The translations under genes and the position numbers were made by a program. A stretch of 64,000 bases of DNA from Escherichia coli (GTDB taxonomy: Bacteria > Pseudomonadota > Gammaproteobacteria > Enterobacterales > Enterobacteriaceae), in assembly GCF_048403405.1 (NCBI RefSeq), contig NZ_CP183129.1; one strand, given 5' to 3'. Positions within the stretch are counted from its first letter, which is position 1; each line of letters begins with the position of its first letter. This document shows, piece after piece, positions 1 to 64,000 of this stretch. Below the pieces are notes generated by a model, which made no database searches, was not told where the DNA came from, and saw nothing but the letters and a program-made list of their open reading frames with translations.

Positions 1-20
1 TCGACGGGTTGTGCAGACAT
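1..20 (-). CDS. zapA: 5' end of zapA (Z-ring associated protein); only the first ~7 codons are inside the window
   Basis: Reverse complement of nt 1-20 reads ATGTCTGCACAACCCGTCGA = MSAQPVD, the N-terminus I recall for ZapA; its position divergent from ygfB matches the K-12 neighbourhood. Confidence 0.5.
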
Positions 21-187
21 GCCACCTTCCTGCTGATTGACTGCGCTGCCTTCGTCTTTAGACCCATGGTCTGCGAAGGGGCGACACTATAGCTACCCTG
101 ATGAGAAGAGACAAGCCCTTTTCTGGTCCACCAGGGCCCAAAGTGGTAGCATATCATGAATATTCCTCCCTTTGACGACGAATGCTT

Positions 188-766
188 ATGTCTATACAGA
201 ACGAAATGCCTGGTTACAACGAAATGAACCAGTATCTGAACCAACAAGGGACGGGTCTGACCCCAGCTGAGATGCATGGTTTAATCAGCGGGATGATATG
301 TGGCGGTAACGATGACAGCTCATGGCTGCCGCTACTTCACGACCTGACGAACGAAGGCATGGCTTTCGGTCATGAGCTGGCACAGGCACTGCGTAAAATG
401 CACTCTGCCACCAGCGATGCCCTCCAGGATGACGGCTTCCTTTTTCAGCTTTATCTGCCTGATGGCGATGATGTCAGCGTTTTCGATCGGGCTGATGCGC
501 TGGCAGGTTGGGTTAATCACTTCCTGCTTGGTCTTGGCGTTACGCAACCGAAGCTGGACAAAGTGACCGGCGAAACCGGTGAAGCCATCGACGATCTGCG
601 TAACATCGCGCAGTTGGGCTACGACGAAGACGAAGATCAGGAAGAGCTTGAAATGTCGCTTGAAGAGATCATCGAATACGTTCGTGTTGCCGCGCTGTTA
701 TGCCACGACACCTTTACTCATCCGCAACCGACCGCGCCAGAAGTACAAAAACCGACTCTACACTAA
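188..766 (+). CDS. ygfB: UPF0149 family protein YgfB
   Basis: ORF 182..766; start trimmed to the ATG at codon 3 ([13 protein letters not shown]...), giving 192 aa as in E. coli YgfB. Confidence 0.9.
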
Positions 767-791
767 AAACAAAAAACGTAAGGAGAGTGTT

Positions 792-2117
792 ATGAGTGAG
801 ATATCCCGGCAAGAGTTTCAGCGTCGCCGTCAGGCCCTGGTGGAGCAAATGCAACCCGGCAGCGCCGCGCTGATTTTTGCTGCACCAGAAGTAACACGTA
901 GCGCCGACAGCGAATACCCCTATCGTCAGAACAGTGACTTCTGGTACTTCACCGGCTTTAACGAACCGGAAGCGGTGCTGGTGCTGATTAAAAGCGATGA
1001 CACTCATAACCACAGCGTTTTGTTTAACCGCGTTCGCGACCTGACGGCAGAGATCTGGTTTGGTCGTCGCTTAGGTCAGGATGCCGCGCCAGAGAAACTG
1101 GGTGTTGATCGCGCTCTGGCATTCAGCGAAATTAATCAGCAACTTTATCAACTACTTAATGGTCTGGATGTGGTTTACCACGCCCAGGGCGAATATGCAT
1201 ATGCTGATGAAATCGTGAACAGTGCGCTGGAAAAACTGCGTAAAGGCTCGCGGCAAAATCTTACCGCACCGGCAACGATGATCGACTGGCGTCCCATTGT
1301 TCATGAAATGCGCCTGTTCAAATCGCCGGAAGAGATTGCCGTACTTCGCCGCGCGGGGGAAATTACCGCCCTGGCGCATACCCGGGCGATGGAAAAATGC
1401 CGTCCGGGAATGTTCGAGTACCATCTGGAAGGCGAAATTCACCACGAATTTAACCGCCACGGTGCGCGTTATCCGTCCTACAACACCATCGTCGGCAGCG
1501 GTGAAAACGGCTGCATTCTGCACTACACCGAAAACGAGAGTGAACTGCGTGACGGTGACCTGGTGTTGATTGACGCGGGTTGTGAATACAAAGGTTACGC
1601 GGGCGATATTACCCGCACCTTCCCGGTCAACGGCAAATTCACTCAGGCCCAGCGTGAAATCTACGACATTGTGCTGGAGTCTCTTGAAACCAGCCTGCGC
1701 CTGTATCGTCCGGGAACTTCCATGCAGGAAGTCACTGGTGAAGTGGTGCGTATCATGGTTAGCGGCCTGGTAAAACTCGGCATCCTGAAAGGTGATGTTG
1801 ATGAACTGATCGCTCAGAACGCCCATCGTCCTTTCTTTATGCATGGCCTTAGCCACTGGTTAGGACTGGATGTCCATGACGTTGGCGTTTATGGTCAGGA
1901 TCGCTCGCGCATTCTGGAACCGGGGATGGTACTGACCGTAGAGCCTGGTCTGTATATCGCGCCGGATGCGGATGTGCCAGAACAATATCGCGGTATCGGC
2001 ATTCGTATTGAAGACGACATTGTGATTACCGAAACCGGCAACGAAAACCTCACCGCCAGCGTGGTGAAAAAGCCGGAAGAAATCGAAGCGTTGATGGCTG
2101 CTGCGAGAAAGCAATGA
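792..2117 (+). CDS. pepP: Xaa-Pro aminopeptidase (aminopeptidase P II)
   Basis: Track ORF 579..2117 is over-extended; the ATG at codon 72 (MSEISRQEFQRRRQAL...) follows an AGGAGA Shine-Dalgarno and gives 441 aa, a pita-bread metallopeptidase. Confidence 0.93.
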   Translation: MSEISRQEFQRRRQALVEQMQPGSAALIFAAPEVTRSADSEYPYRQNSDFWYFTGFNEPEAVLVLIKSDDTHNHSVLFNRVRDLTAEIWFGRRLGQDAAPEKLGVDRALAFSEINQQLYQLLNGLDVVYHAQGEYAYADEIVNSALEKLRKGSRQNLTAPATMIDWRPIVHEMRLFKSPEEIAVLRRAGEITALAHTRAMEKCRPGMFEYHLEGEIHHEFNRHGARYPSYNTIVGSGENGCILHYTENESELRDGDLVLIDAGCEYKGYAGDITRTFPVNGKFTQAQREIYDIVLESLETSLRLYRPGTSMQEVTGEVVRIMVSGLVKLGILKGDVDELIAQNAHRPFFMHGLSHWLGLDVHDVGVYGQDRSRILEPGMVLTVEPGLYIAPDADVPEQYRGIGIRIEDDIVITETGNENLTASVVKKPEEIEALMAAARKQ

Positions 2118-3292
2118 GCGTAATCATCGTCGGTGGCGGCATGGCGGGCGCGACGCTGGCGCTGGCTATTTCCCGGTTAAGTCACGGGGCGCTGCCGGTA
2201 CATTTGATTGAAGCGACTGCGCCAGAGTCACATGCTCATCCGGGCTTTGATGGACGAGCTATTGCGCTGGCGGCGGGTACCTGTCAGCAACTGGCGCGCA
2301 TCGGCGTTTGGCAATCTCTGGCGGATTGCGCAACCGCCATCACCAGCGTGCATGTCAGCGATCGTGGTCACGCTGGATTTGTCACCCTCGCCGCAGAAGA
2401 TTACCAACTGGCGGCGCTGGGACAGGTTGTCGAATTGCACAATGTCGGGCAACGGCTGTTTGCATTGCTGCGTAAAGCACCTGGCGTAACGCTGCATTGC
2501 CCTGATCGCGTGGCTAACGTTGCCCGTACTCAGAGTCACGTTGAAGTGACGCTGGAGTGTGGCGAAACGCTGACGGGCCGCGTGCTGGTAGCCGCTGATG
2601 GCACCCATTCAGCGTTAGCCACTGTGTGCGGCGTTGACTGGCAGCAGGAGCCTTACGAACAACTGGCTGTGATTGCCAACGTTGCGACTTCCGTTGCGCA
2701 CGAAGGGCGCGCTTTTGAACGCTTTACGCAACATGGCCCGCTGGCGATGTTGCCGATGTCTGACGGACGCTGTTCGCTGGTCTGGTGTCATCTACTGGAA
2801 CGGCGCGAAGAGGTACTGTCGTGGAGCGACGAGAAGTTTTGCCGTGAACTCCAGTCGGCCTTTGGTTGGCGACTTGGGAAAATTACCCACGCTGGTAAAC
2901 GCAGTGCTTATCCGCTGGCGTTAACCCGCGCCGCCAGACCTATTACCCATCGTACCGTGCTGGTGGGCAATGCGGCGCAAACTCTGCACCCGATTGCCGG
3001 GCAAGGGTTCAACCTCGGTATGCGGGATGTCATGAGCCTTGCGGAAACCTTGACTCAGGCGCAGGAGCGCGGAGAAGACATAGGTGATTACGGCGTATTG
3101 TGCCGTTATCAGCAGCGTCGACAGAGCGATCGCGAAGCAACCATCGGTGTCACGGACAGCCTTGTACATCTTTTTGCCAACCGTTGGACGCCGCTGGTTG
3201 TCGGGCGCAACATCGGGCTGATGACGATGGAATTATTTACCCCGGCACGCGATGTGCTGGCGCAGCGCACCCTCGGTTGGGTGGCGCGTTGA
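2114..3292 (+). CDS. ubiH: 2-octaprenyl-6-methoxyphenol hydroxylase (FAD-dependent monooxygenase)
   Basis: 392 aa with an N-terminal GGGMAGATLA FAD-binding fold; the ATG overlaps the pepP stop (ATGA), indicating translational coupling. Confidence 0.93.
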   Translation: MSVIIVGGGMAGATLALAISRLSHGALPVHLIEATAPESHAHPGFDGRAIALAAGTCQQLARIGVWQSLADCATAITSVHVSDRGHAGFVTLAAEDYQLAALGQVVELHNVGQRLFALLRKAPGVTLHCPDRVANVARTQSHVEVTLECGETLTGRVLVAADGTHSALATVCGVDWQQEPYEQLAVIANVATSVAHEGRAFERFTQHGPLAMLPMSDGRCSLVWCHLLERREEVLSWSDEKFCRELQSAFGWRLGKITHAGKRSAYPLALTRAARPITHRTVLVGNAAQTLHPIAGQGFNLGMRDVMSLAETLTQAQERGEDIGDYGVLCRYQQRRQSDREATIGVTDSLVHLFANRWTPLVVGRNIGLMTMELFTPARDVLAQRTLGWVAR

Positions 3293-3314
3293 AGGCGGTT
3301 TTAAGGAATAAACA

Positions 3315-4517
3315 ATGCAAAGTGTTGATGTAGCCATTGTTGGCGGCGGCATGGTGGGGCTGGCGGTTGCCTGCGGCTTACAGGGGAGCGGCTTACGCGT
3401 TGCCGTACTGGAGCAGCGCGTACCGGAACCTCTGGCGGCGAATGCACCACCACAACTGCGCGTTTCGGCTATCAATGCCGCCAGCGAAAAATTACTCACC
3501 CGTCTTGGCGTCTGGCAGGACATTCTCTCTCGTAGGGCCAGTTGTTATCACGGTATGGAAGTGTGGGACAAAGACAGCTTTGGTCACATTTCGTTTGACG
3601 ATCAAAGCATGGGCTATAGCCATCTTGGGCATATCGTTGAAAACTCAGTGATTCACTACGCGCTGTGGAACAAAGCGCAGCAGTCGTCAGATATCACTCT
3701 GTTGGCCCCCGCAGAATTACAGCAGGTCGCCTGGGGAGAAAATGAAACCTTCCTGACGCTGAAAGATGGCAGCATGTTAACGGCGCGTCTGGTGATTGGC
3801 GCGGACGGCGCTAATTCCTGGTTGCGCAACAAAGCCGATATTCCGCTGACTTTCTGGGATTATCAGCATCACGCGCTGGTAGCGACCATTAGCACGGAAG
3901 AACCGCATGATGCGGTGGCGCGGCAGGTTTTCCATGGCGAAGGCATTCTGGCCTTTTTACCGCTTAGCGATCCGCATCTTTGCTCGATTGTCTGGTCACT
4001 GTCGCCAGAGGAAGCGCAGCGGATGCAGCAGGCAAGTGAAGACGAATTTAATCGCGCGTTAAATATCGCTTTTGATAATCGCCTTGGCTTATGCAAGGTT
4101 GAGAGTGCGCGTCAGGTGTTCCCACTGACGGGGCGTTATGCGCGCCAATTTGCCGCGCACCGTCTGGCGTTGGTGGGCGACGCCGCGCATACCATTCACC
4201 CGCTGGCGGGGCAGGGCGTTAATCTCGGCTTTATGGATGCTGCAGAGCTGGTTGCTGAACTGAAACGGTTGCATCGTCAGGGGAAAGACATCGGGCAGTA
4301 CATTTATCTGCGTCGCTATGAGCGTAGCCGCAAGCACAGTGCGGCGCTGATGCTGGCTGGTATGCAGGGATTCCGCGATCTGTTTTCCGGTACCAATCCG
4401 GCGAAAAAACTGCTGCGTGATATTGGTTTGAAACTGGCCGACACGCTTCCTGGCGTTAAACCACAACTTATCCGCCAGGCAATGGGATTAAACGATTTGC
4501 CTGAATGGCTGCGTTAA
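3315..4517 (+). CDS. ubiI: 2-octaprenylphenol hydroxylase (FAD-dependent monooxygenase, VisC)
   Basis: 400 aa with a GGGMVGLAVA dinucleotide-binding motif; paralogous to and immediately downstream of ubiH. Confidence 0.92.
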   Translation: MQSVDVAIVGGGMVGLAVACGLQGSGLRVAVLEQRVPEPLAANAPPQLRVSAINAASEKLLTRLGVWQDILSRRASCYHGMEVWDKDSFGHISFDDQSMGYSHLGHIVENSVIHYALWNKAQQSSDITLLAPAELQQVAWGENETFLTLKDGSMLTARLVIGADGANSWLRNKADIPLTFWDYQHHALVATISTEEPHDAVARQVFHGEGILAFLPLSDPHLCSIVWSLSPEEAQRMQQASEDEFNRALNIAFDNRLGLCKVESARQVFPLTGRYARQFAAHRLALVGDAAHTIHPLAGQGVNLGFMDAAELVAELKRLHRQGKDIGQYIYLRRYERSRKHSAALMLAGMQGFRDLFSGTNPAKKLLRDIGLKLADTLPGVKPQLIRQAMGLNDLPEWLR

Positions 4518-4964
4518 AAATTTCTCTTCTGCTGTTTATTTGATACCCATCACACTTTCATCTCCCGGTTTTTTCGCCGGGAGATTTTCCTCATTTGAAA
4601 TAAACTAATTTCACCTCCGTTTTCGCATTATATTTTCTAATGTCATGATTTTTTGATTTAGTGTTTTTTGACAATTTTTTAGTTCTTAATATTGCATTAA
4701 TCAAATTAACTTTCTCATCTGTTTATCTTTATATAGAGATTTGTTCATTTTTTGGTTTTTTATTCTGTTGTGATTTTGGCGTTTTTTAACCATAAGCTAA
4801 TGTGATGATCAATTTTACCTTATGGTTAACAGTCTGTTTCGGTGGTAAGTTCAGGCAAAAGAGAACGATTGCGTTGGGGACCGGGAGTGGCTCCGATGCT
4901 GGGTTTCGTGGTGATAATTTCGCCATGGAAAAGTTGTCAGCCCCGCTTATTCAATGAGGACAAG
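4518..4964 (+). promoter_or_regulatory. gcvT upstream control region (gcvTHP promoter; site of known GcvA/Lrp/PurR/CRP control in E. coli)
   Basis: A ~450 bp AT-rich non-coding stretch containing a TTGACA hexamer lies directly upstream of gcvT. The regulator sites are from established knowledge and were not individually mapped here. Confidence 0.5.
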
Positions 4965-6059
4965 ATGGCACAACAGACTCCTTTGTACGAACAACACACG
5001 CTTTGCGGCGCTCGCATGGTGGATTTCCACGGCTGGATGATGCCGCTGCATTACGGTTCGCAAATCGACGAACATCATGCGGTACGTACCGATGCCGGAA
5101 TGTTTGATGTGTCACATATGACCATCGTCGATCTTCGCGGCAGCCGCACCCGGGAGTTTTTGCGTTATCTGCTGGCGAACGATGTGGCGAAACTCACCAA
5201 AAGCGGCAAAGCCCTTTACTCGGGGATGTTGAATGCCTCTGGCGGTGTGATAGATGACCTCATCGTCTACTACTTTACTGAAGATTTCTTCCGCCTCGTT
5301 GTTAACTCCGCCACCCGCGAAAAAGACCTCTCCTGGATTACCCAACACGCTGAACCTTTCGGCATCGAAATTACCGTTCGTGATGACCTTTCCATGATCG
5401 CCGTGCAAGGGCCGAATGCGCAGGCAAAAGCTGCCACACTGTTTAATGACGCTCAGCGTCATGCGGTGGAAGGGATGAAACCGTTCTTTGGCGTGCAGGC
5501 GGGCGATCTGTTTATTGCCACCACCGGTTACACCGGTGAAGCGGGCTACGAAATTGCGCTGCCCAATGAAAAAGCGGCCGATTTCTGGCGCGCGCTGGTG
5601 GAAGCGGGCGTTAAGCCATGCGGTCTGGGCGCGCGTGACACGCTGCGTCTGGAAGCGGGCATGAATCTTTATGGTCAGGAGATGGACGAAACCATCTCTC
5701 CGTTAGCCGCCAACATGGGCTGGACTATCGCCTGGGAACCAGCAGATCGTGACTTCATCGGTCGTGAAGCCCTGGAAGTGCAGCGTGAACATGGCACAGA
5801 AAAACTGGTTGGTCTGGTGATGACTGAAAAAGGCGTGCTGCGTAATGAACTGCCGGTACGTTTTACTGATGCGCAGGGCAACCAGCATGAAGGCATTATC
5901 ACCAGCGGTACTTTCTCCCCGACGCTGGGTTACAGCATTGCGCTGGCGCGTGTGCCGGAAGGTATTGGTGAAACGGCGATTGTGCAAATTCGCAACCGTG
6001 AAATGCCGGTTAAAGTGACGAAACCTGTTTTTGTGCGTAACGGTAAAGCCGTCGCGTGA
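4965..6059 (+). CDS. gcvT: Glycine cleavage system aminomethyltransferase (T protein)
   Basis: Track ORF 4842..6059 trimmed to the ATG at codon 42 ([24 protein letters not shown]...), giving 364 aa. Confidence 0.95.
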
Positions 6060-6082
6060 TTTACTTTTTTGGAGATTGATTG

Positions 6083-6472
6083 ATGAGCAACGTACCAGCA
6101 GAACTGAAATACAGCAAAGAACACGAATGGCTGCGTAAAGAAGCCGACGGCACTTACACCGTTGGTATCACCGAACATGCCCAGGAGCTGTTAGGCGATA
6201 TGGTGTTTGTTGACCTGCCGGAAGTGGGCGCAACGGTTAGCGCGGGCGATGACTGCGCGGTTGCCGAATCGGTAAAAGCGGCGTCAGACATTTATGCGCC
6301 AGTAAGCGGTGAAATCGTGGCGGTAAACGACGCACTGAGCGATTCCCCGGAACTGGTGAACAGCGAACCGTATGCAGGCGGCTGGATCTTTAAAATCAAA
6401 GCCAGCGATGAAAGCGAACTGGAATCACTGCTGGATGCGACCGCATACGAAGCATTGTTAGAAGACGAGTAA
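6083..6472 (+). CDS. gcvH: Glycine cleavage system H protein (lipoyl carrier)
   Basis: 129 aa, [20 protein letters not shown]...; the track ORF begins one codon earlier at a TTG, the ATG is preferred. Confidence 0.95.
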
Positions 6473-6590
6473 CGGCTTTATTCCTCTTCTGCGGGAGAGG
6501 ATCAGGGTGAGGAACTTTTACGCCTCACCCTCACTCTCTTCGCAAGGAGAGAGGTTCACAATTCACTGCACGTTTCAGGAACCATCGCTC

Positions 6591-9464
6591 ATGACACAGA
6601 CGTTAAGCCAGCTTGAAAACAGCGGCGCTTTTATTGAACGCCATATCGGACCGGATGCCGCGCAACAGCAAGAAATGCTGAATGCCGTTGGCGCACAATC
6701 GTTAAACGCGCTGACCGGCCAGATTGTGCCGAAAGATATTCAGCTTGCGACCCCGCCGCAGGTTGGCGCACCGGCGACCGAATACGCCGCGCTGGCGGAA
6801 CTCAAGGCTATTGCCAGTCGCAATAAACGCTTCACGTCTTACATCGGCATGGGTTACACCGCCGTGCAGCTACCGCCGGTTATCCTGCGTAACATGCTGG
6901 AAAATCCGGGCTGGTATACCGCGTATACTCCGTATCAACCTGAAGTCTCCCAGGGCCGCCTTGAAGCACTGCTCAACTTCCAGCAGGTAACGCTGGATTT
7001 GACCGGGCTGGATATGGCCTCTGCTTCTCTTCTGGACGAGGCCACCGCTGCCGCCGAAGCAATGGCGATGGCGAAACGCGTCAGCAAACTGAAAAATGCC
7101 AACCGCTTCTTTGTTGCTTCTGACGTCCATCCGCAAACGCTCGATGTGGTCCGTACTCGTGCTGAAACCTTTGGTTTTGAAGTGATTGTCGATGATGCGC
7201 AAAAAGTGCTCGACCACCAGGACGTCTTCGGCGTGCTGTTACAGCAGGTCGGCACTACTGGTGAAATTCACGACTACACCGCGCTTATTAGCGAACTGAA
7301 ATCACGCAAAATTGTGGTCAGTGTCGCCGCCGATATTATGGCGCTGGTGCTGTTAACTGCGCCGGGTAAACAGGGCGCGGATATTGTTTTTGGTTCGGCG
7401 CAACGCTTTGGCGTACCGATGGGTTACGGTGGCCCACACGCGGCATTCTTTGCGGCGAAAGACGAATACAAACGCTCAATGCCGGGCCGTATTATCGGTG
7501 TATCGAAAGATGCAGCTGGCAACACCGCTCTGCGCATGGCGATGCAGACTCGCGAGCAACATATTCGTCGTGAGAAAGCGAACTCCAACATTTGTACTTC
7601 CCAGGTGCTGCTGGCAAACATCGCCAGCCTGTATGCCGTTTATCACGGCCCGGTTGGCCTGAAACGTATCGCTAACCGCATTCACCGTCTGACCGATATC
7701 CTGGCGGCAGGCCTGCAACAAAAAGGTCTGAAGCTGCGCCATGCGCACTATTTCGACACTCTGTGTGTGGAAGTGGCCGACAAGGCGGGCGTACTGGCGC
7801 GTGCCGAAGTGGCTGAAATCAACCTGCGTAGCGATATCCTGAACGCGGTTGGGATCACCCTTGATGAAACCACCACGCGCGAAAACGTGATGCAGCTTTT
7901 CAGCGTACTGCTGGGGGATAACCACGGACTGGACATCGACACGCTGGACAAAGACGTGGCTCACGATAGCCGCTCTATTCAGCCTGCAATGTTGCGCGAC
8001 GACGAAATCCTCACCCATCCGGTGTTTAATCGCTACCACAGCGAAACCGAAATGATGCGCTATATGCACTCGCTGGAGCGTAAAGATCTGGCGCTGAATC
8101 AGGCGATGATCCCGCTGGGTTCCTGCACCATGAAACTGAACGCCGCCGCCGAGATGATCCCCATCACCTGGCCGGAATTTGCCGAACTGCACCCGTTCTG
8201 CCCGCCGGAACAGGCCGAAGGTTATCAGCAGATGATTGCGCAACTGGCTGACTGGCTGGTGAAACTGACCGGTTACGACGCCGTTTGTATGCAGCCGAAC
8301 TCTGGCGCACAGGGCGAATATGCGGGCCTGCTGGCGATTCGTCATTATCATGAAAGCCGCAACGAAGGGCATCGCGATATCTGCCTGATCCCGGCTTCTG
8401 CGCACGGAACTAACCCCGCTTCTGCACATATGGCAGGAATGCAGGTGGTAGTTGTGGCATGTGATAAAAATGGCAACATCGATCTGACTGACCTGCGCGC
8501 GAAAGCGGAACAAGCGGGCGATAATCTCTCCTGCATCATGGTGACTTATCCTTCCACCCACGGCGTGTACGAAGAAACGATCCGTGAAGTGTGTGAAGTC
8601 GTGCATCAGTTCGGCGGTCAGGTTTACCTTGATGGCGCGAACATGAACGCCCAGGTCGGCATCACCTCACCGGGCTTTATTGGCGCGGACGTCTCGCACC
8701 TTAACCTGCATAAAACTTTCTGCATTCCGCACGGTGGCGGCGGCCCAGGTATGGGACCGATCGGCGTGAAAGCGCATCTGGCACCGTTTGTGCCAGGTCA
8801 TAGCGTGGTACAAATTGAAGGCATGTTAACCCGTCAGGGCGCGGTTTCTGCGGCACCGTTCGGTAGCGCATCCATTCTGCCAATCAGCTGGATGTACATC
8901 CGCATGATGGGCGCAGAAGGGCTGAAAAAAGCAAGCCAGGTGGCAATCCTCAACGCCAACTATATTGCCAGCCGCCTGCAGGATGCCTTCCCGGTGCTGT
9001 ATACCGGTCGCGACGGTCGCGTGGCGCACGAATGTATTCTCGATATTCGCCCGCTGAAAGAAGAAACCGGCATCAGCGAACTGGATATTGCCAAGCGTCT
9101 GATCGACTACGGTTTCCACGCGCCGACGATGTCGTTCCCGGTGGCGGGTACGCTGATGGTTGAACCGACTGAATCTGAAAGCAAAGTGGAACTGGATCGC
9201 TTTATCGACGCGATGCTGGCTATCCGCGCAGAAATTGACCAGGTGAAAGCCGGTGTCTGGCCGCTGGAAGATAACCCGCTGGTGAACGCGCCACACATTC
9301 AGAGCGAACTGGTCGCCGAGTGGGCGCATCCGTACAGCCGTGAAGTTGCAGTATTCCCGGCAGGCGTGGCAGACAAATACTGGTCGACAGTGAAACGTCT
9401 GGATGATGTTTACGGCGACCGTAACCTGTTCTGCTCCTGCGTACCGATTAGCGAATACCAGTAA
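6591..9464 (+). CDS. gcvP: Glycine dehydrogenase (decarboxylating), P protein
   Basis: Track ORF 6507..9464 trimmed to the ATG at codon 29 ([22 protein letters not shown]...), giving 957 aa, a PLP-dependent enzyme. Confidence 0.95.
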
Positions 9465-9486
9465 TTTACTGATTCGACTATCTTCT

Positions 9487-9508
9487 AAAGGCGCTTCGGC
9501 GCCTTTTT
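9487..9508 (+). terminator. Rho-independent terminator after gcvP
   Basis: AAAGGCGC-TTCG-GCGCCTTT hairpin followed by a T-run immediately downstream of the gcvP stop. Confidence 0.75.
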
Positions 9509-9627
9509 AGCTTGTTAATAAAGTGCGCTTTGTGTGTCGGATGAAGCGTAAATATAAACTCCTGGAGTTCAATATATGACAGGAGCGCCAGGCCTGATGA
9601 GCGGAGCACATCAGGCACATCGGCTAA

Positions 9628-11088
<1,461 letters not shown>

Positions 11089-11105
11089 TTACAGGAAATA
11101 GTACC

Positions 11106-11417
11106 ATGCAGCCAAACGACATCACTTTTTTTCAACGTTTCCAGGATGACATTCTGGCTGGGCGTAAAACCATCACCATCCGCGACGAGTCTGAATCGCA
11201 CTTCAAAACGGGTGATGTGCTTCGTGTCGGGCGTTTTGAAGATGACGGTTATTTTTGCACGATTGAAGTCACCGCAACCTCAACCGTAACGCTGGATACA
11301 CTGACGGAAAAACATGCAGAGCAGGAAAATATGACCCTGACTGAACTGAAAAAGGTCATTGCCGACATCTATCCCGGTCAGACACAGTTTTATGTGATTG
11401 AATTTAAATGTCTTTAA
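11106..11417 (+). CDS. yqfB: ASCH-domain protein YqfB
   Basis: 103 aa, [28 protein letters not shown]... Confidence 0.9.
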
Positions 11418-11577
11418 ATTGAACTCACACCTGTTAGTTGAAATTTTGCATTTAATTTCATGATTTTTCGGAGATTAGTCCCAAATCAGAATTTATTTTA
11501 GCTAACAGGTGTTCACTGGAACTATTCTCAGTTACGCTGGAGAGGTTTACACGTGCGTGTACGTTTCTCCGGAGTAA

Positions 11578-12240
<663 letters not shown>

Positions 12241-12316
12241 TGGGTGTGCCTTTGTAGGCCTGAAAAGACACACCCGCGTCGCATCAGGCGATAAATGCCT
12301 GATGCGACACAGAGAT
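12241..12316. repeat. REP-like palindromic element between the convergent yqfA and ygfZ genes
   Basis: GTCGCATCAGGCG...GCCTGATGCGAC inverted repeat with a GCCTGATGCGAC core in a 76-nt spacer; likely also acts as a bidirectional terminator. Confidence 0.6.
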
Positions 12317-13297
12317 TTACTCTTCGAGCGAATACGGCAGCGGCTCGATACGCAATGTATTCGCATCGTCACGCACGCGGAAGATGCTGTCCGGTTCCAT
12401 ATCGTTATTCATAACGACCTGTACCACGACCTGACCATCTTCCAGTTTGACCGCAGCCAGCACCGTACCGGTACGACGCCAGTTCTCGCCCATTTTCAGC
12501 TCTAAGTCTTCACCGGCTTCCGGCAGTCGGCTGGCGCTACCCGTCAGCAACCAGAGCGCGCGTTTGTTGGCACCACGGAATTTAGCTCGCGCCACCATCT
12601 CTTGTCCGGTATAGCAGCCTTTTTTAAAGCTAATGCCGCCCAGCGCCTGGAGGTTGGTCGCCTGTGGGATAAACTGCCCGCTGTTGGCGGCATCAATCAC
12701 CGGGAAACCCGCTTCAATGTTTAATGCCAGCCACTGTTGGCTATTGTTCAGTTCCGCTTCACCGCGCAGTTTATCGGTCAGCATATTGGCAGTGGCTTCA
12801 TCGGTTACGATCAGGAAACGTTCTGCAGGGTGTTCAAACCATAGCAAAGTGGTCGCGCCTTCTTTAACTACCTGTTTTTCTTTCGAAGGCAGTTCACTAA
12901 AGATATTTGCCAGCGCGGCGCGCGCCTGAAAACCGGCAACACCAAGCAGCACACGCTCGTCGTCTGGCGCGATGATCACTTTAGAGAATACCGCATATTT
13001 TTTCAGTTCAGTCAGCTGCGATTCACGCACGCTGCGCCGTTCAATCCATGCAAAGCCATCGCCGTCGCGGAACAGACGTAAATTGCTCCACATTTTACCT
13101 TTGGCGTCGCAATGGGCGGCGAGCAGGTGCTGATCTTCTGTCATCTGGCTGACATCTGCTGTCACCTGACCCTGCATATATTTTTCGCTGTCCGCGCCAG
13201 TAATGGTGGCAAGCGCCCAGTCATCAAGCGTCATCAGCGTCAGCGGTAAACGGGCAGAAGCCGTAGGCTGACGGGGAGGAAAAGGTGTAAAAGCCAT
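12317..13297 (-). CDS. ygfZ: tRNA-modifying, folate-binding protein YgfZ
   Basis: 326 aa, [30 protein letters not shown]... Confidence 0.92.
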
Positions 13298-13527
13298 AAT
13301 AGAGTCCTGAGTTGCTTAACGGCGTATTAATCACTAATGGTAAAAGAGCTATGAGGCAATGCAAGTGCTTTCACTACGCGATCTGTGCCTTCTGCGAGGC
13401 GACTTCCAAAAAAATGAAGCCCTTGAATTGTTGTGAATTAATTTCGCGATCGCGATGGTGTTTACTGATATTCCCGCAAAAGAAGTCGAAAAACACGTTA
13501 CAATAGCGGGGTACTGGATTTTCGTGA

Positions 13528-14194
<667 letters not shown>

Positions 14195-14233
14195 AGATGA
14201 CGGCAAAGCATATGCGCTAAGCCGTCAGTGACA

Positions 14234-14755
14234 TCAGGCGTAATGCTCTGCCATTTCGTTGAGGATTTGTTCACACCAGCTCTGAATACGCTCGTCGCTA
14301 AGGTCATACTGGTTAGTTTCGTCCAGCGCCAGCCCCACGAACAGTTGCCCGTCAGCAATCACCGGTTTCGGGCTGGTAAATTCATACCCTTCCGTTGGCC
14401 AGTAGCCGACGAACTTCACGCCTTTGGTCGAGAGTTTGTCATGCAGCATACCGAGCGCATCGAGGAACCACTCGCCGTATCCCAGTTGATCGCCAAGCCC
14501 ATACAGCGCAACAATTTTACCTTCAAGGTTCAGGTCGTCGAGCTGATCCCAGACGGCTTCCCAGTCTTCCTGGATTTCACCAAAATCCCAGGTCGGGATA
14601 CCCAGAATGAGCACATCGTACTGCTCCATTAATTTCGGGGAGTCGTCCTTGAGGTTATGTAAGGTCACCAGTTCTGGGCCGATAATATCGCGGATTTTTT
14701 CTGCCGCCATTTCGGTGTAACAGGTGCTGGAACCGTAAAAAAGACCCATATTCAT
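14234..14755 (-). CDS. fldB: Flavodoxin 2
   Basis: 173 aa, [21 protein letters not shown]..., long-chain flavodoxin. Confidence 0.93.
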
Positions 14756-14866
14756 AACGTAAGCTTCTCGATTCTGCTGTGGCTTTTGCGGCTAGTGTAT
14801 CAGAATCGCTTTAGTCACGGCACAATAAGGCATAATGGATCAAATGAGTGACCATAAGGGGCGCAA

Positions 14867-15763
14867 GTGAAACAGGATCTGGCACGCATCGAGCAGTTTC
14901 TTGATGCTCTGTGGCTGGAAAAAAATCTGGCTGAAAATACGTTGAACGCATACCGTCGCGATCTGTCAATGATGGTGGAGTGGTTGCATCACCGCGGGTC
15001 GACGCTGGCGACGGCGCAAAGTGACGATTTGCAGGCATTACTGGCAGAACGGCTGGAGGGCGGGTATAAAGCCACCAGCTCAGCGCGTTTGCTGAGTGCA
15101 GTGCGTCGATTGTTCCAGTATCTTTATCGCGAAAAGTTTCGTGAAGACGATCCCAGTGCGCATCTCGCTTCACCGAAATTGCCCCAGCGTTTGCCAAAAG
15201 ATTTAAGCGAAGCGCAGGTCGAACGTTTATTGCAGGCACCATTAATTGATCAGCCACTGGAGCTACGCGATAAAGCCATGCTTGAAGTGTTGTATGCTAC
15301 CGGACTGCGTGTCTCTGAACTGGTCGGGCTGACAATGAGTGATATCAGCCTGCGTCAGGGCGTAGTGCGGGTCATTGGTAAAGGCAACAAAGAGCGCCTG
15401 GTGCCGTTAGGTGAAGAGGCGGTTTACTGGCTGGAAACCTATCTGGAACATGGGCGTCCGTGGCTGCTGAATGGTGTGTCAATTGACGTGTTGTTTCCCA
15501 GCCAGCGTGCGCAGCAGATGACGCGACAGACCTTCTGGCACCGCATTAAACATTATGCCGTGCTGGCGGGTATCGACAGCGAAAAGCTGTCACCGCATGT
15601 GTTGCGTCACGCTTTTGCCACTCATTTATTAAATCATGGTGCGGATTTACGCGTGGTGCAGATGCTACTGGGCCACAGCGATCTCTCCACCACGCAAATT
15701 TATACGCATGTCGCTACCGAGCGTCTGCGGCAACTTCATCAACAGCATCACCCGCGGGCGTGA
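14867..15763 (+). CDS. xerD: Site-specific tyrosine recombinase XerD
   Basis: 298 aa; C-terminal catalytic residues RHxxATHLL...HSDLSTTQIYTHV are present. Confidence 0.95.
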   Translation: MKQDLARIEQFLDALWLEKNLAENTLNAYRRDLSMMVEWLHHRGSTLATAQSDDLQALLAERLEGGYKATSSARLLSAVRRLFQYLYREKFREDDPSAHLASPKLPQRLPKDLSEAQVERLLQAPLIDQPLELRDKAMLEVLYATGLRVSELVGLTMSDISLRQGVVRVIGKGNKERLVPLGEEAVYWLETYLEHGRPWLLNGVSIDVLFPSQRAQQMTRQTFWHRIKHYAVLAGIDSEKLSPHVLRHAFATHLLNHGADLRVVQMLLGHSDLSTTQIYTHVATERLRQLHQQHHPRA

Positions 15764-15787
15764 TGTCTGAAAAGAACGGGAAGATTT

Positions 15788-16498
15788 ATGAAGAAAGGTT
15801 TTATGTTGTTTACTTTGTTAGCGGCGTTTTCAGGCTTTGCTCAGGCTGATGACGCGGCAATTCAACAAACGTTAGCCAAAATGGGCATCAAAAGCAGCGA
15901 TATTCAGCCCGCGCCCGTAGCTGGCATGAAGACAGTTCTGACTAACAGCGGTGTGTTGTACATCACCGATGATGGTAAACATATCATTCAGGGGCCAATG
16001 TATGACGTTAGTGGCACAGCTCCGGTCAATGTCACCAATAAGATGCTGTTAAAGCAGTTGAATGCGCTTGAAAAAGAGATGATCGTTTATAAAGCGCCGC
16101 AGGAAAAACACGTCATCACCGTGTTTACTGATATTACCTGTGGTTACTGCCACAAACTGCATGAGCAAATGGCAGACTACAACGCACTGGGGATCACCGT
16201 GCGTTATCTTGCTTTCCCGCGCCAGGGGCTGGACAGCGATGCAGAGAAAGAAATGAAAGCTATCTGGTGTGCGAAAGATAAAAACAAAGCGTTTGATGAT
16301 GTGATGGCAGGTAAAAGCGTCGCACCAGCCAGCTGCGACGTGGATATTGCCGACCATTACGCACTTGGCGTCCAGCTTGGCGTTAGCGGTACACCGGCAG
16401 TTGTGCTGAGCAATGGCACACTTGTTCCGGGTTACCAGCCGCCGAAAGACATGAAAGAATTCCTCGACGAACACCAAAAAATGACCAGCGGTAAATAA
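15788..16498 (+). CDS. dsbC: Periplasmic thiol:disulfide interchange protein DsbC
   Basis: 236 aa with a signal peptide and the CGYC active site. Confidence 0.95.
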   Translation: MKKGFMLFTLLAAFSGFAQADDAAIQQTLAKMGIKSSDIQPAPVAGMKTVLTNSGVLYITDDGKHIIQGPMYDVSGTAPVNVTNKMLLKQLNALEKEMIVYKAPQEKHVITVFTDITCGYCHKLHEQMADYNALGITVRYLAFPRQGLDSDAEKEMKAIWCAKDKNKAFDDVMAGKSVAPASCDVDIADHYALGVQLGVSGTPAVVLSNGTLVPGYQPPKDMKEFLDEHQKMTSGK

Positions 16499-16503
16499 TT
16501 CGC

Positions 16504-18237
16504 GTGAAACAACAGATACAACTTCGTCGCCGTGAAGTCGATGAAACGGCAGACTTGCCCGCTGAATTGCCTCCCTTGCTGCGCCGTTTATACGCCAGCC
16601 GGGGAGTACGCAGTGCGCAAGAACTGGAACGCAGTGTTAAAGGTATGTTGCCCTGGCAGCAACTGAGCGGCGTCGAAAAGGCCGTTGAGATCCTTTACAA
16701 CGCTTTTCGCGAAGGAACGCGGATTATTGTGGTCGGTGATTTCGACGCCGACGGCGCGACCAGCACGGCTCTAAGCGTGCTGGCGATGCGCTCGCTTGGT
16801 TGCAGCAATATCGACTACCTGGTACCAAACCGTTTCGAAGACGGTTACGGCTTAAGCCCGGAAGTGGTCGATCAGGCCCATGCCCGTGGCGCGCAGTTAA
16901 TTGTTACCGTGGATAACGGTATTTCCTCCCATGTGGGGGTTGAACACGCTCGCTCGTTGGGCATCCCGGTTATTGTTACCGATCACCATTTGCCGGGCGA
17001 AACATTACCCGCGGCGGAAGCGATCATTAACCCTAACTTGCGCGACTGTAATTTCCCGTCGAAATCACTGGCAGGCGTGGGTGTGGCGTTTTATCTGATG
17101 CTGGCGCTGCGCACCTTTTTGCGCGATCAGGGCTGGTTTGATGAGCGCGGCATCGCAATTCCTAATCTGGCAGAACTGCTGGATCTGGTCGCGCTGGGGA
17201 CAGTAGCGGACGTCGTGCCGCTGGACGCTAATAATCGCATTCTGACCTGGCAGGGGATGAGTCGCATCCGTGCCGGAAAGTGCCGTCCGGGGATTAAAGC
17301 GCTGCTGGAAGTGGCCAATCGCGATCCACAAAAACTCGCCGCCAGCGATTTAGGTTTTGCGCTGGGGCCACGTCTCAATGCTGCCGGGCGACTGGACGAT
17401 ATGTCCGTTGGCGTGGCGCTGTTGCTGTGCGACAACATCGGCGAAGCGCGCGTGCTGGCAAATGAACTCGATGCGCTAAACCAGACGCGAAAAGAGATCG
17501 AACAGGGAATGCAAGTTGAAGCCCTGACCTTGTGCGAGAAACTGGAGCGCAGCCGCGACACGCTACCCGGCGGGCTGGCAATGTATCACCCCGAATGGCA
17601 TCAGGGCGTTGTCGGTATTCTGGCTTCGCGCATCAAAGAGCGTTTTCACCGTCCGGTTATCGCCTTTGCGCCAGCAGGTGATGGTACGCTGAAAGGTTCC
17701 GGTCGCTCCATTCAGGGGCTGCATATGCGTGATGCGCTGGAGCGATTAGACACACTCTACCCTGGCATGATGCTGAAGTTTGGCGGTCATGCGATGGCGG
17801 CGGGTTTGTCGCTGGAAGAGGATAAATTCGAACTCTTTCAACAACGGTTTGGCGAACTGGTTACTGAGTGGCTGGACCCTTCGCTATTGCAAGGCGAAGT
17901 GGTGTCAGACGGTCCGTTAAGCCCGGCCGAAATGACCATGGAAGTGGCGCAGCTGCTGCGCGATGCTGGCCCGTGGGGGCAGATGTTCCCGGAGCCGCTT
18001 TTTGACGGTCATTTCCGTCTGCTGCAACAGCGGCTGGTGGGCGAACGTCATTTGAAAGTGATGGTCGAACCGGTCGGCGGCGGTCCACTGCTGGATGGTA
18101 TTGCTTTTAATGTCGATACCGCCCTCTGGCCGGATAACGGCGTGCGCGAAGTGCAACTGGCTTACAAGCTCGATATCAACGAGTTTCGCGGCAACCGCAG
18201 CCTGCAAATTATCATCGACAATATCTGGCCTGTCTGA
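16504..18237 (+). CDS. recJ: Single-stranded-DNA-specific 5'-3' exonuclease RecJ
   Basis: 577 aa with a GTG start; DHH motifs (VVGDFDADGATS, DHH). Confidence 0.94.
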   Translation: MKQQIQLRRREVDETADLPAELPPLLRRLYASRGVRSAQELERSVKGMLPWQQLSGVEKAVEILYNAFREGTRIIVVGDFDADGATSTALSVLAMRSLGCSNIDYLVPNRFEDGYGLSPEVVDQAHARGAQLIVTVDNGISSHVGVEHARSLGIPVIVTDHHLPGETLPAAEAIINPNLRDCNFPSKSLAGVGVAFYLMLALRTFLRDQGWFDERGIAIPNLAELLDLVALGTVADVVPLDANNRILTWQGMSRIRAGKCRPGIKALLEVANRDPQKLAASDLGFALGPRLNAAGRLDDMSVGVALLLCDNIGEARVLANELDALNQTRKEIEQGMQVEALTLCEKLERSRDTLPGGLAMYHPEWHQGVVGILASRIKERFHRPVIAFAPAGDGTLKGSGRSIQGLHMRDALERLDTLYPGMMLKFGGHAMAAGLSLEEDKFELFQQRFGELVTEWLDPSLLQGEVVSDGPLSPAEMTMEVAQLLRDAGPWGQMFPEPLFDGHFRLLQQRLVGERHLKVMVEPVGGGPLLDGIAFNVDTALWPDNGVREVQLAYKLDINEFRGNRSLQIIIDNIWPV

Positions 18238-18328
18238 CGAATTTAGTATGTATAAAATTGAGCCGGGATCCGGTACAATCCCGCTCTTATCACCGCATTT
18301 TGACTAGCTCAATAAAAGAAATCAGACC

Positions 18329-19427
18329 ATGTTTGAAATTAATCCGGTAAATAATCGCATTCAGGACCTCACGGAACGCTCCGACGTTCTTAGGGGGTAT
18401 CTTTGACTATGACGCCAAGAAAGAGCGTCTGGAAGAAGTAAACGCCGAGCTGGAACAGCCGGATGTCTGGAACGAACCCGAACGCGCACAGGCGCTGGGT
18501 AAAGAGCGTTCCTCCCTTGAAGCCGTTGTCGATACCCTCGACCAAATGAAACAGGGGCTGGAAGATGTTTCTGGTCTGCTGGAACTGGCTGTAGAAGCTG
18601 ACGACGAAGAAACCTTTAACGAAGCCGTTGCTGAACTCGACGCTCTGGAAGAAAAACTGGCGCAGCTTGAGTTCCGCCGTATGTTCTCTGGCGAATATGA
18701 CAGCGCCGACTGCTACCTCGATATTCAGGCGGGCTCTGGCGGTACGGAAGCACAGGACTGGGCGAGCATGCTTGAGCGTATGTATCTGCGCTGGGCAGAA
18801 TCGCGTGGTTTCAAAACTGAAATCATCGAAGAGTCGGAAGGTGAAGTGGCGGGTATTAAATCCGTGACGATCAAAATCTCCGGCGATTACGCTTACGGCT
18901 GGCTGCGTACAGAAACTGGCGTTCACCGCCTGGTGCGTAAGAGCCCGTTTGACTCCGGCGGTCGTCGCCACACGTCGTTCAGCTCTGCGTTTGTTTACCC
19001 GGAAGTTGATGATGATATTGATATCGAAATCAACCCGGCGGATCTGCGCATTGACGTTTATCGCGCGTCCGGCGCGGGCGGTCAGCACGTTAACCGTACC
19101 GAATCTGCGGTGCGTATTACTCACATCCCGACCGGGATCGTGACCCAGTGCCAGAACGACCGTTCCCAGCACAAGAACAAAGACCAGGCCATGAAGCAGA
19201 TGAAAGCGAAGCTTTATGAACTGGAGATGCAGAAGAAAAATGCCGAGAAACAGGCGATGGAAGATAATAAATCCGACATCGGCTGGGGCAGCCAGATTCG
19301 TTCTTATGTCCTTGATGACTCCCGCATTAAAGATCTGCGCACCGGGGTAGAAACCCGCAACACGCAGGCCGTGCTGGACGGCAGCCTGGATCAATTTATC
19401 GAAGCAAGTTTGAAAGCAGGGTTATGA
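18329..19427 (+). CDS. prfB: Peptide chain release factor 2, expressed by programmed +1 ribosomal frameshift (25 codons in frame 0, shift at CUU-UGA-C near 18401-18407, then the track ORF frame to 19427)
   Basis: ATG...AGGGGGTATCTTTGAC is the classic RF2 autoregulatory frameshift site with an internal SD-like AGGGGG; the downstream frame contains the SPF and GGQ motifs ([16 protein letters not shown]); 365 aa in total. Confidence 0.93.
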
Positions 19428-19436
19428 GGAACCAAC

Positions 19437-20954
19437 ATGTCTGAACAACACGCACAGGGCGCTGACGCGGTAGTCGATCTTAACAATGAACTGAAAACGC
19501 GTCGTGAGAAGCTGGCGAACCTGCGCGAGCAGGGGATTGCCTTCCCGAACGATTTCCGTCGCGATCATACCTCTGACCAATTGCACGCAGAATTCGACGG
19601 TAAAGAGAACGAAGAACTGGAAGCGCTGAACATCGAAGTCGCCGTTGCTGGCCGCATGATGACCCGCCGTATTATGGGTAAAGCGTCTTTCGTTACCCTG
19701 CAGGATGTGGGTGGCCGCATTCAGCTGTACGTTGCCCGTGACGATCTGCCGGAAGGCGTTTACAATGAGCAGTTCAAAAAATGGGACCTCGGCGACATCC
19801 TCGGCGCGAAAGGTAAACTGTTCAAAACCAAAACCGGCGAACTGTCTATCCACTGCACCGAGCTGCGTCTGCTGACCAAAGCACTGCGTCCGCTGCCGGA
19901 CAAATTCCACGGCTTGCAGGATCAGGAAGCGCGCTATCGTCAGCGTTATCTGGATCTCATCTCTAACGATGAATCCCGCAACACCTTTAAAGTGCGCTCG
20001 CAGATCCTCTCTGGTATTCGCCAGTTCATGGTGAACCGCGGCTTTATGGAAGTTGAAACGCCGATGATGCAGGTGATCCCTGGCGGTGCCGCTGCGCGTC
20101 CGTTTATCACCCACCATAACGCGCTGGATCTCGACATGTACCTGCGTATCGCGCCGGAACTGTACCTCAAGCGTCTGGTGGTTGGTGGCTTCGAGCGTGT
20201 ATTCGAAATCAACCGTAACTTCCGTAACGAAGGTATTTCCGTACGTCATAACCCAGAGTTCACCATGATGGAACTCTATATGGCTTACGCAGATTACAAA
20301 GATCTGATCGAGCTGACCGAATCGCTGTTCCGTACTCTGGCACAGGATATTCTCGGTAAGACGGAAGTGACCTACGGCGACGTAACGCTGGACTTCGGTA
20401 AACCGTTCGAAAAACTGACCATGCGTGAAGCGATCAAGAAATATCGCCCGGAAACCGACATGGCAGATCTGGACAACTTCGACTCTGCGAAAGCGATTGC
20501 TGAATCTATCGGCATCCACGTTGAGAAGAGCTGGGGTCTGGGCCGTATCGTTACCGAGATCTTCGAAGAAGTGGCAGAAGCACATCTGATTCAGCCGACC
20601 TTCATTACTGAATATCCAGCAGAAGTTTCTCCGCTGGCGCGTCGTAACGACGTTAACCCGGAAATCACAGACCGCTTTGAGTTCTTTATCGGTGGTCGTG
20701 AAATCGGTAACGGCTTTAGCGAGCTGAATGACGCGGAAGATCAGGCGCAACGCTTCCTGGATCAGGTTGCCGCGAAAGATGCAGGTGACGACGAAGCGAT
20801 GTTCTACGACGAAGATTACGTCACCGCACTGGAACATGGCTTACCGCCGACAGCAGGTCTGGGAATTGGTATCGACCGTATGGTAATGCTGTTCACCAAC
20901 AGCCATACCATCCGCGACGTTATTCTGTTCCCGGCGATGCGTCCGGTGAAATAA
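19437..20954 (+). CDS. lysS: Lysine--tRNA ligase (constitutive)
   Basis: 505 aa, class II aaRS, directly downstream of prfB as in the prfB-lysS operon. Confidence 0.95.
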
Positions 20955-20972
20955 GCATTACGTTATGCTCAC

Positions 20973-20998
20973 AACCCCGGCAAATGTCGGGGTTTTTT
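20973..20998 (+). terminator. Rho-independent terminator after lysS, overlapping the idi stop
   Basis: AACCCC-GGCAAATGTC-GGGGTT hairpin followed by TTTT. Confidence 0.7.
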
Positions 20999-21545
20999 AA
21001 TTGTGCTGCGCGAAAGCAGACAACAATTTTCTTGCTTCACTATTGGCTGCCTGCATCACCATCCACGGACTGAACGCCCACGGCGTGGCATCAATACCGC
21101 GTAATACATCTGCTAAATCACACCATTGATAATCCATCACTTCATCATCGTTGATCTGTAATGCACTGGTCGTGCGTGCGGCAAATACCGGACACACTTC
21201 ATTTTCCACAATGCCATTCGGATCGGTGGCGCGATAGCGAAAGTCAGGATAGATAGATTCAGGAGGCGTAATTTCCACGCCAAGCTCATAACGGCAACGG
21301 CGGATCACCGCGTCTTCGTTGCTTTCTCCCTGTTGTGGGTGCCCACAAACCGAGTTAGTCCACACGCCAGGCCATGCTTTTTTGCTCAGTGTGCGGCGGG
21401 TAACTAATAATTGCCCCTTGGCATTAAACAGCCAACTGGAGAACGCGAGATGTAAGAGGGTGTCTGCCGTGTGTGCGGCATACTTTTCCAGCGTACCCGT
21501 GGGAACTCCCTGTGCATTCAATAAAATGACGTGTTCCGTTTGCAT
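20997..21545 (-). CDS. idi: Isopentenyl-diphosphate delta-isomerase (Nudix fold)
   Basis: 182 aa, [25 protein letters not shown]... Confidence 0.93.
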
Positions 21546-21667
21546 AATTTCTCACATGTAATTCTAATCACTCATCATTATAGATAATTGAAGAGTGAAA
21601 TGATTAACCAAGTGAGCGTTTATCGACAACCGCCCGTTTTGAGCGGATGTCGACAGGTAAAAACCAT

Positions 21668-21793
21668 TTAAAAAAGCAGCATCATATATTTGAAGCGACT
21701 TTCAATGGCCATTGCAACACAGTCAGAAATGACAGGAATAGAGAGAGTAAAAAGCAACAACAGACTGAATATAGCGCGCATTAAAAGATTCAT
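21668..21793 (-). CDS. Candidate 41-aa small hydrophobic protein directly downstream of uacT (below the six-frame track length cutoff)
   Basis: Minus-strand ATG one nucleotide after the uacT stop; translation is MNLLMRAIFSLLLLFTLSIPVISDCVAMAIESRFKYMMLLF with one predicted TM helix. It may correspond to a small protein annotated in K-12 as yqfG, but I am not certain of that. Confidence 0.45.
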   Translation of the reverse strand: MNLLMRAIFSLLLLFTLSIPVISDCVAMAIESRFKYMMLLF

Positions 21794-21794
21794 A

Positions 21795-23243
21795 TTATTC
21801 TCCATGCTCATTTTTCTTCAGCTTGCGCATCAGAAGCCACATACGTACTGTCCTGACTTTTAAATCTTTATCAGAGACGGATTCCTTCACCAGATCAGCA
21901 TGATGCTGATAGCCATTAAAGAAGACGTTCAGCACAACGGCGCTAAGGGTTGCGAGCATAATGCCGCTATGCAGCAACGGTTGCAGTACGGCCGGTAACT
22001 TAGAAAAGAAATCGTGAGAGAGCGTCGGAGTCATGCCAACGCCGAGACTGATCGCCACAATATAGAGGTTGTAACGATTGGTGGTGTAGTTACAGCGCGA
22101 CAGAATTCGAATCCCTGTCGCCAGTACCATGCCGAACATCACCAGCCCAGCACCGCCCAGCACAAATTGCGGAATGGAGGCGACCAGCACCGCCATTTTT
22201 GGCACCATGCCAAACAGGATTAATATAATTCCCGAAGAAATACACACCCAGCGGCTATGAACGCGCGTCACGCTAACCAGGCCAACGTTTTGAGAAAATG
22301 ACGTGTGGGGAAAGCTGTTAAACGTTCCGCCTATCATTGTCCCTACGCCATCGACACGCAGCCCGCGAATAATATCGTGTGAAGAGAGTTTACGACCGAC
22401 TATTTCACCCAGTGCCAGGAACATCCCCATCGACTCGATAAACACGATGATTAACACGGCAGTCATGGTCAGAATGGAAACGGGATCGAAAATCGGCATA
22501 CCAAATGACATCGGCGTGACAATCGCAAACCATGAAGCATCATGTAGCCCGGATAAATTGACTTCATTCATCATCCACGAAAGTAAAAAGCCAAATACAA
22601 TCCCCAGTAATACGGCGACGTTGGACATAAATCCTTTCGCATAGCGAGTAATGAGCAAGATAAAAATTAAGACGGCAAAGGAGATACCTAAATAAACGGG
22701 ATTACCATATTGCGGATTCCCTTTACCTCCGGCGGCCCAGTCAATACCCACCTGAATGATGCTAAGCCCGATAGAAGTAATCACAACACCGGTAACCAGT
22801 GGCGGGAATAAAGGCATCAAGCGACCGATAAGTGGCGCTAATAATGTGGTGATAAAACCCGCGGCGATAGTGGCACCGAATATCCCCAGCAGGCCGATAT
22901 CCGGGTTCATGCCAATGGCTATCATTGGTGTTACAGCGGCGAAGGTCACCGACATAATCACCGGCAGGCGGATCCCCATAAAGCGGCCGATACCGATACA
23001 TTGCAATAATGTGACGATCCCGCAGCAAAAGAGATCCGAGCTAATGAGCATCGCAATAGCTTCTTTTGAGAGGCCCAGTCGGTCACCAATCATAAGAGGA
23101 ACAGCGACTGCACCTGCGTACATGACAAGGACGTGTTGCAGACCGAGTATGATCAGCTTTCCTGGTGATAATATGCGGTCAACCTCATCAGTTGGGCGGT
23201 CTTGCCCTGAAGATGAGGGAAGTTGGGAATCTATGGCGCTCAT
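21795..23243 (-). CDS. uacT: Uric acid:H+ symporter, NCS2 (nucleobase-cation symporter-2) family
   Basis: Track ORF 21795..23372 trimmed to the ATG at codon 44 (MSAIDSQLPSSSGQ...), preceded by an AAGGAG SD; 482 aa polytopic membrane protein. Confidence 0.9.
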   Translation of the reverse strand: MSAIDSQLPSSSGQDRPTDEVDRILSPGKLIILGLQHVLVMYAGAVAVPLMIGDRLGLSKEAIAMLISSDLFCCGIVTLLQCIGIGRFMGIRLPVIMSVTFAAVTPMIAIGMNPDIGLLGIFGATIAAGFITTLLAPLIGRLMPLFPPLVTGVVITSIGLSIIQVGIDWAAGGKGNPQYGNPVYLGISFAVLIFILLITRYAKGFMSNVAVLLGIVFGFLLSWMMNEVNLSGLHDASWFAIVTPMSFGMPIFDPVSILTMTAVLIIVFIESMGMFLALGEIVGRKLSSHDIIRGLRVDGVGTMIGGTFNSFPHTSFSQNVGLVSVTRVHSRWVCISSGIILILFGMVPKMAVLVASIPQFVLGGAGLVMFGMVLATGIRILSRCNYTTNRYNLYIVAISLGVGMTPTLSHDFFSKLPAVLQPLLHSGIMLATLSAVVLNVFFNGYQHHADLVKESVSDKDLKVRTVRMWLLMRKLKKNEHGE

Positions 23244-23678
23244 CAGTGTTTCTCCTTTCGCCCGCCAGAGTAAAAAGCAACCGTTTACGTTAATGAAACT
23301 GTCTAAACACATGCTCGTGGAGTGCCAGTTTTTGCGAGGAAGGGGAGTTAGAGACAGGAATTGCGGAGGCAATCACATAATCGTGGTTAAACCACGAAAA
23401 TGAGAAGAGAACCTGACAATGGAATTATCTGTAATTTTCTCATATTGATATTTCATTAATCATTCTGGCATGTCGCACTCTCGCATTTAATCGTTTTTAT
23501 CTGGATAGCGCTCTTTTGGTCGGCAATGTTGAAGTAATGAAAGCGGCACAGATTGAGGGGCAATAATTTGAACTCAGTCGCAAAATTATAATTAAATCGG
23601 CCATGCTACCTAATATATGCCCATTTATTGCATCGCGAAATTTGAGAAGACATAACTCATTAAATGAAAGGGATGCAA

Positions 23679-25598
23679 ATGAATAAGTTTATCGCTGCTG
23701 AAGCTGCGGAATGTATAGGCTGTCATGCTTGTGAAATTGCCTGTGCGATGGCACATAATCAAGAAAACTGGCCGCTGAGTCACAGTGACTTTCGACCGCG
23801 TATCCACGTTGTAGGGAAAGGCCAGGCTGCGAATCCGGTGGCCTGCCATCACTGCAACAATGCCCCTTGCGTTACGGCTTGTCCGGTTAATGCTCTGACT
23901 TTCCAGCCCGATAGCGTACAACTGGACGAGCAAAAATGTATTGGTTGTAAAAGATGCGCAATCGCTTGCCCCTTTGGCGTCGTTGAGATGGTCGATACGA
24001 TTGCGCAGAAATGCGACCTTTGTAACCAGCGCAGTTCCGGCACGCAAGCCTGTATTGAAGTCTGCCCAACACAGGCGTTACGGCTGATGGACGATAAAGG
24101 GTTGCAGCAGATAAAGGTGGCCCGCCAGCGCAAAACGGCAGCAGGAAAAGCGTCATCAGACGCTCACCCATCTCGCAGTGCAGCGTTGCTCCCCGTTAAC
24201 TCGCGTAAAGGCGCAGATAAAATTTCAGCGAGTGAACGGAAAACCCACTTTGGCGAAATCTATTACGGGCTGGATCCACAACAAGCGACTTATGAGAGTG
24301 ACCGCTGTGTTTATTGCGCCGAAAAAGCTAACTGCAACTGGCATTGCCCGCTGCATAACGCTATTCCGGATTACATCCGTCTGGTGCAGGAAGGAAAGAT
24401 TATTGAAGCGGCAGAACTTTGCCACCAGACCAGTTCCTTACCAGAAATCTGCGGCAGGGTATGTCCACAGGACCGTCTTTGTGAAGGCGCATGTACTTTG
24501 AAAGATCACTCTGGCGCAGTCACTATCGGTAATCTGGAACGCTACATCACCGATACCGCGCTGGCGATGGGCTGGCGTCCCGATGTCAGCAAAGTTGTTC
24601 CCCGTAGCGAAAAAGTGGCGGTGATTGGCGCAGGGCCTGCAGGGTTAGGGTGTGCTGATATTCTGGCGCGCGCAGGAGTTCAGGTTGATGTCTTTGATCG
24701 CCATCCAGAAATTGGCGGTATGCTGACTTTTGGCATACCTCCTTTCAAACTCGATAAAACGGTATTAAGCCAGCGGCGAGAGATATTCACCGCAATGGGA
24801 ATCGACTTTCATCTTAATTGTGAAATTGGCCGCGATATTACCTTTGGCGATTTAACTTCTGAATATGATGCAGTTTTCATCGGCGTGGGGACTTACGGGA
24901 TGATGCGAGCAGATCTGCCGCATGAAGATGCGCCCGGTGTCATTCAGGCTCTACCGTTCCTGACTGCCCATACCCGCCAGCTCATGGGGTTGCCGGAGTC
25001 TGAAGAGTATCCGCTGACGGATGTGGAAGGTAAGCGAGTCGTGGTATTGGGCGGTGGCGATACGACCATGGATTGTTTGCGGACTTCCATCCGCCTCAAT
25101 GCCGCCAGCGTGACCTGCGCGTATCGTCGTGATGAAGTCAGTATGCCGGGCTCGCGCAAAGAGGTGGTCAATGCGCGCGAGGAAGGTGTCGAGTTTCAGT
25201 TCAATGTTCAGCCGCAATATATCGCTTGTGACGAAGATGGGCGTTTAACTGCGGTGGGCCTGATTCGTACAGCCATGGGTGAGCCGGGGCCGGATGGTCG
25301 CCGTCGTCCTCGTCCGGTAGCGGGTTCAGAGTTTGAATTGCCCGCCGATGTTCTCATTATGGCCTTTGGTTTCCAGGCGCATGCCATGCCGTGGTTGCAG
25401 GGCAGCGGAATTAAACTCGATAAATGGGGCCTGATTCAAACCGGTGACGTCGGGTATTTACCTACCCAGACGCATCTGAAAAAAGTCTTTGCTGGTGGTG
25501 ATGCTGTTCATGGCGCGGATCTGGTTGTCACTGCAATGGCCGCAGGAAGGCAGGCGGCGCGCGATATGTTAACTCTGTTTGATACGAAGGCATCGTGA
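23679..25598 (+). CDS. ygfT: Fe-S / FAD-NAD(P)-binding oxidoreductase (N-terminal 2x[4Fe-4S] ferredoxin domain plus glutamate-synthase-small-subunit-like flavoprotein)
   Basis: Track ORF trimmed to [22 protein letters not shown]...; CxxCxxCxxxCP motifs and a GAGPAGL dinucleotide fold; 639 aa. Confidence 0.9.
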
Positions 25599-26086
25599 TG
25601 AAATCGTTAATTATCGTTAATCCGGCTGACTGTATTGGCTGCCGTACTTGTGAAGTAGCCTGTGTGGTCGCTCACCCTTCAGAACAGGAGTTGAATGCCG
25701 ATGTCTTTTTACCCCGGCTGAAGGTACAGCGACTGGACAGCATCAGTGCGCCGGTGATGTGCCATCAGTGTGAAAACGCCCCTTGTGTTAGCGCTTGCCC
25801 CGTGGGGGCGCTGACGATGGGCGAGCAGGTGGTGCAGGCCAATTCTGCCCGTTGTATTGGCTGTCAGAGTTGCGTCAGTGCGTGCCCGTTTGGGATGATA
25901 ACCATTCAGTCGTTGCCGGGGGATACCCGGCAACAAATTGTGAAATGCGATCTCTGTGAACAGCGGGAAGAGGGGCCAGCCTGCGTTGAATCTTGCCCGA
26001 CACAGGCGCTGCAGTTGCTTACTGAAAGAGAACTCAGGCGAGTCCGCCAGCAGCGTATTGTTGCCAGCGGTAAGAATCCTCTGTGA
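25598..26086 (+). CDS. ygfS: 4Fe-4S ferredoxin-like electron-transfer subunit
   Basis: 162 aa with several CxxCxxCxxxCP motifs; the ATG overlaps the ygfT stop (TGATG). Confidence 0.88.
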
Positions 26087-26089
26087 AAG

Positions 26090-26120
26090 AAATCTCCGCG
26101 CTGAAAGGCGCGGAGAATCT
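26090..26120. terminator. Bidirectional hairpin terminator between the convergent ygfS and ghxQ genes
   Basis: TCTCCGCGC-TGAAAG-GCGCGGAGA, a perfect 9-bp stem. Confidence 0.65.
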
Positions 26121-26121
26121 A

Positions 26122-27489
26122 TTAGATTGCCCAACCACCCGCGTAAAATGCGACCAGTGCGGCAGTAATGATCACCGTACCAATATTCAGCTTTTGCCAT
26201 TCGCGTGCAAAGACGCGGCCTACGACCAGTGTCACAAAGCCCAGCATAATACCGGTAACGATATTACAAGTCAGAACGATGAACACGGCACACACCAGGC
26301 CAGCCATTGCGTCAATAAAATCATTGAAATCCAGCTTCGAGACGTTACTTAACATCAGCAAACCTACGTACATCAGAGCGGGTGCAGTGGCGTAACCAGG
26401 GATCAAAAATGACAACGGTGATAAGAACAAAATCAGCAGGAATAACGCCCCCACTACGGTTGCGGTCAATCCTGTTTTACCCCCGGCGGCGGTTCCTGCC
26501 GCTGATTCGATATAAACCGCTGCGGGCGCTGCGCCCACCAGGCCGGAGAATATTGAACTTACTGAGTCACTGGTCAGGGCTTTGCCGCCGTTGATGATCT
26601 GGTTGTCTTTATCCAACAAATTCGCCTGACCGGCGACGGCACGGATGGTACCAGTGGCGTCGAACACTGCGGTCATCACCAATGCTAGTACACTCGGAAG
26701 TACAGTTGGCTGGAGTGCGCCCATAATATCGAGGCTGAAAATCAGAGACTTACCATCTTCGCCAGTCAGGCTTGGCATCGCCACCAGACCGTGGTATTTC
26801 ACCGCTGGATCAAAGATTAAGCCGATGATCGAAATTGCAATAATCACCAACAAGATCCCGCCTGGTACGCGGCACTTTTCCAGACCGAAGATGACCGCCA
26901 GCCCCAGCAAGCTCATCATCACCGGGAAGGAGGTAAACGCACCGAGCGCCACTGGCAAGCCTTCAATCGGGTTTTTGATAACCATTCCCACACCGTTAGC
27001 AGCAATCAGCAGCAGAAACAGGCCGATACCGATACCTGTACCGTGAGCTATCCCCATCGGTAAATTACGTAAGATCCAGGTACGCACACCGGTTACGGAA
27101 ATGGCGGTGAAGATGACGCCCATCAGAAAGACCGCGCCCAGTGCGACAGGAACGCTAATTTGTTGCCCGAGAACCAGACTGAATGCGGTAAACGCCGTCA
27201 AGGAAATCGCGCAACCAATCGCCATTGGCAAATTGGCCCATAATCCCATCAGCAACGAGCCGAAGCCCGCGACCAGACAGGTGGCAACAAACACAGCTGC
27301 GGGAGGAAAACCTGCTTTGCCCAGCATTCCCGGAACGACGATAACGGAATAAACCATGGCCAGAAAGGTCGTTAAGCCAGCCAGTACTTCCTGACGAACG
27401 GTACTGCCACGAGCGGTAATTTTAAAATAATTATCCAGCGCGCCCTGTGGCTTTGGTGCGTCCGGTGTTTGTAGGATGTCTCCAGACAT
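26122..27489 (-). CDS. ghxQ: Guanine/hypoxanthine permease, NCS2 family
   Basis: 455 aa polytopic membrane protein, [30 protein letters not shown]... Confidence 0.9.
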
Positions 27490-27524
27490 AATGATGTCCT
27501 CACGAGGATGTTAAAGTTTTATTA

Positions 27525-28844
27525 TTAGTTGCGTTCGTACACCAGACGACCATCAACGTAGGTGCGGTAGATCGAACGGTCATCGCCCAACGTCATCATC
27601 ACGAACAATTTGTCGACTAAAGAAACAGAGTTGTCATAGCGCAGCTGCTGTAGCGGAGTGGCGGTGGGTTCCATCACCACGAAATCAGCCTCTTTGCCAG
27701 GTAAAAAGTTGCCAATCAAATCGTCAAGGCCCAGAGATTTCGCTCCGCCGAGCGTGGCCAGGTAAAATGCTTCATATGCCGAGAGGCGATAGCCTTGTAG
27801 TTGCAACACTTTGTAGGCTTCGTTTAGCGTTTGCAGCATGTTGAAAGTTGTTCCGGCACCGATATCCGTTCCCATGCCCACTTTGACTTTCTTCTGCCAT
27901 GCTTTTTTCAAGTTGAATAAGCCGCTGCCGAGGTAAAGGTTGGAGGTCGGACAGAAAGCAATGCTGGATTTGGTTTCGCTGAGACGATCCCACTCTTTTT
28001 CTTCGAGATGGACGCAGTGAGCAAAGACACAGTTTTTACCGGTCAGGCCGTACTGATGGTAAACATCCAGATAGCCATCATGTTCAGGATAAAGTTCTTT
28101 CACCCAGGCAATTTCATCTTTGTTTTCACAGAGATGGGTATGTACCCACGTATCCGGATATTCTTCTTTCAGGCGTTGCGCCATCGCCATCTGTTCAGGA
28201 GATGAGGTAGGGGCGAAGCGTGGCGTAATCGCATACAACAGACGACCATTTTTGTGCCAGCGTTCAATCAGTTCTTTGCTTTGGTGATAGCTGCTTTCGG
28301 CAGTGTCGAGCAGATAATCCGGTGCGTTTCGGTCCATCATCACTTTACCGGCAATCATACGCATATTGATATGACTGGCGGCTTCAAACAGCGCATCAAC
28401 GGATTGCGGATGAACAGTGCCAAACACCAGCGCCGTGGTGGTTCCGTTACGTAAAAGCTGCTTGATGAAGAACGCCGACATCTCGCGGGCGTACTCTAAA
28501 TCCTCATAACGACGTTCAGTAGGGAAGGTGTGTTTATTCAACCACTCCAGCAATTGTTCACCATAGGCCCCCACCATTTCACTTTGCGGATAATGGATAT
28601 GTGTATCGACAAAGCCCGGTACTATCAGTTTGCCGCGATAGTCGCGCACGCGAATGGTGTCAGGAATTTGATGTTTTCCGTCTTCCCATTCGCCAAACCA
28701 TTCCACTTTTCCCTGTTTAATGAGTAATAAACCATCCTCAATAAACCGCAGCGCAGAGGCAATCTCTTCCGGGTTGTCGACCGTACGCGTGACATCAATA
28801 AAACTGCCTCGTACCGCTTTTAACGTGTGTTCTCCTGACATCAT
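27525..28844 (-). CDS. guaD: Guanine deaminase (amidohydrolase superfamily)
   Basis: Track ORF 27525..28964 trimmed to MMSGEHTLKAVRGSF..., giving 439 aa; metal-binding HxH motif (PGFVDTHIHYPQ). Confidence 0.9.
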   Translation of the reverse strand: MMSGEHTLKAVRGSFIDVTRTVDNPEEIASALRFIEDGLLLIKQGKVEWFGEWEDGKHQIPDTIRVRDYRGKLIVPGFVDTHIHYPQSEMVGAYGEQLLEWLNKHTFPTERRYEDLEYAREMSAFFIKQLLRNGTTTALVFGTVHPQSVDALFEAASHINMRMIAGKVMMDRNAPDYLLDTAESSYHQSKELIERWHKNGRLLYAITPRFAPTSSPEQMAMAQRLKEEYPDTWVHTHLCENKDEIAWVKELYPEHDGYLDVYHQYGLTGKNCVFAHCVHLEEKEWDRLSETKSSIAFCPTSNLYLGSGLFNLKKAWQKKVKVGMGTDIGAGTTFNMLQTLNEAYKVLQLQGYRLSAYEAFYLATLGGAKSLGLDDLIGNFLPGKEADFVVMEPTATPLQQLRYDNSVSLVDKLFVMMTLGDDRSIYRTYVDGRLVYERN

Positions 28845-28858
28845 TGACTCCTTTACTG

Positions 28859-30259
28859 TTAATCCATCTCTTCCGCTGAGGTAATACCAGGCAGAACGTT
28901 TTCCTGTCGGTAGCCACCAGGGAGGATAATATTTAATAAAATCGCAGTTAACCCGCCAGCACAAATAGGGTTTTCAACTAATACATAAATAGAGGCTGGC
29001 AATATTTTAAAAATTTCGGGATCGTAGGAGACGCCAAGCCCTAAACCTAAAGAAGTGGCGACAATAAGTGTTTCACGGCGCTTTAAACCGTTGGTGATGA
29101 TGATGCGAATCCCAGCGATAGCAATCATGGAAAACATCAACGTCATTGCGCCTCCCAGAACTGCCGAGGGTATGGTTGTGAAGAAGCCGCCAATCATCGG
29201 AAACAAGCCGAGGATAACCAGCATTACCGCGATGGTTCGCCCGACATAACGTGAAGCGACGCCAGTCATCTGAATAACCCCATTATTTTGCGCAAACGTG
29301 GTTAAGGGTAATGAACCGACAGCGGAGGCGATAACAGAAACCAGACCATCTGCCAGCACGCCGCCTTTCAGTCGGGACTGATACTCTTCCCCCTGAATAG
29401 GGCGGCGAGAAACCATTGCCGTGGCGGTGATATCGCCGACAGCTTCCAGCACGCTAAGCAAATAAATCGTGCCAACCACCAGGAACTGATGGAAGCTGAA
29501 ACTAAACCCGTATTTGAATGGATGCGGGATGGTGATTAACGGCAAATTGCGCATACTGCTGAAATCCACCATACCCAGGCATAACGACGCGATATAACCG
29601 ACGCATAGCCCAATGGCGATCCCTCCCATGCGTAGCAACGGACTGCGACAGCAGTTAAAGCCGATCACCACAATCAAAACCAATAAACCAACGCCGAGAT
29701 GTTCGTAATTGCCGAACGTACCGCTGCTTTTGGCTGCAAATCCTCCACCAAAATCGATAATGCCGACTTTAATCAGGCTTAAGCCGATCATCAGTACCAC
29801 AATACCGCTGACGGTAGGCGTAATAACCCGACGTAAATAGGGCAAGATAAATGAAGATCCGACAACCAGAAATGCGCCAACGAAGGAGACGCCGAGAAGC
29901 GACGACATGATTAACTCTTCGTGAAAACCGTCGCTTTTCATGCTGCTGCCCAGCGCAATCATGACCGTAACAAATGAAAAATTGACTGACTGAATTGAGA
30001 GTAGGCCAGAACCGACGATGCCGTAGCGGTTTACTTGTAACCAGGTACCAATACCAGAGGCGATCATCGCCATAGAAACAAGATAGGCGGTTGTTTCAGC
30101 GGAAAGCTGTAAGGCCGCACCCACGATTAACGCGGGGGTTACCATCGGAACGAAAATTGCCAACAGATGGGTAATGGCACCAACGAGAGCCTGATGAAAG
30201 GGAGGGCGATCCTCCAGTTCAAATATAAGGTCAGAACCTGCATGGTTTATATCAGACAT
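28859..30259 (-). CDS. xanQ: Xanthine:H+ symporter, NCS2 family
   Basis: Track ORF 28859..30316 trimmed to MSDINHAGSDLIFELEDRPPFHQ..., giving 466 aa; sits 14 nt upstream of guaD. Confidence 0.9.
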   Translation of the reverse strand: MSDINHAGSDLIFELEDRPPFHQALVGAITHLLAIFVPMVTPALIVGAALQLSAETTAYLVSMAMIASGIGTWLQVNRYGIVGSGLLSIQSVNFSFVTVMIALGSSMKSDGFHEELIMSSLLGVSFVGAFLVVGSSFILPYLRRVITPTVSGIVVLMIGLSLIKVGIIDFGGGFAAKSSGTFGNYEHLGVGLLVLIVVIGFNCCRSPLLRMGGIAIGLCVGYIASLCLGMVDFSSMRNLPLITIPHPFKYGFSFSFHQFLVVGTIYLLSVLEAVGDITATAMVSRRPIQGEEYQSRLKGGVLADGLVSVIASAVGSLPLTTFAQNNGVIQMTGVASRYVGRTIAVMLVILGLFPMIGGFFTTIPSAVLGGAMTLMFSMIAIAGIRIIITNGLKRRETLIVATSLGLGLGVSYDPEIFKILPASIYVLVENPICAGGLTAILLNIILPGGYRQENVLPGITSAEEMD

Positions 30260-30387
30260 CCCTTCACTCCTTTTAAAGTAAATTTGATCATCTGAATCAG
30301 TAAAATAAATTCCCACGAATTTGGGGCGCAGGACGCCTTGAGAACGGCTTATCTCATTTTCGCAGTCACTATTTAGTCATCGTCCAA

Positions 30388-30414
30388 ACAGAGAAACAGG
30401 CCGCCGAAGCGGCC
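30388..30414 (-). terminator. Rho-independent terminator after xdhD (end of the ygfK-ssnA-ygfM-xdhD transcription unit)
   Basis: GGCCGC-TTCG-GCGGCC hairpin on the minus strand followed by a T-rich tract (CTGTTTCTCTGTTTGG). Confidence 0.7.
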
Positions 30415-30423
30415 ATTTATTAT

Positions 30424-33294
30424 TTATATTTTTTCCAGCGCGGTGAGTATTTTCTCCGGTGTGAAATGCCATTCGCGTAACCAGATGCCGCATGCATCGT
30501 GAATTGCGGTAGCAATCGCCGGAGCTGCGCCATTTACACCGATTTCCGAGATCGATTTCGCCCCGAACGGGCCGACTTTATCGTCGCTCGGCACCAGCAC
30601 AGCGCGGAAATCACGCGGAATATCGCCTATTTTCGGTGCGCCGTAACTGCGTAAATCACGCGTTAACGGGTGACCTTCGGCGTCATAAATGATTTCTTCG
30701 CTCATACTGTGGCCGATTGCACGAAGGGTGGCACCGTAGATTTGTCCCAACGCTAACTCTGGATTGACCGGTGTACCGCAATCCAGCAAGGCGTAGAATT
30801 TATCCAGGCGGATTTCCCCCGTACGCGTGTTGACGGCAACTTCAGCAAAGTTTGCGCCATACGGGAAGGCGAAATCAGGCGTGATATAACTGCCAGTTCC
30901 CACCAGTGAACCAAAGCCGGTGCCGGTTTCGCCTTTATGGGCAATATCCCCGAAACTAACTTCGCCTTTCTTGCCGCGTACGACGCCCGGCGTTGCTAGT
31001 TGGACATCTGCCACTGGCTCACCCAACATTTGCGCACCGTGGAACAGAATTTTCTCCCGCAGATTTTCTGCTGCCAAGCGCGCCGCGTTACCCGAGAAGC
31101 AAGTACCGGACGAGGCATATGCGCCTTTATCAAACAACGCATGATCGGTATCACCGGAGATAACATGCACGTCCTGCGGTGGGCAGTGCAGCACTTCTGC
31201 TGCCAGTTTCGTCACCACCGTATCCAGACCAGTACCAATATCCGCACCGCCAGAATGAACGATAAAGGTACCGTCTGATTCCAGTTTGATCATGCAGTTA
31301 GCCTGATCGATATCTGGGATCCCTGATTTCTGCATGATAATGGCGACGCCACGACCGATGTGCCAGTCACCGTTTTGTGGTTTTGGTGAAGACCATTGGA
31401 TCATCTCGCGACCCTGACGCAGGATCTCTTCCAGTGCGCAGCTGGCGGCGGAAGGAACGGAGGTCGGCGCTTTACCTTCACCGATTGCACCGAGAATTTT
31501 CAGCTCTTGCCCTTCGTGTACCCGGTTACGTTCGATAATTTCCAGTTGGTCGATCTGTAACTGTTCAGCCAGTTCCGCTAATGCCATGGTGATAGCGAAG
31601 TTACCTTTCGGTGCGCCATAACCCTGATAAGCACCATTTGGGCAAATGTTGCTGTAGTAGGTGGTGACCTGGAAATCGACGTTATCGCACGGATATAACG
31701 GCAGCGACAGCGCCGGTCCGTTACACGGTACGGTGAGTGAGTGGTTGCCGTAAGGGCCAGTGTTGGCGCGGAAATCCATCTTCACTGCCGTCAGGCGACC
31801 ATCTTTTTTCGCTCCCAGTTTGACGGTGACTTTCGCGACGTGACGAGAGGTGTTAGCAATAAACTCTTCTTCACGGGTGTAGCGGAACAGTACCGGACGC
31901 CCGGTCACGCAGGTTGCCCAGGCGCACACTTCTTCCAGCAGGATGTCCTGTTTAGACCCAAAACCGCCGCCAACTCGCTCTTTAATGACATGAACTTTAT
32001 GTTGTTTCATGCCCACGAGGCGCGCGACCTGGCGGCGTAAGTGCCATGGTACTTGGGTGGAGGCGTGGATAACCAGACGATCGCCGTCCATACGGGTAAA
32101 GCAGATATGAGTTTCAGTCGGGCACTGCTGCGCCTGCGTTGAGTTATAGGTTCGCTCAATGATCACATCGGCATCGGCAAAGCCTTTGTCCATATCGCCA
32201 ATATGACCATGAATACTGGCGGCGATATTTTTACGGGGGCGAGAACCGATCGGGAAGTTGATGATCATATGCTCGCCGCGCTGGGCTGCATGGCTGTTAT
32301 CGTCTTCCAGAGTATCTGGCGCACCAGCAACATACACCACCGGTTCATCGTGCACGACAGGCGCATCTTCCGCCATTGCTTCGTCGATCGACATTACAGG
32401 TTTAAGCACTTCATATTCAACGTCGATGAGCTTCAGTGCTTCGAGCGCAATGTCTTCACTTTCTGCGACGACCGCAGCAACGCGATCGCCGACGTGACGC
32501 ATTTTCTTGCCGAACATACGGCGGTCAAGCGGTGACGGTTCCGGTGCGCTCTGACCGCCCGGGGTATAGTAGATATCCGGGCAATTCAGGTGAGTAATAA
32601 CGTGAACAACGCCCGGTAAGGCTTCAGCTTTGCTGACATCCAGATGAGTAATCAGTGCGTGAGCGTGTGGGCTACGTAACATTTTAATGACGCAGGCATC
32701 AGCCGTTACGCGGTCTTCAACATAGCAGGGTTTCGCCTGCACCATTTTCGCGGCATCAGTTTTAGGATAATGCTTACCAATGACTTCAAGGTCATCGCGG
32801 AAAGTCGGAGCGATATCAATGGTGGCCTGCGGATTATTTTTACGTGCAACCGCCAGTTCAATGACCTGATAGTATTGTTGCCAGCCTGCATCGCGGCTGA
32901 ACAAACCAGAAAGCGCGTCGTCGATCTCTTCGCGGGTCGGTGCGGCAATGCGATCGAGAAGATCGGTGATAATCAGAGCCGCAGCTGGATCGTTATAACC
33001 AGACTGCACCACGCCAACATCAACCATTGCCTGTTGAACCAGACTTAACTCGTTCCATTTGCCCAGAGACTCTGTGGTACGAATATCTGCCTTCTCTAAC
33101 TGTGCGGCGATAAGCAAGGACGCGTTAACGATATTACCGTTACAGATAATTGCGTCAGAACCGGCAAACCCGAATCCATCATCGCTGTTGCGTACAGAGT
33201 GCATTCCCATGTTAAACAACAGCTTTTGCACGTTTTCGCCTGGATTAACGGTTAGCTCCTGAGGCGCGCCATTTAAAGTAAAGTGGATGATCAT
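30424..33294 (-). CDS. xdhD: Molybdopterin-containing hydroxylase, fused 2Fe-2S plus molybdenum-binding subunit (xanthine dehydrogenase family; putative selenium-dependent)
   Basis: 956 aa; aldehyde-oxidase/xanthine-dehydrogenase-type large subunit with an N-terminal iron-sulfur domain. Confidence 0.88.
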   Translation of the reverse strand: MIIHFTLNGAPQELTVNPGENVQKLLFNMGMHSVRNSDDGFGFAGSDAIICNGNIVNASLLIAAQLEKADIRTTESLGKWNELSLVQQAMVDVGVVQSGYNDPAAALIITDLLDRIAAPTREEIDDALSGLFSRDAGWQQYYQVIELAVARKNNPQATIDIAPTFRDDLEVIGKHYPKTDAAKMVQAKPCYVEDRVTADACVIKMLRSPHAHALITHLDVSKAEALPGVVHVITHLNCPDIYYTPGGQSAPEPSPLDRRMFGKKMRHVGDRVAAVVAESEDIALEALKLIDVEYEVLKPVMSIDEAMAEDAPVVHDEPVVYVAGAPDTLEDDNSHAAQRGEHMIINFPIGSRPRKNIAASIHGHIGDMDKGFADADVIIERTYNSTQAQQCPTETHICFTRMDGDRLVIHASTQVPWHLRRQVARLVGMKQHKVHVIKERVGGGFGSKQDILLEEVCAWATCVTGRPVLFRYTREEEFIANTSRHVAKVTVKLGAKKDGRLTAVKMDFRANTGPYGNHSLTVPCNGPALSLPLYPCDNVDFQVTTYYSNICPNGAYQGYGAPKGNFAITMALAELAEQLQIDQLEIIERNRVHEGQELKILGAIGEGKAPTSVPSAASCALEEILRQGREMIQWSSPKPQNGDWHIGRGVAIIMQKSGIPDIDQANCMIKLESDGTFIVHSGGADIGTGLDTVVTKLAAEVLHCPPQDVHVISGDTDHALFDKGAYASSGTCFSGNAARLAAENLREKILFHGAQMLGEPVADVQLATPGVVRGKKGEVSFGDIAHKGETGTGFGSLVGTGSYITPDFAFPYGANFAEVAVNTRTGEIRLDKFYALLDCGTPVNPELALGQIYGATLRAIGHSMSEEIIYDAEGHPLTRDLRSYGAPKIGDIPRDFRAVLVPSDDKVGPFGAKSISEIGVNGAAPAIATAIHDACGIWLREWHFTPEKILTALEKI

Positions 33295-34070
33295 ACGGCT
33301 TCCTCCCCAGCCTGTTGGCAGTCGGCATACAGGTCGGCTACCAGAACTCCCGTGATATAGCGTTTATAGGCCACGCTGCCCCGCAAATCTTCCTGCGGGA
33401 AAATGGCGTTGGCGACAGCCTGTTCAAGTGCATTGCCTTCCAGATTTTGTTTTTCAACATCGTGCAGACGCAGGGCTTTACTGGCGACGCCATCCAGCGC
33501 AATTCGCATACCGTCGTGGTCTGTCATTGCAACGGCTGCCGTCACGACGGTTAAACCTGCCTGAGAACGGCTAATTTTGCGGGTCGCACAGGTGCGATAC
33601 GGATCTTTAATGATAATTTCGGTTAGCAGGCGATCGCATGGGCAGGCCAGGTACTCTTCGATTGACAGTGTTTCGCCATTGCCAAAAACCAGTTCAGCAT
33701 CCAGTGCCAGCAGGACGGGAAGCAGCACAGACTCTTCCTGCCGGGCGGCGATTTCACCACCAATGGTCGACTGATTACGAACATGGCGAGAGTAGACAAA
33801 GCCGAGGGCTTCACGCAGTGCTGCAGGAATAAATCGCGCATCACGCAGTGGCTGCAAGCGAGACATTGCGCCAATCCGCAGTGCACCGTTATCCCAGTCA
33901 ACCCAGTCCAGTTCCAGATCCTGTAAGGAAATGGCAATCTTTTTATCGGTACGGGTTGGTGTAGCGTTGAGTTTGCTGCCCCCGGCGAACCAGACGGCTT
34001 CATCCTTGTAGCGGCGCTTCAGTTCCAGCGCCTGTTCGACAGAGTCGGGCCTGAAAAATTGTTCAATCAT
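33291..34070 (-). CDS. ygfM: FAD-binding subunit (CO dehydrogenase medium-subunit-like) partner of XdhD
   Basis: 259 aa; its start overlaps the xdhD stop by 4 nt. Confidence 0.85.
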   Translation of the reverse strand: MIEQFFRPDSVEQALELKRRYKDEAVWFAGGSKLNATPTRTDKKIAISLQDLELDWVDWDNGALRIGAMSRLQPLRDARFIPAALREALGFVYSRHVRNQSTIGGEIAARQEESVLLPVLLALDAELVFGNGETLSIEEYLACPCDRLLTEIIIKDPYRTCATRKISRSQAGLTVVTAAVAMTDHDGMRIALDGVASKALRLHDVEKQNLEGNALEQAVANAIFPQEDLRGSVAYKRYITGVLVADLYADCQQAGEEAV

Positions 34071-34120
34071 CTTCTTTCCTTATTTAACCCTCTTCCCTAC
34101 GGGAAGAGGGTATTTGTCAT

Positions 34121-35449
34121 TTATGCCAGCGCATCCATCCGACGCCACATACTGGCAGCGGCTTTTCTGGCTTGCGCATAAATGGAATCGCAATCGAAGT
34201 TAAACTGACGGTCTTCATAGACCATCACGCCATTGACCATCACGCTATGAACGCTGCCTGAGCCCATACCGAAAGCGATATGCCCGGCGATATTGTCTGC
34301 CAGCAGCGGTGTCGGCGAGTTGTAATCGCAAATGGTTAAATCGGCTTTGTAACCGGCTTCCAGAAGGCCAAATTTCGCGCCAAAGTTGCGGCTCATCAGT
34401 TCGTTGCCGTTAGCCAGTGCTTTGGCAAAACTGTCAGGCCACAGCGGACCACCCGCATCGCGATGTTTAAAGAAGGCAAATTTCATCTCTTCAAACATGT
34501 CCGAACCAATGCCGTCAGTTCCCAACGCCAGATTGCGGATGTCGCTAAGGTGATGGTTGTAGCCGACATGGTTGTTCATGTTTGAACGGGCGTTATGCAC
34601 CAGGAACGCATCGCGCTGATTGAGTAGGGCGATGTCATCTTTCGACAAGTACAGCCCATGAGCGACCAGCGTTTTGCTGTCGATGAGATCGAATTGCGCC
34701 AGTCGTGCCAGCAGGTCTTTGCCGTACCAGTGGTGACTGTAGGAAACGTCATAAAGGTCTTCCGCAGCGTGAATGTGCAAACCACGACCTGTGGCTTTCA
34801 CGGCTTCACGCAGCATCTCCAGACCGGCATCCGGCACGGTAAACGGCGCGTGAGCGCCGATATGTGCTTCCACCAGATACGGTTCGGTTGCTGCTTTCTT
34901 CGCCTCATCAATCTGACGGGCGAAGCGGATGTTTTCTTCTACACCTTCCTGCAACTCTTTGATACCGTTGTTACGGTCAGTAGTTTCAAAACAGGTCATC
35001 GCGCGCAGGCCAACTTTTAAAAATGCGTTGCGCAATGTGGAGAGCGACCCGTCGATATACGCCGGAGAGGCATGGTGATCGATAACCGATGTACATCCGC
35101 CCTTAATCGCTTCCAGGGAACAAATCAGTCCGCTGTAATAGAGCGACTCTTCATCAAGGGCGCGATCGAGTCGCCACCAGAGATTTTTCAGCGTTGAGAT
35201 GAAATCCGGGCAGGGGGCGATGTTTGCCATAATTCCGCGGGACAGCCCCGAGTAAAAATGGTTGTGCGAGCAGACAATTCCTGGCATCACAATCCGACCA
35301 TGCATCTCTTTGTAGCTGGCATCGGGGTAGCGTTGCGTCAGGGCATCGCCGATAGCGACAATCACATCATTTTCGATGGCGATATCAACGCCTTCCTGCA
35401 CTTTCGCCGGGTGTAACTGCACTGCGGTGACATTCTTCAGAATCAACAT
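34121..35449 (-). CDS. ssnA: Amidohydrolase-family putative aminohydrolase SsnA (chlorohydrolase / nucleobase-deaminase-like)
   Basis: 442 aa with an HxH metal motif (PGIVCSHNHFYSG). Confidence 0.88.
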   Translation of the reverse strand: MLILKNVTAVQLHPAKVQEGVDIAIENDVIVAIGDALTQRYPDASYKEMHGRIVMPGIVCSHNHFYSGLSRGIMANIAPCPDFISTLKNLWWRLDRALDEESLYYSGLICSLEAIKGGCTSVIDHHASPAYIDGSLSTLRNAFLKVGLRAMTCFETTDRNNGIKELQEGVEENIRFARQIDEAKKAATEPYLVEAHIGAHAPFTVPDAGLEMLREAVKATGRGLHIHAAEDLYDVSYSHHWYGKDLLARLAQFDLIDSKTLVAHGLYLSKDDIALLNQRDAFLVHNARSNMNNHVGYNHHLSDIRNLALGTDGIGSDMFEEMKFAFFKHRDAGGPLWPDSFAKALANGNELMSRNFGAKFGLLEAGYKADLTICDYNSPTPLLADNIAGHIAFGMGSGSVHSVMVNGVMVYEDRQFNFDCDSIYAQARKAAASMWRRMDALA

Positions 35450-35451
35450 GA

Positions 35452-38400
35452 TTACACCTCCACGCGGCCCAGCAGATAATGATGATGCTGGTGGACATGG
35501 CTAATAATGCGGCACATATCGTTCAGCTCCGGTGGTACGTTGTTGAACTGACCTTCGCTGTCGATGTTTAACACCCAGCTTTGGTTATTCAGACGTACTC
35601 GTACCCGGCAATCTTCCACAAGGAAGCCAGGGTTGCTGCTGTTATCAAAGTCTTGCGACAGGCTGAAGACGGTGATTTTGTCTTTGTACGGTTTACCGTT
35701 CCACGGGCAGAACTGAGCGCAGTTGCCGCATTCGTTACAGTAAGCGTCGAGGTGCAGCGTCTGGAAACGGTTCTGGAAGCCAGGGACCGCAATGGATACG
35801 TTGGCGCGGTTCGGGCAGACATCCACACACTTGCTGCAAACGTAGTTACATTCAAGGCAGCGTGCGGCTTCCTGGGCGACAAACGCGTCACGATCGTCGC
35901 TATCCACCAGGGTGATAGAGATATCGCCTTTGCGTTGATAGATTTCCGCCGGATTGACGTTGTTCCAGTATTTATCGTTCTGGTGGGAACGGATGTTTTC
36001 CCGACTAAGGATGGCATCGGTCGCCCGACGCGCGGTTCCGACAGCAGCGACAATGGAGGATGGTCCGCGCTGTACGTCGCCGATCATAAAGACGTCAGTC
36101 AGACGAGTTTCGCCATTATGGTCGACGTCTGGCCAGCCGTTTTTGTCCAGCGGCACGCCCATCGCATTCAGGGCTTCAGTATCCTGCTGTTCACCAATGG
36201 CGGTGATCAGGCTGTCTACATGCAGTGTTACTGTTTCGTTGGTTTCAACCGGACGGCGACGACCTTTCTCATCAGGTTCGCCAAGCGACATAACGCGCAA
36301 GGTTAAGGTGCCATCAGCATCGAAACGTTCCGGATTATTCAGGAAACGGAACTCCACGCCGTCGTGCAACGCTTCTTCATACTCTTCGCGCCATGCTGGC
36401 ATCTCTTGCAGTGAACGACGGTAAACGACCGTTGCTTTTTCTACGCCTGGAACGCGTAACGCCGCACGAGCGCAGTCCATTGCCGTGTTACCCGCCCCGA
36501 CAACGACCACATGTTTGCCCAGCTTGAGCGCTGTGCCCTTGTTGTATTCACGCAGGAAGGGGAGTGATTTCCAGACATTTTGGTTGTCGCCCGCCAGTTT
36601 CACACCGCTATTTTTATCAGTGCCGGTGGCAATCAGAACATAGTGGAAGCCCTGATTTTTTAACTGTTCAACGGTCAGATCGGGTGAGCAGCCATACTCA
36701 AATTTCACGCCGTGAGCGGCAACAAAATCGATATCGTGCTGAATTAACTCTGCAGGAATACGGAACTGAGGAATGATATTTTTCACCACGCCGCCCGCAT
36801 TGGCTTCGCGTTCAAACAGCGTAACCGGATGGCCCGCTCTGGCAAGGAAGTAACCTGCTGCCAGACCCGCCGGACCTGCACCAATCACGGCAACCGGATG
36901 GCGTGAACCAGAACCGGCTGGTTTGTGCCAGCGTTGCTTATATTCATCCCAACCTTTTTCCAGCGCGACTTTTTTCAGTTCGCGGATATTCAGCGCACTG
37001 TCGTAATCCAGGCGGGTACAGTTGTATTGGCACTGGTGATCGCAAATATGACCGGTAATGGCGGGCAGGGCGTTGCGTTGGTAGATGAGTTCCAGCGCGT
37101 CAGCATAGCGGTGTTCGCCAAGCAAACGGATGTATTCCGGAATATCTTGCTTGATAGCGCAGGCAGTAACACAGGGGGCAACGTAGCAGTCGGTCAGCGG
37201 CAGGTCTTCTGCCACTTCAATACGCTCTTCTGGTTTCCAGTGTTTTTGAGTGTATTCCATGGTTAACGCGTCTGCTGACAGTTTGTTCAGTCGTTCGACG
37301 TCAACATGGTCAAGCCCCCAGGCGTCGGAGCCTTCCAGCTCGCGCATGCAGGCACTTAAGCGCAGATAGCCGCCAGGTTTCAGCAGGTCGGTTGCCATAG
37401 TAATAGGGCGAATACCAGTATCAAAAATATCGCGGATAGTCAGCTGACTGGCACCACCGGAATAAGAAATGGGCAGTTTGCCGTCAAAGGCGCGAGAGAG
37501 AACTGCTGCAACATTGATGGAGAGCGGGAACAGCGCACGGCCTGACATATACATCTCTTCACCAGGCAGTGCGCCTTTATTGTTGATGGTGCCGAGAGTG
37601 TTAGTCAGTTTTACGCCAAAGCCGAGTGATTTTTCTTTTGCCAGTGCCATCAGGCGTTCCAGCATTTCCAGCGCTTGCGTCAGCTTGAGGTCGTGATCAA
37701 ATGACTCTTCTTTTAAGCCTATGTAACCGAAACCGCAGACATCGAGGATCTCACGAACACGCGCGTACCCCAGTAAGGTCGGGTTGAGTTTCACAAAGGT
37801 ATTGAGCCCTTTTTCTTCCAGCATGTAGCGGCAAATGGCTTCGATTTCATGCGGAGGGCAGCCGTGCATGGTGGAGAGGGTAACGCCTTGTACCATGCTG
37901 GTGGGGATGCGTGCCGGTAAGGCCTGCAAGCATTCGCGTTTTTCCTGTAAGCCGTGGCGGGCTAAAAATGCGTCATCCTGGAGTAGTTTATTCAGCGTAT
38001 CGCGATATTGCGCGAATTTCGGATGGTCAGATGCGTCCATCATATTGTCGATGAACTGTTGCATCGGCGGTTGCTTAATACCTTCGAGGTTGTAACCGAC
38101 GCTCATATTAAAGATGAACGATTTACCGGAATCAGAAGGCTGGAACATCGCTTCGAGAAGGTGCAGGGCAAACCAGGCTTTGAGGTATTCATCCCAGGCT
38201 TTAAGCAGGGTAAATTCGGTGGACCATTCGGTGTTAAAGCACTCGTCTTCGGCATCGATACAGGGCTTTTCCAGCTCCAGGCGGTCAAGAATTTGGACGG
38301 TTTTTAGTTCGATGAAGCGTCCGCCAGTCAGCCAGGAAGTGACAATATTTTGCGCGAGCTGCGTGTGCGGGCCAGCGGCGGGGCCGACGGGAGTGGCACA

Positions 38401-38550
38401 GGTTTCACCGAAGACGCTAACAGTTTTACCTTTTACGGGTGAGTAAAACTGTTGCTCGGGAATACCAAAGATTGAGCGTTGTTGTTGGTATTCATCAAAT
38501 ATGCGCGTCAAAAGTTCCTCAAACGGAATGGGACGCATAATATCCCCCAT
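35452..38550 (-). CDS. ygfK: Large Fe-S flavoprotein oxidoreductase YgfK (glutamate-synthase/dihydropyrimidine-dehydrogenase-like; annotated elsewhere as putative selenate reductase subunit)
   Basis: 1032 aa; [18 protein letters not shown] dinucleotide fold and a C-terminal 4Fe-4S motif (CLECNYVCSKCVDVCP). Confidence 0.88.
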   Translation of the reverse strand: MGDIMRPIPFEELLTRIFDEYQQQRSIFGIPEQQFYSPVKGKTVSVFGETCATPVGPAAGPHTQLAQNIVTSWLTGGRFIELKTVQILDRLELEKPCIDAEDECFNTEWSTEFTLLKAWDEYLKAWFALHLLEAMFQPSDSGKSFIFNMSVGYNLEGIKQPPMQQFIDNMMDASDHPKFAQYRDTLNKLLQDDAFLARHGLQEKRECLQALPARIPTSMVQGVTLSTMHGCPPHEIEAICRYMLEEKGLNTFVKLNPTLLGYARVREILDVCGFGYIGLKEESFDHDLKLTQALEMLERLMALAKEKSLGFGVKLTNTLGTINNKGALPGEEMYMSGRALFPLSINVAAVLSRAFDGKLPISYSGGASQLTIRDIFDTGIRPITMATDLLKPGGYLRLSACMRELEGSDAWGLDHVDVERLNKLSADALTMEYTQKHWKPEERIEVAEDLPLTDCYVAPCVTACAIKQDIPEYIRLLGEHRYADALELIYQRNALPAITGHICDHQCQYNCTRLDYDSALNIRELKKVALEKGWDEYKQRWHKPAGSGSRHPVAVIGAGPAGLAAGYFLARAGHPVTLFEREANAGGVVKNIIPQFRIPAELIQHDIDFVAAHGVKFEYGCSPDLTVEQLKNQGFHYVLIATGTDKNSGVKLAGDNQNVWKSLPFLREYNKGTALKLGKHVVVVGAGNTAMDCARAALRVPGVEKATVVYRRSLQEMPAWREEYEEALHDGVEFRFLNNPERFDADGTLTLRVMSLGEPDEKGRRRPVETNETVTLHVDSLITAIGEQQDTEALNAMGVPLDKNGWPDVDHNGETRLTDVFMIGDVQRGPSSIVAAVGTARRATDAILSRENIRSHQNDKYWNNVNPAEIYQRKGDISITLVDSDDRDAFVAQEAARCLECNYVCSKCVDVCPNRANVSIAVPGFQNRFQTLHLDAYCNECGNCAQFCPWNGKPYKDKITVFSLSQDFDNSSNPGFLVEDCRVRVRLNNQSWVLNIDSEGQFNNVPPELNDMCRIISHVHQHHHYLLGRVEV

Positions 38551-38871
38551 AACCCTCTCCTTAGCTTATACAGATATCATTGAGTGACCGGTGTTGAGAA
38601 ATCCGGTGGTTTAGGGGGATAGAGCAACAATCGCACCACTCTTGCCAGGTTTGGCGGGAAATATAAAAAAATGTGAGGCGGCTCGAAACTTAGGGGCTTT
38701 TTGTGAAAGAACTCACAGGTGCCAAATGAGAATTAAAATCACTCCTGAAAATTATTATTGCCAGCCCATTTATCACTTTTTCTCTTTTCTCAAAATCAGT
38801 GATTCCTTATCATTATGATAAAGAGAACTGGAAGGGTTAAATATTTGAACGCAATCGTTTAACTACGTTTT

Positions 38872-39450
38872 CTAAATTTCAGCATACCTTTTTTTCGCTG
38901 TAATAAAGTCGTCCGGAGTATCAATATCTAAAATTATTTCTGCATTTTCTATTTCGACGGAATAATGATCTCCCATAAGGAGTGCCTGACGCATATTGGT
39001 GATATTGGGACGCTGGATTGCCTGCATCAGGCATGGCTTTGACACTAAAATCGGATGGCCGGGAATGCCATTATGGAGTGGCAGTATTGCGCCATCATTT
39101 CGTAACGACCAGATTTTTCTAAAAATATCGATGGTGAGGGTAGGCATGTCACCGTGGGTGAGAAAACAATATTCTGTTTTTACCGCGGGTACTGCGGCCT
39201 TTACTGATGTGAGTAAACCCTGCGCATAATCTGGGTTGTGAATAATAGTGATATTGCTCTGGTTCGCATAACGTTCGTGCAGTTCATTACCACGATAGCC
39301 GGTGACTAAAATAATTCGGCTACAAAACTGCAACGCATTTTTGATACTTGTATCAAGAATTGTTCCCTGTTGCCAGGGTAACATCATTTTCCATTGCCCC
39401 ATTCTTGATGATAATCCGGCAGCGGTAATTATACAGTCGATGGCTGACAT
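38872..39450 (-). CDS. mocA: Molybdenum cofactor cytidylyltransferase (MobA-like NTP transferase)
   Basis: 192 aa, MSAIDCIITAAGLSSRMGQWKMMLPW... Confidence 0.88.
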   Translation of the reverse strand: MSAIDCIITAAGLSSRMGQWKMMLPWQQGTILDTSIKNALQFCSRIILVTGYRGNELHERYANQSNITIIHNPDYAQGLLTSVKAAVPAVKTEYCFLTHGDMPTLTIDIFRKIWSLRNDGAILPLHNGIPGHPILVSKPCLMQAIQRPNITNMRQALLMGDHYSVEIENAEIILDIDTPDDFITAKKRYAEI

Positions 39451-39552
39451 AGTGGTTCCATTATTTATAGGGGCTAATAACGCCTGATAATTGCGTTACT
39501 TCCTGATGGATTAAGTTGGGGATAATTTATCCCAGAGAGGTCATAAAGACTC

Positions 39553-40323
39553 GTGAAAAGTATAGTTGACCCATCGGCATTATTCATTGATTTAGGTGCG
39601 CAGAAACGTCCCACTGTGATTTCTGTTGTTGGTGCTGGGGGGAAAACCAGCTTGCTTTTTTGGCTGGCAGAACTGCTCCAGGCTAGCGGCAGGCGTGTGT
39701 TAATCACGACGACGACACATATGTTTATGCCAACGTCTCACTGGCCCGTGGTTTTCTGTCGTGATCCCGCCATGCTTCCTCATGCGTCTTTTATATCCCC
39801 CATTTCATTTTGTTTTCACAGCTGGAAAGCGAACCAGGGAAAAGTGCAGGGATTTACGCCAGAAGCGATTGATGCACTGGTACAACGATCAGAGTGTGAC
39901 GTAATTCTCATTGAGGCAGATGGCTCGCGTGGAATGCCGTTAAAAGCGCCTGATGAGCACGAACCTTGCATACCTAAAAGCAGTTGCTGCGTGATTGCTG
40001 TGATGGGAGGACATATTTTGGGTGCAAAAGTGAGCACAGAAAATGTCCATCGCTGGTCGCAGTTTGCTGATATTACCGGGTTAACACCTGATGCACCCTT
40101 GCAACTGAGCGATCTCGTTGCGCTGGTTCGCCACCCTCAGGGCGCGTTTAAAAACGTACCGCAAGGTTGTCGGCGAGTCTGGTTCATTAACCGTTTTTCT
40201 CAATGTGAGAATGCGATTGCGCAAAGCGAGCTCCTTCAACCGCTGCAACAACACAACGTAGAGGCAATCTGGCTGGGCGATATACAAGAACATCCTGCAA
40301 TCGCGCGCAGATTTGTGAATTAG
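39553..40323 (+). CDS. yqeC: Selenium-dependent molybdenum hydroxylase system protein YqeC (P-loop-like)
   Basis: 256 aa with a VVGAGGKTSLLFWLA Walker-A-like motif. Confidence 0.85.
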   Translation: MKSIVDPSALFIDLGAQKRPTVISVVGAGGKTSLLFWLAELLQASGRRVLITTTTHMFMPTSHWPVVFCRDPAMLPHASFISPISFCFHSWKANQGKVQGFTPEAIDALVQRSECDVILIEADGSRGMPLKAPDEHEPCIPKSSCCVIAVMGGHILGAKVSTENVHRWSQFADITGLTPDAPLQLSDLVALVRHPQGAFKNVPQGCRRVWFINRFSQCENAIAQSELLQPLQQHNVEAIWLGDIQEHPAIARRFVN

Positions 40324-40370
40324 CGGCCCGGGTATTCCGGGTTACTGAAAGGATATCCATTGAGGTTGGT

Positions 40371-41996
40371 ATGAATATTTTCACAGAGGCTGCAAAACTC
40401 GAAGAGCAAAATTGTCCGTTTGCGATGGCGCAAATTGTTGATAGCCGAGGCTCGACTCCCCGCCATTCTGCACAAATGTTAGTGCGCGCCGATGGCTCTA
40501 TCGTCGGTACAATTGGTGGCGGAATGGTTGAGCGGAAGGTGATTGAAGAGTCGCTTCAGGCATTGCAGGAACGTAAGCCGCGATTATTCCATGGACGTAT
40601 GGCTCGTAACGGTGCGGATGCTGTCGGGTCAGATTGTGGAGGTGCAATGTCAGTATTTATCAGCGTCCATGGTATGCGTCCACGTCTGGTGTTGATTGGC
40701 GCGGGGCATGTCAACCGGGCGATAGCCCAGAGTGCGGCGCTATTAGGATTTGATATTGCCGTTGCTGATATTTATCGCGAAAGCCTCAATCCTGAACTAT
40801 TCCCACCATCAACCACGCTTCTCCATGCTGAGTCGTTTGGTGCGGCAGTGGAAGCACTGGATATTCGCCCTGATAATTTTGTCCTGATTGCCACGAATAA
40901 TCAGGATCGTGAAGCCCTCGACAAACTCATTGAACAGCCCATTGCATGGTTGGGGTTGCTGGCAAGTCGTCGCAAGGTTCAGCTTTTCCTGCGTCAATTG
41001 CGTGAGAAAGGCGTGGCTGAAGAACATATTGCCCGTTTACATGCACCTGTTGGTTACAACATAGGTGCGGAAACGCCGCAGGAGATCGCCATCAGCGTGC
41101 TGGCAGAAATATTACAGGTGAAAAATAACGCGCCGGGTGGGCTGATGATGAAACCTTCTCATCCTTCCGGACACCAGCTGGTGGTGATTCGCGGTGCGGG
41201 GGATATCGCCAGTGGTGTGGCGCTACGTCTGTATCATGCGGGTTTTAAAGTGATCATGTTGGAAGTGGAAAAACCGACAGTGATTCGTTGTACCGTGGCG
41301 TTTGCCCAGGCCGTGTTCGATGGCGAAATGACGGTCGAAGGCGTCACTGCCCGCCTGGCAACCAGCTCTGCGGAAGCGATGAAACTTACCGAACGCGGAT
41401 TCATCCCTGTGATGGTAGATCCCGCCTGTTCATTGCTTGATGAACTGAAACCGCTTTGCGTGGTGGACGCTATTCTGGCGAAACAGAATTTGGGGACGCG
41501 GGCAGATATGGCACCAGTAACAATCGCGCTTGGGCCGGGCTTTATTGCAGGGAAGGATTGTCATGCGGTAATTGAAACAAATCGCGGGCACTGGCTCGGT
41601 CAGGTGATTTACTCTGGTTGTGCGCAGGAGAATACCGGTGTTCCTGGCAATATTATGGGGCATACCACCCGACGGGTGATCCGTGCTCCTGCTGCAGGCA
41701 TTATGCGATCCAACGTGAAATTAGGCGATCTGGTGAAAGAGGGCGATGTGATTGCCTGGATTGGTGAGCATGAAATTAAAGCACCGTTGACGGGGATGGT
41801 GCGTGGCTTGTTGAACGACGGACTAGCAGTGGTCGGTGGTTTTAAAATTGGTGATATCGATCCTCGTGGTGAAACGGCTGATTTCACCAGCGTTTCTGAT
41901 AAAGCCCGGGCGATTGGCGGCGGCGTACTTGAGGCGTTAATGATGTTGATGCATCAGGGCGTTAAAGCGACGAAAGAAGTGCTGGAAGTGGCTTAA
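40371..41996 (+). CDS. yqeB: XdhC/CoxI-family accessory protein YqeB (molybdenum hydroxylase maturation)
   Basis: 541 aa with two Rossmann-like segments (LVLIGAGHVNRAIA; VVIRGAGDIASGVA). Confidence 0.85.
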   Translation: MNIFTEAAKLEEQNCPFAMAQIVDSRGSTPRHSAQMLVRADGSIVGTIGGGMVERKVIEESLQALQERKPRLFHGRMARNGADAVGSDCGGAMSVFISVHGMRPRLVLIGAGHVNRAIAQSAALLGFDIAVADIYRESLNPELFPPSTTLLHAESFGAAVEALDIRPDNFVLIATNNQDREALDKLIEQPIAWLGLLASRRKVQLFLRQLREKGVAEEHIARLHAPVGYNIGAETPQEIAISVLAEILQVKNNAPGGLMMKPSHPSGHQLVVIRGAGDIASGVALRLYHAGFKVIMLEVEKPTVIRCTVAFAQAVFDGEMTVEGVTARLATSSAEAMKLTERGFIPVMVDPACSLLDELKPLCVVDAILAKQNLGTRADMAPVTIALGPGFIAGKDCHAVIETNRGHWLGQVIYSGCAQENTGVPGNIMGHTTRRVIRAPAAGIMRSNVKLGDLVKEGDVIAWIGEHEIKAPLTGMVRGLLNDGLAVVGGFKIGDIDPRGETADFTSVSDKARAIGGGVLEALMMLMHQGVKATKEVLEVA

Positions 41997-42002
41997 ATGA
42001 AA

Positions 42003-42034
42003 ATGGCCGGATGGTATTACCCACCCGGCCTTTA
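42003..42034. terminator. Bidirectional hairpin between the convergent yqeB and yqeA genes
   Basis: GGCCGG...CCGGCC inverted repeat followed by TTT on the plus strand. Confidence 0.55.
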
Positions 42035-42036
42035 AA

Positions 42037-42969
42037 TTACTGACAAATCACCGTTCCGGTTTTGCCTTCAATCCCTTCTTTCGCTTTGCTCAATACGGTA
42101 ATCAGTGCTTCACGACCTGCGCGAGAGCGAGCAAACGAGGCGGCAGCTTCCACTTTAGGCAGCATAGAACCTTTCGCAAAATGACCTTCTTCGATAAAGC
42201 GTTCAGCATCACTTAATGACAGGCGATCGAGCCACTGTTCATTCTCTTTACCGAAGTTAATGGCCACTTTTTCTACCGCAGTCAGAATGATCAGCATATC
42301 GGCATCAATCATTTCTGCTAAACGGGCGCTGGCCCAGTCTTTATCGATAACCGCACTGGCACCACGCAGGTGGTTACCTTCACGAATAACAGGGATACCA
42401 CCACCGCCAACGGTGATCACCACCTGGCCTGCATCTACCAACGCTTTAACCGTTTCTTTTTCAATGATATCAACCGGTTTTGGCGAGGCAACAACACGGC
42501 GATAGCCGCGACCAGCATCTTCTTTCAGAGTGTAACCCTGTTTTGTCAGTTGCTCTGCTTCTTGCTCGGTAAAGAACGAACCGATCGGCTTGGTCGGGTT
42601 GAGGAATGCCGGATCGTTAGCGTCGACTTCGACCTGGGTAACCAGCGTTGCTACAGGTTTATTAATGCCACGAGAAAGCAGTTCTTCTCTTAAGGCATTT
42701 TGTAGATCGTAACCAATATAACCCTGGCTTAAGGCAACACAGACAGACATCGGCAGCATTGGCGAGTGCGCTTCAGTTTTTGCGGCAGCTTCAAAGGCCT
42801 GGTTAATCATGCCCACCTGCGGCCCGTTACCATGAGTGACGATAACTTCATGTCCTTGGGCAATTAAATCAACAATTGCCTGAGAAGTAATTTTTACCGC
42901 TTTCATTTGTCCGGCCAGGTCATCGCCCAGCGCATTCCCGCCCAGGGCGAGAACAATTTTCTTACTCAT
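42037..42969 (-). CDS. yqeA: Carbamate kinase-like protein
   Basis: 310 aa amino-acid-kinase fold, MSKKIVLALGGNALGDD... Confidence 0.88.
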   Translation of the reverse strand: MSKKIVLALGGNALGDDLAGQMKAVKITSQAIVDLIAQGHEVIVTHGNGPQVGMINQAFEAAAKTEAHSPMLPMSVCVALSQGYIGYDLQNALREELLSRGINKPVATLVTQVEVDANDPAFLNPTKPIGSFFTEQEAEQLTKQGYTLKEDAGRGYRRVVASPKPVDIIEKETVKALVDAGQVVITVGGGGIPVIREGNHLRGASAVIDKDWASARLAEMIDADMLIILTAVEKVAINFGKENEQWLDRLSLSDAERFIEEGHFAKGSMLPKVEAAASFARSRAGREALITVLSKAKEGIEGKTGTVICQ

Positions 42970-43016
42970 TTTTCCTCACTCATCATTCTTGATTGTGTAT
43001 AGATCCCTGGCAGTGG

Positions 43017-44402
43017 TTAGAGCACGGGAGGGACAAACGGTTTGCGTCGCAGGAATCGACCTCGCCCGGCTTTGCCTGTAAAGCTGCCGTCACAGAAAAT
43101 CGTTTCACCACGGGATAAAGTTCTGACAATCGCGCCCTGACAGGTAAAACCCTCCCATGGCGAATAGTCAGCGTTGTCGTGGAGATGGCGATGCTGAATT
43201 TGTTGGCTCTGACGTGGGTCGATAATCACCACGTCGCCATCGGAACCGGGCGCTAATAATCCTTTTTGCGGCCACAGGCCAAACAGCCTGGCGGGCATCG
43301 CGCTGGTTAATTCAACAAAACGTTCCGGTGTTATACGTCCCGTCATAACGCCACTGGAAAACAGTAACTGCATGCGGTTTTCCACACCGGGTAAGCCATT
43401 TGGGCAGCGACTGAAATCGCCTTTAGAAATTTGCAGGCGTTGAGCCATCGAGAAGGTGCAGTGATCGGTTGCCACCACGTCAATCGCACCATCGCTGATG
43501 CCACACCACAGTTTGTCCTGCTCGCGTACGTTACGCAGCGGTGGGCTAAGAATGAACTTAATGCCATCTTCTGTATCGTAACTGCGTTCGTCCAACAGGA
43601 GATATTGTGGGCAGGTTTCAACCCAGACTGGCTGGTGATTCGCACGGGCAAGACGCAGATAATCCAGACCTAAGCCGTTAGACAGGTGCACGATATAGAG
43701 CGGGGCGTTACCGGCAATTTGTGCCAGGTTAATCATGCGGGCGATGGCTTCCGCTTCGCATTCCAGAGGGCGACTCAAGGCGTGATAGCGCGGCGCGGTT
43801 AACCCTGCGGCGATAAACTCCGCCCGCTTGCTGGCGATAGCTGCATCATTTTCCGGGTGCACGGTGGTCAGCGCGCCGGACTCATGCAAGCGGCGTAACG
43901 CCTGCAAAACCTCGTCATCGTTGAGTTTGTATTGATAGGTTAAATAGAGTTTAAAACTGCTCAGTCCTTCTTCGACCATCATCGGAATTTCGTCGAGGAT
44001 GGCGTGATTAATGTGCTGGATCACACCATGAAAGCTGTAGTCGATGACCGCCTTATGGGCGGCATAGCCACGATAAACCTCCAGTTGATGGCGTAACCGA
44101 CAGCCGTTTGGGCCAAATCCCATATGGTCAATAATGGTTGTTGTACCGCCACACGCAGCTGCGCGGGTACCGGTAAAAAAATCATCACAACTGCGCGCGA
44201 TGCCGACATCAATATTGAAATGCGTATGGACATCCACGCCGCCAGGGAAAACGTAACAGCCAGTGGCATCAATTTCTTCATACGGGAGCTGCGGCGAAAT
44301 ATTGTTGCCCAACTGGCGAACAATCCCGCTTTCAATCAGCAAATCCTGTTTGGCTTGTCCATCTGCGTTAACGACAGTGCCGTTTTTGATCAATACGCGC
44401 AT
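43017..44402 (-). CDS. hyuA: D-phenylhydantoinase / dihydropyrimidinase-family cyclic amidohydrolase
   Basis: Track ORF trimmed by 4 codons to MRVLIKNGTVVNADGQ...; metal-binding motif GGVDVHTHF; 461 aa. Confidence 0.88.
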   Translation of the reverse strand: MRVLIKNGTVVNADGQAKQDLLIESGIVRQLGNNISPQLPYEEIDATGCYVFPGGVDVHTHFNIDVGIARSCDDFFTGTRAAACGGTTTIIDHMGFGPNGCRLRHQLEVYRGYAAHKAVIDYSFHGVIQHINHAILDEIPMMVEEGLSSFKLYLTYQYKLNDDEVLQALRRLHESGALTTVHPENDAAIASKRAEFIAAGLTAPRYHALSRPLECEAEAIARMINLAQIAGNAPLYIVHLSNGLGLDYLRLARANHQPVWVETCPQYLLLDERSYDTEDGIKFILSPPLRNVREQDKLWCGISDGAIDVVATDHCTFSMAQRLQISKGDFSRCPNGLPGVENRMQLLFSSGVMTGRITPERFVELTSAMPARLFGLWPQKGLLAPGSDGDVVIIDPRQSQQIQHRHLHDNADYSPWEGFTCQGAIVRTLSRGETIFCDGSFTGKAGRGRFLRRKPFVPPVL

Positions 44403-44454
44403 AGCAAACTCCAAAAACCCTCCGGCGAACCGGAGGGGAATAAGTGAAGAGTAA

Positions 44455-45666
44455 TTATTCGGTTGCCAGCCAGCTTAACGGGATTGCCGCGTACATCGCG
44501 GCACAGGTCACCAGGTGAGATTTCCAGGTTTTTTCGTTAGGTGCATGCGCTTCAGGTTCTTTACCTGGGCCAAAGCCGATCACCGGAATGCCGTGACGGC
44601 CCATGATAGATACGCCGTTAGTTGAGAAGGTCCACTTATCAACAACCGGCGCTTTGCCAAACAGCCCTTCGTAGGCATTCACCAGTGCTTTAACGGTGAA
44701 GTGATCTTCTTCCACTTTCCAGGTCGGGAAGTAGCATTCGGTTGGGTATACCAGGCCAGTCCAGGACGGACGGTCGTAGTTGTACATAGAAACAACCGCG
44801 TTAGCTTTCTGTACCGCAGGCAGGGCGCGGATTTCATCCAGCGCGCCTTCCCAGGTTTCGCCCCAGGTCAGACGGCGGTCAATAGAGACGGCGCAGCTAT
44901 CTGCTACTGCGCAACGGCTTGGGGATGTGAAGAAGATTTCAGAAACGGTGAGGGTGCCTTTGCCGAGGAATTCGTCATAACCCAGACGTTGGGAGAGTTC
45001 TTGTAATTCGCCAAGAATCGGACCCATTTTGAAAATGGCGTTGTCACCGCGTTCTGGTGCAGAACCGTGGCAGCTAACACCCTGAACATCAATACGAATT
45101 TCCATACGACCGCGCTGACCACGGTATACCTGGCAGTCGGTTGGTTCGGTACTGACCACAAATTCCGGGCGAATGCCGGATTGTTCAATAATGTACTGCC
45201 AGCACAGGCCGTCGCAGTCTTCTTCCTGCACCGTACCGGTAACCAGCAGGGTATATTCATCTTCCAGACCGAGGTCTTTAATGATTTTACCGGCATAAAC
45301 CATAGATGCCATGCCGCCTTCCTGGTCGGAAGTACCGCGACCACCGATCAGCTCATCAGTTTCCATGCCTTCGTACGGATCGAAGTCCCAGTTTTTGATG
45401 TTGCCAATGCCGACGGTATCAATATGAGCGTCCATTGCCACCAGACGCGGGCCGTGGCCGATATAACCGAGAACGTTGCCCATCGGGTCGATTTCAACTT
45501 TATCGAAGCCGACTTTTTCCATCTCTTCTTTAATACGATGTACTACGCGTTTCTCGTCGCAGCTTTCACTGGGAATAGCAACCATGTCGCGCAGGAAGCG
45601 AGTCATATCCGCCTGGTAATCTTTTGCTTTTTCAAGAATCAGTTTGAATGGAATATTCTTAGCCAT
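44455..45666 (-). CDS. ygeY: Peptidase M20 family amidohydrolase (ArgE/DapE/acylase-like)
   Basis: 403 aa, [35 protein letters not shown]... Confidence 0.88.
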
Positions 45667-45723
45667 TATTTTTCTCCAGATTTTTTACTCCCCGTTTTGC
45701 AGGGAGCAGTTCCAATAGGGTGA

Positions 45724-46920
45724 TTAAGGTGCTACAGCGTGTTTGCCTTCCCAGACAACTTCGCGGTAGTGCTTCACGTCGGTGTCGCCTTCAGTGCTGA
45801 TAACCAGCACCACGGCATCTTTGTTCAGCGCCAGTTTTTCCATCAGGCTTTGACGTTGTGGGTGATAATGAACCGCTGCGAGAACGCCCAAACCGACAGC
45901 GCCGGATTCGCCGGAGATGATGCGCGGGTCGTTGCCGTACGGATTACCCAGCACGCGCATACCTAATGCGGCAACGCTGTCCTGGCAGGAGATGAATTGG
46001 GTGGCGCAGTTACGTAGGATTTCCCAGCCCAGCGGGTTAGGTTCGCCACAGGCCAGGCCTGCCATGATGGTGGCCATATCACCGCCAACGTTGACGATGT
46101 CGCCTTTGACGCCAGAGCGATAAATACAGTCAGCTTTGTCAGGTTCAACAATAATGCTGTGCAGATTTTGCGGGCTGTAGACGTCGACCAGATAACCCAG
46201 CACACCACCAGCCATTGCACCGACACCGGCTTGCAGCAGAACGTGCGTCGGGGTTACGCCCATTTCACGCATTTGCTCGACGGCTTCATCTGCCAGTGTT
46301 GCGTAGCCTTGCATGATCCAGGTTGGGATTTTGGTGTAACCTTCCCAGGCGGTATCTTGCACCACTTCCCAGCCGTGCTGCTGCGCGTGTTGCATGGTCA
46401 GGCGAACGGTATCGTCATAGTTCATATCCGTGACGATGCACTCGGCACCGAGGTTCAGAATGGCGTCAACGCGTTCCTGAGCAGAACCTTTCGGCATGTA
46501 AATCACCGCATTCTGTCCGAGTTGCTGTGCTGCCCACGCCACACCGCGCCCGTGGTTGCCGTCGGTGGTGGTCGCGAAGGTCATTTTTTCGCCGATGGCA
46601 TTTTTCAGATGCTCAAATGACAGCGTTTCGATATCAAGATGATATTTTTCACACAATAATTGAGCGATGGCGTACGCACCGCCGAGCATTTTGAAGGCGT
46701 TCAGACCGAATCGTTTTGATTCGTCTTTGACGAGAATTTTCTTCACACCAAAAAGGTTTGCGAGATCGTCCAGCGCACAAAGCGGTGTTGGGCGATAACC
46801 AGCAATTTTCTGATGGAACTGGCGCGCCAGTTTGGCCTGGCTTTGCGAAAAGAGCGGTGATGTTTCGCCGTTGAAAAATTTGTTATCGGCGATATCAATC
46901 TTCAATGAGAAAACGGACAT
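45724..46920 (-). CDS. dpaL: Diaminopropionate ammonia-lyase (PLP-dependent, fold type II)
   Basis: 398 aa; also known as ygeX. Confidence 0.88.
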   Translation of the reverse strand: MSVFSLKIDIADNKFFNGETSPLFSQSQAKLARQFHQKIAGYRPTPLCALDDLANLFGVKKILVKDESKRFGLNAFKMLGGAYAIAQLLCEKYHLDIETLSFEHLKNAIGEKMTFATTTDGNHGRGVAWAAQQLGQNAVIYMPKGSAQERVDAILNLGAECIVTDMNYDDTVRLTMQHAQQHGWEVVQDTAWEGYTKIPTWIMQGYATLADEAVEQMREMGVTPTHVLLQAGVGAMAGGVLGYLVDVYSPQNLHSIIVEPDKADCIYRSGVKGDIVNVGGDMATIMAGLACGEPNPLGWEILRNCATQFISCQDSVAALGMRVLGNPYGNDPRIISGESGAVGLGVLAAVHYHPQRQSLMEKLALNKDAVVLVISTEGDTDVKHYREVVWEGKHAVAP

Positions 46921-46977
46921 ATCCTATCCTTTTGGCCTCTGGAAATAGAGGGCCGACCAGCTGATCGGCCCGAGGGG

Positions 46978-48168
46978 TTATTTCACGCGTTCTTGCGCTT
47001 CTTTCAGCAGTTGCTCGAGCAGTGCACCTGGTTTGGCGTATTTACGGGACAGGATCATCGCGGCGATGATATAAGGCTTCCAGCTGGCTTCTTTGTAGGT
47101 CGCGATACGGTATTTTTCGAATACGCCTTCAGTCACTTCACCTTCTTTGCAGGATACGCCGCTGATATCAGCTGGCAGGCAGTGCATGTACAGGGCTTCG
47201 CCATCACGGGTCAGTTCCATCATCTCTTCAGTACAATGCCAGTCTTTGTGTTGCGCGTTCTGTGCCAGACACTGTTTTTCCAGTGCTTTTAAGCCTTCGT
47301 GATCGTTCGCACGCAGCAATTCAGTACGCTCTTCCATCACTTTGTAAGGTGCCCATGACTTCGGATAAACGATGTCTGCGTCTTTGAAGGCTTCTTCCAT
47401 GCTGGTGACCTGACGGAAGCTACCGCCGGAGGCTTTAGCATTGTTTTTAGCGACTTCAACGACATCCGGGATCAGGTCGTAGCCTTCCGGATGGGCCAGG
47501 GTGACATCCATACCGAAGCGAGTCATCAGACCGATGATGCCTTGTGGTACAGATAGCGGTTTGCCATAGCTTGGGGAGTAGGCCCAGGTCATGGCGATTT
47601 TTTTACCTTTCAGGTTTTCCAGTGAACCAAAGTGTTCACGTAACCATGCCAGGTCAGCCATTGACTGAGTCGGGTGGTCAATATCGCATTGCAGGTTCAC
47701 TAAAGCCGGACGTTGCGGCAGCACACCCTGCTTGTAACCGTCATCAAGTGCAGCGCCAACTTCACGCATATAGGCGTTGCCTGCGCCCAGATACATATCG
47801 TCGCGAATACCAATAGCGTCGGCGCAGAAGGAGATCATATTGGCGGTTTCACGCACGGTTTCGCCGTGAGCGATTTGTGATTTGCCTTCATCGAGATCTT
47901 GCTGTGCAAGGCCGAGCAGGTTAAGCGCGGAAGCATAAGAGAAGCGGGTACGAGTGGAGTTGTCGCGGAATACGGAAATACCTAATCCACTATTAAAGAC
48001 TTTGGTTGAGATGTTTTCAGCACGCAGTGCTTTTAATGCTGCGGCAACGTCCAGTACTTGTTTCAGTTCATCTGGCGTCTGTTCCCACGTTAACAAAAAA
48101 TCTTTCTCGTGAAGGTGAGAGGTCAGCGAATTGATATCCTTAATCAGCTCATTAACAGTTTTCATCAT
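46978..48168 (-). CDS. ygeW: Carbamoyltransferase YgeW (aspartate/ornithine carbamoyltransferase family)
   Basis: 396 aa with STRTR and HCLP signature motifs (DNSTRTRFSYASA; YMHCLPADISG). Confidence 0.88.
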   Translation of the reverse strand: MMKTVNELIKDINSLTSHLHEKDFLLTWEQTPDELKQVLDVAAALKALRAENISTKVFNSGLGISVFRDNSTRTRFSYASALNLLGLAQQDLDEGKSQIAHGETVRETANMISFCADAIGIRDDMYLGAGNAYMREVGAALDDGYKQGVLPQRPALVNLQCDIDHPTQSMADLAWLREHFGSLENLKGKKIAMTWAYSPSYGKPLSVPQGIIGLMTRFGMDVTLAHPEGYDLIPDVVEVAKNNAKASGGSFRQVTSMEEAFKDADIVYPKSWAPYKVMEERTELLRANDHEGLKALEKQCLAQNAQHKDWHCTEEMMELTRDGEALYMHCLPADISGVSCKEGEVTEGVFEKYRIATYKEASWKPYIIAAMILSRKYAKPGALLEQLLKEAQERVK

Positions 48169-48257
48169 AAAGTCCCGGTAGTGGAATGACAGGCAAAGTG
48201 GTTTATTTCACTGTGACTTGCCAAAGTGATTGGTGTTTTCACAGCTATACCTGGGAC

Positions 48258-48276
48258 TAACAATAAGTGTGCCAGA
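48258..48276 (-). promoter_or_regulatory. Candidate sigma54 (-24/-12) promoter reading toward ygeW
   Basis: Minus strand reads CTGGCACACTTATTGTT: the -24 TGGCAC element and the correct spacing to a -12 TTGT (consensus TTGC), about 90 nt upstream of the ygeW start and next to the divergent sigma54 activator gene ygeV. One mismatch in the -12 GC. Confidence 0.4.
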
Positions 48277-48643
48277 ATTATCCACGGGGCTGCAAAAGAC
48301 TAATTTGACGGATAATGTGTGGGGTTGATCACAAATTGATGCCAGCTTCCGGTTGTTTGTAAAATACGAAAACGATTGGCTTTTCTTATCGCGTTATTTA
48401 TTTACTGCTAAGTATCAGAAATAAGATAAAGGGACAGGCTATCTCTCTTCAGTTTGATAAACTCACCGCCGTAATTCTCATATTGATATAGAAATGTGAT
48501 ATCTCTTCCATAATTTCATTAGAAAGTGATAAAAATCTTATGTTTTTATCAAAGCCAATTTCGCCTGAGTTAATATCATCATGATCTGTGAACCATCAAC
48601 GTCTTCAATGATCGACTTTTAAGTAAGTCTGGAAGGTAAAGCT

Positions 48644-50422
48644 ATGGAGCTTGCTACTACGCAGTCAGTATTGATGCAAATTCAACCGACAATTCAGCGT
48701 TTTGCCAGAATGCTTGCCAGCGTTTTGCAGCTTGAGGTTGAGATCGTTGATGAAAACTTGTGTCGCGTCGCCGGAACGGGCGCGTATGGGAAGTTTCTTG
48801 GTCGCCAGTTGAGCGGCAACTCACGCCTGCTCCGCCACGTCCTGGAAACGAAAACTGAAAAAGTTGTGACACAGTCTCGCTTCGATCCCCTTTGTGAAGG
48901 TTGCGATAGTAAAGAAAATTGCCGCGAAAAAGCATTTCTGGGTACGCCTGTCATTTTACAGGATCGTTGTGTTGGGGTGATAAGTTTGATTGCCGTTACC
49001 CACGAGCAACAAGAGCATATCAGTGATAATTTACGCGAATTTTCTGATTATGTTCGCCATATATCCACCATTTTTGTTTCGAAACTTCTGGAGGATCAGG
49101 GGCCAGGAGATAACATCAGTAAAATATTCGCGACCATGATCGATAATATGGATCAGGGCGTATTAGTTGTTGATGATGAAAGTCGGGTTCAGTTTGTTAA
49201 TCAGACTGCCTTAAAAACACTTGGTGTTGTACAAAATAATATTATTGGGAAACCTATCCGTTTCAGACCATTAACATTTGAGAGTAATTTTACCCATGGA
49301 CATATGCAGCATATTGTTTCGTGGGACGATAAAAGTGAATTAATCATTGGTCAATTGCATAACATTCAGGGCCGACAATTATTTTTAATGGCGTTTCACC
49401 AATCGCATACCAGTTTTTCTGTAGCAAATGCACCTGATGAACCGCATATTGAACAATTGGTTGGCGAGTGCCGTGTTATGCGGCAATTAAAACGACTCAT
49501 TAGCCGTATTGCACCCAGCCCATCCAGCGTTATGGTGGTTGGTGAAAGCGGCACGGGTAAAGAAGTTGTCGCCCGTGCAATCCATAAGTTGAGCGGAAGA
49601 CGGAATAAACCCTTTATTGCTATCAACTGTGCCGCGATTCCGGAGCAGCTTCTGGAGAGCGAACTGTTCGGTTATGTTAAAGGCGCATTTACTGGCGCTT
49701 CTGCCAACGGTAAAACAGGGTTGATTCAGGCGGCGAATACGGGCACGCTGTTTCTCGATGAAATAGGTGATATGCCATTAATGTTGCAGGCTAAATTACT
49801 GCGCGCTATTGAGGCACGTGAAATTCTGCCGATTGGTGCCAGTAGCCCAATACAAGTCGACATTCGCATCATTTCTGCAACTAACCAGAATTTGGCCCAG
49901 TTCATTGCCGAAGGTAAATTCCGCGAAGATCTCTTCTACCGACTTAATGTTATCCCGATAACTCTGCCACCGCTGCGTGAACGTCAGGAAGATATTGAAC
50001 TACTGGTGCATTACTTTTTACATCTGCATACCCGTCGTCTGGGATCGGTTTATCCGGGCATTGCTCCCGATGTCGTCGAAATATTGCGTAAGCATCGTTG
50101 GCCCGGAAACCTGCGCGAGTTAAGCAATTTGATGGAATATCTGGTTAACGTGGTTCCTTCAGGTGAAGTTATCGACAGCACGCTATTGCCGCCAAATCTG
50201 CTGAATAATGGCACAACGGAGCAAAGTGATGTAACAGAGGTCAACGAGGCGCACCTGGCACTCGATGATGCGGGCGGCACGGCGCTGGAGGAGATGGAAA
50301 AGCAAATGATCCGCGAGGCGCTTTCACGTCATAACAGCAAGAAGCAAGTTGCTGATGAACTGGGCATCGGCATTGCTACGCTCTACCGCAAGATTAAAAA
50401 ATATGAGTTGTTAAACACATAA
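48644..50422 (+). CDS. ygeV: Sigma54-dependent transcriptional activator (NtrC/bEBP family) with N-terminal sensory domains
   Basis: 592 aa; AAA+ Walker A (VVGESGTGKEVVARAIH), the GAFTGA sigma54-contact motif and a C-terminal HTH. Confidence 0.9.
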   Translation: MELATTQSVLMQIQPTIQRFARMLASVLQLEVEIVDENLCRVAGTGAYGKFLGRQLSGNSRLLRHVLETKTEKVVTQSRFDPLCEGCDSKENCREKAFLGTPVILQDRCVGVISLIAVTHEQQEHISDNLREFSDYVRHISTIFVSKLLEDQGPGDNISKIFATMIDNMDQGVLVVDDESRVQFVNQTALKTLGVVQNNIIGKPIRFRPLTFESNFTHGHMQHIVSWDDKSELIIGQLHNIQGRQLFLMAFHQSHTSFSVANAPDEPHIEQLVGECRVMRQLKRLISRIAPSPSSVMVVGESGTGKEVVARAIHKLSGRRNKPFIAINCAAIPEQLLESELFGYVKGAFTGASANGKTGLIQAANTGTLFLDEIGDMPLMLQAKLLRAIEAREILPIGASSPIQVDIRIISATNQNLAQFIAEGKFREDLFYRLNVIPITLPPLRERQEDIELLVHYFLHLHTRRLGSVYPGIAPDVVEILRKHRWPGNLRELSNLMEYLVNVVPSGEVIDSTLLPPNLLNNGTTEQSDVTEVNEAHLALDDAGGTALEEMEKQMIREALSRHNSKKQVADELGIGIATLYRKIKKYELLNT

Positions 50423-50432
50423 CCTCAGTGAA

Positions 50433-50462
50433 TCCGGCCTGAATTCAGGCCGGATATCCTTT
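50433..50462. terminator. Bidirectional terminator between the convergent ygeV and xdhC genes
   Basis: Perfect 22-bp palindrome TCCGGCCTGAATTCAGGCCGGA followed by a T-rich tract. Confidence 0.7.
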
Positions 50463-50941
50463 TACTTCGTTTTCTCGCAATCCAGAACTGTATTTACAAT
50501 CATCTGATACCCCGTGCAGCGACAAAGATTTCCCGCCAGTCCGCGACGAATTTCCGTAATGGTTAATGGCTTCTCGCGTGGTTTCGCCAGCATTGCTGTG
50601 GTAGCCATAATCAGGCCAGGCGTACAAAACCCGCACTGCACTGCGCCGGATTTAGCATAAGCCTGCTGTACATGAGAAAGTTTTCCGCCTTTCGCTTCAC
50701 CTTCCAGCGTGCGGATCTCTTTTCCTTCAGCCCAGGCGGCAAGGTATAAGCAACTGTCTATTGCTGTGCTGTCGACCAGCACCGTACAGGCACCACATTC
50801 ACCCACGCAGCACCCTTGTTTGACACTTAGCAGTCCTTGTTCGCGGAGTAATTCCGAGAGCGGCGTGCCTGGTGCGGCGTGAAGCTGAAAAGGCATCCCG
50901 TTAATGGTGCATTCGATGGTGATTGTTTCGCTGTGATTCAT
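50462..50941 (-). CDS. xdhC: Xanthine dehydrogenase Fe-S subunit (2x[2Fe-2S])
   Basis: 159 aa with the [15 protein letters not shown] motif. Confidence 0.9.
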
Positions 50942-51816
50942 TGCAATTTTCCCCCCGCCGCGGCGACGGCTTCGCTAATCACTTTTTTGGTCATCGTCTG
51001 GATGAGATGCAGACGAAACTCTTTACTGGCCCGCCATGAAGAACGCGGGGCGACATCTTGCAGGACAGATTCGCTGATGGCTTCCAGCGTTTGCAGGTTT
51101 AATGGCGCATTTTGTGCAGTCTGTTCGGCATGTTGGCAGCGAATCGGCGTTGGCGCGGCAACACCAAATGCCAGACGTAATTCGCTGAAATTGCCGTTAT
51201 CCAGTCGGCAATGTGCGGCGCAGCCAATCGTTGAAATATCCATTGCGTCGCGCATGGCATATTTAAAATGCGCGCTGCCCGCGTGTTCTTTCGGCTGGGG
51301 CGGAAAATGAAAGGAAACAAGGATTTCGTCATGCTCAAGAGACACTTTGCCCGGTCCAGTGTGAAAGCCATTAATCGGGACGAAACGAACACTGCGTGGG
51401 GAGTGGATCTCCAGTTTCGCGTCATAAATGAGCGTTGGCGTGGCAGAATCTGCGCTGGTGGCACCGTTGCAAATATTTCCACCGTAGGTAGCGACGTTAC
51501 GGATCTGCGGTCCAGCAATGGACGAGGCCGCAGCACATAACGCCGGGAGAAGACGTTGAGTTATAGGATCTTCTATTAGCTGGGTAAATGTCGTTGCAGA
51601 GCCGATACGTAGTGAGCCATCTTCCGCCAGCGTAATTCCCTGCAGCTCCGCCAGATTATGAATATCAACAATATGGCGATAACGGTCATTGTGATGGTGG
51701 AGCTGAATCAGTACGTCAGTGCCACCGGCGAGCAGTTTGGCCTGCGGGTTGTCAGCCAGCAGGTTGATGGCATCGGCAAGGGTTGCTGCGCGATGGTAAG
51801 AAGCAAAATCAAACAT
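50938..51816 (-). CDS. xdhB: Xanthine dehydrogenase FAD-binding subunit
   Basis: 292 aa; overlaps xdhC by 4 nt. Confidence 0.9.
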
Positions 51817-51826
51817 GATGTTATCC

Positions 51827-54085
51827 TCAAATCAATCCTGCCAGATGGAACTCTTCATATAACCGTTTTGGCGTCAGCGGCAGTGTATTGATTGCAACAC
51901 CGGTAGCCATCTTCACCGCGTTACGAATAGCAGCGGCAACAGGAATTATTGGTGGCTCACCCAGTGACTTATGTCCGTATGCGGATTGCGGCTCATTGAT
52001 TTCGACGAACGCGCTTTCCAGTTGTGGCAGATCCGGCATGGTCGGCATTTTGTAATCCAGCAGATTGGGGTTACGGACCACGCCGCTTTTCGCATCGATG
52101 ATCATCTCTTCAAATAGCGCCCAGCCAATGCCCATTCCCATTCCGCCGTGTACCTGACCTTCTGCCAGCAGCGGATTTAGAATATGCCCCGAATCATGAA
52201 CGTTGAGGATGCGGTTGATGGTGACTTTACACAGCGCAATATCGACCGTCAGATCAACAAAGGTACAGCCAAACGCCGGTGGGTTAGTGGTGGTTTTGAT
52301 GGAGCTTTCAGCAGAGAGCTGCCCGCCGCGTTCAGGGTGGTAGAAGGCGTCCATCGCCAAATCTTTTAACGACATTAACGGCTCTTCCGGTCGTTCAACC
52401 AGCACGATATGGCCTTTTATCAAGGTAAGATTCATCGCTGACTGATGTAGCATGACAGCGGCGTGAGCGATGATTTTCTCCTTTAATAACAGTGCCGCAC
52501 TGCGCAGCGCGGGCGCGGCAACATAGCTCTGGCGCGAGGCAAATGCACCGGGATCGAACGGCGTAACGTCGGTATCTTGTGTTGAAATAACGCGAACGTC
52601 GCTGACCGGAACCCCCACGGTTTCTGCCACCATTTGCGAGAAGACAGTGTCGGCACCCTGACCGATTTCTGTCGCGCCGCTTTGCACGTTGATGGTTCCA
52701 TCCTGATTCATCAACAGGCGCGCGCCTGCTATTTCTACGCCGACAGGCCAGGTGTTAGAGGTGTAGCTAAAACAGGCGACGCCAACGCCGCGGCGTAAAT
52801 TGCTTTGCTGGTTCTGGCATTCTGAACGGCGTTTTTCCCATTCAAAGATTTTCCGGCCTTTTTCAAGACACTCCGGCAACCCTGCGCTGTAAATACGTTT
52901 GCCCGAGAGCGGATTAGCATCTCCTTCGCGGGCGGCGTTGCGTAAACGAATTTCAACAGGATCAATACCTAACGCTGTCGCGGCGTCATCAAGCATAGAC
53001 TCAACGGCAAATACGACTTGTGGCGCGCCATAACCACGCATCGCACCAGCCGAGGGGAGGTTGGTATAGCAGGTCTTTGAACTGTAAGCGTAGGCACAAC
53101 GAGGATAAAGGTAAGCGACTTTATTCCCCCCTGCAGAAGCGATGGAGTGCCCGTGAGATGCATAAGCGCCGGTGTTAGACAGAACATCCAGACTATAACC
53201 TTTCAATGTTCCGTCGCGGTTCACGCCCATTTGCCCGTCAATAGTAAAAGCGTGGCGGGTACGGGTTGCGAGGAAACACTCTTCACGGCTAAGGGAAACT
53301 TTCACCGGAATGCCGCCAAGCTTGCTGGTCAGGAATGCCGCCATTGGCTCTTCCAGTACATCCTGTTTATTACCAAAACCGCCACCGACAAACGGTTTGA
53401 TGACTCGTACGCATGACCAGGGAATATTCAGCGCCTGACCAACCACACGGCGAACAATGTGCGGGATCTGGGTGCTGGAAACGATGGTAATTCGCGAGTC
53501 ATCCTCCATCCATGCCAGCGATGTCACGCTTTCCATGTGACAATGTTGAATGACCGGCGTCTGATAGTGCCCCTGCACCTGGTAATCGGCGGCATCGATT
53601 GTTTGTTGGACATTACCCGTCGACATCGAGCTTTGTTTTAGTAAATTGCCGCCGTTATGGATTGGTGCAGCGTCATCTGCCAGCGCCGCTTCTGGCGTGG
53701 TGATAACGGGTAATTCTTGCCACTCAATGCTGACCAATTGCGCCGCTTTTTCTGCCGTGATTTCATCACGGGCCACGACGATGGCAACGGCGTCACCATG
53801 ATGACGAACATGGCGAGTTAGCAGTGCGCGATCGGCGGTATCGCGCTTGTTTTCGTCAAGTGTCCAGGCATGCCCAGCTGTAGCGAATGGGATATCAGGT
53901 ACATCTTCCCAGGTAAAAATTGCCAGTACGCCTGGTAAACTTCTGGCTTGTTCATCATTAATACTTACGGCATAACCATGTGCGATAGGGCTACGTACAT
54001 ATTTCGCGTAACACATGCCCGCCATAACATAATCGTCAGTATATCGTGCCCGCCCGGTGACCTTAGCAATGGCATCGACGCGCAT
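51827..54085 (-). CDS. xdhA: Xanthine dehydrogenase molybdenum-binding subunit
   Basis: Track ORF 51827..54124 trimmed to MRVDAIAKVTGRARYTDDY..., giving 752 aa. Confidence 0.9.
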   Translation of the reverse strand: MRVDAIAKVTGRARYTDDYVMAGMCYAKYVRSPIAHGYAVSINDEQARSLPGVLAIFTWEDVPDIPFATAGHAWTLDENKRDTADRALLTRHVRHHGDAVAIVVARDEITAEKAAQLVSIEWQELPVITTPEAALADDAAPIHNGGNLLKQSSMSTGNVQQTIDAADYQVQGHYQTPVIQHCHMESVTSLAWMEDDSRITIVSSTQIPHIVRRVVGQALNIPWSCVRVIKPFVGGGFGNKQDVLEEPMAAFLTSKLGGIPVKVSLSREECFLATRTRHAFTIDGQMGVNRDGTLKGYSLDVLSNTGAYASHGHSIASAGGNKVAYLYPRCAYAYSSKTCYTNLPSAGAMRGYGAPQVVFAVESMLDDAATALGIDPVEIRLRNAAREGDANPLSGKRIYSAGLPECLEKGRKIFEWEKRRSECQNQQSNLRRGVGVACFSYTSNTWPVGVEIAGARLLMNQDGTINVQSGATEIGQGADTVFSQMVAETVGVPVSDVRVISTQDTDVTPFDPGAFASRQSYVAAPALRSAALLLKEKIIAHAAVMLHQSAMNLTLIKGHIVLVERPEEPLMSLKDLAMDAFYHPERGGQLSAESSIKTTTNPPAFGCTFVDLTVDIALCKVTINRILNVHDSGHILNPLLAEGQVHGGMGMGIGWALFEEMIIDAKSGVVRNPNLLDYKMPTMPDLPQLESAFVEINEPQSAYGHKSLGEPPIIPVAAAIRNAVKMATGVAINTLPLTPKRLYEEFHLAGLI

Positions 54086-54539
54086 GCAAGATTCACCCGT
54101 AGCGGTTGCTTCCCGCGCTTCCATAGAAATCCCCTCGATTTGAACATTTGGTTCTTATGGCAAAGATTTAGTCTAAGCAGGCAAGATTTACGCCAGAAAC
54201 GACGATAAGCGTTAGGGGAGGAAGGAAGTGTGATGACGTTAAAAAAACACAGATATGATACGAAACAGGACTCTGAATAGGGGCAGTGATACGTATCAAT
54301 ATGAGTGGCGATAAAATCAATGTGATAAATCAGGATTATTACGCATCAGGATGGGAAATAGGGTAAAAAAGTCAGGAAATTCGATACCTCTGCAGCGAAT
54401 ATTTTGCTGATGATACTTCCCTTTGCCAAATGAAATTAACCTCTTTCTCTATTACCGCGTTTTTCCAGAAGCAAGAGATTGGGTATCCAGAGGCTGGCTG
54501 CTATGATATGGCGTCTTGTTTTTTAAGCGAGGAAAGATT

Positions 54540-55292
54540 TTGAGTGCGGGACGCCTGAATAAAAAATCTCTGGGTATCGTGATGTTGTTATCGGTTGGAC
54601 TGCTTTTGGCGGGCTGCTCGGGTAGCAAATCATCCGATACAGGAACGTATTCCGGCTCCGTTTACACCGTGAAACGGGGGGATACGCTATATCGTATTTC
54701 GCGCACCACGGGAACCAGCGTAAAAGAGCTGGCGCGACTGAACGGCATTTCCCCCCCTTACACCATTGAAGTTGGTCAGAAACTAAAACTGGGTGGGGCG
54801 AAAAGTAGCAGTACACGTAAATCAACCGCCAAATCAACGACCAAAACCGCATCGGTTACACCGTCATCAGCAGTACCGAAATCTTCCTGGCCGCCAGTAG
54901 GGCAACGTTGTTGGTTATGGCCAACGACAGGGAAAGTTATCATGCCGTATTCGACAGCTGATGGCGGCAATAAAGGGATTGATATCTCAGCTCCACGGGG
55001 TACACCTATTTACGCCGCGGGTGCAGGAAAGGTGGTGTATGTGGGCAACCAGCTGCGTGGCTACGGTAATCTCATCATGATTAAACACAGTGAAGATTAC
55101 ATTACGGCTTACGCCCATAATGACACGATGCTGGTAAATAATGGGCAAAGCGTGAAGGCTGGGCAAAAAATCGCCACTATGGGGAGCACTGATGCGGCAT
55201 CGGTTCGCCTGCATTTCCAGATTCGTTACCGTGCTACGGCAATTGATCCGCTGCGTTACTTGCCGCCTCAGGGCAGCAAGCCAAAATGCTGA
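54540..55292 (+). CDS. ygeR: LysM-domain / M23-peptidase-family lipoprotein
   Basis: Likely TTG start after a GAGGAAAG SD (MSAGRLNKKSLGIVMLLSVGLLLAGCSG, lipobox LLAGC); LysM segment (YTVKRGDTLYRISRTTG) and an M23 C-terminal domain. The exact start is uncertain. Confidence 0.82.
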   Translation: MSAGRLNKKSLGIVMLLSVGLLLAGCSGSKSSDTGTYSGSVYTVKRGDTLYRISRTTGTSVKELARLNGISPPYTIEVGQKLKLGGAKSSSTRKSTAKSTTKTASVTPSSAVPKSSWPPVGQRCWLWPTTGKVIMPYSTADGGNKGIDISAPRGTPIYAAGAGKVVYVGNQLRGYGNLIMIKHSEDYITAYAHNDTMLVNNGQSVKAGQKIATMGSTDAASVRLHFQIRYRATAIDPLRYLPPQGSKPKC

Positions 55293-55370
55293 TGGCGGAT
55301 TAATCAGCAGTCAGCAGCGCGGCACTTGCTAAGGAGAGCGTAAGGTTTATAATGCCTTACGCATCTCGAA

Positions 55371-55444
55371 GCGGGCGTAGTTCAATGGTAGAACGAGAGC
55401 TTCCCAAGCTCTATACGAGGGTTCGATTCCCTTCGCCCGCTCCA
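55371..55444 (+). tRNA. glyU: tRNA-Gly (anticodon CCC)
   Basis: GCGGGCGTAGTTCAATGGTAGAACGAGAGCTTCCCAAGCTCTATACGAGGGTTCGATTCCCTTCGCCCGCTCCA: cloverleaf with anticodon loop CTTCCCAAG, T-arm GGTTCGATTCC and a CCA end. Confidence 0.95.
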
Positions 55445-55676
55445 ATTTATCTTCACCTCATCAACCTGCCATTTTTGTTGTATCTGATTTTCTATATTAT
55501 CTTAATTCAATCGCTTCAGACTTTTCGCAATCGCCGTAATACTTCCCCATTTTTTTGTAAATAAAAGCGTTTACGCAATGCAATCCATTTGTAACAACCC
55601 AGGTAAAATACCTTATTTTCAAGTTGTTAAATAAGTGGTTATCTACGCTTTTAACAAACGATTGATGGAATCTTTT

Positions 55677-64000: not shown

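Follow-up and report, generated by a model that had tools for sequence, protein, structure and literature searches.

In 34 gene pairs of Escherichia coli, differential mRNA decay favours the 5′ gene, and in 26 of these 34 the transcript ends after a hairpin (Dar and Sorek, 2018; PMC5927463). The hairpins concerned are stable, lack a U-tract, are frequently conserved and lie just before the stabilised mRNA end; they act by blocking 3′ exonucleases, as in malE–malF (PMC5927463). Another intercistronic hairpin, that of papB–papA, is a 5′ stabiliser after RNase E cleavage. Here, we analyzed a hairpin at a gene boundary of the ygfK–ssnA–ygfM–xdhD operon in a 64-kb stretch of E. coli DNA (the window). 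The operon encodes the first steps of anaerobic urate/purine degradation, which were recently worked out in gut bacteria; YgfK and SsnA form a coupled pair, and XdhD–YgfM form a complex (PMC12507026).

The ssnA–ygfM spacer and its hairpin

All four genes lie on the minus strand of the window: ygfK at 38550..35452; ssnA, encoding a 442-aa aminohydrolase, at 34121..35449 (stop codon TAA at 34123..34121); ygfM, encoding a 259-aa FAD subunit, at 33291..34070 (ATG at 34070..34068); and xdhD at 33294..30424. The ssnA coordinates follow from the list of open reading frames and the RefSeq annotation of the SMS-3-5 locus, which is 100% identical to the window across this region, and the N-terminal sequence MIEQFF of YgfM is kept across genera. 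ygfK and ssnA are separated by 2 nt, and ygfM and xdhD overlap by 4 nt. The sole gap of the operon is thus the ssnA–ygfM spacer, which lies between the two biochemical modules and occupies exactly the 50 nt from 34071 to 34120, where the original prediction had placed an inverted repeat between the ssnA stop and the ygfM start. At the 5′ end of the operon, a sigma54-type promoter motif, TGGTGCGATTGTTGCT (GG-N10-GC), was observed at 38623-38638 on the minus strand, about 72 nt 5′ of the ygfK ATG. At the 3′ end, a hairpin, GGCCGCUUCGGCGGCC followed by UGUUUCUCUG, lies just 3′ of the xdhD stop (30399-30414, minus strand), and the TRS data place a 3′ end after xdhD, at MG1655 position 3024218. This hairpin is probably the main terminator of the ygfK–xdhD unit, upstream of xanQ.

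In the spacer, the mRNA hairpin A-CCCUCUUCCC-GUA-GGGAAGAGGG-U (34087-34111, minus strand) has a perfect stem of 11 bp and a loop of 3 nt. The stem had been predicted to be perfect, which it is, and to comprise 10 bp, to which an additional A-U pair adds one. The predicted loop TAC is that of the plus strand; because the genes lie on the minus strand, the mRNA reads CCCUCUUCCC-GUA-GGGAAGAGGG. The order in the transcript is UAA-AUGACAAAU-(A-CCCUCUUCCC-GUA-GGGAAGAGGG-U)-UAAAUAAGGAAAGAAG-AUG. A single-stranded stretch of 9 nt, AUGACAAAU (34112..34120), separates the ssnA stop from the pyrimidine-rich 5′ arm A-CCCUCUUCCC (34101..34111), and the first paired base is at +13 counted from the first base of the stop codon; the hairpin would form immediately beyond the RNA covered by a ribosome that terminates at ssnA. 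The loop (34098..34100) is followed by the purine-rich 3′ arm GGGAAGAGGG-U (34087..34097), which ends 16 nt before the ygfM AUG and leaves the ribosome-binding site free. The ygfM Shine–Dalgarno (SD) region, AAGGAAAG (34074..34081), begins 5 nt 3′ of the stem and ends 3 nt 5′ of the AUG, with its AGGA core 6 nt from the AUG. RNAfold predicted no structure in the spacer other than the hairpin, with the SD unpaired. Because the SD is free in the predicted fold, a switch that occludes it was rejected, and translational control by occlusion of the ribosome-binding site is unsupported.

The stability of the hairpin was compared with that of shuffled sequences. RNAfold gave the 56-nt spacer sequence a folding energy of -19.9 kcal/mol, whereas its shuffles gave -5.8 ± 2.4 (z = -5.9); in a 90-nt context, z was -3.4 and none of 200 shuffles was equally stable. 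Perfect hairpins of at least 11 bp occur twice in the window, against 0.13 expected, and this one is the most stable 40-nt fold within the surrounding 5 kb. These data confirmed that the hairpin is real. RefSeq has no annotation beneath it, and the Rfam 15 covariance models gave no match overlapping the spacer, even at E ≤ 10.

Several identities were considered and rejected. In each of 3,977 genomes, a 43-nt query matched a single place, and the window holds one match to the hairpin pattern even with three mismatches allowed; with one copy per genome, the hairpin is not a REP, BoxC or similar repeat. A Rho-independent terminator was defined as a G/C-rich hairpin followed within 0–2 nt by a U run (at least 5 in 8). 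On the sense strand, only 2 of the 8 tail nucleotides (UAAAUAAG) are U, the terminator scan made no call on the gene strand there, and tails are U-poor in most genera, so that a gene-strand intrinsic terminator was rejected, in agreement with the original prediction, which had noted no strong T-run and doubted a classical terminator. A mini-ORF begins directly after the ssnA stop (UAA-AUG; 34068-34120, minus strand). In K-12, it has 17 codons (MTDALFPQGRGLNKERR) and its terminal UGA overlaps the ygfM AUG; in the window, it has 7 (MTNTLFP), because the GUA loop creates a UAG. As this mini-ORF is truncated in the window and in O157, lacks an AUG in the B2 type and is absent from other genera, it is not conserved, and its reading as a bridging translational relay was rejected. 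The CCUC...GAGG motif shared by spacers of the gene cluster was not enriched in the window (11 against 9.8 expected).

Other hairpins were observed in the window. In the ygeW–ygeX–ygeY–hyuA–yqeA urate operon, there are four spacers of about 50 nt, and in three of them a hairpin lies near the stop codon (46921-46977, 45667-45723 and 44403-44454, all minus strand), and hairpin-filled spacers seem to be the rule in the urate gene cluster. The ygeY–hyuA hairpin, CCCUCCGG-UUCG-CCGGAGGG followed by UUUUU, coincides with a mapped 3′ end at MG1655 position 3010018 and looks like a true terminator. A perfect 12-bp REP-like hairpin, GUCGCAUCAGGC...GCCUGAUGCGAC, lies between convergent genes at 12278-12308, and a perfect 10-bp hairpin, AUCCGGCCUG...CAGGCCGGAU, lies between the convergent ends of ygeV and xdhC at 50432-50455. 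At 6483-6554 (plus strand), upstream of the large ORF at 6507..9464, sequences of the CCUC...GAGG and GGGTGAGG types are clustered; the cluster looks like a dispersed intergenic repeat of enterobacteria.

Variation of the stem within E. coli and across genera

The K-12-type spacer query matched 3,977 E. coli genomes and a B2-type query another 1,200, giving 5,177 genomes with the locus, all of which are accounted for by two deep spacer haplogroups. The exact K-12 type, with a G.U at the stem base and the loop GCA, was found in 3,056 genomes; the exact O157 type, in which one G is deleted, leaving 10 bp and a 4-nt loop, in 318; and the window type, defined by the 43-nt match, with 11 bp and the loop GUA, in 105. 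The rest of the 3,977 are close variants, of which two, Jnd12 and E69, were examined and have 11 bp. In the B2 group, 1,198 of the 1,200 carry the exact sequence CCCCUCUUCU(U)-UCA-(G)AGAAGAGGGG, with the loop UCA. All haplotype representatives examined keep 10–12 pairs. Between the B2 and window types, the basal pair changes from A-U to C-G and an inner pair from C-G to U-A, with both sides changed each time. The differences among haplotypes include A-U or G.U to C-G at the base and C-G through U.G to U-A near the loop, and both U.G intermediates and the completed U-A were found at loop-proximal pairs in E. coli E69, E. whittamii and Escherichia sp. E1V33. These changes trace a textbook path of compensatory evolution.

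Two E. coli assemblies depart from this arrangement. One encodes a 385-aa protein in which the N-terminal ~245 residues of SsnA are fused to the C-terminal part of YgfM, a natural in-frame deletion in which the spacer and the hairpin are gone. In NZ_CP102488.1 (E. coli ST69), the match to the 3′ end of ssnA is split between two places, with the break near 34169, which suggests an insertion or rearrangement inside ssnA.

Across genera, 26 versions of the ssnA–ygfM junction were assembled from a scan of a genome collection with YgfM and from contig look-ups for YgfM homologues. Related-looking, pyrimidine-rich 5′ arms were found in Citrobacter R56, Pseudocitrobacter, Atlantibacter, Trabulsiella, Pluralibacter/E. 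lignolyticus and one MAG, with most positions different (e.g., CCCUCUCCU, CGCCUCCCG, CCUCCCCGC, UUUCUCCCCC and GGUCUCUCCGC). Unrelated stems occupy the same slot in Buttiauxella, Serratia, Hafnia, Morganella, Edwardsiella and the beta-proteobacterium Paludibacterium. RNAalifold, run on a sequence-only MAFFT alignment, recovered the helix, and all nine of its pairs showed changes on both sides. Pairing was 88%, against 72% in shuffles (none of 500 reached the observed value) and 57–72% when the partners were slid; in a 21-sequence alignment, it was 79% against 66% in shuffles (0 of 500). Two loci with misleading labels were also encountered. A 7.7-kb contig labelled Flavobacterium paronense carries K-12-type E. 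coli ssnA–ygfM, in which the start region of ygfM has one additional T, and is almost certainly assembly contamination, and a locus labelled Citrobacter freundii M-21 carries an Atlantibacter-type sequence.

Where ssnA lies directly upstream of ygfM, 17 of 19 lineages have a junction hairpin within the top 3.4% of local folds, among them Serratia, Hafnia, Morganella, Edwardsiella and Paludibacterium, and in 8 of the 19 it ranks first among all folds in about 5.7 kb. Two lineages that keep the gene order are exceptions: Klebsiella indica has a weakened stem of 6 bp, and the AT-rich endosymbiont Arsenophonus lacks a stem. In most lineages, the stem starts 4–10 nt past the stop and ends 15–20 nt before the AUG, a constant geometry in which hardly any RNA is exposed between the stem and the translated ORF, and an SD-like GAGG/AGGA motif is found in the same place in all genera. 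We consider the hairpin to be clearly under selection, as judged from these comparisons.

A U-tract follows the stem in two genera only, as UUUUG in Edwardsiella and as UUUGUCCUUCU after the first stem in Hafnia; these tails look like those of real terminators, which the others do not resemble. In lineages without a U-tract, the 8-nt tail has 0–3 U, and in Atlantibacter, Trabulsiella and Pluralibacter 0–1. With the U-tract confined to two genera, termination is not the conserved role.

In Kluyvera and Klebsiella aerogenes, the gene order is xdhA–xdhB–xdhC, a gap of about 370–540 nt and then ygfM–xdhD (locus positions about 2100-2500), probably as the result of a single rearrangement. In Kluyvera, the gap before ygfM contains sigma54-type motifs (TGGTATGGACGTTGCT and TGGTGCGAATGTTGCT) nearly identical to that 5′ of ygfK in the window; ygfK–ssnA is missing from that position in both Kluyvera and K. 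aerogenes. Before the ygfM SD, both taxa, which lack ssnA upstream, have a weak CCCYUC...GARGGG stem of 5–7 bp with a loop of 11–13 nt. The weakness of these relic stems is as expected under relaxed selection.

Published transcript ends and functional readings

Published maps list no 3′ end at the junction. The Term-seq data of Adams (2021), in which the operon is nearly silent, show no end at the hairpin and only an xdhD-internal end at 3022649. The TRS sheet naming these genes, with few reads, lists no end between 3012394 and 3024218, and so none after ssnA; its ends near the locus, after ygeY (3010018) and after xdhD (3024218), have marginal read support. With so little expression of the operon in the published conditions, the missing ssnA 3′ end is weak evidence. 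No ssnA or ygfM 3′ ends or operon maps were found in the supplements of Dar and Sorek (2018) and of SMRT-Cappable-seq, and no E. coli operon-level transcript data were found in the urate-pathway papers. In UPEC, the log2 fold changes for mouse versus human UTI are -5.8 for ygfK, -5.3 for ssnA, -3.9 for xdhD and -3.6 for xanQ (PMC7439467). The step between ssnA and xdhD fits a discontinuity at the junction and is a weak hint of one, whatever its cause.

Compensatory evolution of the stem, together with the absence of a U-tract in most genera, favours a stability, processing or boundary role at the RNA level. The proposal of RNA processing or stability in the original prediction is thereby partly supported. 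Being stable, free of a U-tract and just out of reach of a ribosome terminating at ssnA, the hairpin fits the class of Dar and Sorek, which favours a 3′-protective element. We therefore tentatively interpret the hairpin as an intercistronic 3′-protective boundary element for the ygfK–ssnA segment of the mRNA, a reading to which we give slightly less than an even chance. As such an element, the hairpin would block 3′-to-5′ exonucleases (PNPase, RNase II), possibly with weak attenuation added. After cleavage of the mRNA anywhere downstream, the ygfK–ssnA segment would end in a protected stem-loop and would outlast the ygfM–xdhD segment; from this we infer that the YgfK+SsnA and XdhD–YgfM modules may be made in different amounts from one promoter. 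The weakened stem of K. indica, the lack of a stem in Arsenophonus and a draw between sense and antisense hairpin stability (10 against 11) count against the barrier, as does, weakly, the missing 3′ end.

The main rival, which we regard as rather unlikely, is a leaky attenuator, that is, a weak intrinsic or factor-assisted terminator after ssnA that would lower transcription of ygfM–xdhD relative to ygfK–ssnA. In E. coli, the stem is followed by 8 nt consisting of A and U only (UUAAAUAA; AAAUUAAG in the B2 type), so that the RNA:DNA hybrid would be weak. With their U-rich tails, the Edwardsiella and Hafnia equivalents have the look of canonical terminators, so termination may occur there; the adjacent ygeY–hyuA spacer combines a hairpin and U5 with a mapped 3′ end; and the fold-change step in UPEC fits attenuation equally well. 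Against this stand the E. coli tail with its 2 U in 8 nt, the failure of the terminator scan to call the gene strand and the lack of a 3′ end at the site in the available maps, in which the operon is barely expressed. Moreover, Atlantibacter, Trabulsiella and Pluralibacter keep the stem with G/C- or A-rich tails (AAAAACGA, AGCCGAAG and AACCAAGA), so that termination cannot be the conserved, selected function.

The hairpin might instead serve ygfM, either as a papBA-type 5′ cap, protecting the ygfM–xdhD mRNA once RNase E has cut just upstream, or as an insulator, holding the ygfM ribosome-binding site free of structure and uncoupling ygfM translation from ssnA; we consider this unlikely. Dar and Sorek also described a 5′-protective class (PMC5927463), and in most Enterobacteriaceae the end of the stem is 4–7 nt from the SD, while its distance from the AUG varies little (15–18 nt). 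With the stem so close to the SD, sequence alone is compatible both with a 3′-protective role and with a 5′-protective or translational one. The upstream spacer of E. coli, AUGACAAAU, is AU-rich, as RNase E prefers, but elsewhere this spacer is C-rich (AACCUGC, CCCUGUC, ACCCGC) and would be a poor RNase E substrate. Kluyvera and K. aerogenes retain a weak related stem 5′ of the ygfM SD although ssnA is gone, and Propionivibrio has a U-less hairpin before ygfM, downstream of an unrelated gene; however, the ssnA-less relics are far weaker than the junction hairpins, and the SD is free in predicted folds with or without the stem. The C-rich spacers outside Escherichia and the weak relics without ssnA make the function lean toward the junction or ssnA. 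A dedicated translational insulator or switch, stopping ribosomes from ssnA from scanning into ygfM and setting the XdhD–YgfM to YgfK–SsnA ratio, is in our view doubtful. The pyrimidine-rich 5′ arm resembles an anti-Shine–Dalgarno sequence (CCUCC-like), and the purine-rich 3′ arm is SD-like (GGAG/GAGG) throughout the Escherichia–Citrobacter–Atlantibacter–Trabulsiella–Pluralibacter group. If such an insulator existed, only its position and structure would be selected, and this in two proteobacterial classes.

A function on the antisense strand or of the DNA itself, as a terminator of antisense transcription into ssnA or as a palindromic protein-binding site, is highly improbable. A perfect inverted repeat is identical on both strands; the terminator scan made its only call on the plus strand of the window, where the stem is followed by ATTTGTCATT; and the comparison of sense and antisense stability, being a draw, was uninformative overall for assigning the strand. 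The plus-strand call reflects the fortuitously T-rich complement of the ssnA stop region, and this U-rich tail is not conserved (e.g., CAUCUGUCA in K-12 and GACAGGGUUAG in Trabulsiella). Within Escherichia only, wobble pairs favour the sense strand: they are G.U there and would be A.C mismatches on the antisense, with -14.8 against -10.0 kcal/mol in E. whittamii and -19.7 against -17.7 in K-12. Promoter-like sites were not enriched (12 against 10.2 expected), and the complete turnover of the sequence between genera argues against a DNA-binding site. Finally, the hairpin could be a functionless relic, for example of a terminator that predated the joining of the two gene pairs, kept by mutational inertia. 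The tolerance of K. indica and Arsenophonus for its weakening or loss would fit this disfavoured reading, to which we assign a small probability. It is opposed by compensatory double substitutions and their G.U intermediates, seen among E. coli genomes and also between genera, and by the full replacement of the stem sequence, with position and stability retained, across at least 15 genera.

The anaerobic urate pathway is being engineered for urate lowering (PMC12507026), and if the hairpin sets the levels of the XdhD–YgfM reductase relative to the YgfK–SsnA ring-opening pair, it would be a practical knob for balancing the pathway. It would then also be a clean natural case in which operon stoichiometry depends on a structure that keeps its position through complete turnover of its sequence. 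Beyond that, the hairpin illustrates a well-known principle and establishes no new one, so its significance is modest.

Comparison with described hairpin classes

The hairpin was compared with REP/BIME elements, intrinsic terminators and the papB–papA element. It shares with REP/BIME elements an extragenic palindrome in an operon spacer, and the Buttiauxella equivalent (GCCGGAU...AUCCGGC) is REP-like; unlike them, it is present in one copy per E. coli genome and has no REP consensus. Like intrinsic terminators, including leaky ones inside operons, it is a G/C-rich hairpin shortly past a stop codon, and the equivalents in Edwardsiella and Hafnia have the U-rich tail of that class, of which the ygeY–hyuA spacer holds a canonical example. 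In contrast, the E. coli tail UAAAUAAG is U-poor, and several genera have no U at all after the conserved stem. The hairpin resembles that of papB–papA in lying between cistrons, right before the ribosome-binding site of the downstream gene, but it differs in the C-rich upstream spacer outside Escherichia and in a stem that weakens where ygfM heads its own transcript.

The closest likeness is to malE–malF and the elements of Dar and Sorek. As there, a stable sense-strand stem-loop without a U-tract, conserved between species, lies at a gene boundary within an operon, at a point where the mRNA might be required at different levels on the two sides; the absence of the U-tract is shared in most genera, with Edwardsiella and Hafnia as the exceptions. 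The malE–malF element is a multi-copy REP sequence, whereas the ssnA–ygfM hairpin is single-copy, and most elements of Dar and Sorek lie inside the downstream coding sequence, whereas this hairpin fills a dedicated 50-nt spacer. Their class is defined by a mapped 3′ end and differential decay, and the present hairpin by its sequence and predicted fold. On this comparison, the ssnA–ygfM hairpin is best filed as an unannotated, new example of the known class of intercistronic mRNA hairpins.

Follow-up and report, generated by a model that had tools for sequence, protein, structure and literature searches.

In the psp system the activator gene pspF is divergent from pspA, and the enhancer overlaps the pspF promoter, an arrangement resembling that of the weak dyad found here beside ygeV; the psp enhancer is located much closer to its promoter than the enhancer proposed below for ygeW. 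The prpR-prpBCDE locus of Escherichia coli and Salmonella has a layout like that of ygeV/ygeW, with a divergent gene for an enhancer-binding protein, a sigma-54-dependent catabolic operon and control by CRP, but the family branch of its activator and the ligand differ. Most characterised enhancers are found at -100 to -150, and the more distant position of the proposed ygeW enhancer, at about -235, speaks against it. At the level of the core promoter, the PspF-dependent pspA and pspG share with ygeW a good -24 TGGCA and a -12 TTGT in place of TTGC, whereas the psp promoters differ from it in activator, signal and enhancer sequence.

Homologues of the genes themselves are under similar control in distant bacteria. 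In the DioR regulon of Clostridiales, an enhancer-binding protein controls homologues of ygeW, ygfK, ssnA, ygeY, dpaL and yqeB via sigma-54 promoters (Nie et al., 2019, PMC6615313); the proteins of this system are only 35-39% identical to YgeV and its gene order differs. Two loci of this kind were found in Firmicutes. In Sedimentibacter (L005, 8135-8151) a YgeV-like gene is followed by a sigma-54 promoter, TTGGCACAAGTTTTGCT, scoring 20.0 bits, and homologues of ygeX-ygeW-ygeY-ygfK, and in a Clostridium MAG (L003) a YgeV-like gene is followed by xdhABC-ssnA. They represent a cross-phylum counterpart of the E. coli arrangement, which agrees with the DioR regulon. A YgeV paralogue (38% identical) was also observed in Citrobacter werkmanii, where it is divergent from dpaL-like and M20-peptidase-like genes preceded by a sigma-54-like site, CTGGTAAGCATTTTGCT (L004, 5697-5713; 14.4 bits); this looks like a second, related module of an enhancer-binding protein and a sigma-54 site.

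In the window, i.e., the whole 64-kb stretch of the E. coli chromosome analysed here, ygeW and ygeV are separated by a divergent spacer at 48169..48643, which was matched in 5180 of 5426 complete E. coli genomes. The preliminary description had given the length of this intergenic region as 475 bp and called it long and AT-rich, and both statements are correct (37% G+C vs 50% for the whole window). ygeW is the first gene of the operon ygeW-ygeX(dpaL)-ygeY-hyuA-yqeA(arcC), which encodes the lower part of the route by which E. coli degrades uric acid anaerobically. This route has recently been tied to host urate homeostasis and gout, and in engineered probiotics the ygeW/ygeV spacer was swapped for constitutive promoters (PMC12507026). 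ygeW opens with ATGATG (window 48165-48170), with the ORF start at 48168 and the RefSeq start one codon later, at 48165. The coordinates of all main features are collected in Table 1.

Table 1. Genes, promoter elements and candidate regulatory sites of the ygeV/ygeW locus and of related promoters in the window. Positions relative to promoters are given for the centres of the sites.
Feature	Sequence	Coordinates	Strand	Remarks
ygeW		46978..48168	-	Knotted carbamoyltransferase; RefSeq annotation
ygeW 5' leader, predicted		48169..48248	-	80 nt; block GCCTGTCATTCCACTACCGGGA before ATG conserved (11 genera)
Nominal ygeW transcription start		48248	-	12 nt downstream of -12; from usual sigma-54 promoter geometry
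ygeW sigma-54 core promoter (17-mer)	CTGGCACACTTATTGTT	48259..48275	-	-24 TGGCAC at 48274..48269, -12 TTGT at 48263..48260; sequence, matrix, conservation, ChIP-seq site OS30
ygeW CRP-like site	TGTGATCAACCCCACA	48318..48333		9/10 consensus positions, one mismatch; about -77.5
PurR-box-like sequence	AGCCAATCGTTTTCGT	48366..48381	-	K-12 version AGCCAAACGTTTTCGT, better match, also in three further genera
Half-dyad, candidate YgeV site 2	TTTATCAAACTGAAGAG	48445..48461		-205; TTATCA and TG invariant
Dyad (TATCA-N3-TGAGA), candidate YgeV site 1	TATATCAATATGAGAAT	48474..48490		-234
Third TATCA half-site	ATATCACATTT	48492..48502		About -247; ATCACA invariant
Weaker dyad	CAGATCATGATGATATT	48572..48588		56-72 bp upstream of ygeV ATG, -332 from PygeW; GATA invariant
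ygeV		48644..50422	+	RefSeq annotation
xdhA sigma-54 promoter	CTGGCGTAAATCTTGCC	54180..54196	-	Bonocora OS29
xdhA dyads		54292-54308; 54313-54329		-130; -151
ygfK sigma-54 promoter	GTGGTGCGATTGTTGCT	38623..38639	-	Bonocora OS31
ygfK CRP consensus	TGTGAAAGAACTCACA	38702-38717		Perfect match; -97.5
ygfK dyad		38806-38822		-201
ygfT sigma-54 site	TATGCCCATTTATTGCA	23616..23632	+	Bonocora OS32
ygfT CRP-like site		23567-23582		Two mismatches; -68.5
ygfT dyad		23436-23452		-199
yqeC-internal sigma-54 promoter		39954-39970	+	
yqeC-internal CRP-like site		39895-39910		One mismatch; -78.5
yqeC-internal dyad copy		40196-40212		16.7 bits; +223
xdhD-internal sigma-54 match	ATGGCGCAAACTTTGCT	30844-30860	-	15.2 bits
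PurR-box-like sequence near uacT	AAGCAACCGTTTACGT	23275-23290	+	Just upstream of probable uacT start

The divergent gene encodes a protein with all signatures of an enhancer-binding protein. The GAFTGA motif (residue 347) and Walker A (GESGTGKE), on which this assignment was originally based, are both present in YgeV, and the Pfam search added Sigma54_activat, AAA_lid_14 and HTH_8, plus PAS. The same search revealed no receiver domain; apart from PAS, AAA+ and HTH_8 it gave just a weak GAF-like N-terminus. The C-terminal HTH domain covers about residues 540-592. In the paper on IsrR, YgeV was labelled an 'orphan response regulator' and a link to indole and virulence was reported. Its N-terminal region contains a Cys-rich stretch, CEGCDSKENC. 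YgeV is the sole enhancer-binding protein that we found encoded in the cluster.

A YgeV iModulon has been described (Lamoureux et al., 2023, PMC10602906). It comprises xdhABC, ygeWXY, hyuA, ygfK, ssnA, ygfM, xdhD, ygfT and uacT, its definition cites the published sigma-54 promoters treated here, and it was almost never active across 1035 RNA-seq samples. Reduced expression of ygfT in a ygeV mutant is also cited in that paper. In the 2026 version of Reg-Seq, a massively parallel reporter study, the promoters of the YgeV iModulon were without consistent footprints.

The sigma-54 core promoter of ygeW

The sigma-54 site of ygeW is correct but already known. ygeW (b2870) was among the newly predicted members of the sigma-54 regulon (Francke et al., 2011, PMC3162934), and sigma-54 binding was subsequently revealed by ChIP-seq at site OS30, assigned to ygeW as the downstream gene (Bonocora et al., 2015, PLoS Genet, Table 1, PMC4591121). 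The OS30 peak (3004190) is weak, 3-fold above threshold, and it is listed without an EcoCyc flag, which places it among the eight new intergenic sites of that study. In vitro, a gSELEX peak of the RpoN holoenzyme was found in the ygeV/ygeW spacer, at 53% without NtrC and 55% with NtrC (Shimada et al., 2021, PMC8743547). The site studied here and OS30 are the same object, with identical 17-mer, gene and orientation, and therefore its membership in the sigma-54 promoter class is not in doubt. For ygeW, these papers lack a transcription start, an activator site, a CRP site and cross-genus conservation.

The proposal of a sigma-54 promoter for ygeW is thus supported by published binding to the exact 17-mer, and also by its orientation, matrix score and invariance in 11 genera. 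The motif had been placed on the minus strand at about 48258-48276, some 90 nt upstream of ygeW, with a -24 TGGCAC and a correctly spaced -12 TTGT. Its position proved right to within 1 nt (48275..48259), the distance from the 3' end of the 17-mer to the ygeW ATG (48168) is 90 nt on the ygeW strand, and the TGGCAC-N5-TTGT arrangement has exactly the canonical sigma-54 spacing.

A position-weight-matrix scan for RpoN sites, suggested earlier as a check, was carried out with a matrix built from 38 intergenic ChIP-seq sites (Bonocora et al., 2015), with ygeW and its neighbours left out. The ygeW site, at 16.0 bits, is the top match on both strands of the window; the median score of known sigma-54 sites is 16.5 bits. 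From the exact score distribution, the chance of such a score is 2e-6 per position, with 0.0009 matches expected in the spacer (that strand) and 0.25 in the whole window. A simple count of the TGGCAC-N5-TTGC pattern with one mismatch gave nine occurrences in the window vs 7.0 expected, i.e., no enrichment; such a count is without power, and the weight matrix is therefore needed.

In the matrix scan, the ygeW motif is the sole credible sigma-54 site of the spacer. A second TGGCA at 48345 (CTGGCATCAATTTGTGA) was rejected as a sigma-54 site since its -12 element is one base out of register and it scores 2.6 bits. Toward ygeV, no sigma-54 promoter was revealed in the spacer: the best score in that orientation was 1.6 bits in E. 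coli, and nothing was conserved elsewhere. The second-best sigma-54 match of the window is located inside xdhD in the sense orientation (Table 1); we did not find it in the main-text tables of Bonocora et al. (2015).

We compared the spacer with the divergent ygeV/ygeW loci of Enterobacter sp. Bisph1, Cedecea, Pluralibacter, Serratia, Kluyvera, Intestinirhabdus, Raoultella, Trabulsiella, Atlantibacter and Citrobacter amalonaticus, which together with E. coli represent 11 enterobacterial genera. Pairwise identity in the alignment is 52% and 14% of the columns are invariant; no invariant runs are longer than TTATTGTTA (48266..48258) in the -12 region and TGGCAC at -24. In all 11 genera this site is the best sigma-54 match of the spacer (14.9-16.7 bits), at 79-106 nt from the ygeW ATG, and within the 17-mer divergent E. 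coli strains differ at a spacer base only. The preliminary description had regarded the deviation of TTGT from TTGC as a reason for caution, which turns out to be unnecessary. The non-consensus T at -12 is invariant in 11 of 11 genera and is therefore a conserved feature rather than decay, and TTGT is also found at -12 in pspA and pspG, whose promoters are experimentally confirmed (Bonocora et al., 2015, Table 1, PMC4591121).

Transcription of ygeW would start near 48248 and produce an 80-nt leader. A scan of the leader and spacer against Rfam gave a best match of only 14.8 bits (E = 0.15), i.e., no riboswitch or known RNA. In the published literature searched, we found neither a mapped ygeW transcription start nor experiments that measure ygeW expression directly in strains mutated in rpoN or ygeV.

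Conserved dyads as candidate YgeV sites

The spacer alignment has other conserved footprints besides the core promoter, the strongest of them being the block AAATATG-N8-ATCACATTT-N2-ATATCAATATGA(G/T)AAT-N12-TTTATCAA-N2-TG. It had been suggested that the spacer leaves room for upstream activator sites, and this idea fits the conserved dyad that the block includes at about -235, together with a half-dyad and a third half-site (Table 1). TATCACATT of the third half-site is also found upstream of xdhA, and the upstream regions of ygeW and ygfT share 15 identical nucleotides, ATATCAATATGAGAA. The weaker dyad next to ygeV may be a site of ygeV autoregulation or part of the ygeV promoter.

The dyad was analyzed with two matrices built from different sets of sites. 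The forward matrix was derived only from the ten non-E. coli orthologous ygeW dyads and run over the E. coli window. Its top three matches were the dyads of ygeW (26.4 bits), ygfT (-199; 22.5 bits) and ygfK (-201; 20.0 bits). In 30 local-composition shuffles of the window the best score had a mean of 14.4 and a maximum of 19.2 bits, so that both the ygfT and the ygfK dyads exceed the best of all shuffles. The reverse matrix was derived only from the ygfK, xdhA and ygfT sites and run over the 11 ygeW spacers. In 10 of them the top match was located at -234 to -237 (16.6-22.1 bits), and in Cedecea the ygeW dyad ranked second (13.7 bits); the 99th percentile for shuffled ygeW spacers was 12.8 bits. 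Overall, the TATCA-N3-TGA(T/G)A dyads of ygeW, ygfT, ygfK and xdhA score 16-24 bits in the cross-validated matrices. Two further matches without an obvious promoter link were observed at 46630-46646 and 55068-55084 (15.7 and 15.3 bits); one falls within dpaL/ygeX, and the second precedes xdhA by about 900 bp.

At ygeW the distance between the dyad and the promoter varies by no more than 3 bp although the sequence in between can drift freely, which argues for a physical link between them. In other genera the ygfK dyad is found at -201, -181 and -203, and the xdhA dyads are found at about -130 and about -150 in all four genera examined. Since the dyad tracks the sigma-54 promoters of the YgeV iModulon, and since YgeV is the only enhancer-binding protein that we found in the cluster, we read it as the activator site of YgeV. 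Thus, the TATCA-N3-TGA(T/G)A dyad is likely the YgeV upstream activator site, YgeV being its probable binder by co-occurrence. No description of a YgeV operator was found in the published literature searched.

CRP-like sites and the layout of the cluster promoters

Between the ygeW dyad and promoter lies a CRP-like site, TGTGATCAACCCCACA, that retains the critical G and C positions of TGTGA-N6-TCACA. Its GTGA-N7-C-N-CA core is kept in 11 of 11 genera. A 'native Crp-binding site' in the ygeW/ygeV spacer was mentioned in a recent study, which also reports that the urate degradation pathway is glucose-repressed (PMC12507026, 2025). The CRP-like site would couple ygeW expression to glucose availability.

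The other sigma-54 promoters of the cluster have comparable elements. Comparison of xdhA, ygfK and ygfT with ygeW revealed that: (i) like ygeW, they belong to the iModulon and have TATCA-N3-TGATA dyads upstream (xdhA, -130/-151; ygfK and ygfT, about -200; ygeW, -235/-205); (ii) their CRP-like sites are displaced by about one or two helical turns relative to that of ygeW; and (iii) their core motifs are weaker, 6-12 bits vs 16 bits for ygeW. With the C/T of the -12 element taken as -12, the CRP-like sites are spaced in steps of approximately 10 and 20 bp, an indication that they lie on one helical face. Upstream of ygfK there is a perfect CRP consensus, located between dyad and sigma-54 promoter and retained in each of the three additional genera compared, Trabulsiella, Atlantibacter and Citrobacter. 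The sites of xdhA (-67.5) and ygfT (-68.5), with two mismatches each, are weak evidence and could be due to chance.

The sigma-54 promoter inside yqeC was validated as driving yqeB (Bonocora et al., 2015, PMC4591121). It also has a CRP-like site upstream, and a copy of the dyad is located downstream of it, in the long leader about 160 bp before yqeB (Table 1).

A PurR-box-like sequence is present in the ygeW spacer only in E. coli, Trabulsiella, Atlantibacter and Citrobacter, and ygeW was placed in a predicted PurR cluster by a computational study (PMC4576408, 2015). Another PurR-box-like sequence of the window precedes uacT (Table 1).

On balance, we lean slightly towards the view that the dyad is a hitherto undescribed operator of YgeV (IsrR), present at ygeW, ygfK, ygfT and xdhA and at +223 in yqeC, and that it and the CRP-like sites (about -68, -78 and -98) form an architecture common to these promoters. 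Neither the candidate operator nor the common arrangement of enhancer, CRP site and promoter seems to have been described before.

Proposed activation of ygeW and rival explanations

Taken as a whole, the most probable model, which we hold with considerable confidence, is that 48275..48259 (minus strand) is the sigma-54 promoter of ygeW-ygeX-ygeY-hyuA-yqeA, activated by YgeV from the dyad, with the CRP-like site between them. The sigma-54 holoenzyme, as the published ChIP-seq and gSELEX data show, sits on the -24 TGGCAC and -12 TTGT elements in a closed complex that is presumably unable to open the DNA alone. A signal acting via the N-terminal/PAS region would activate YgeV and lead to its assembly on the dyads at about -205 to -250. 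DNA looping would then carry YgeV to the polymerase, with the CRP site at -77.5 probably bending the DNA, and ATP hydrolysis via the GAFTGA loop of YgeV would open the promoter.

Published binding is compatible with other readings, as Bonocora et al. (2015, PMC4591121) themselves stress that binding is no proof of promoter function and suspect many of their new sites to be non-productive. If the ygeW site belonged to these and never fired, the near-complete silence of the YgeV iModulon across the RNA-seq samples would be accounted for. However, both core elements are invariant in 11 genera at a constant distance to ygeW, the enhancer-like dyad keeps its distance within 3 bp, the site is intergenic and correctly oriented next to an activator gene, and the homologous operon of Firmicutes has a strong sigma-54 promoter. 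A site that never fires is therefore extremely unlikely. It is also conceivable that sigma-54 binds without the site being a working promoter, and that ygeW is transcribed mainly by sigma-70 with CRP at 48318-48333. The conservation of the CRP-like site in all genera, the repression of the pathway by glucose, the weak ChIP signal and the E. coli GATAAT at 48282..48277, which immediately precedes the -24 element, are in line with this explanation. However, the GATAAT is not maintained beyond E. coli, no bases of the spacer are better conserved than those of the sigma-54 elements, and the gene of the cognate activator adjoins. Moreover, a sigma-70 scan of 48100-48720 revealed only two weak sites, which does not exceed the number expected from shuffled sequence (1.4 +/- 1.1). 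One of the two overlaps with the start codon of ygeW, and the location of both is unsuited to transcription of ygeW from the CRP site. We consider transcription mainly by sigma-70 decidedly unlikely.

The remaining question is whether a real sigma-54 promoter could be served by an activator other than YgeV, e.g., NtrC, or the dyads be bound by another protein, e.g., Fur. Nitrogen limitation induces the nearby sigma-54 promoter within yqeC, and part of a Fur box is recognisable in the ygfK dyad (13 of 19 positions). Nevertheless, no NtrC-like site was found in the spacer with up to three mismatches allowed, and NtrC left the gSELEX signal unchanged. Fur as the source of the dyads was rejected, since matches of 10-13 of 19 positions are common in the window and the half-sites face the wrong way. 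In addition, the dyad is associated with those sigma-54 promoters of the cluster whose expression varies jointly in the YgeV iModulon. Control by another activator thus seems unlikely, and activation by YgeV is the preferred reading.

The promoter itself is no news, and further work is worthwhile only on the candidate operator and the common layout. The map of promoter, CRP site and candidate operator makes testable the binding of YgeV, its inducing ligand and the reported link of IsrR to indole and virulence. Since the dyad and the CRP-like sites are also found at xdhA, ygfK and ygfT, the whole purine/urate cluster would be one YgeV regulon. If this is true, the layout of enhancer, CRP bend and sigma-54 promoter would put the urate/purine cluster of gut Enterobacteriaceae under one regulator and catabolite control.

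Follow-up and report, generated by a model that had tools for sequence, protein, structure and literature searches.

YgeV of Escherichia coli as a GAF-PAS sigma-54 activator: probable control of the anaerobic urate breakdown cluster and a conserved cysteine triad in the sensor domain

Which signal is read by the regulator YgeV, which of its domains reads it, and which genes respond to it? These are the questions raised by the open reading frame found at 48644..50422 (+) in the stretch of 64,000 nucleotides of E. coli DNA analysed here (contig NZ_CP183129.1), referred to below as the window. This frame, which runs from ATG to stop and encodes 592 amino acids plus the stop codon according to the ORF list and its translation, matches the RefSeq coding sequence and is the known E. 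coli gene ygeV; a GGAAGG Shine-Dalgarno sequence lies 8 nt 5' of its start. Several E. coli chromosomes are 100% identical to it at the DNA level, and a match was found in 5282 of the 5426 complete E. coli genomes (about 97%), with at least 80% of the query covered in 5173 of these 5282 matches. The gene, its sigma-54 targets (xdhA, ygeW, ygfK and ygfT) and the link to urate are already published.

The first-pass annotation of this locus, made from the letters alone, had described YgeV as a sigma-54 activator preceded by an N-terminal sensory region of about 280 residues. The first part of this description is borne out by the profile searches. Pfam places Sigma54_activat (PF00158) at residues 272-439 (2.1e-70) and AAA_lid_14 at residues 445-528 (7.5e-21). 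Walker A (GESGTGKE, residue 300) and Walker B (LFLDE, residue 369) are present, as is an exact GAFTGA loop at residues 347-352 (nt 49682-49699), the sigma-54 contact in bacterial enhancer-binding proteins, and the AAA+ domain is followed by a Fis-type helix-turn-helix (Table 1). Judged from these motifs, the AAA+ and HTH modules of YgeV are intact. The N-terminal region is likewise confirmed; its length is rather about 270 residues, the Pfam AAA+ match starting at residue 272.

The same annotation had proposed GAF- or PAS-like modules for the N-terminal region, a proposal that holds well. In the predicted structure, the first domain is an antiparallel sheet backed by helices, the GAF fold. The single-sequence Pfam matches to this family are weak (GAF, E 0.03; GAF_2, E 0.34), the YgeV family profile matches the GAF domain of Nlh1 (1.3e-5), and PF13185 is present on some homologues. 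The second domain is matched by PAS_8 at residues 162-201 (2.3e-6) and by Pfam PAS (2.3e-4), and its five strands are predicted at residues 172-176, 181-185, 220-227, 230-241 and 246-253. The family profile also matches the cytoplasmic PAS domains of WalK (2.3e-9) and DhaR (1.4e-8), as well as those of DcuS and CitA; the PAS domain of YgeV is similar to these cytoplasmic domains of WalK, DcuS and CitA, which are of the transmitter type. A Foldseek search with the whole N-terminal model ranks DhaR(N), a GAF-PAS pair, second (4e-10), and this match is the best among solved crystal structures. The homologues of the N-terminal region were taken from an exhaustive representative search, which replaced a word-indexed search with residues 1-270 that yielded mainly truncated fragments. 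Across the YgeV homologues, conservation is highest in the HTH (49% identity), with 30% for the GAF and 16% for the PAS domain. The signal is probably sensed by the GAF domain, whose conservation is twice that of the PAS domain.

Table 1. Predicted domains of YgeV and candidate regulatory sites in the window
Feature	Sequence	Position	Strand	Remarks
GAF domain		48665..49096	+	residues ~8-151
CX2CX5C triad (C84, C87, C93)	CEGCDSKENC	48893..48922	+	GAF loop between strands 73-75 and 97-105
PAS domain		49112..49408	+	residues ~157-255; Pfam, family profile and five-stranded sheet in the model
Sigma-54 interaction AAA+ domain and lid		49457..50227	+	residues 272-528
Fis-type helix-turn-helix DNA-binding domain		50285..50404	+	residues 548-587; Pfam HTH_8, 3e-13
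Sigma-54 promoter of ygeW(XY...)	TGGCACACTTATTGTT	48259..48274	-	pattern scans and K-12 ChIP-seq site (PMC4591121)
Sigma-54 promoter of xdhABC	TGGCGTAAATCTTGCC	54180..54195	-	pattern scans and K-12 ChIP-seq site
Sigma-54 promoter of ygfK-ssnA-ygfM-xdhD	TGGTGCGATTGTTGCT	38623..38638	-	pattern scans and K-12 ChIP-seq site
Sigma-54 promoter of ygfT(S), weak match	ATGCCCATTTATTGCA	23617..23632	+	pattern scan
Candidate YgeV enhancer dyad	ATATCAATATGAGAA	48475..48489	-	~200 bp upstream of the ygeW promoter
Weaker dyad copy, ygeW side		48446-48460		
Candidate enhancer dyad	GTATCAATATGAGTG	54293..54307	+	~100 bp upstream of the xdhA promoter
Weaker dyad copy, xdhA side		54314-54328		
Candidate enhancer dyad, perfect palindrome	TTATCATTATGATAA	38807..38821	+	~170 bp upstream of the ygfK promoter
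Candidate enhancer dyad	ATATCAATATGAGAA	23437..23451	-	uacT-ygfT intergenic region, ~170 bp upstream of the ygfT promoter
CRP-like site	TGTGGGGTTGATCACA	48318..48333	+	between enhancer and ygeW sigma-54 promoter
Perfect CRP consensus	TGTGAAAGAACTCACA	38702..38717	+	between enhancer and ygfK sigma-54 promoter

The promoters on which such an activator could work are found on both sides of ygeV. Sigma-54 ChIP-seq in K-12 has revealed sites at xdhA, ygeW, ygfK and ygfT, the site assigned to ygfT being TATGCCCGTTTATTGCA (PMC4591121). The ygeW promoter is kept as TGGCACGAATGTTGTT at the locus of a 40%-identical orthologue. A shared dyad, T(A/C)TCA-N3-TGA(T/G)A, is located 100-200 bp upstream of all four sigma-54 promoters. 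The 12-mer TATCAATATGAG occurs in four exact copies in the window, one of them in the ygeW-side dyad at 48475..48489, versus about 0.008 expected (128,000 positions / 4^12); when up to 2 mismatches are allowed, 12 copies are observed against a shuffle mean of 4.9, a count reached by none of the 100 shuffles. The 15-bp dyad, again with up to 2 mismatches, is found at 14 positions of the window, 6 of which are located in the 1.6 kb of sequence upstream of the four promoters. This dyad is probably the binding site of YgeV.

Other details of these regions deserve mention. The xdhA dyad differs at 3 positions from the ideal 15-mer, two copies of the dyad fall within the coding sequences of ygeY and dpaL, where no promoter is obvious, and the -24 element of the ygfT promoter is poor; these observations run against the main model. 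An enhancer of the NifA/FhlA type (TGT-N10-12-ACA) was tried as the YgeV site and rejected, its sole matches being CRP-like sites. A Crp-binding site has been stated for the ygeV-ygeW intergenic region (PMC12507026). Ahead of ygeV itself, the pattern scan gave no sigma-54-like site, and a sigma-70 scan of the upstream region gave a chance-level result, so that ygeV is left without an assigned promoter. Rfam returned no match over the intergenic regions, the sole match in the window being a tRNA.

The gene context can be followed well beyond E. coli. Orthologues at 40, 35, 32 and 27% identity adjoin homologues of ygeW/X/Y, hyuA, xdh and ygfK. The dyad is present near sigma-54 promoters at the orthologue loci L003, L005 and L007, with three tandem copies at L005 and likewise three at L007, and upstream of the ygfK homologue at locus L004. 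Uric acid is reported to induce ygfK and ygfT in MG1655, and the urate pathway of the cluster to run only anaerobically. The gene ygeV is reported to be involved in anaerobic urate use and to be required for it. The earlier idea of a purine catabolite as the signal is in agreement with the context of these orthologues and with the urate induction of ygfK and ygfT. YgeV is very probably the activator of the surrounding anaerobic uric-acid/purine breakdown cluster. That urate or a catabolite binds directly to YgeV as its ligand is a tentative proposition with somewhat less than an even chance.

Taken as a whole, the locus is, with good confidence, best explained by a one-component sigma-54 enhancer-binding protein of the order GAF-PAS-AAA+-HTH. 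Dimers of YgeV would bind the dyads through their HTH, and the GAF-PAS module would keep the AAA+ ring inactive until the signal is present. ATP hydrolysis would then open the sigma-54 promoters from which the genes of anaerobic urate/purine catabolism are transcribed, and CRP would co-regulate two of these promoters. The signal would most likely be urate or a close catabolite, and it would probably be read by the GAF domain.

This GAF domain contains a cysteine triad of unusual constancy. In the 85 aligned full-length sequences (YgeV and 84 homologues), C84, C87 and C93 are each kept in 84, or about 99%, the spacing is exactly 2/5 in 76, and the single homologue devoid of the triad misses all three cysteines together. 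In the model, the loop has no regular secondary structure and is predicted with high confidence, the mean pLDDT being 94 for residues 81-90 and 97 for residues 91-100. No fourth conserved cysteine is present in the sensor region across the aligned homologues, and its sole conserved acidic candidates are D36 and E95. The spacing of the triad is that of Cys20-X2-Cys23-X5-Cys29, the first three cluster cysteines of FNR, and also that of the CX2CX5C part of the Wbl proteins. The triad may therefore be considered a candidate metal or Fe-S site.

A different reading of the sensor would have the GAF domain hold a metal centre, for instance an oxygen- or redox-sensitive Fe-S cluster on C84, C87 and C93. 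YgeV would then be active only when conditions are anaerobic or reducing, and a purine signal would be read separately or not at all. This reading draws on the conservation of the triad and its loss as a whole set, on the well-modelled loop and on the spacing shared with FNR and Wbl proteins, together with the strictly anaerobic operation of the regulated pathway. A precedent is offered by VnfA of Azotobacter, like YgeV a sigma-54 activator with conserved cysteines in its N-terminal GAF domain; VnfA requires these cysteines for its activity, and they are reported to bind an [Fe3-S4] cluster. The VnfA cysteines are at the extreme N-terminus, whereas the triad of YgeV is in an internal GAF loop. 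This reading is considered rather unlikely. The claim that the GAF domain of YgeV and of its relatives in ygeW/X/Y-xdh-ygfK clusters carries a Cys3-ligated metal centre, notably an oxygen- or redox-labile Fe-S cluster like that of FNR, is in turn judged unlikely.

A comparison with known systems helps to situate YgeV. Relative to NifA, Aquifex Nlh1/Nlh2, NorR and FhlA, YgeV has an extra PAS domain between GAF and AAA+, and the conserved CX2CX5C loop is its own; its candidate enhancer, the TATCA-N3-TGATA dyad, also differs from the TGT-N10-ACA type of this group. In TyrR (ACT-PAS-AAA+-HTH), positions 77-512 of the profile are aligned with YgeV residues 157-589 at 236.9 bits, below the cut-off of 576, and the first domain is ACT whereas it is GAF in YgeV; TyrR is sigma-70 dependent. 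Among the NCBIfam models, that of Clostridioides PrdR (NF041552) scores highest over AAA+ and HTH (386.8 bits, below the cut-off of 795); PrdR, too, is a sigma-54 activator and serves an anaerobic catabolic pathway. A sharing of the GAF-Cys domain with PrdR was considered and rejected: the N-terminal region alone matches only the PAS segment (residues 156-206, 18.5 bits), and the GAF-Cys domain is therefore not common to PrdR.

The best two-domain structural match is DhaR, the E. coli regulator of dhaKLM, in which the domain order GAF-PAS-AAA+-HTH is the same and whose DhaR(N) crystal structures 4lrx, 4lry and 4lrz lead the Foldseek matches of the whole N-terminal model of YgeV to solved structures. 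DhaR operates at a sigma-70 promoter, under the control of DhaK and DhaL, which it binds; YgeV, in contrast, has an intact GAFTGA loop and is surrounded by sigma-54 promoters. That this match senses partner proteins rather than a small molecule goes against the main model. The sensor region of YgeV could, in the same way as DhaR with DhaK and DhaL, read the state of the pathway through a partner protein instead of a small molecule. Besides the Foldseek ranking, this possibility is favored by the DhaR family model NF008485, which aligns YgeV residues 97-589, from the GAF domain to the HTH, at 231.7 bits, and the N-terminal region alone at 1.7e-7. However, this score is far under the cut-off of 551, so that YgeV is not a DhaR equivalog, the identity is just 14%, small molecules are the ligands of most activators of the GAF or PAS type, and no candidate partner is apparent. 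Sensing through a partner protein is thus regarded as improbable.

A study published in mBio in 2022 links YgeV, there called IsrR, to indole and to the LEE virulence genes, and not to purines, which also goes against the main model. YgeV would then be primarily an indole sensor, endogenous indole binding to the N-terminal region and inactivating it, and its main targets would be virulence genes. In that work, indole strongly induces ygeV, and the isrR mutation reduces LEE expression and leaves C. rodentium attenuated (mBio 2022). Indole and the purines are both bicyclic heteroaromatics, and a single pocket might conceivably accept both. On the other hand, the same paper presents no binding and calls direct regulation an open question, and the neighborhood, the sigma-54 sites and the dyads point to the purine cluster, both in E. 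coli and in distant species without LEE. Only a small probability is granted to indole as the primary signal. On a separate note, an iModulon study detected activity chiefly when baeR/cpxR knockouts were under ethanol stress, and its authors suggested that ethanol is the signal, another observation at odds with the main model.

The last alternative, an orphan NtrC-type response regulator phosphorylated by a kinase encoded elsewhere, corresponds to the label of predicted orphan response regulator given in the mBio 2022 paper, with its speculation on cross-talk with CpxA, NtrBC and QseEF, and to one database fragment (P0009) with a receiver match; it is extremely improbable, and the domain content of YgeV already refutes it. 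The fragment is a chimeric 865-bp contig in which YgeV residues 1-178 are joined to a foreign receiver, and its PF00072 match was discarded. In YgeV itself, the Pfam search matches PAS in the N-terminal region, and Response_reg (PF00072) is absent among the matches listed (the best 25 of 29 at E <= 10). The receiver-type NCBIfam models NtrC, AtoC, ZraR, GlrR and LuxO align to YgeV only from model position ~126-140 onward, past their own receiver. The secondary structure predicted for residues 1-275 does not follow the (beta-alpha)5 pattern of a receiver, the predicted fold being GAF followed by PAS, and the genes annotated up to 14 kb to either side of ygeV include no histidine kinase. Profile search and predicted fold thus agree with the first-pass view that a receiver domain is lacking, and both the domain architecture and this absence are nearly certain.

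The published label of orphan response regulator is corrected by this domain content. Since YgeV has no receiver, searches for a cognate kinase such as CpxA, NtrB or QseE are probably misdirected, and the GAF domain, with its cysteine triad conserved at about 99%, is the place to look for the signal. If a metal centre were indeed present there, YgeV would integrate the anaerobic or reduced state with the presence of urate, licensing the uricolytic pathway of gut bacteria, which depends on selenium and molybdenum, and it would represent a new class of cofactor-bearing GAF sensor among the enhancer-binding proteins. A specific candidate for the enhancer dyad is now at hand, together with the sites to mutate. 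The anaerobic route of uric-acid degradation in gut bacteria is relevant to gout, and work is under way to engineer it into probiotic E. coli by swapping the native ygeV-ygeW control region, an application for which knowledge of the native switch is of practical value.

The first-pass annotation had described YgeV as a sigma-54 activator in which about 280 residues, with no obvious receiver domain and more likely containing GAF/PAS-like modules, precede the AAA+ core. It describes a known protein correctly, one whose gene, class, targets and physiological role are all already established. In Pfam, Sigma54_activat covers residues 272-439 (2e-70), the AAA lid 445-528 and a Fis-type HTH 548-587, which leaves about 270 residues ahead of the core; Walker A, Walker B and GAFTGA are all intact. 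The domain search proposed for the N-terminal region returned, from the single sequence, PAS_8 (2.3e-6) and a faint GAF match (E 0.03). The AlphaFold2 model of this region (mean pLDDT 86, pTM 0.70) confines disorder to residues 257-275 and, compared as a whole with solved structures by Foldseek, places two-domain sensor modules on top; among them is the GAF-PAS pair of E. coli DhaR(N), which matches at 4e-10. With the family profile, the first domain matches the Nlh1 GAF domain (1.3e-5) and the second the cytoplasmic PAS domains of WalK (2.3e-9), DhaR (1.4e-8), DcuS and CitA. On the basis of these fold and profile matches, YgeV runs from GAF (~8-151) through PAS (~157-255) and a brief disordered linker to AAA+ and HTH. 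With residues 1-270 as query, an exhaustive search recovered 858 cluster representatives at E <= 1e-3; among the 150 listed, the majority are activators 570-600 aa long that share this layout. The N-terminal alignment comprised 51 regions. One very long protein, P0155 (1566 aa), matches the query in seven separate stretches, lacks the CX2CX5C motif described below and may be a multi-GAF/PAS sensor.

The absence of a receiver deserves emphasis, since PMC9426417, where YgeV is renamed IsrR, calls it an orphan sigma-54 response regulator throughout and considers possible cross-talk with CpxA, NtrB or QseE. This label is not supported by the domain content of the protein. No receiver appears among the best 25 of the 29 Pfam matches at E <= 10, and the NCBIfam models of receiver-type activators (NtrC, AtoC, ZraR, GlrR, LuxO and others) align only from model position ~126-140 on, past their receivers. 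The annotation shows no histidine kinase gene in the 14 kb to either side of ygeV. The precomputed receiver match of the database fragment P0009 (ENA, 865-bp contig) was rejected as a chimeric metagenome assembly that joins YgeV residues 1-178 to a foreign receiver, an artefact that could skew automated domain statistics.

Across the family, identity to YgeV is 30% in the GAF domain versus 16% in the PAS domain. Because the former is about twice as conserved and the latter resembles the transmitter-type cytoplasmic PAS domains, the GAF domain is more likely the primary sensor. It carries a cysteine triad, C84, C87 and C93 (CEGCDSKENC), each member of which is kept in 84 of 85 aligned full-length sequences (YgeV and 84 homologues), with the exact CX2CX5C spacing in 76. 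In the AlphaFold2 model, the triad lies within a 21-residue connection joining strands 73-75 and 97-105, which has nearly no regular secondary structure and yet a block mean pLDDT of 94-97. In GAF domains, such a strand connection covers the ligand pocket. The alignment contains no fourth conserved cysteine outside the AAA+ domain; further near-invariant positions of the N-terminal region are D36, R41, A43-G44-T45-G46, P102 and G111. The sole full-length family member seen without the triad, P0192 (605 aa), has lost all three cysteines together, its loop reading DPTFDPSTLRGETQEEAE, and provides a natural control for triad function. The triad is at this stage a lead to a possible functional site.

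The ygeV gene, preceded by a GGAAGG ribosome-binding site 8 nt from its start, is set in the well-known purine/urate region. It is flanked on one side by the divergent ygeW, dpaL (ygeX), ygeY, hyuA and arcC (yqeA) and on the other by xdhCBA, with yqeB/yqeC, mocA, ygfK-ssnA-ygfM-xdhD, xanQ, guaD, ghxQ, ygfS/ygfT and uacT farther out. Several E. coli chromosomes match the surrounding 2.3 kb at 100% identity, and a search of 5426 complete genomes of the species finds the region in 5282 (at least 80% query coverage in 5173), annotated as ygeV, "sigma-54 interaction domain-containing protein". Beyond a tRNA-Gly gene that may mark an island boundary, the window holds ETT2 type III secretion genes and, alongside them, a GhoT/OrtT-family toxin gene.

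Positions of the features in the window and, where named, at distant orthologue loci
Feature	Position	Strand	Sequence	Remark
ygeV	48644..50422	+		single ORF, ATG to stop, 592 codons
ygeW -24/-12	48274..48259	-	TGGCACACTTATTGTT	sigma-54
xdhA -24/-12	54195..54180	-	TGGCGTAAATCTTGCC	sigma-54
ygfK -24/-12	38638..38623	-	TGGTGCGATTGTTGCT	sigma-54
ygfT -24/-12	23617..23632	+	ATGCCCATTTATTGCA	sigma-54
uacT upstream element	23312-23327	-	TGGCACTCCACGAGCA	good -24, GC at -12
uacT/ygfT dyad	23437-23451			intergenic, common to both genes
ygeW CRP-like site	48318-48333			1 mismatch; between candidate enhancer and promoter
ygfK CRP-consensus site	38702-38717			perfect; between candidate enhancer and promoter
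Candidate dyad in ygeY	45417-45429	+	TATCAATATGAGC	
Candidate dyad in dpaL/ygeX	46632-46644		TATCAAGATGATA	palindromic
tRNA-Gly	55371-55441			precedes ETT2 genes
ETT2 genes	~57.8-64 kb			eivF; gatekeeper; sctC, sctV, sctN homologues
L005 dyads	2052-2143			three tandem TTATCA-N3-TGATAA, 50-140 bp before perfect TGGCACCGTAATTGCA
L007 dyads	~8900-8990			three tandem TTCTCA-N3-TGAGAA before TTGGCACGCAGTTTGCT

The four sigma-54 elements correspond to sigma-54 ChIP-seq sites in K-12 (PMC4591121), that of ygfT differing by one base. The 12-mer TATCAATATGAG occurs upstream of such promoters and has four exact copies in 64 kb, for an expectation of ~0.008 (128,000 positions / 4^12); with up to two mismatches, 12 copies are observed versus a shuffle mean of 4.9, a count reached in 0 of 100 shuffles. 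The ygeW, xdhA and ygfT promoters are each preceded, at 100-200 bp, by one of the four exact copies, and at the equivalent position ygfK has the perfect palindrome TTATCATTATGATAA. The core of the shared element is the dyad T(A/C)TCA-N3-TGA(T/G)A; its 15-bp form, with up to two mismatches, is found at 14 window positions, six of them within the 1.6 kb that precede the four promoters. The copies inside ygeY and dpaL, with no convincing sigma-54 promoter downstream, could be internal enhancers or chance. The element ~70 bp 5' of uacT, the urate transporter gene included in the YgeV iModulon, is absent from the sigma-54 ChIP-seq list consulted in PMC4591121.

The same dyad recurs at loci of distant YgeV orthologues. 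At L003 (40% identity), which retains ygeW/X/Y, hyuA, yqeA, xdh, ygfK and ygfT homologues, it stands upstream of both TGGCACGAATGTTGTT, before ygeW, and CTGGCACAGCCTTTGCT, before xdh; at L004 (35%), with the same gene set, TTATCAGATTGATAG precedes the ygfK homologue by ~390 bp. L005 (32%) and L007 (27%) carry ygeX/ygeY-like operons with textbook sigma-54 promoters, and the E. coli dyads look like hybrids of their two half-site types. The HTH is the most conserved YgeV domain (49% identity), as fits a conserved binding site. Given this conservation and its sharing between the window and distant loci, the dyad is probably the YgeV enhancer. The CRP-like sites, which agree with the Crp site mentioned for the ygeV-ygeW intergenic region in PMC12507026 and with the published nutrient dependence of urate use, suggest that catabolite control is superimposed on sigma-54 activation at ygfK and ygeW.

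As to the signal, urate or one of its close catabolites has the best support among the candidates. Both ygfK and ygfT are reported to be strongly induced by uric acid in MG1655, as are homologous clusters in three gut anaerobes; published work also reports lower ygfT expression in a ygeV mutant and, citing Iwadate & Kato, a part for ygeV in anaerobic, formate-dependent urate use. Direct binding of such a compound by YgeV is a tentative proposal, our judgement leaning slightly against it. The signal may also be read through a partner protein, as in DhaR, or the cysteine triad may supply a redox or oxygen input. Competing proposals invoke ethanol stress in baeR/cpxR knockouts (iModulon study) or indole and virulence-gene control (PMC9426417).

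The mechanism we propose is grounded on the domain content, the intact motifs, the sigma-54 sites, the shared conserved upstream dyad and the conserved gene neighbourhood. YgeV dimers would occupy the dyads, and the GAF-PAS module would keep AAA+ assembly or ATPase activity repressed until the signal arrives, in the manner of the NorR, Nlh and XylR-type activators; a YgeV hexamer would then remodel the sigma-54 holoenzyme at the four promoters, two of them presumably modulated by CRP. Neither triad nor dyad was found described in the open-access text searched, which is no proof of novelty. The invariant GAF CX2CX5C triad and the enhancer dyad may both be worth following up.
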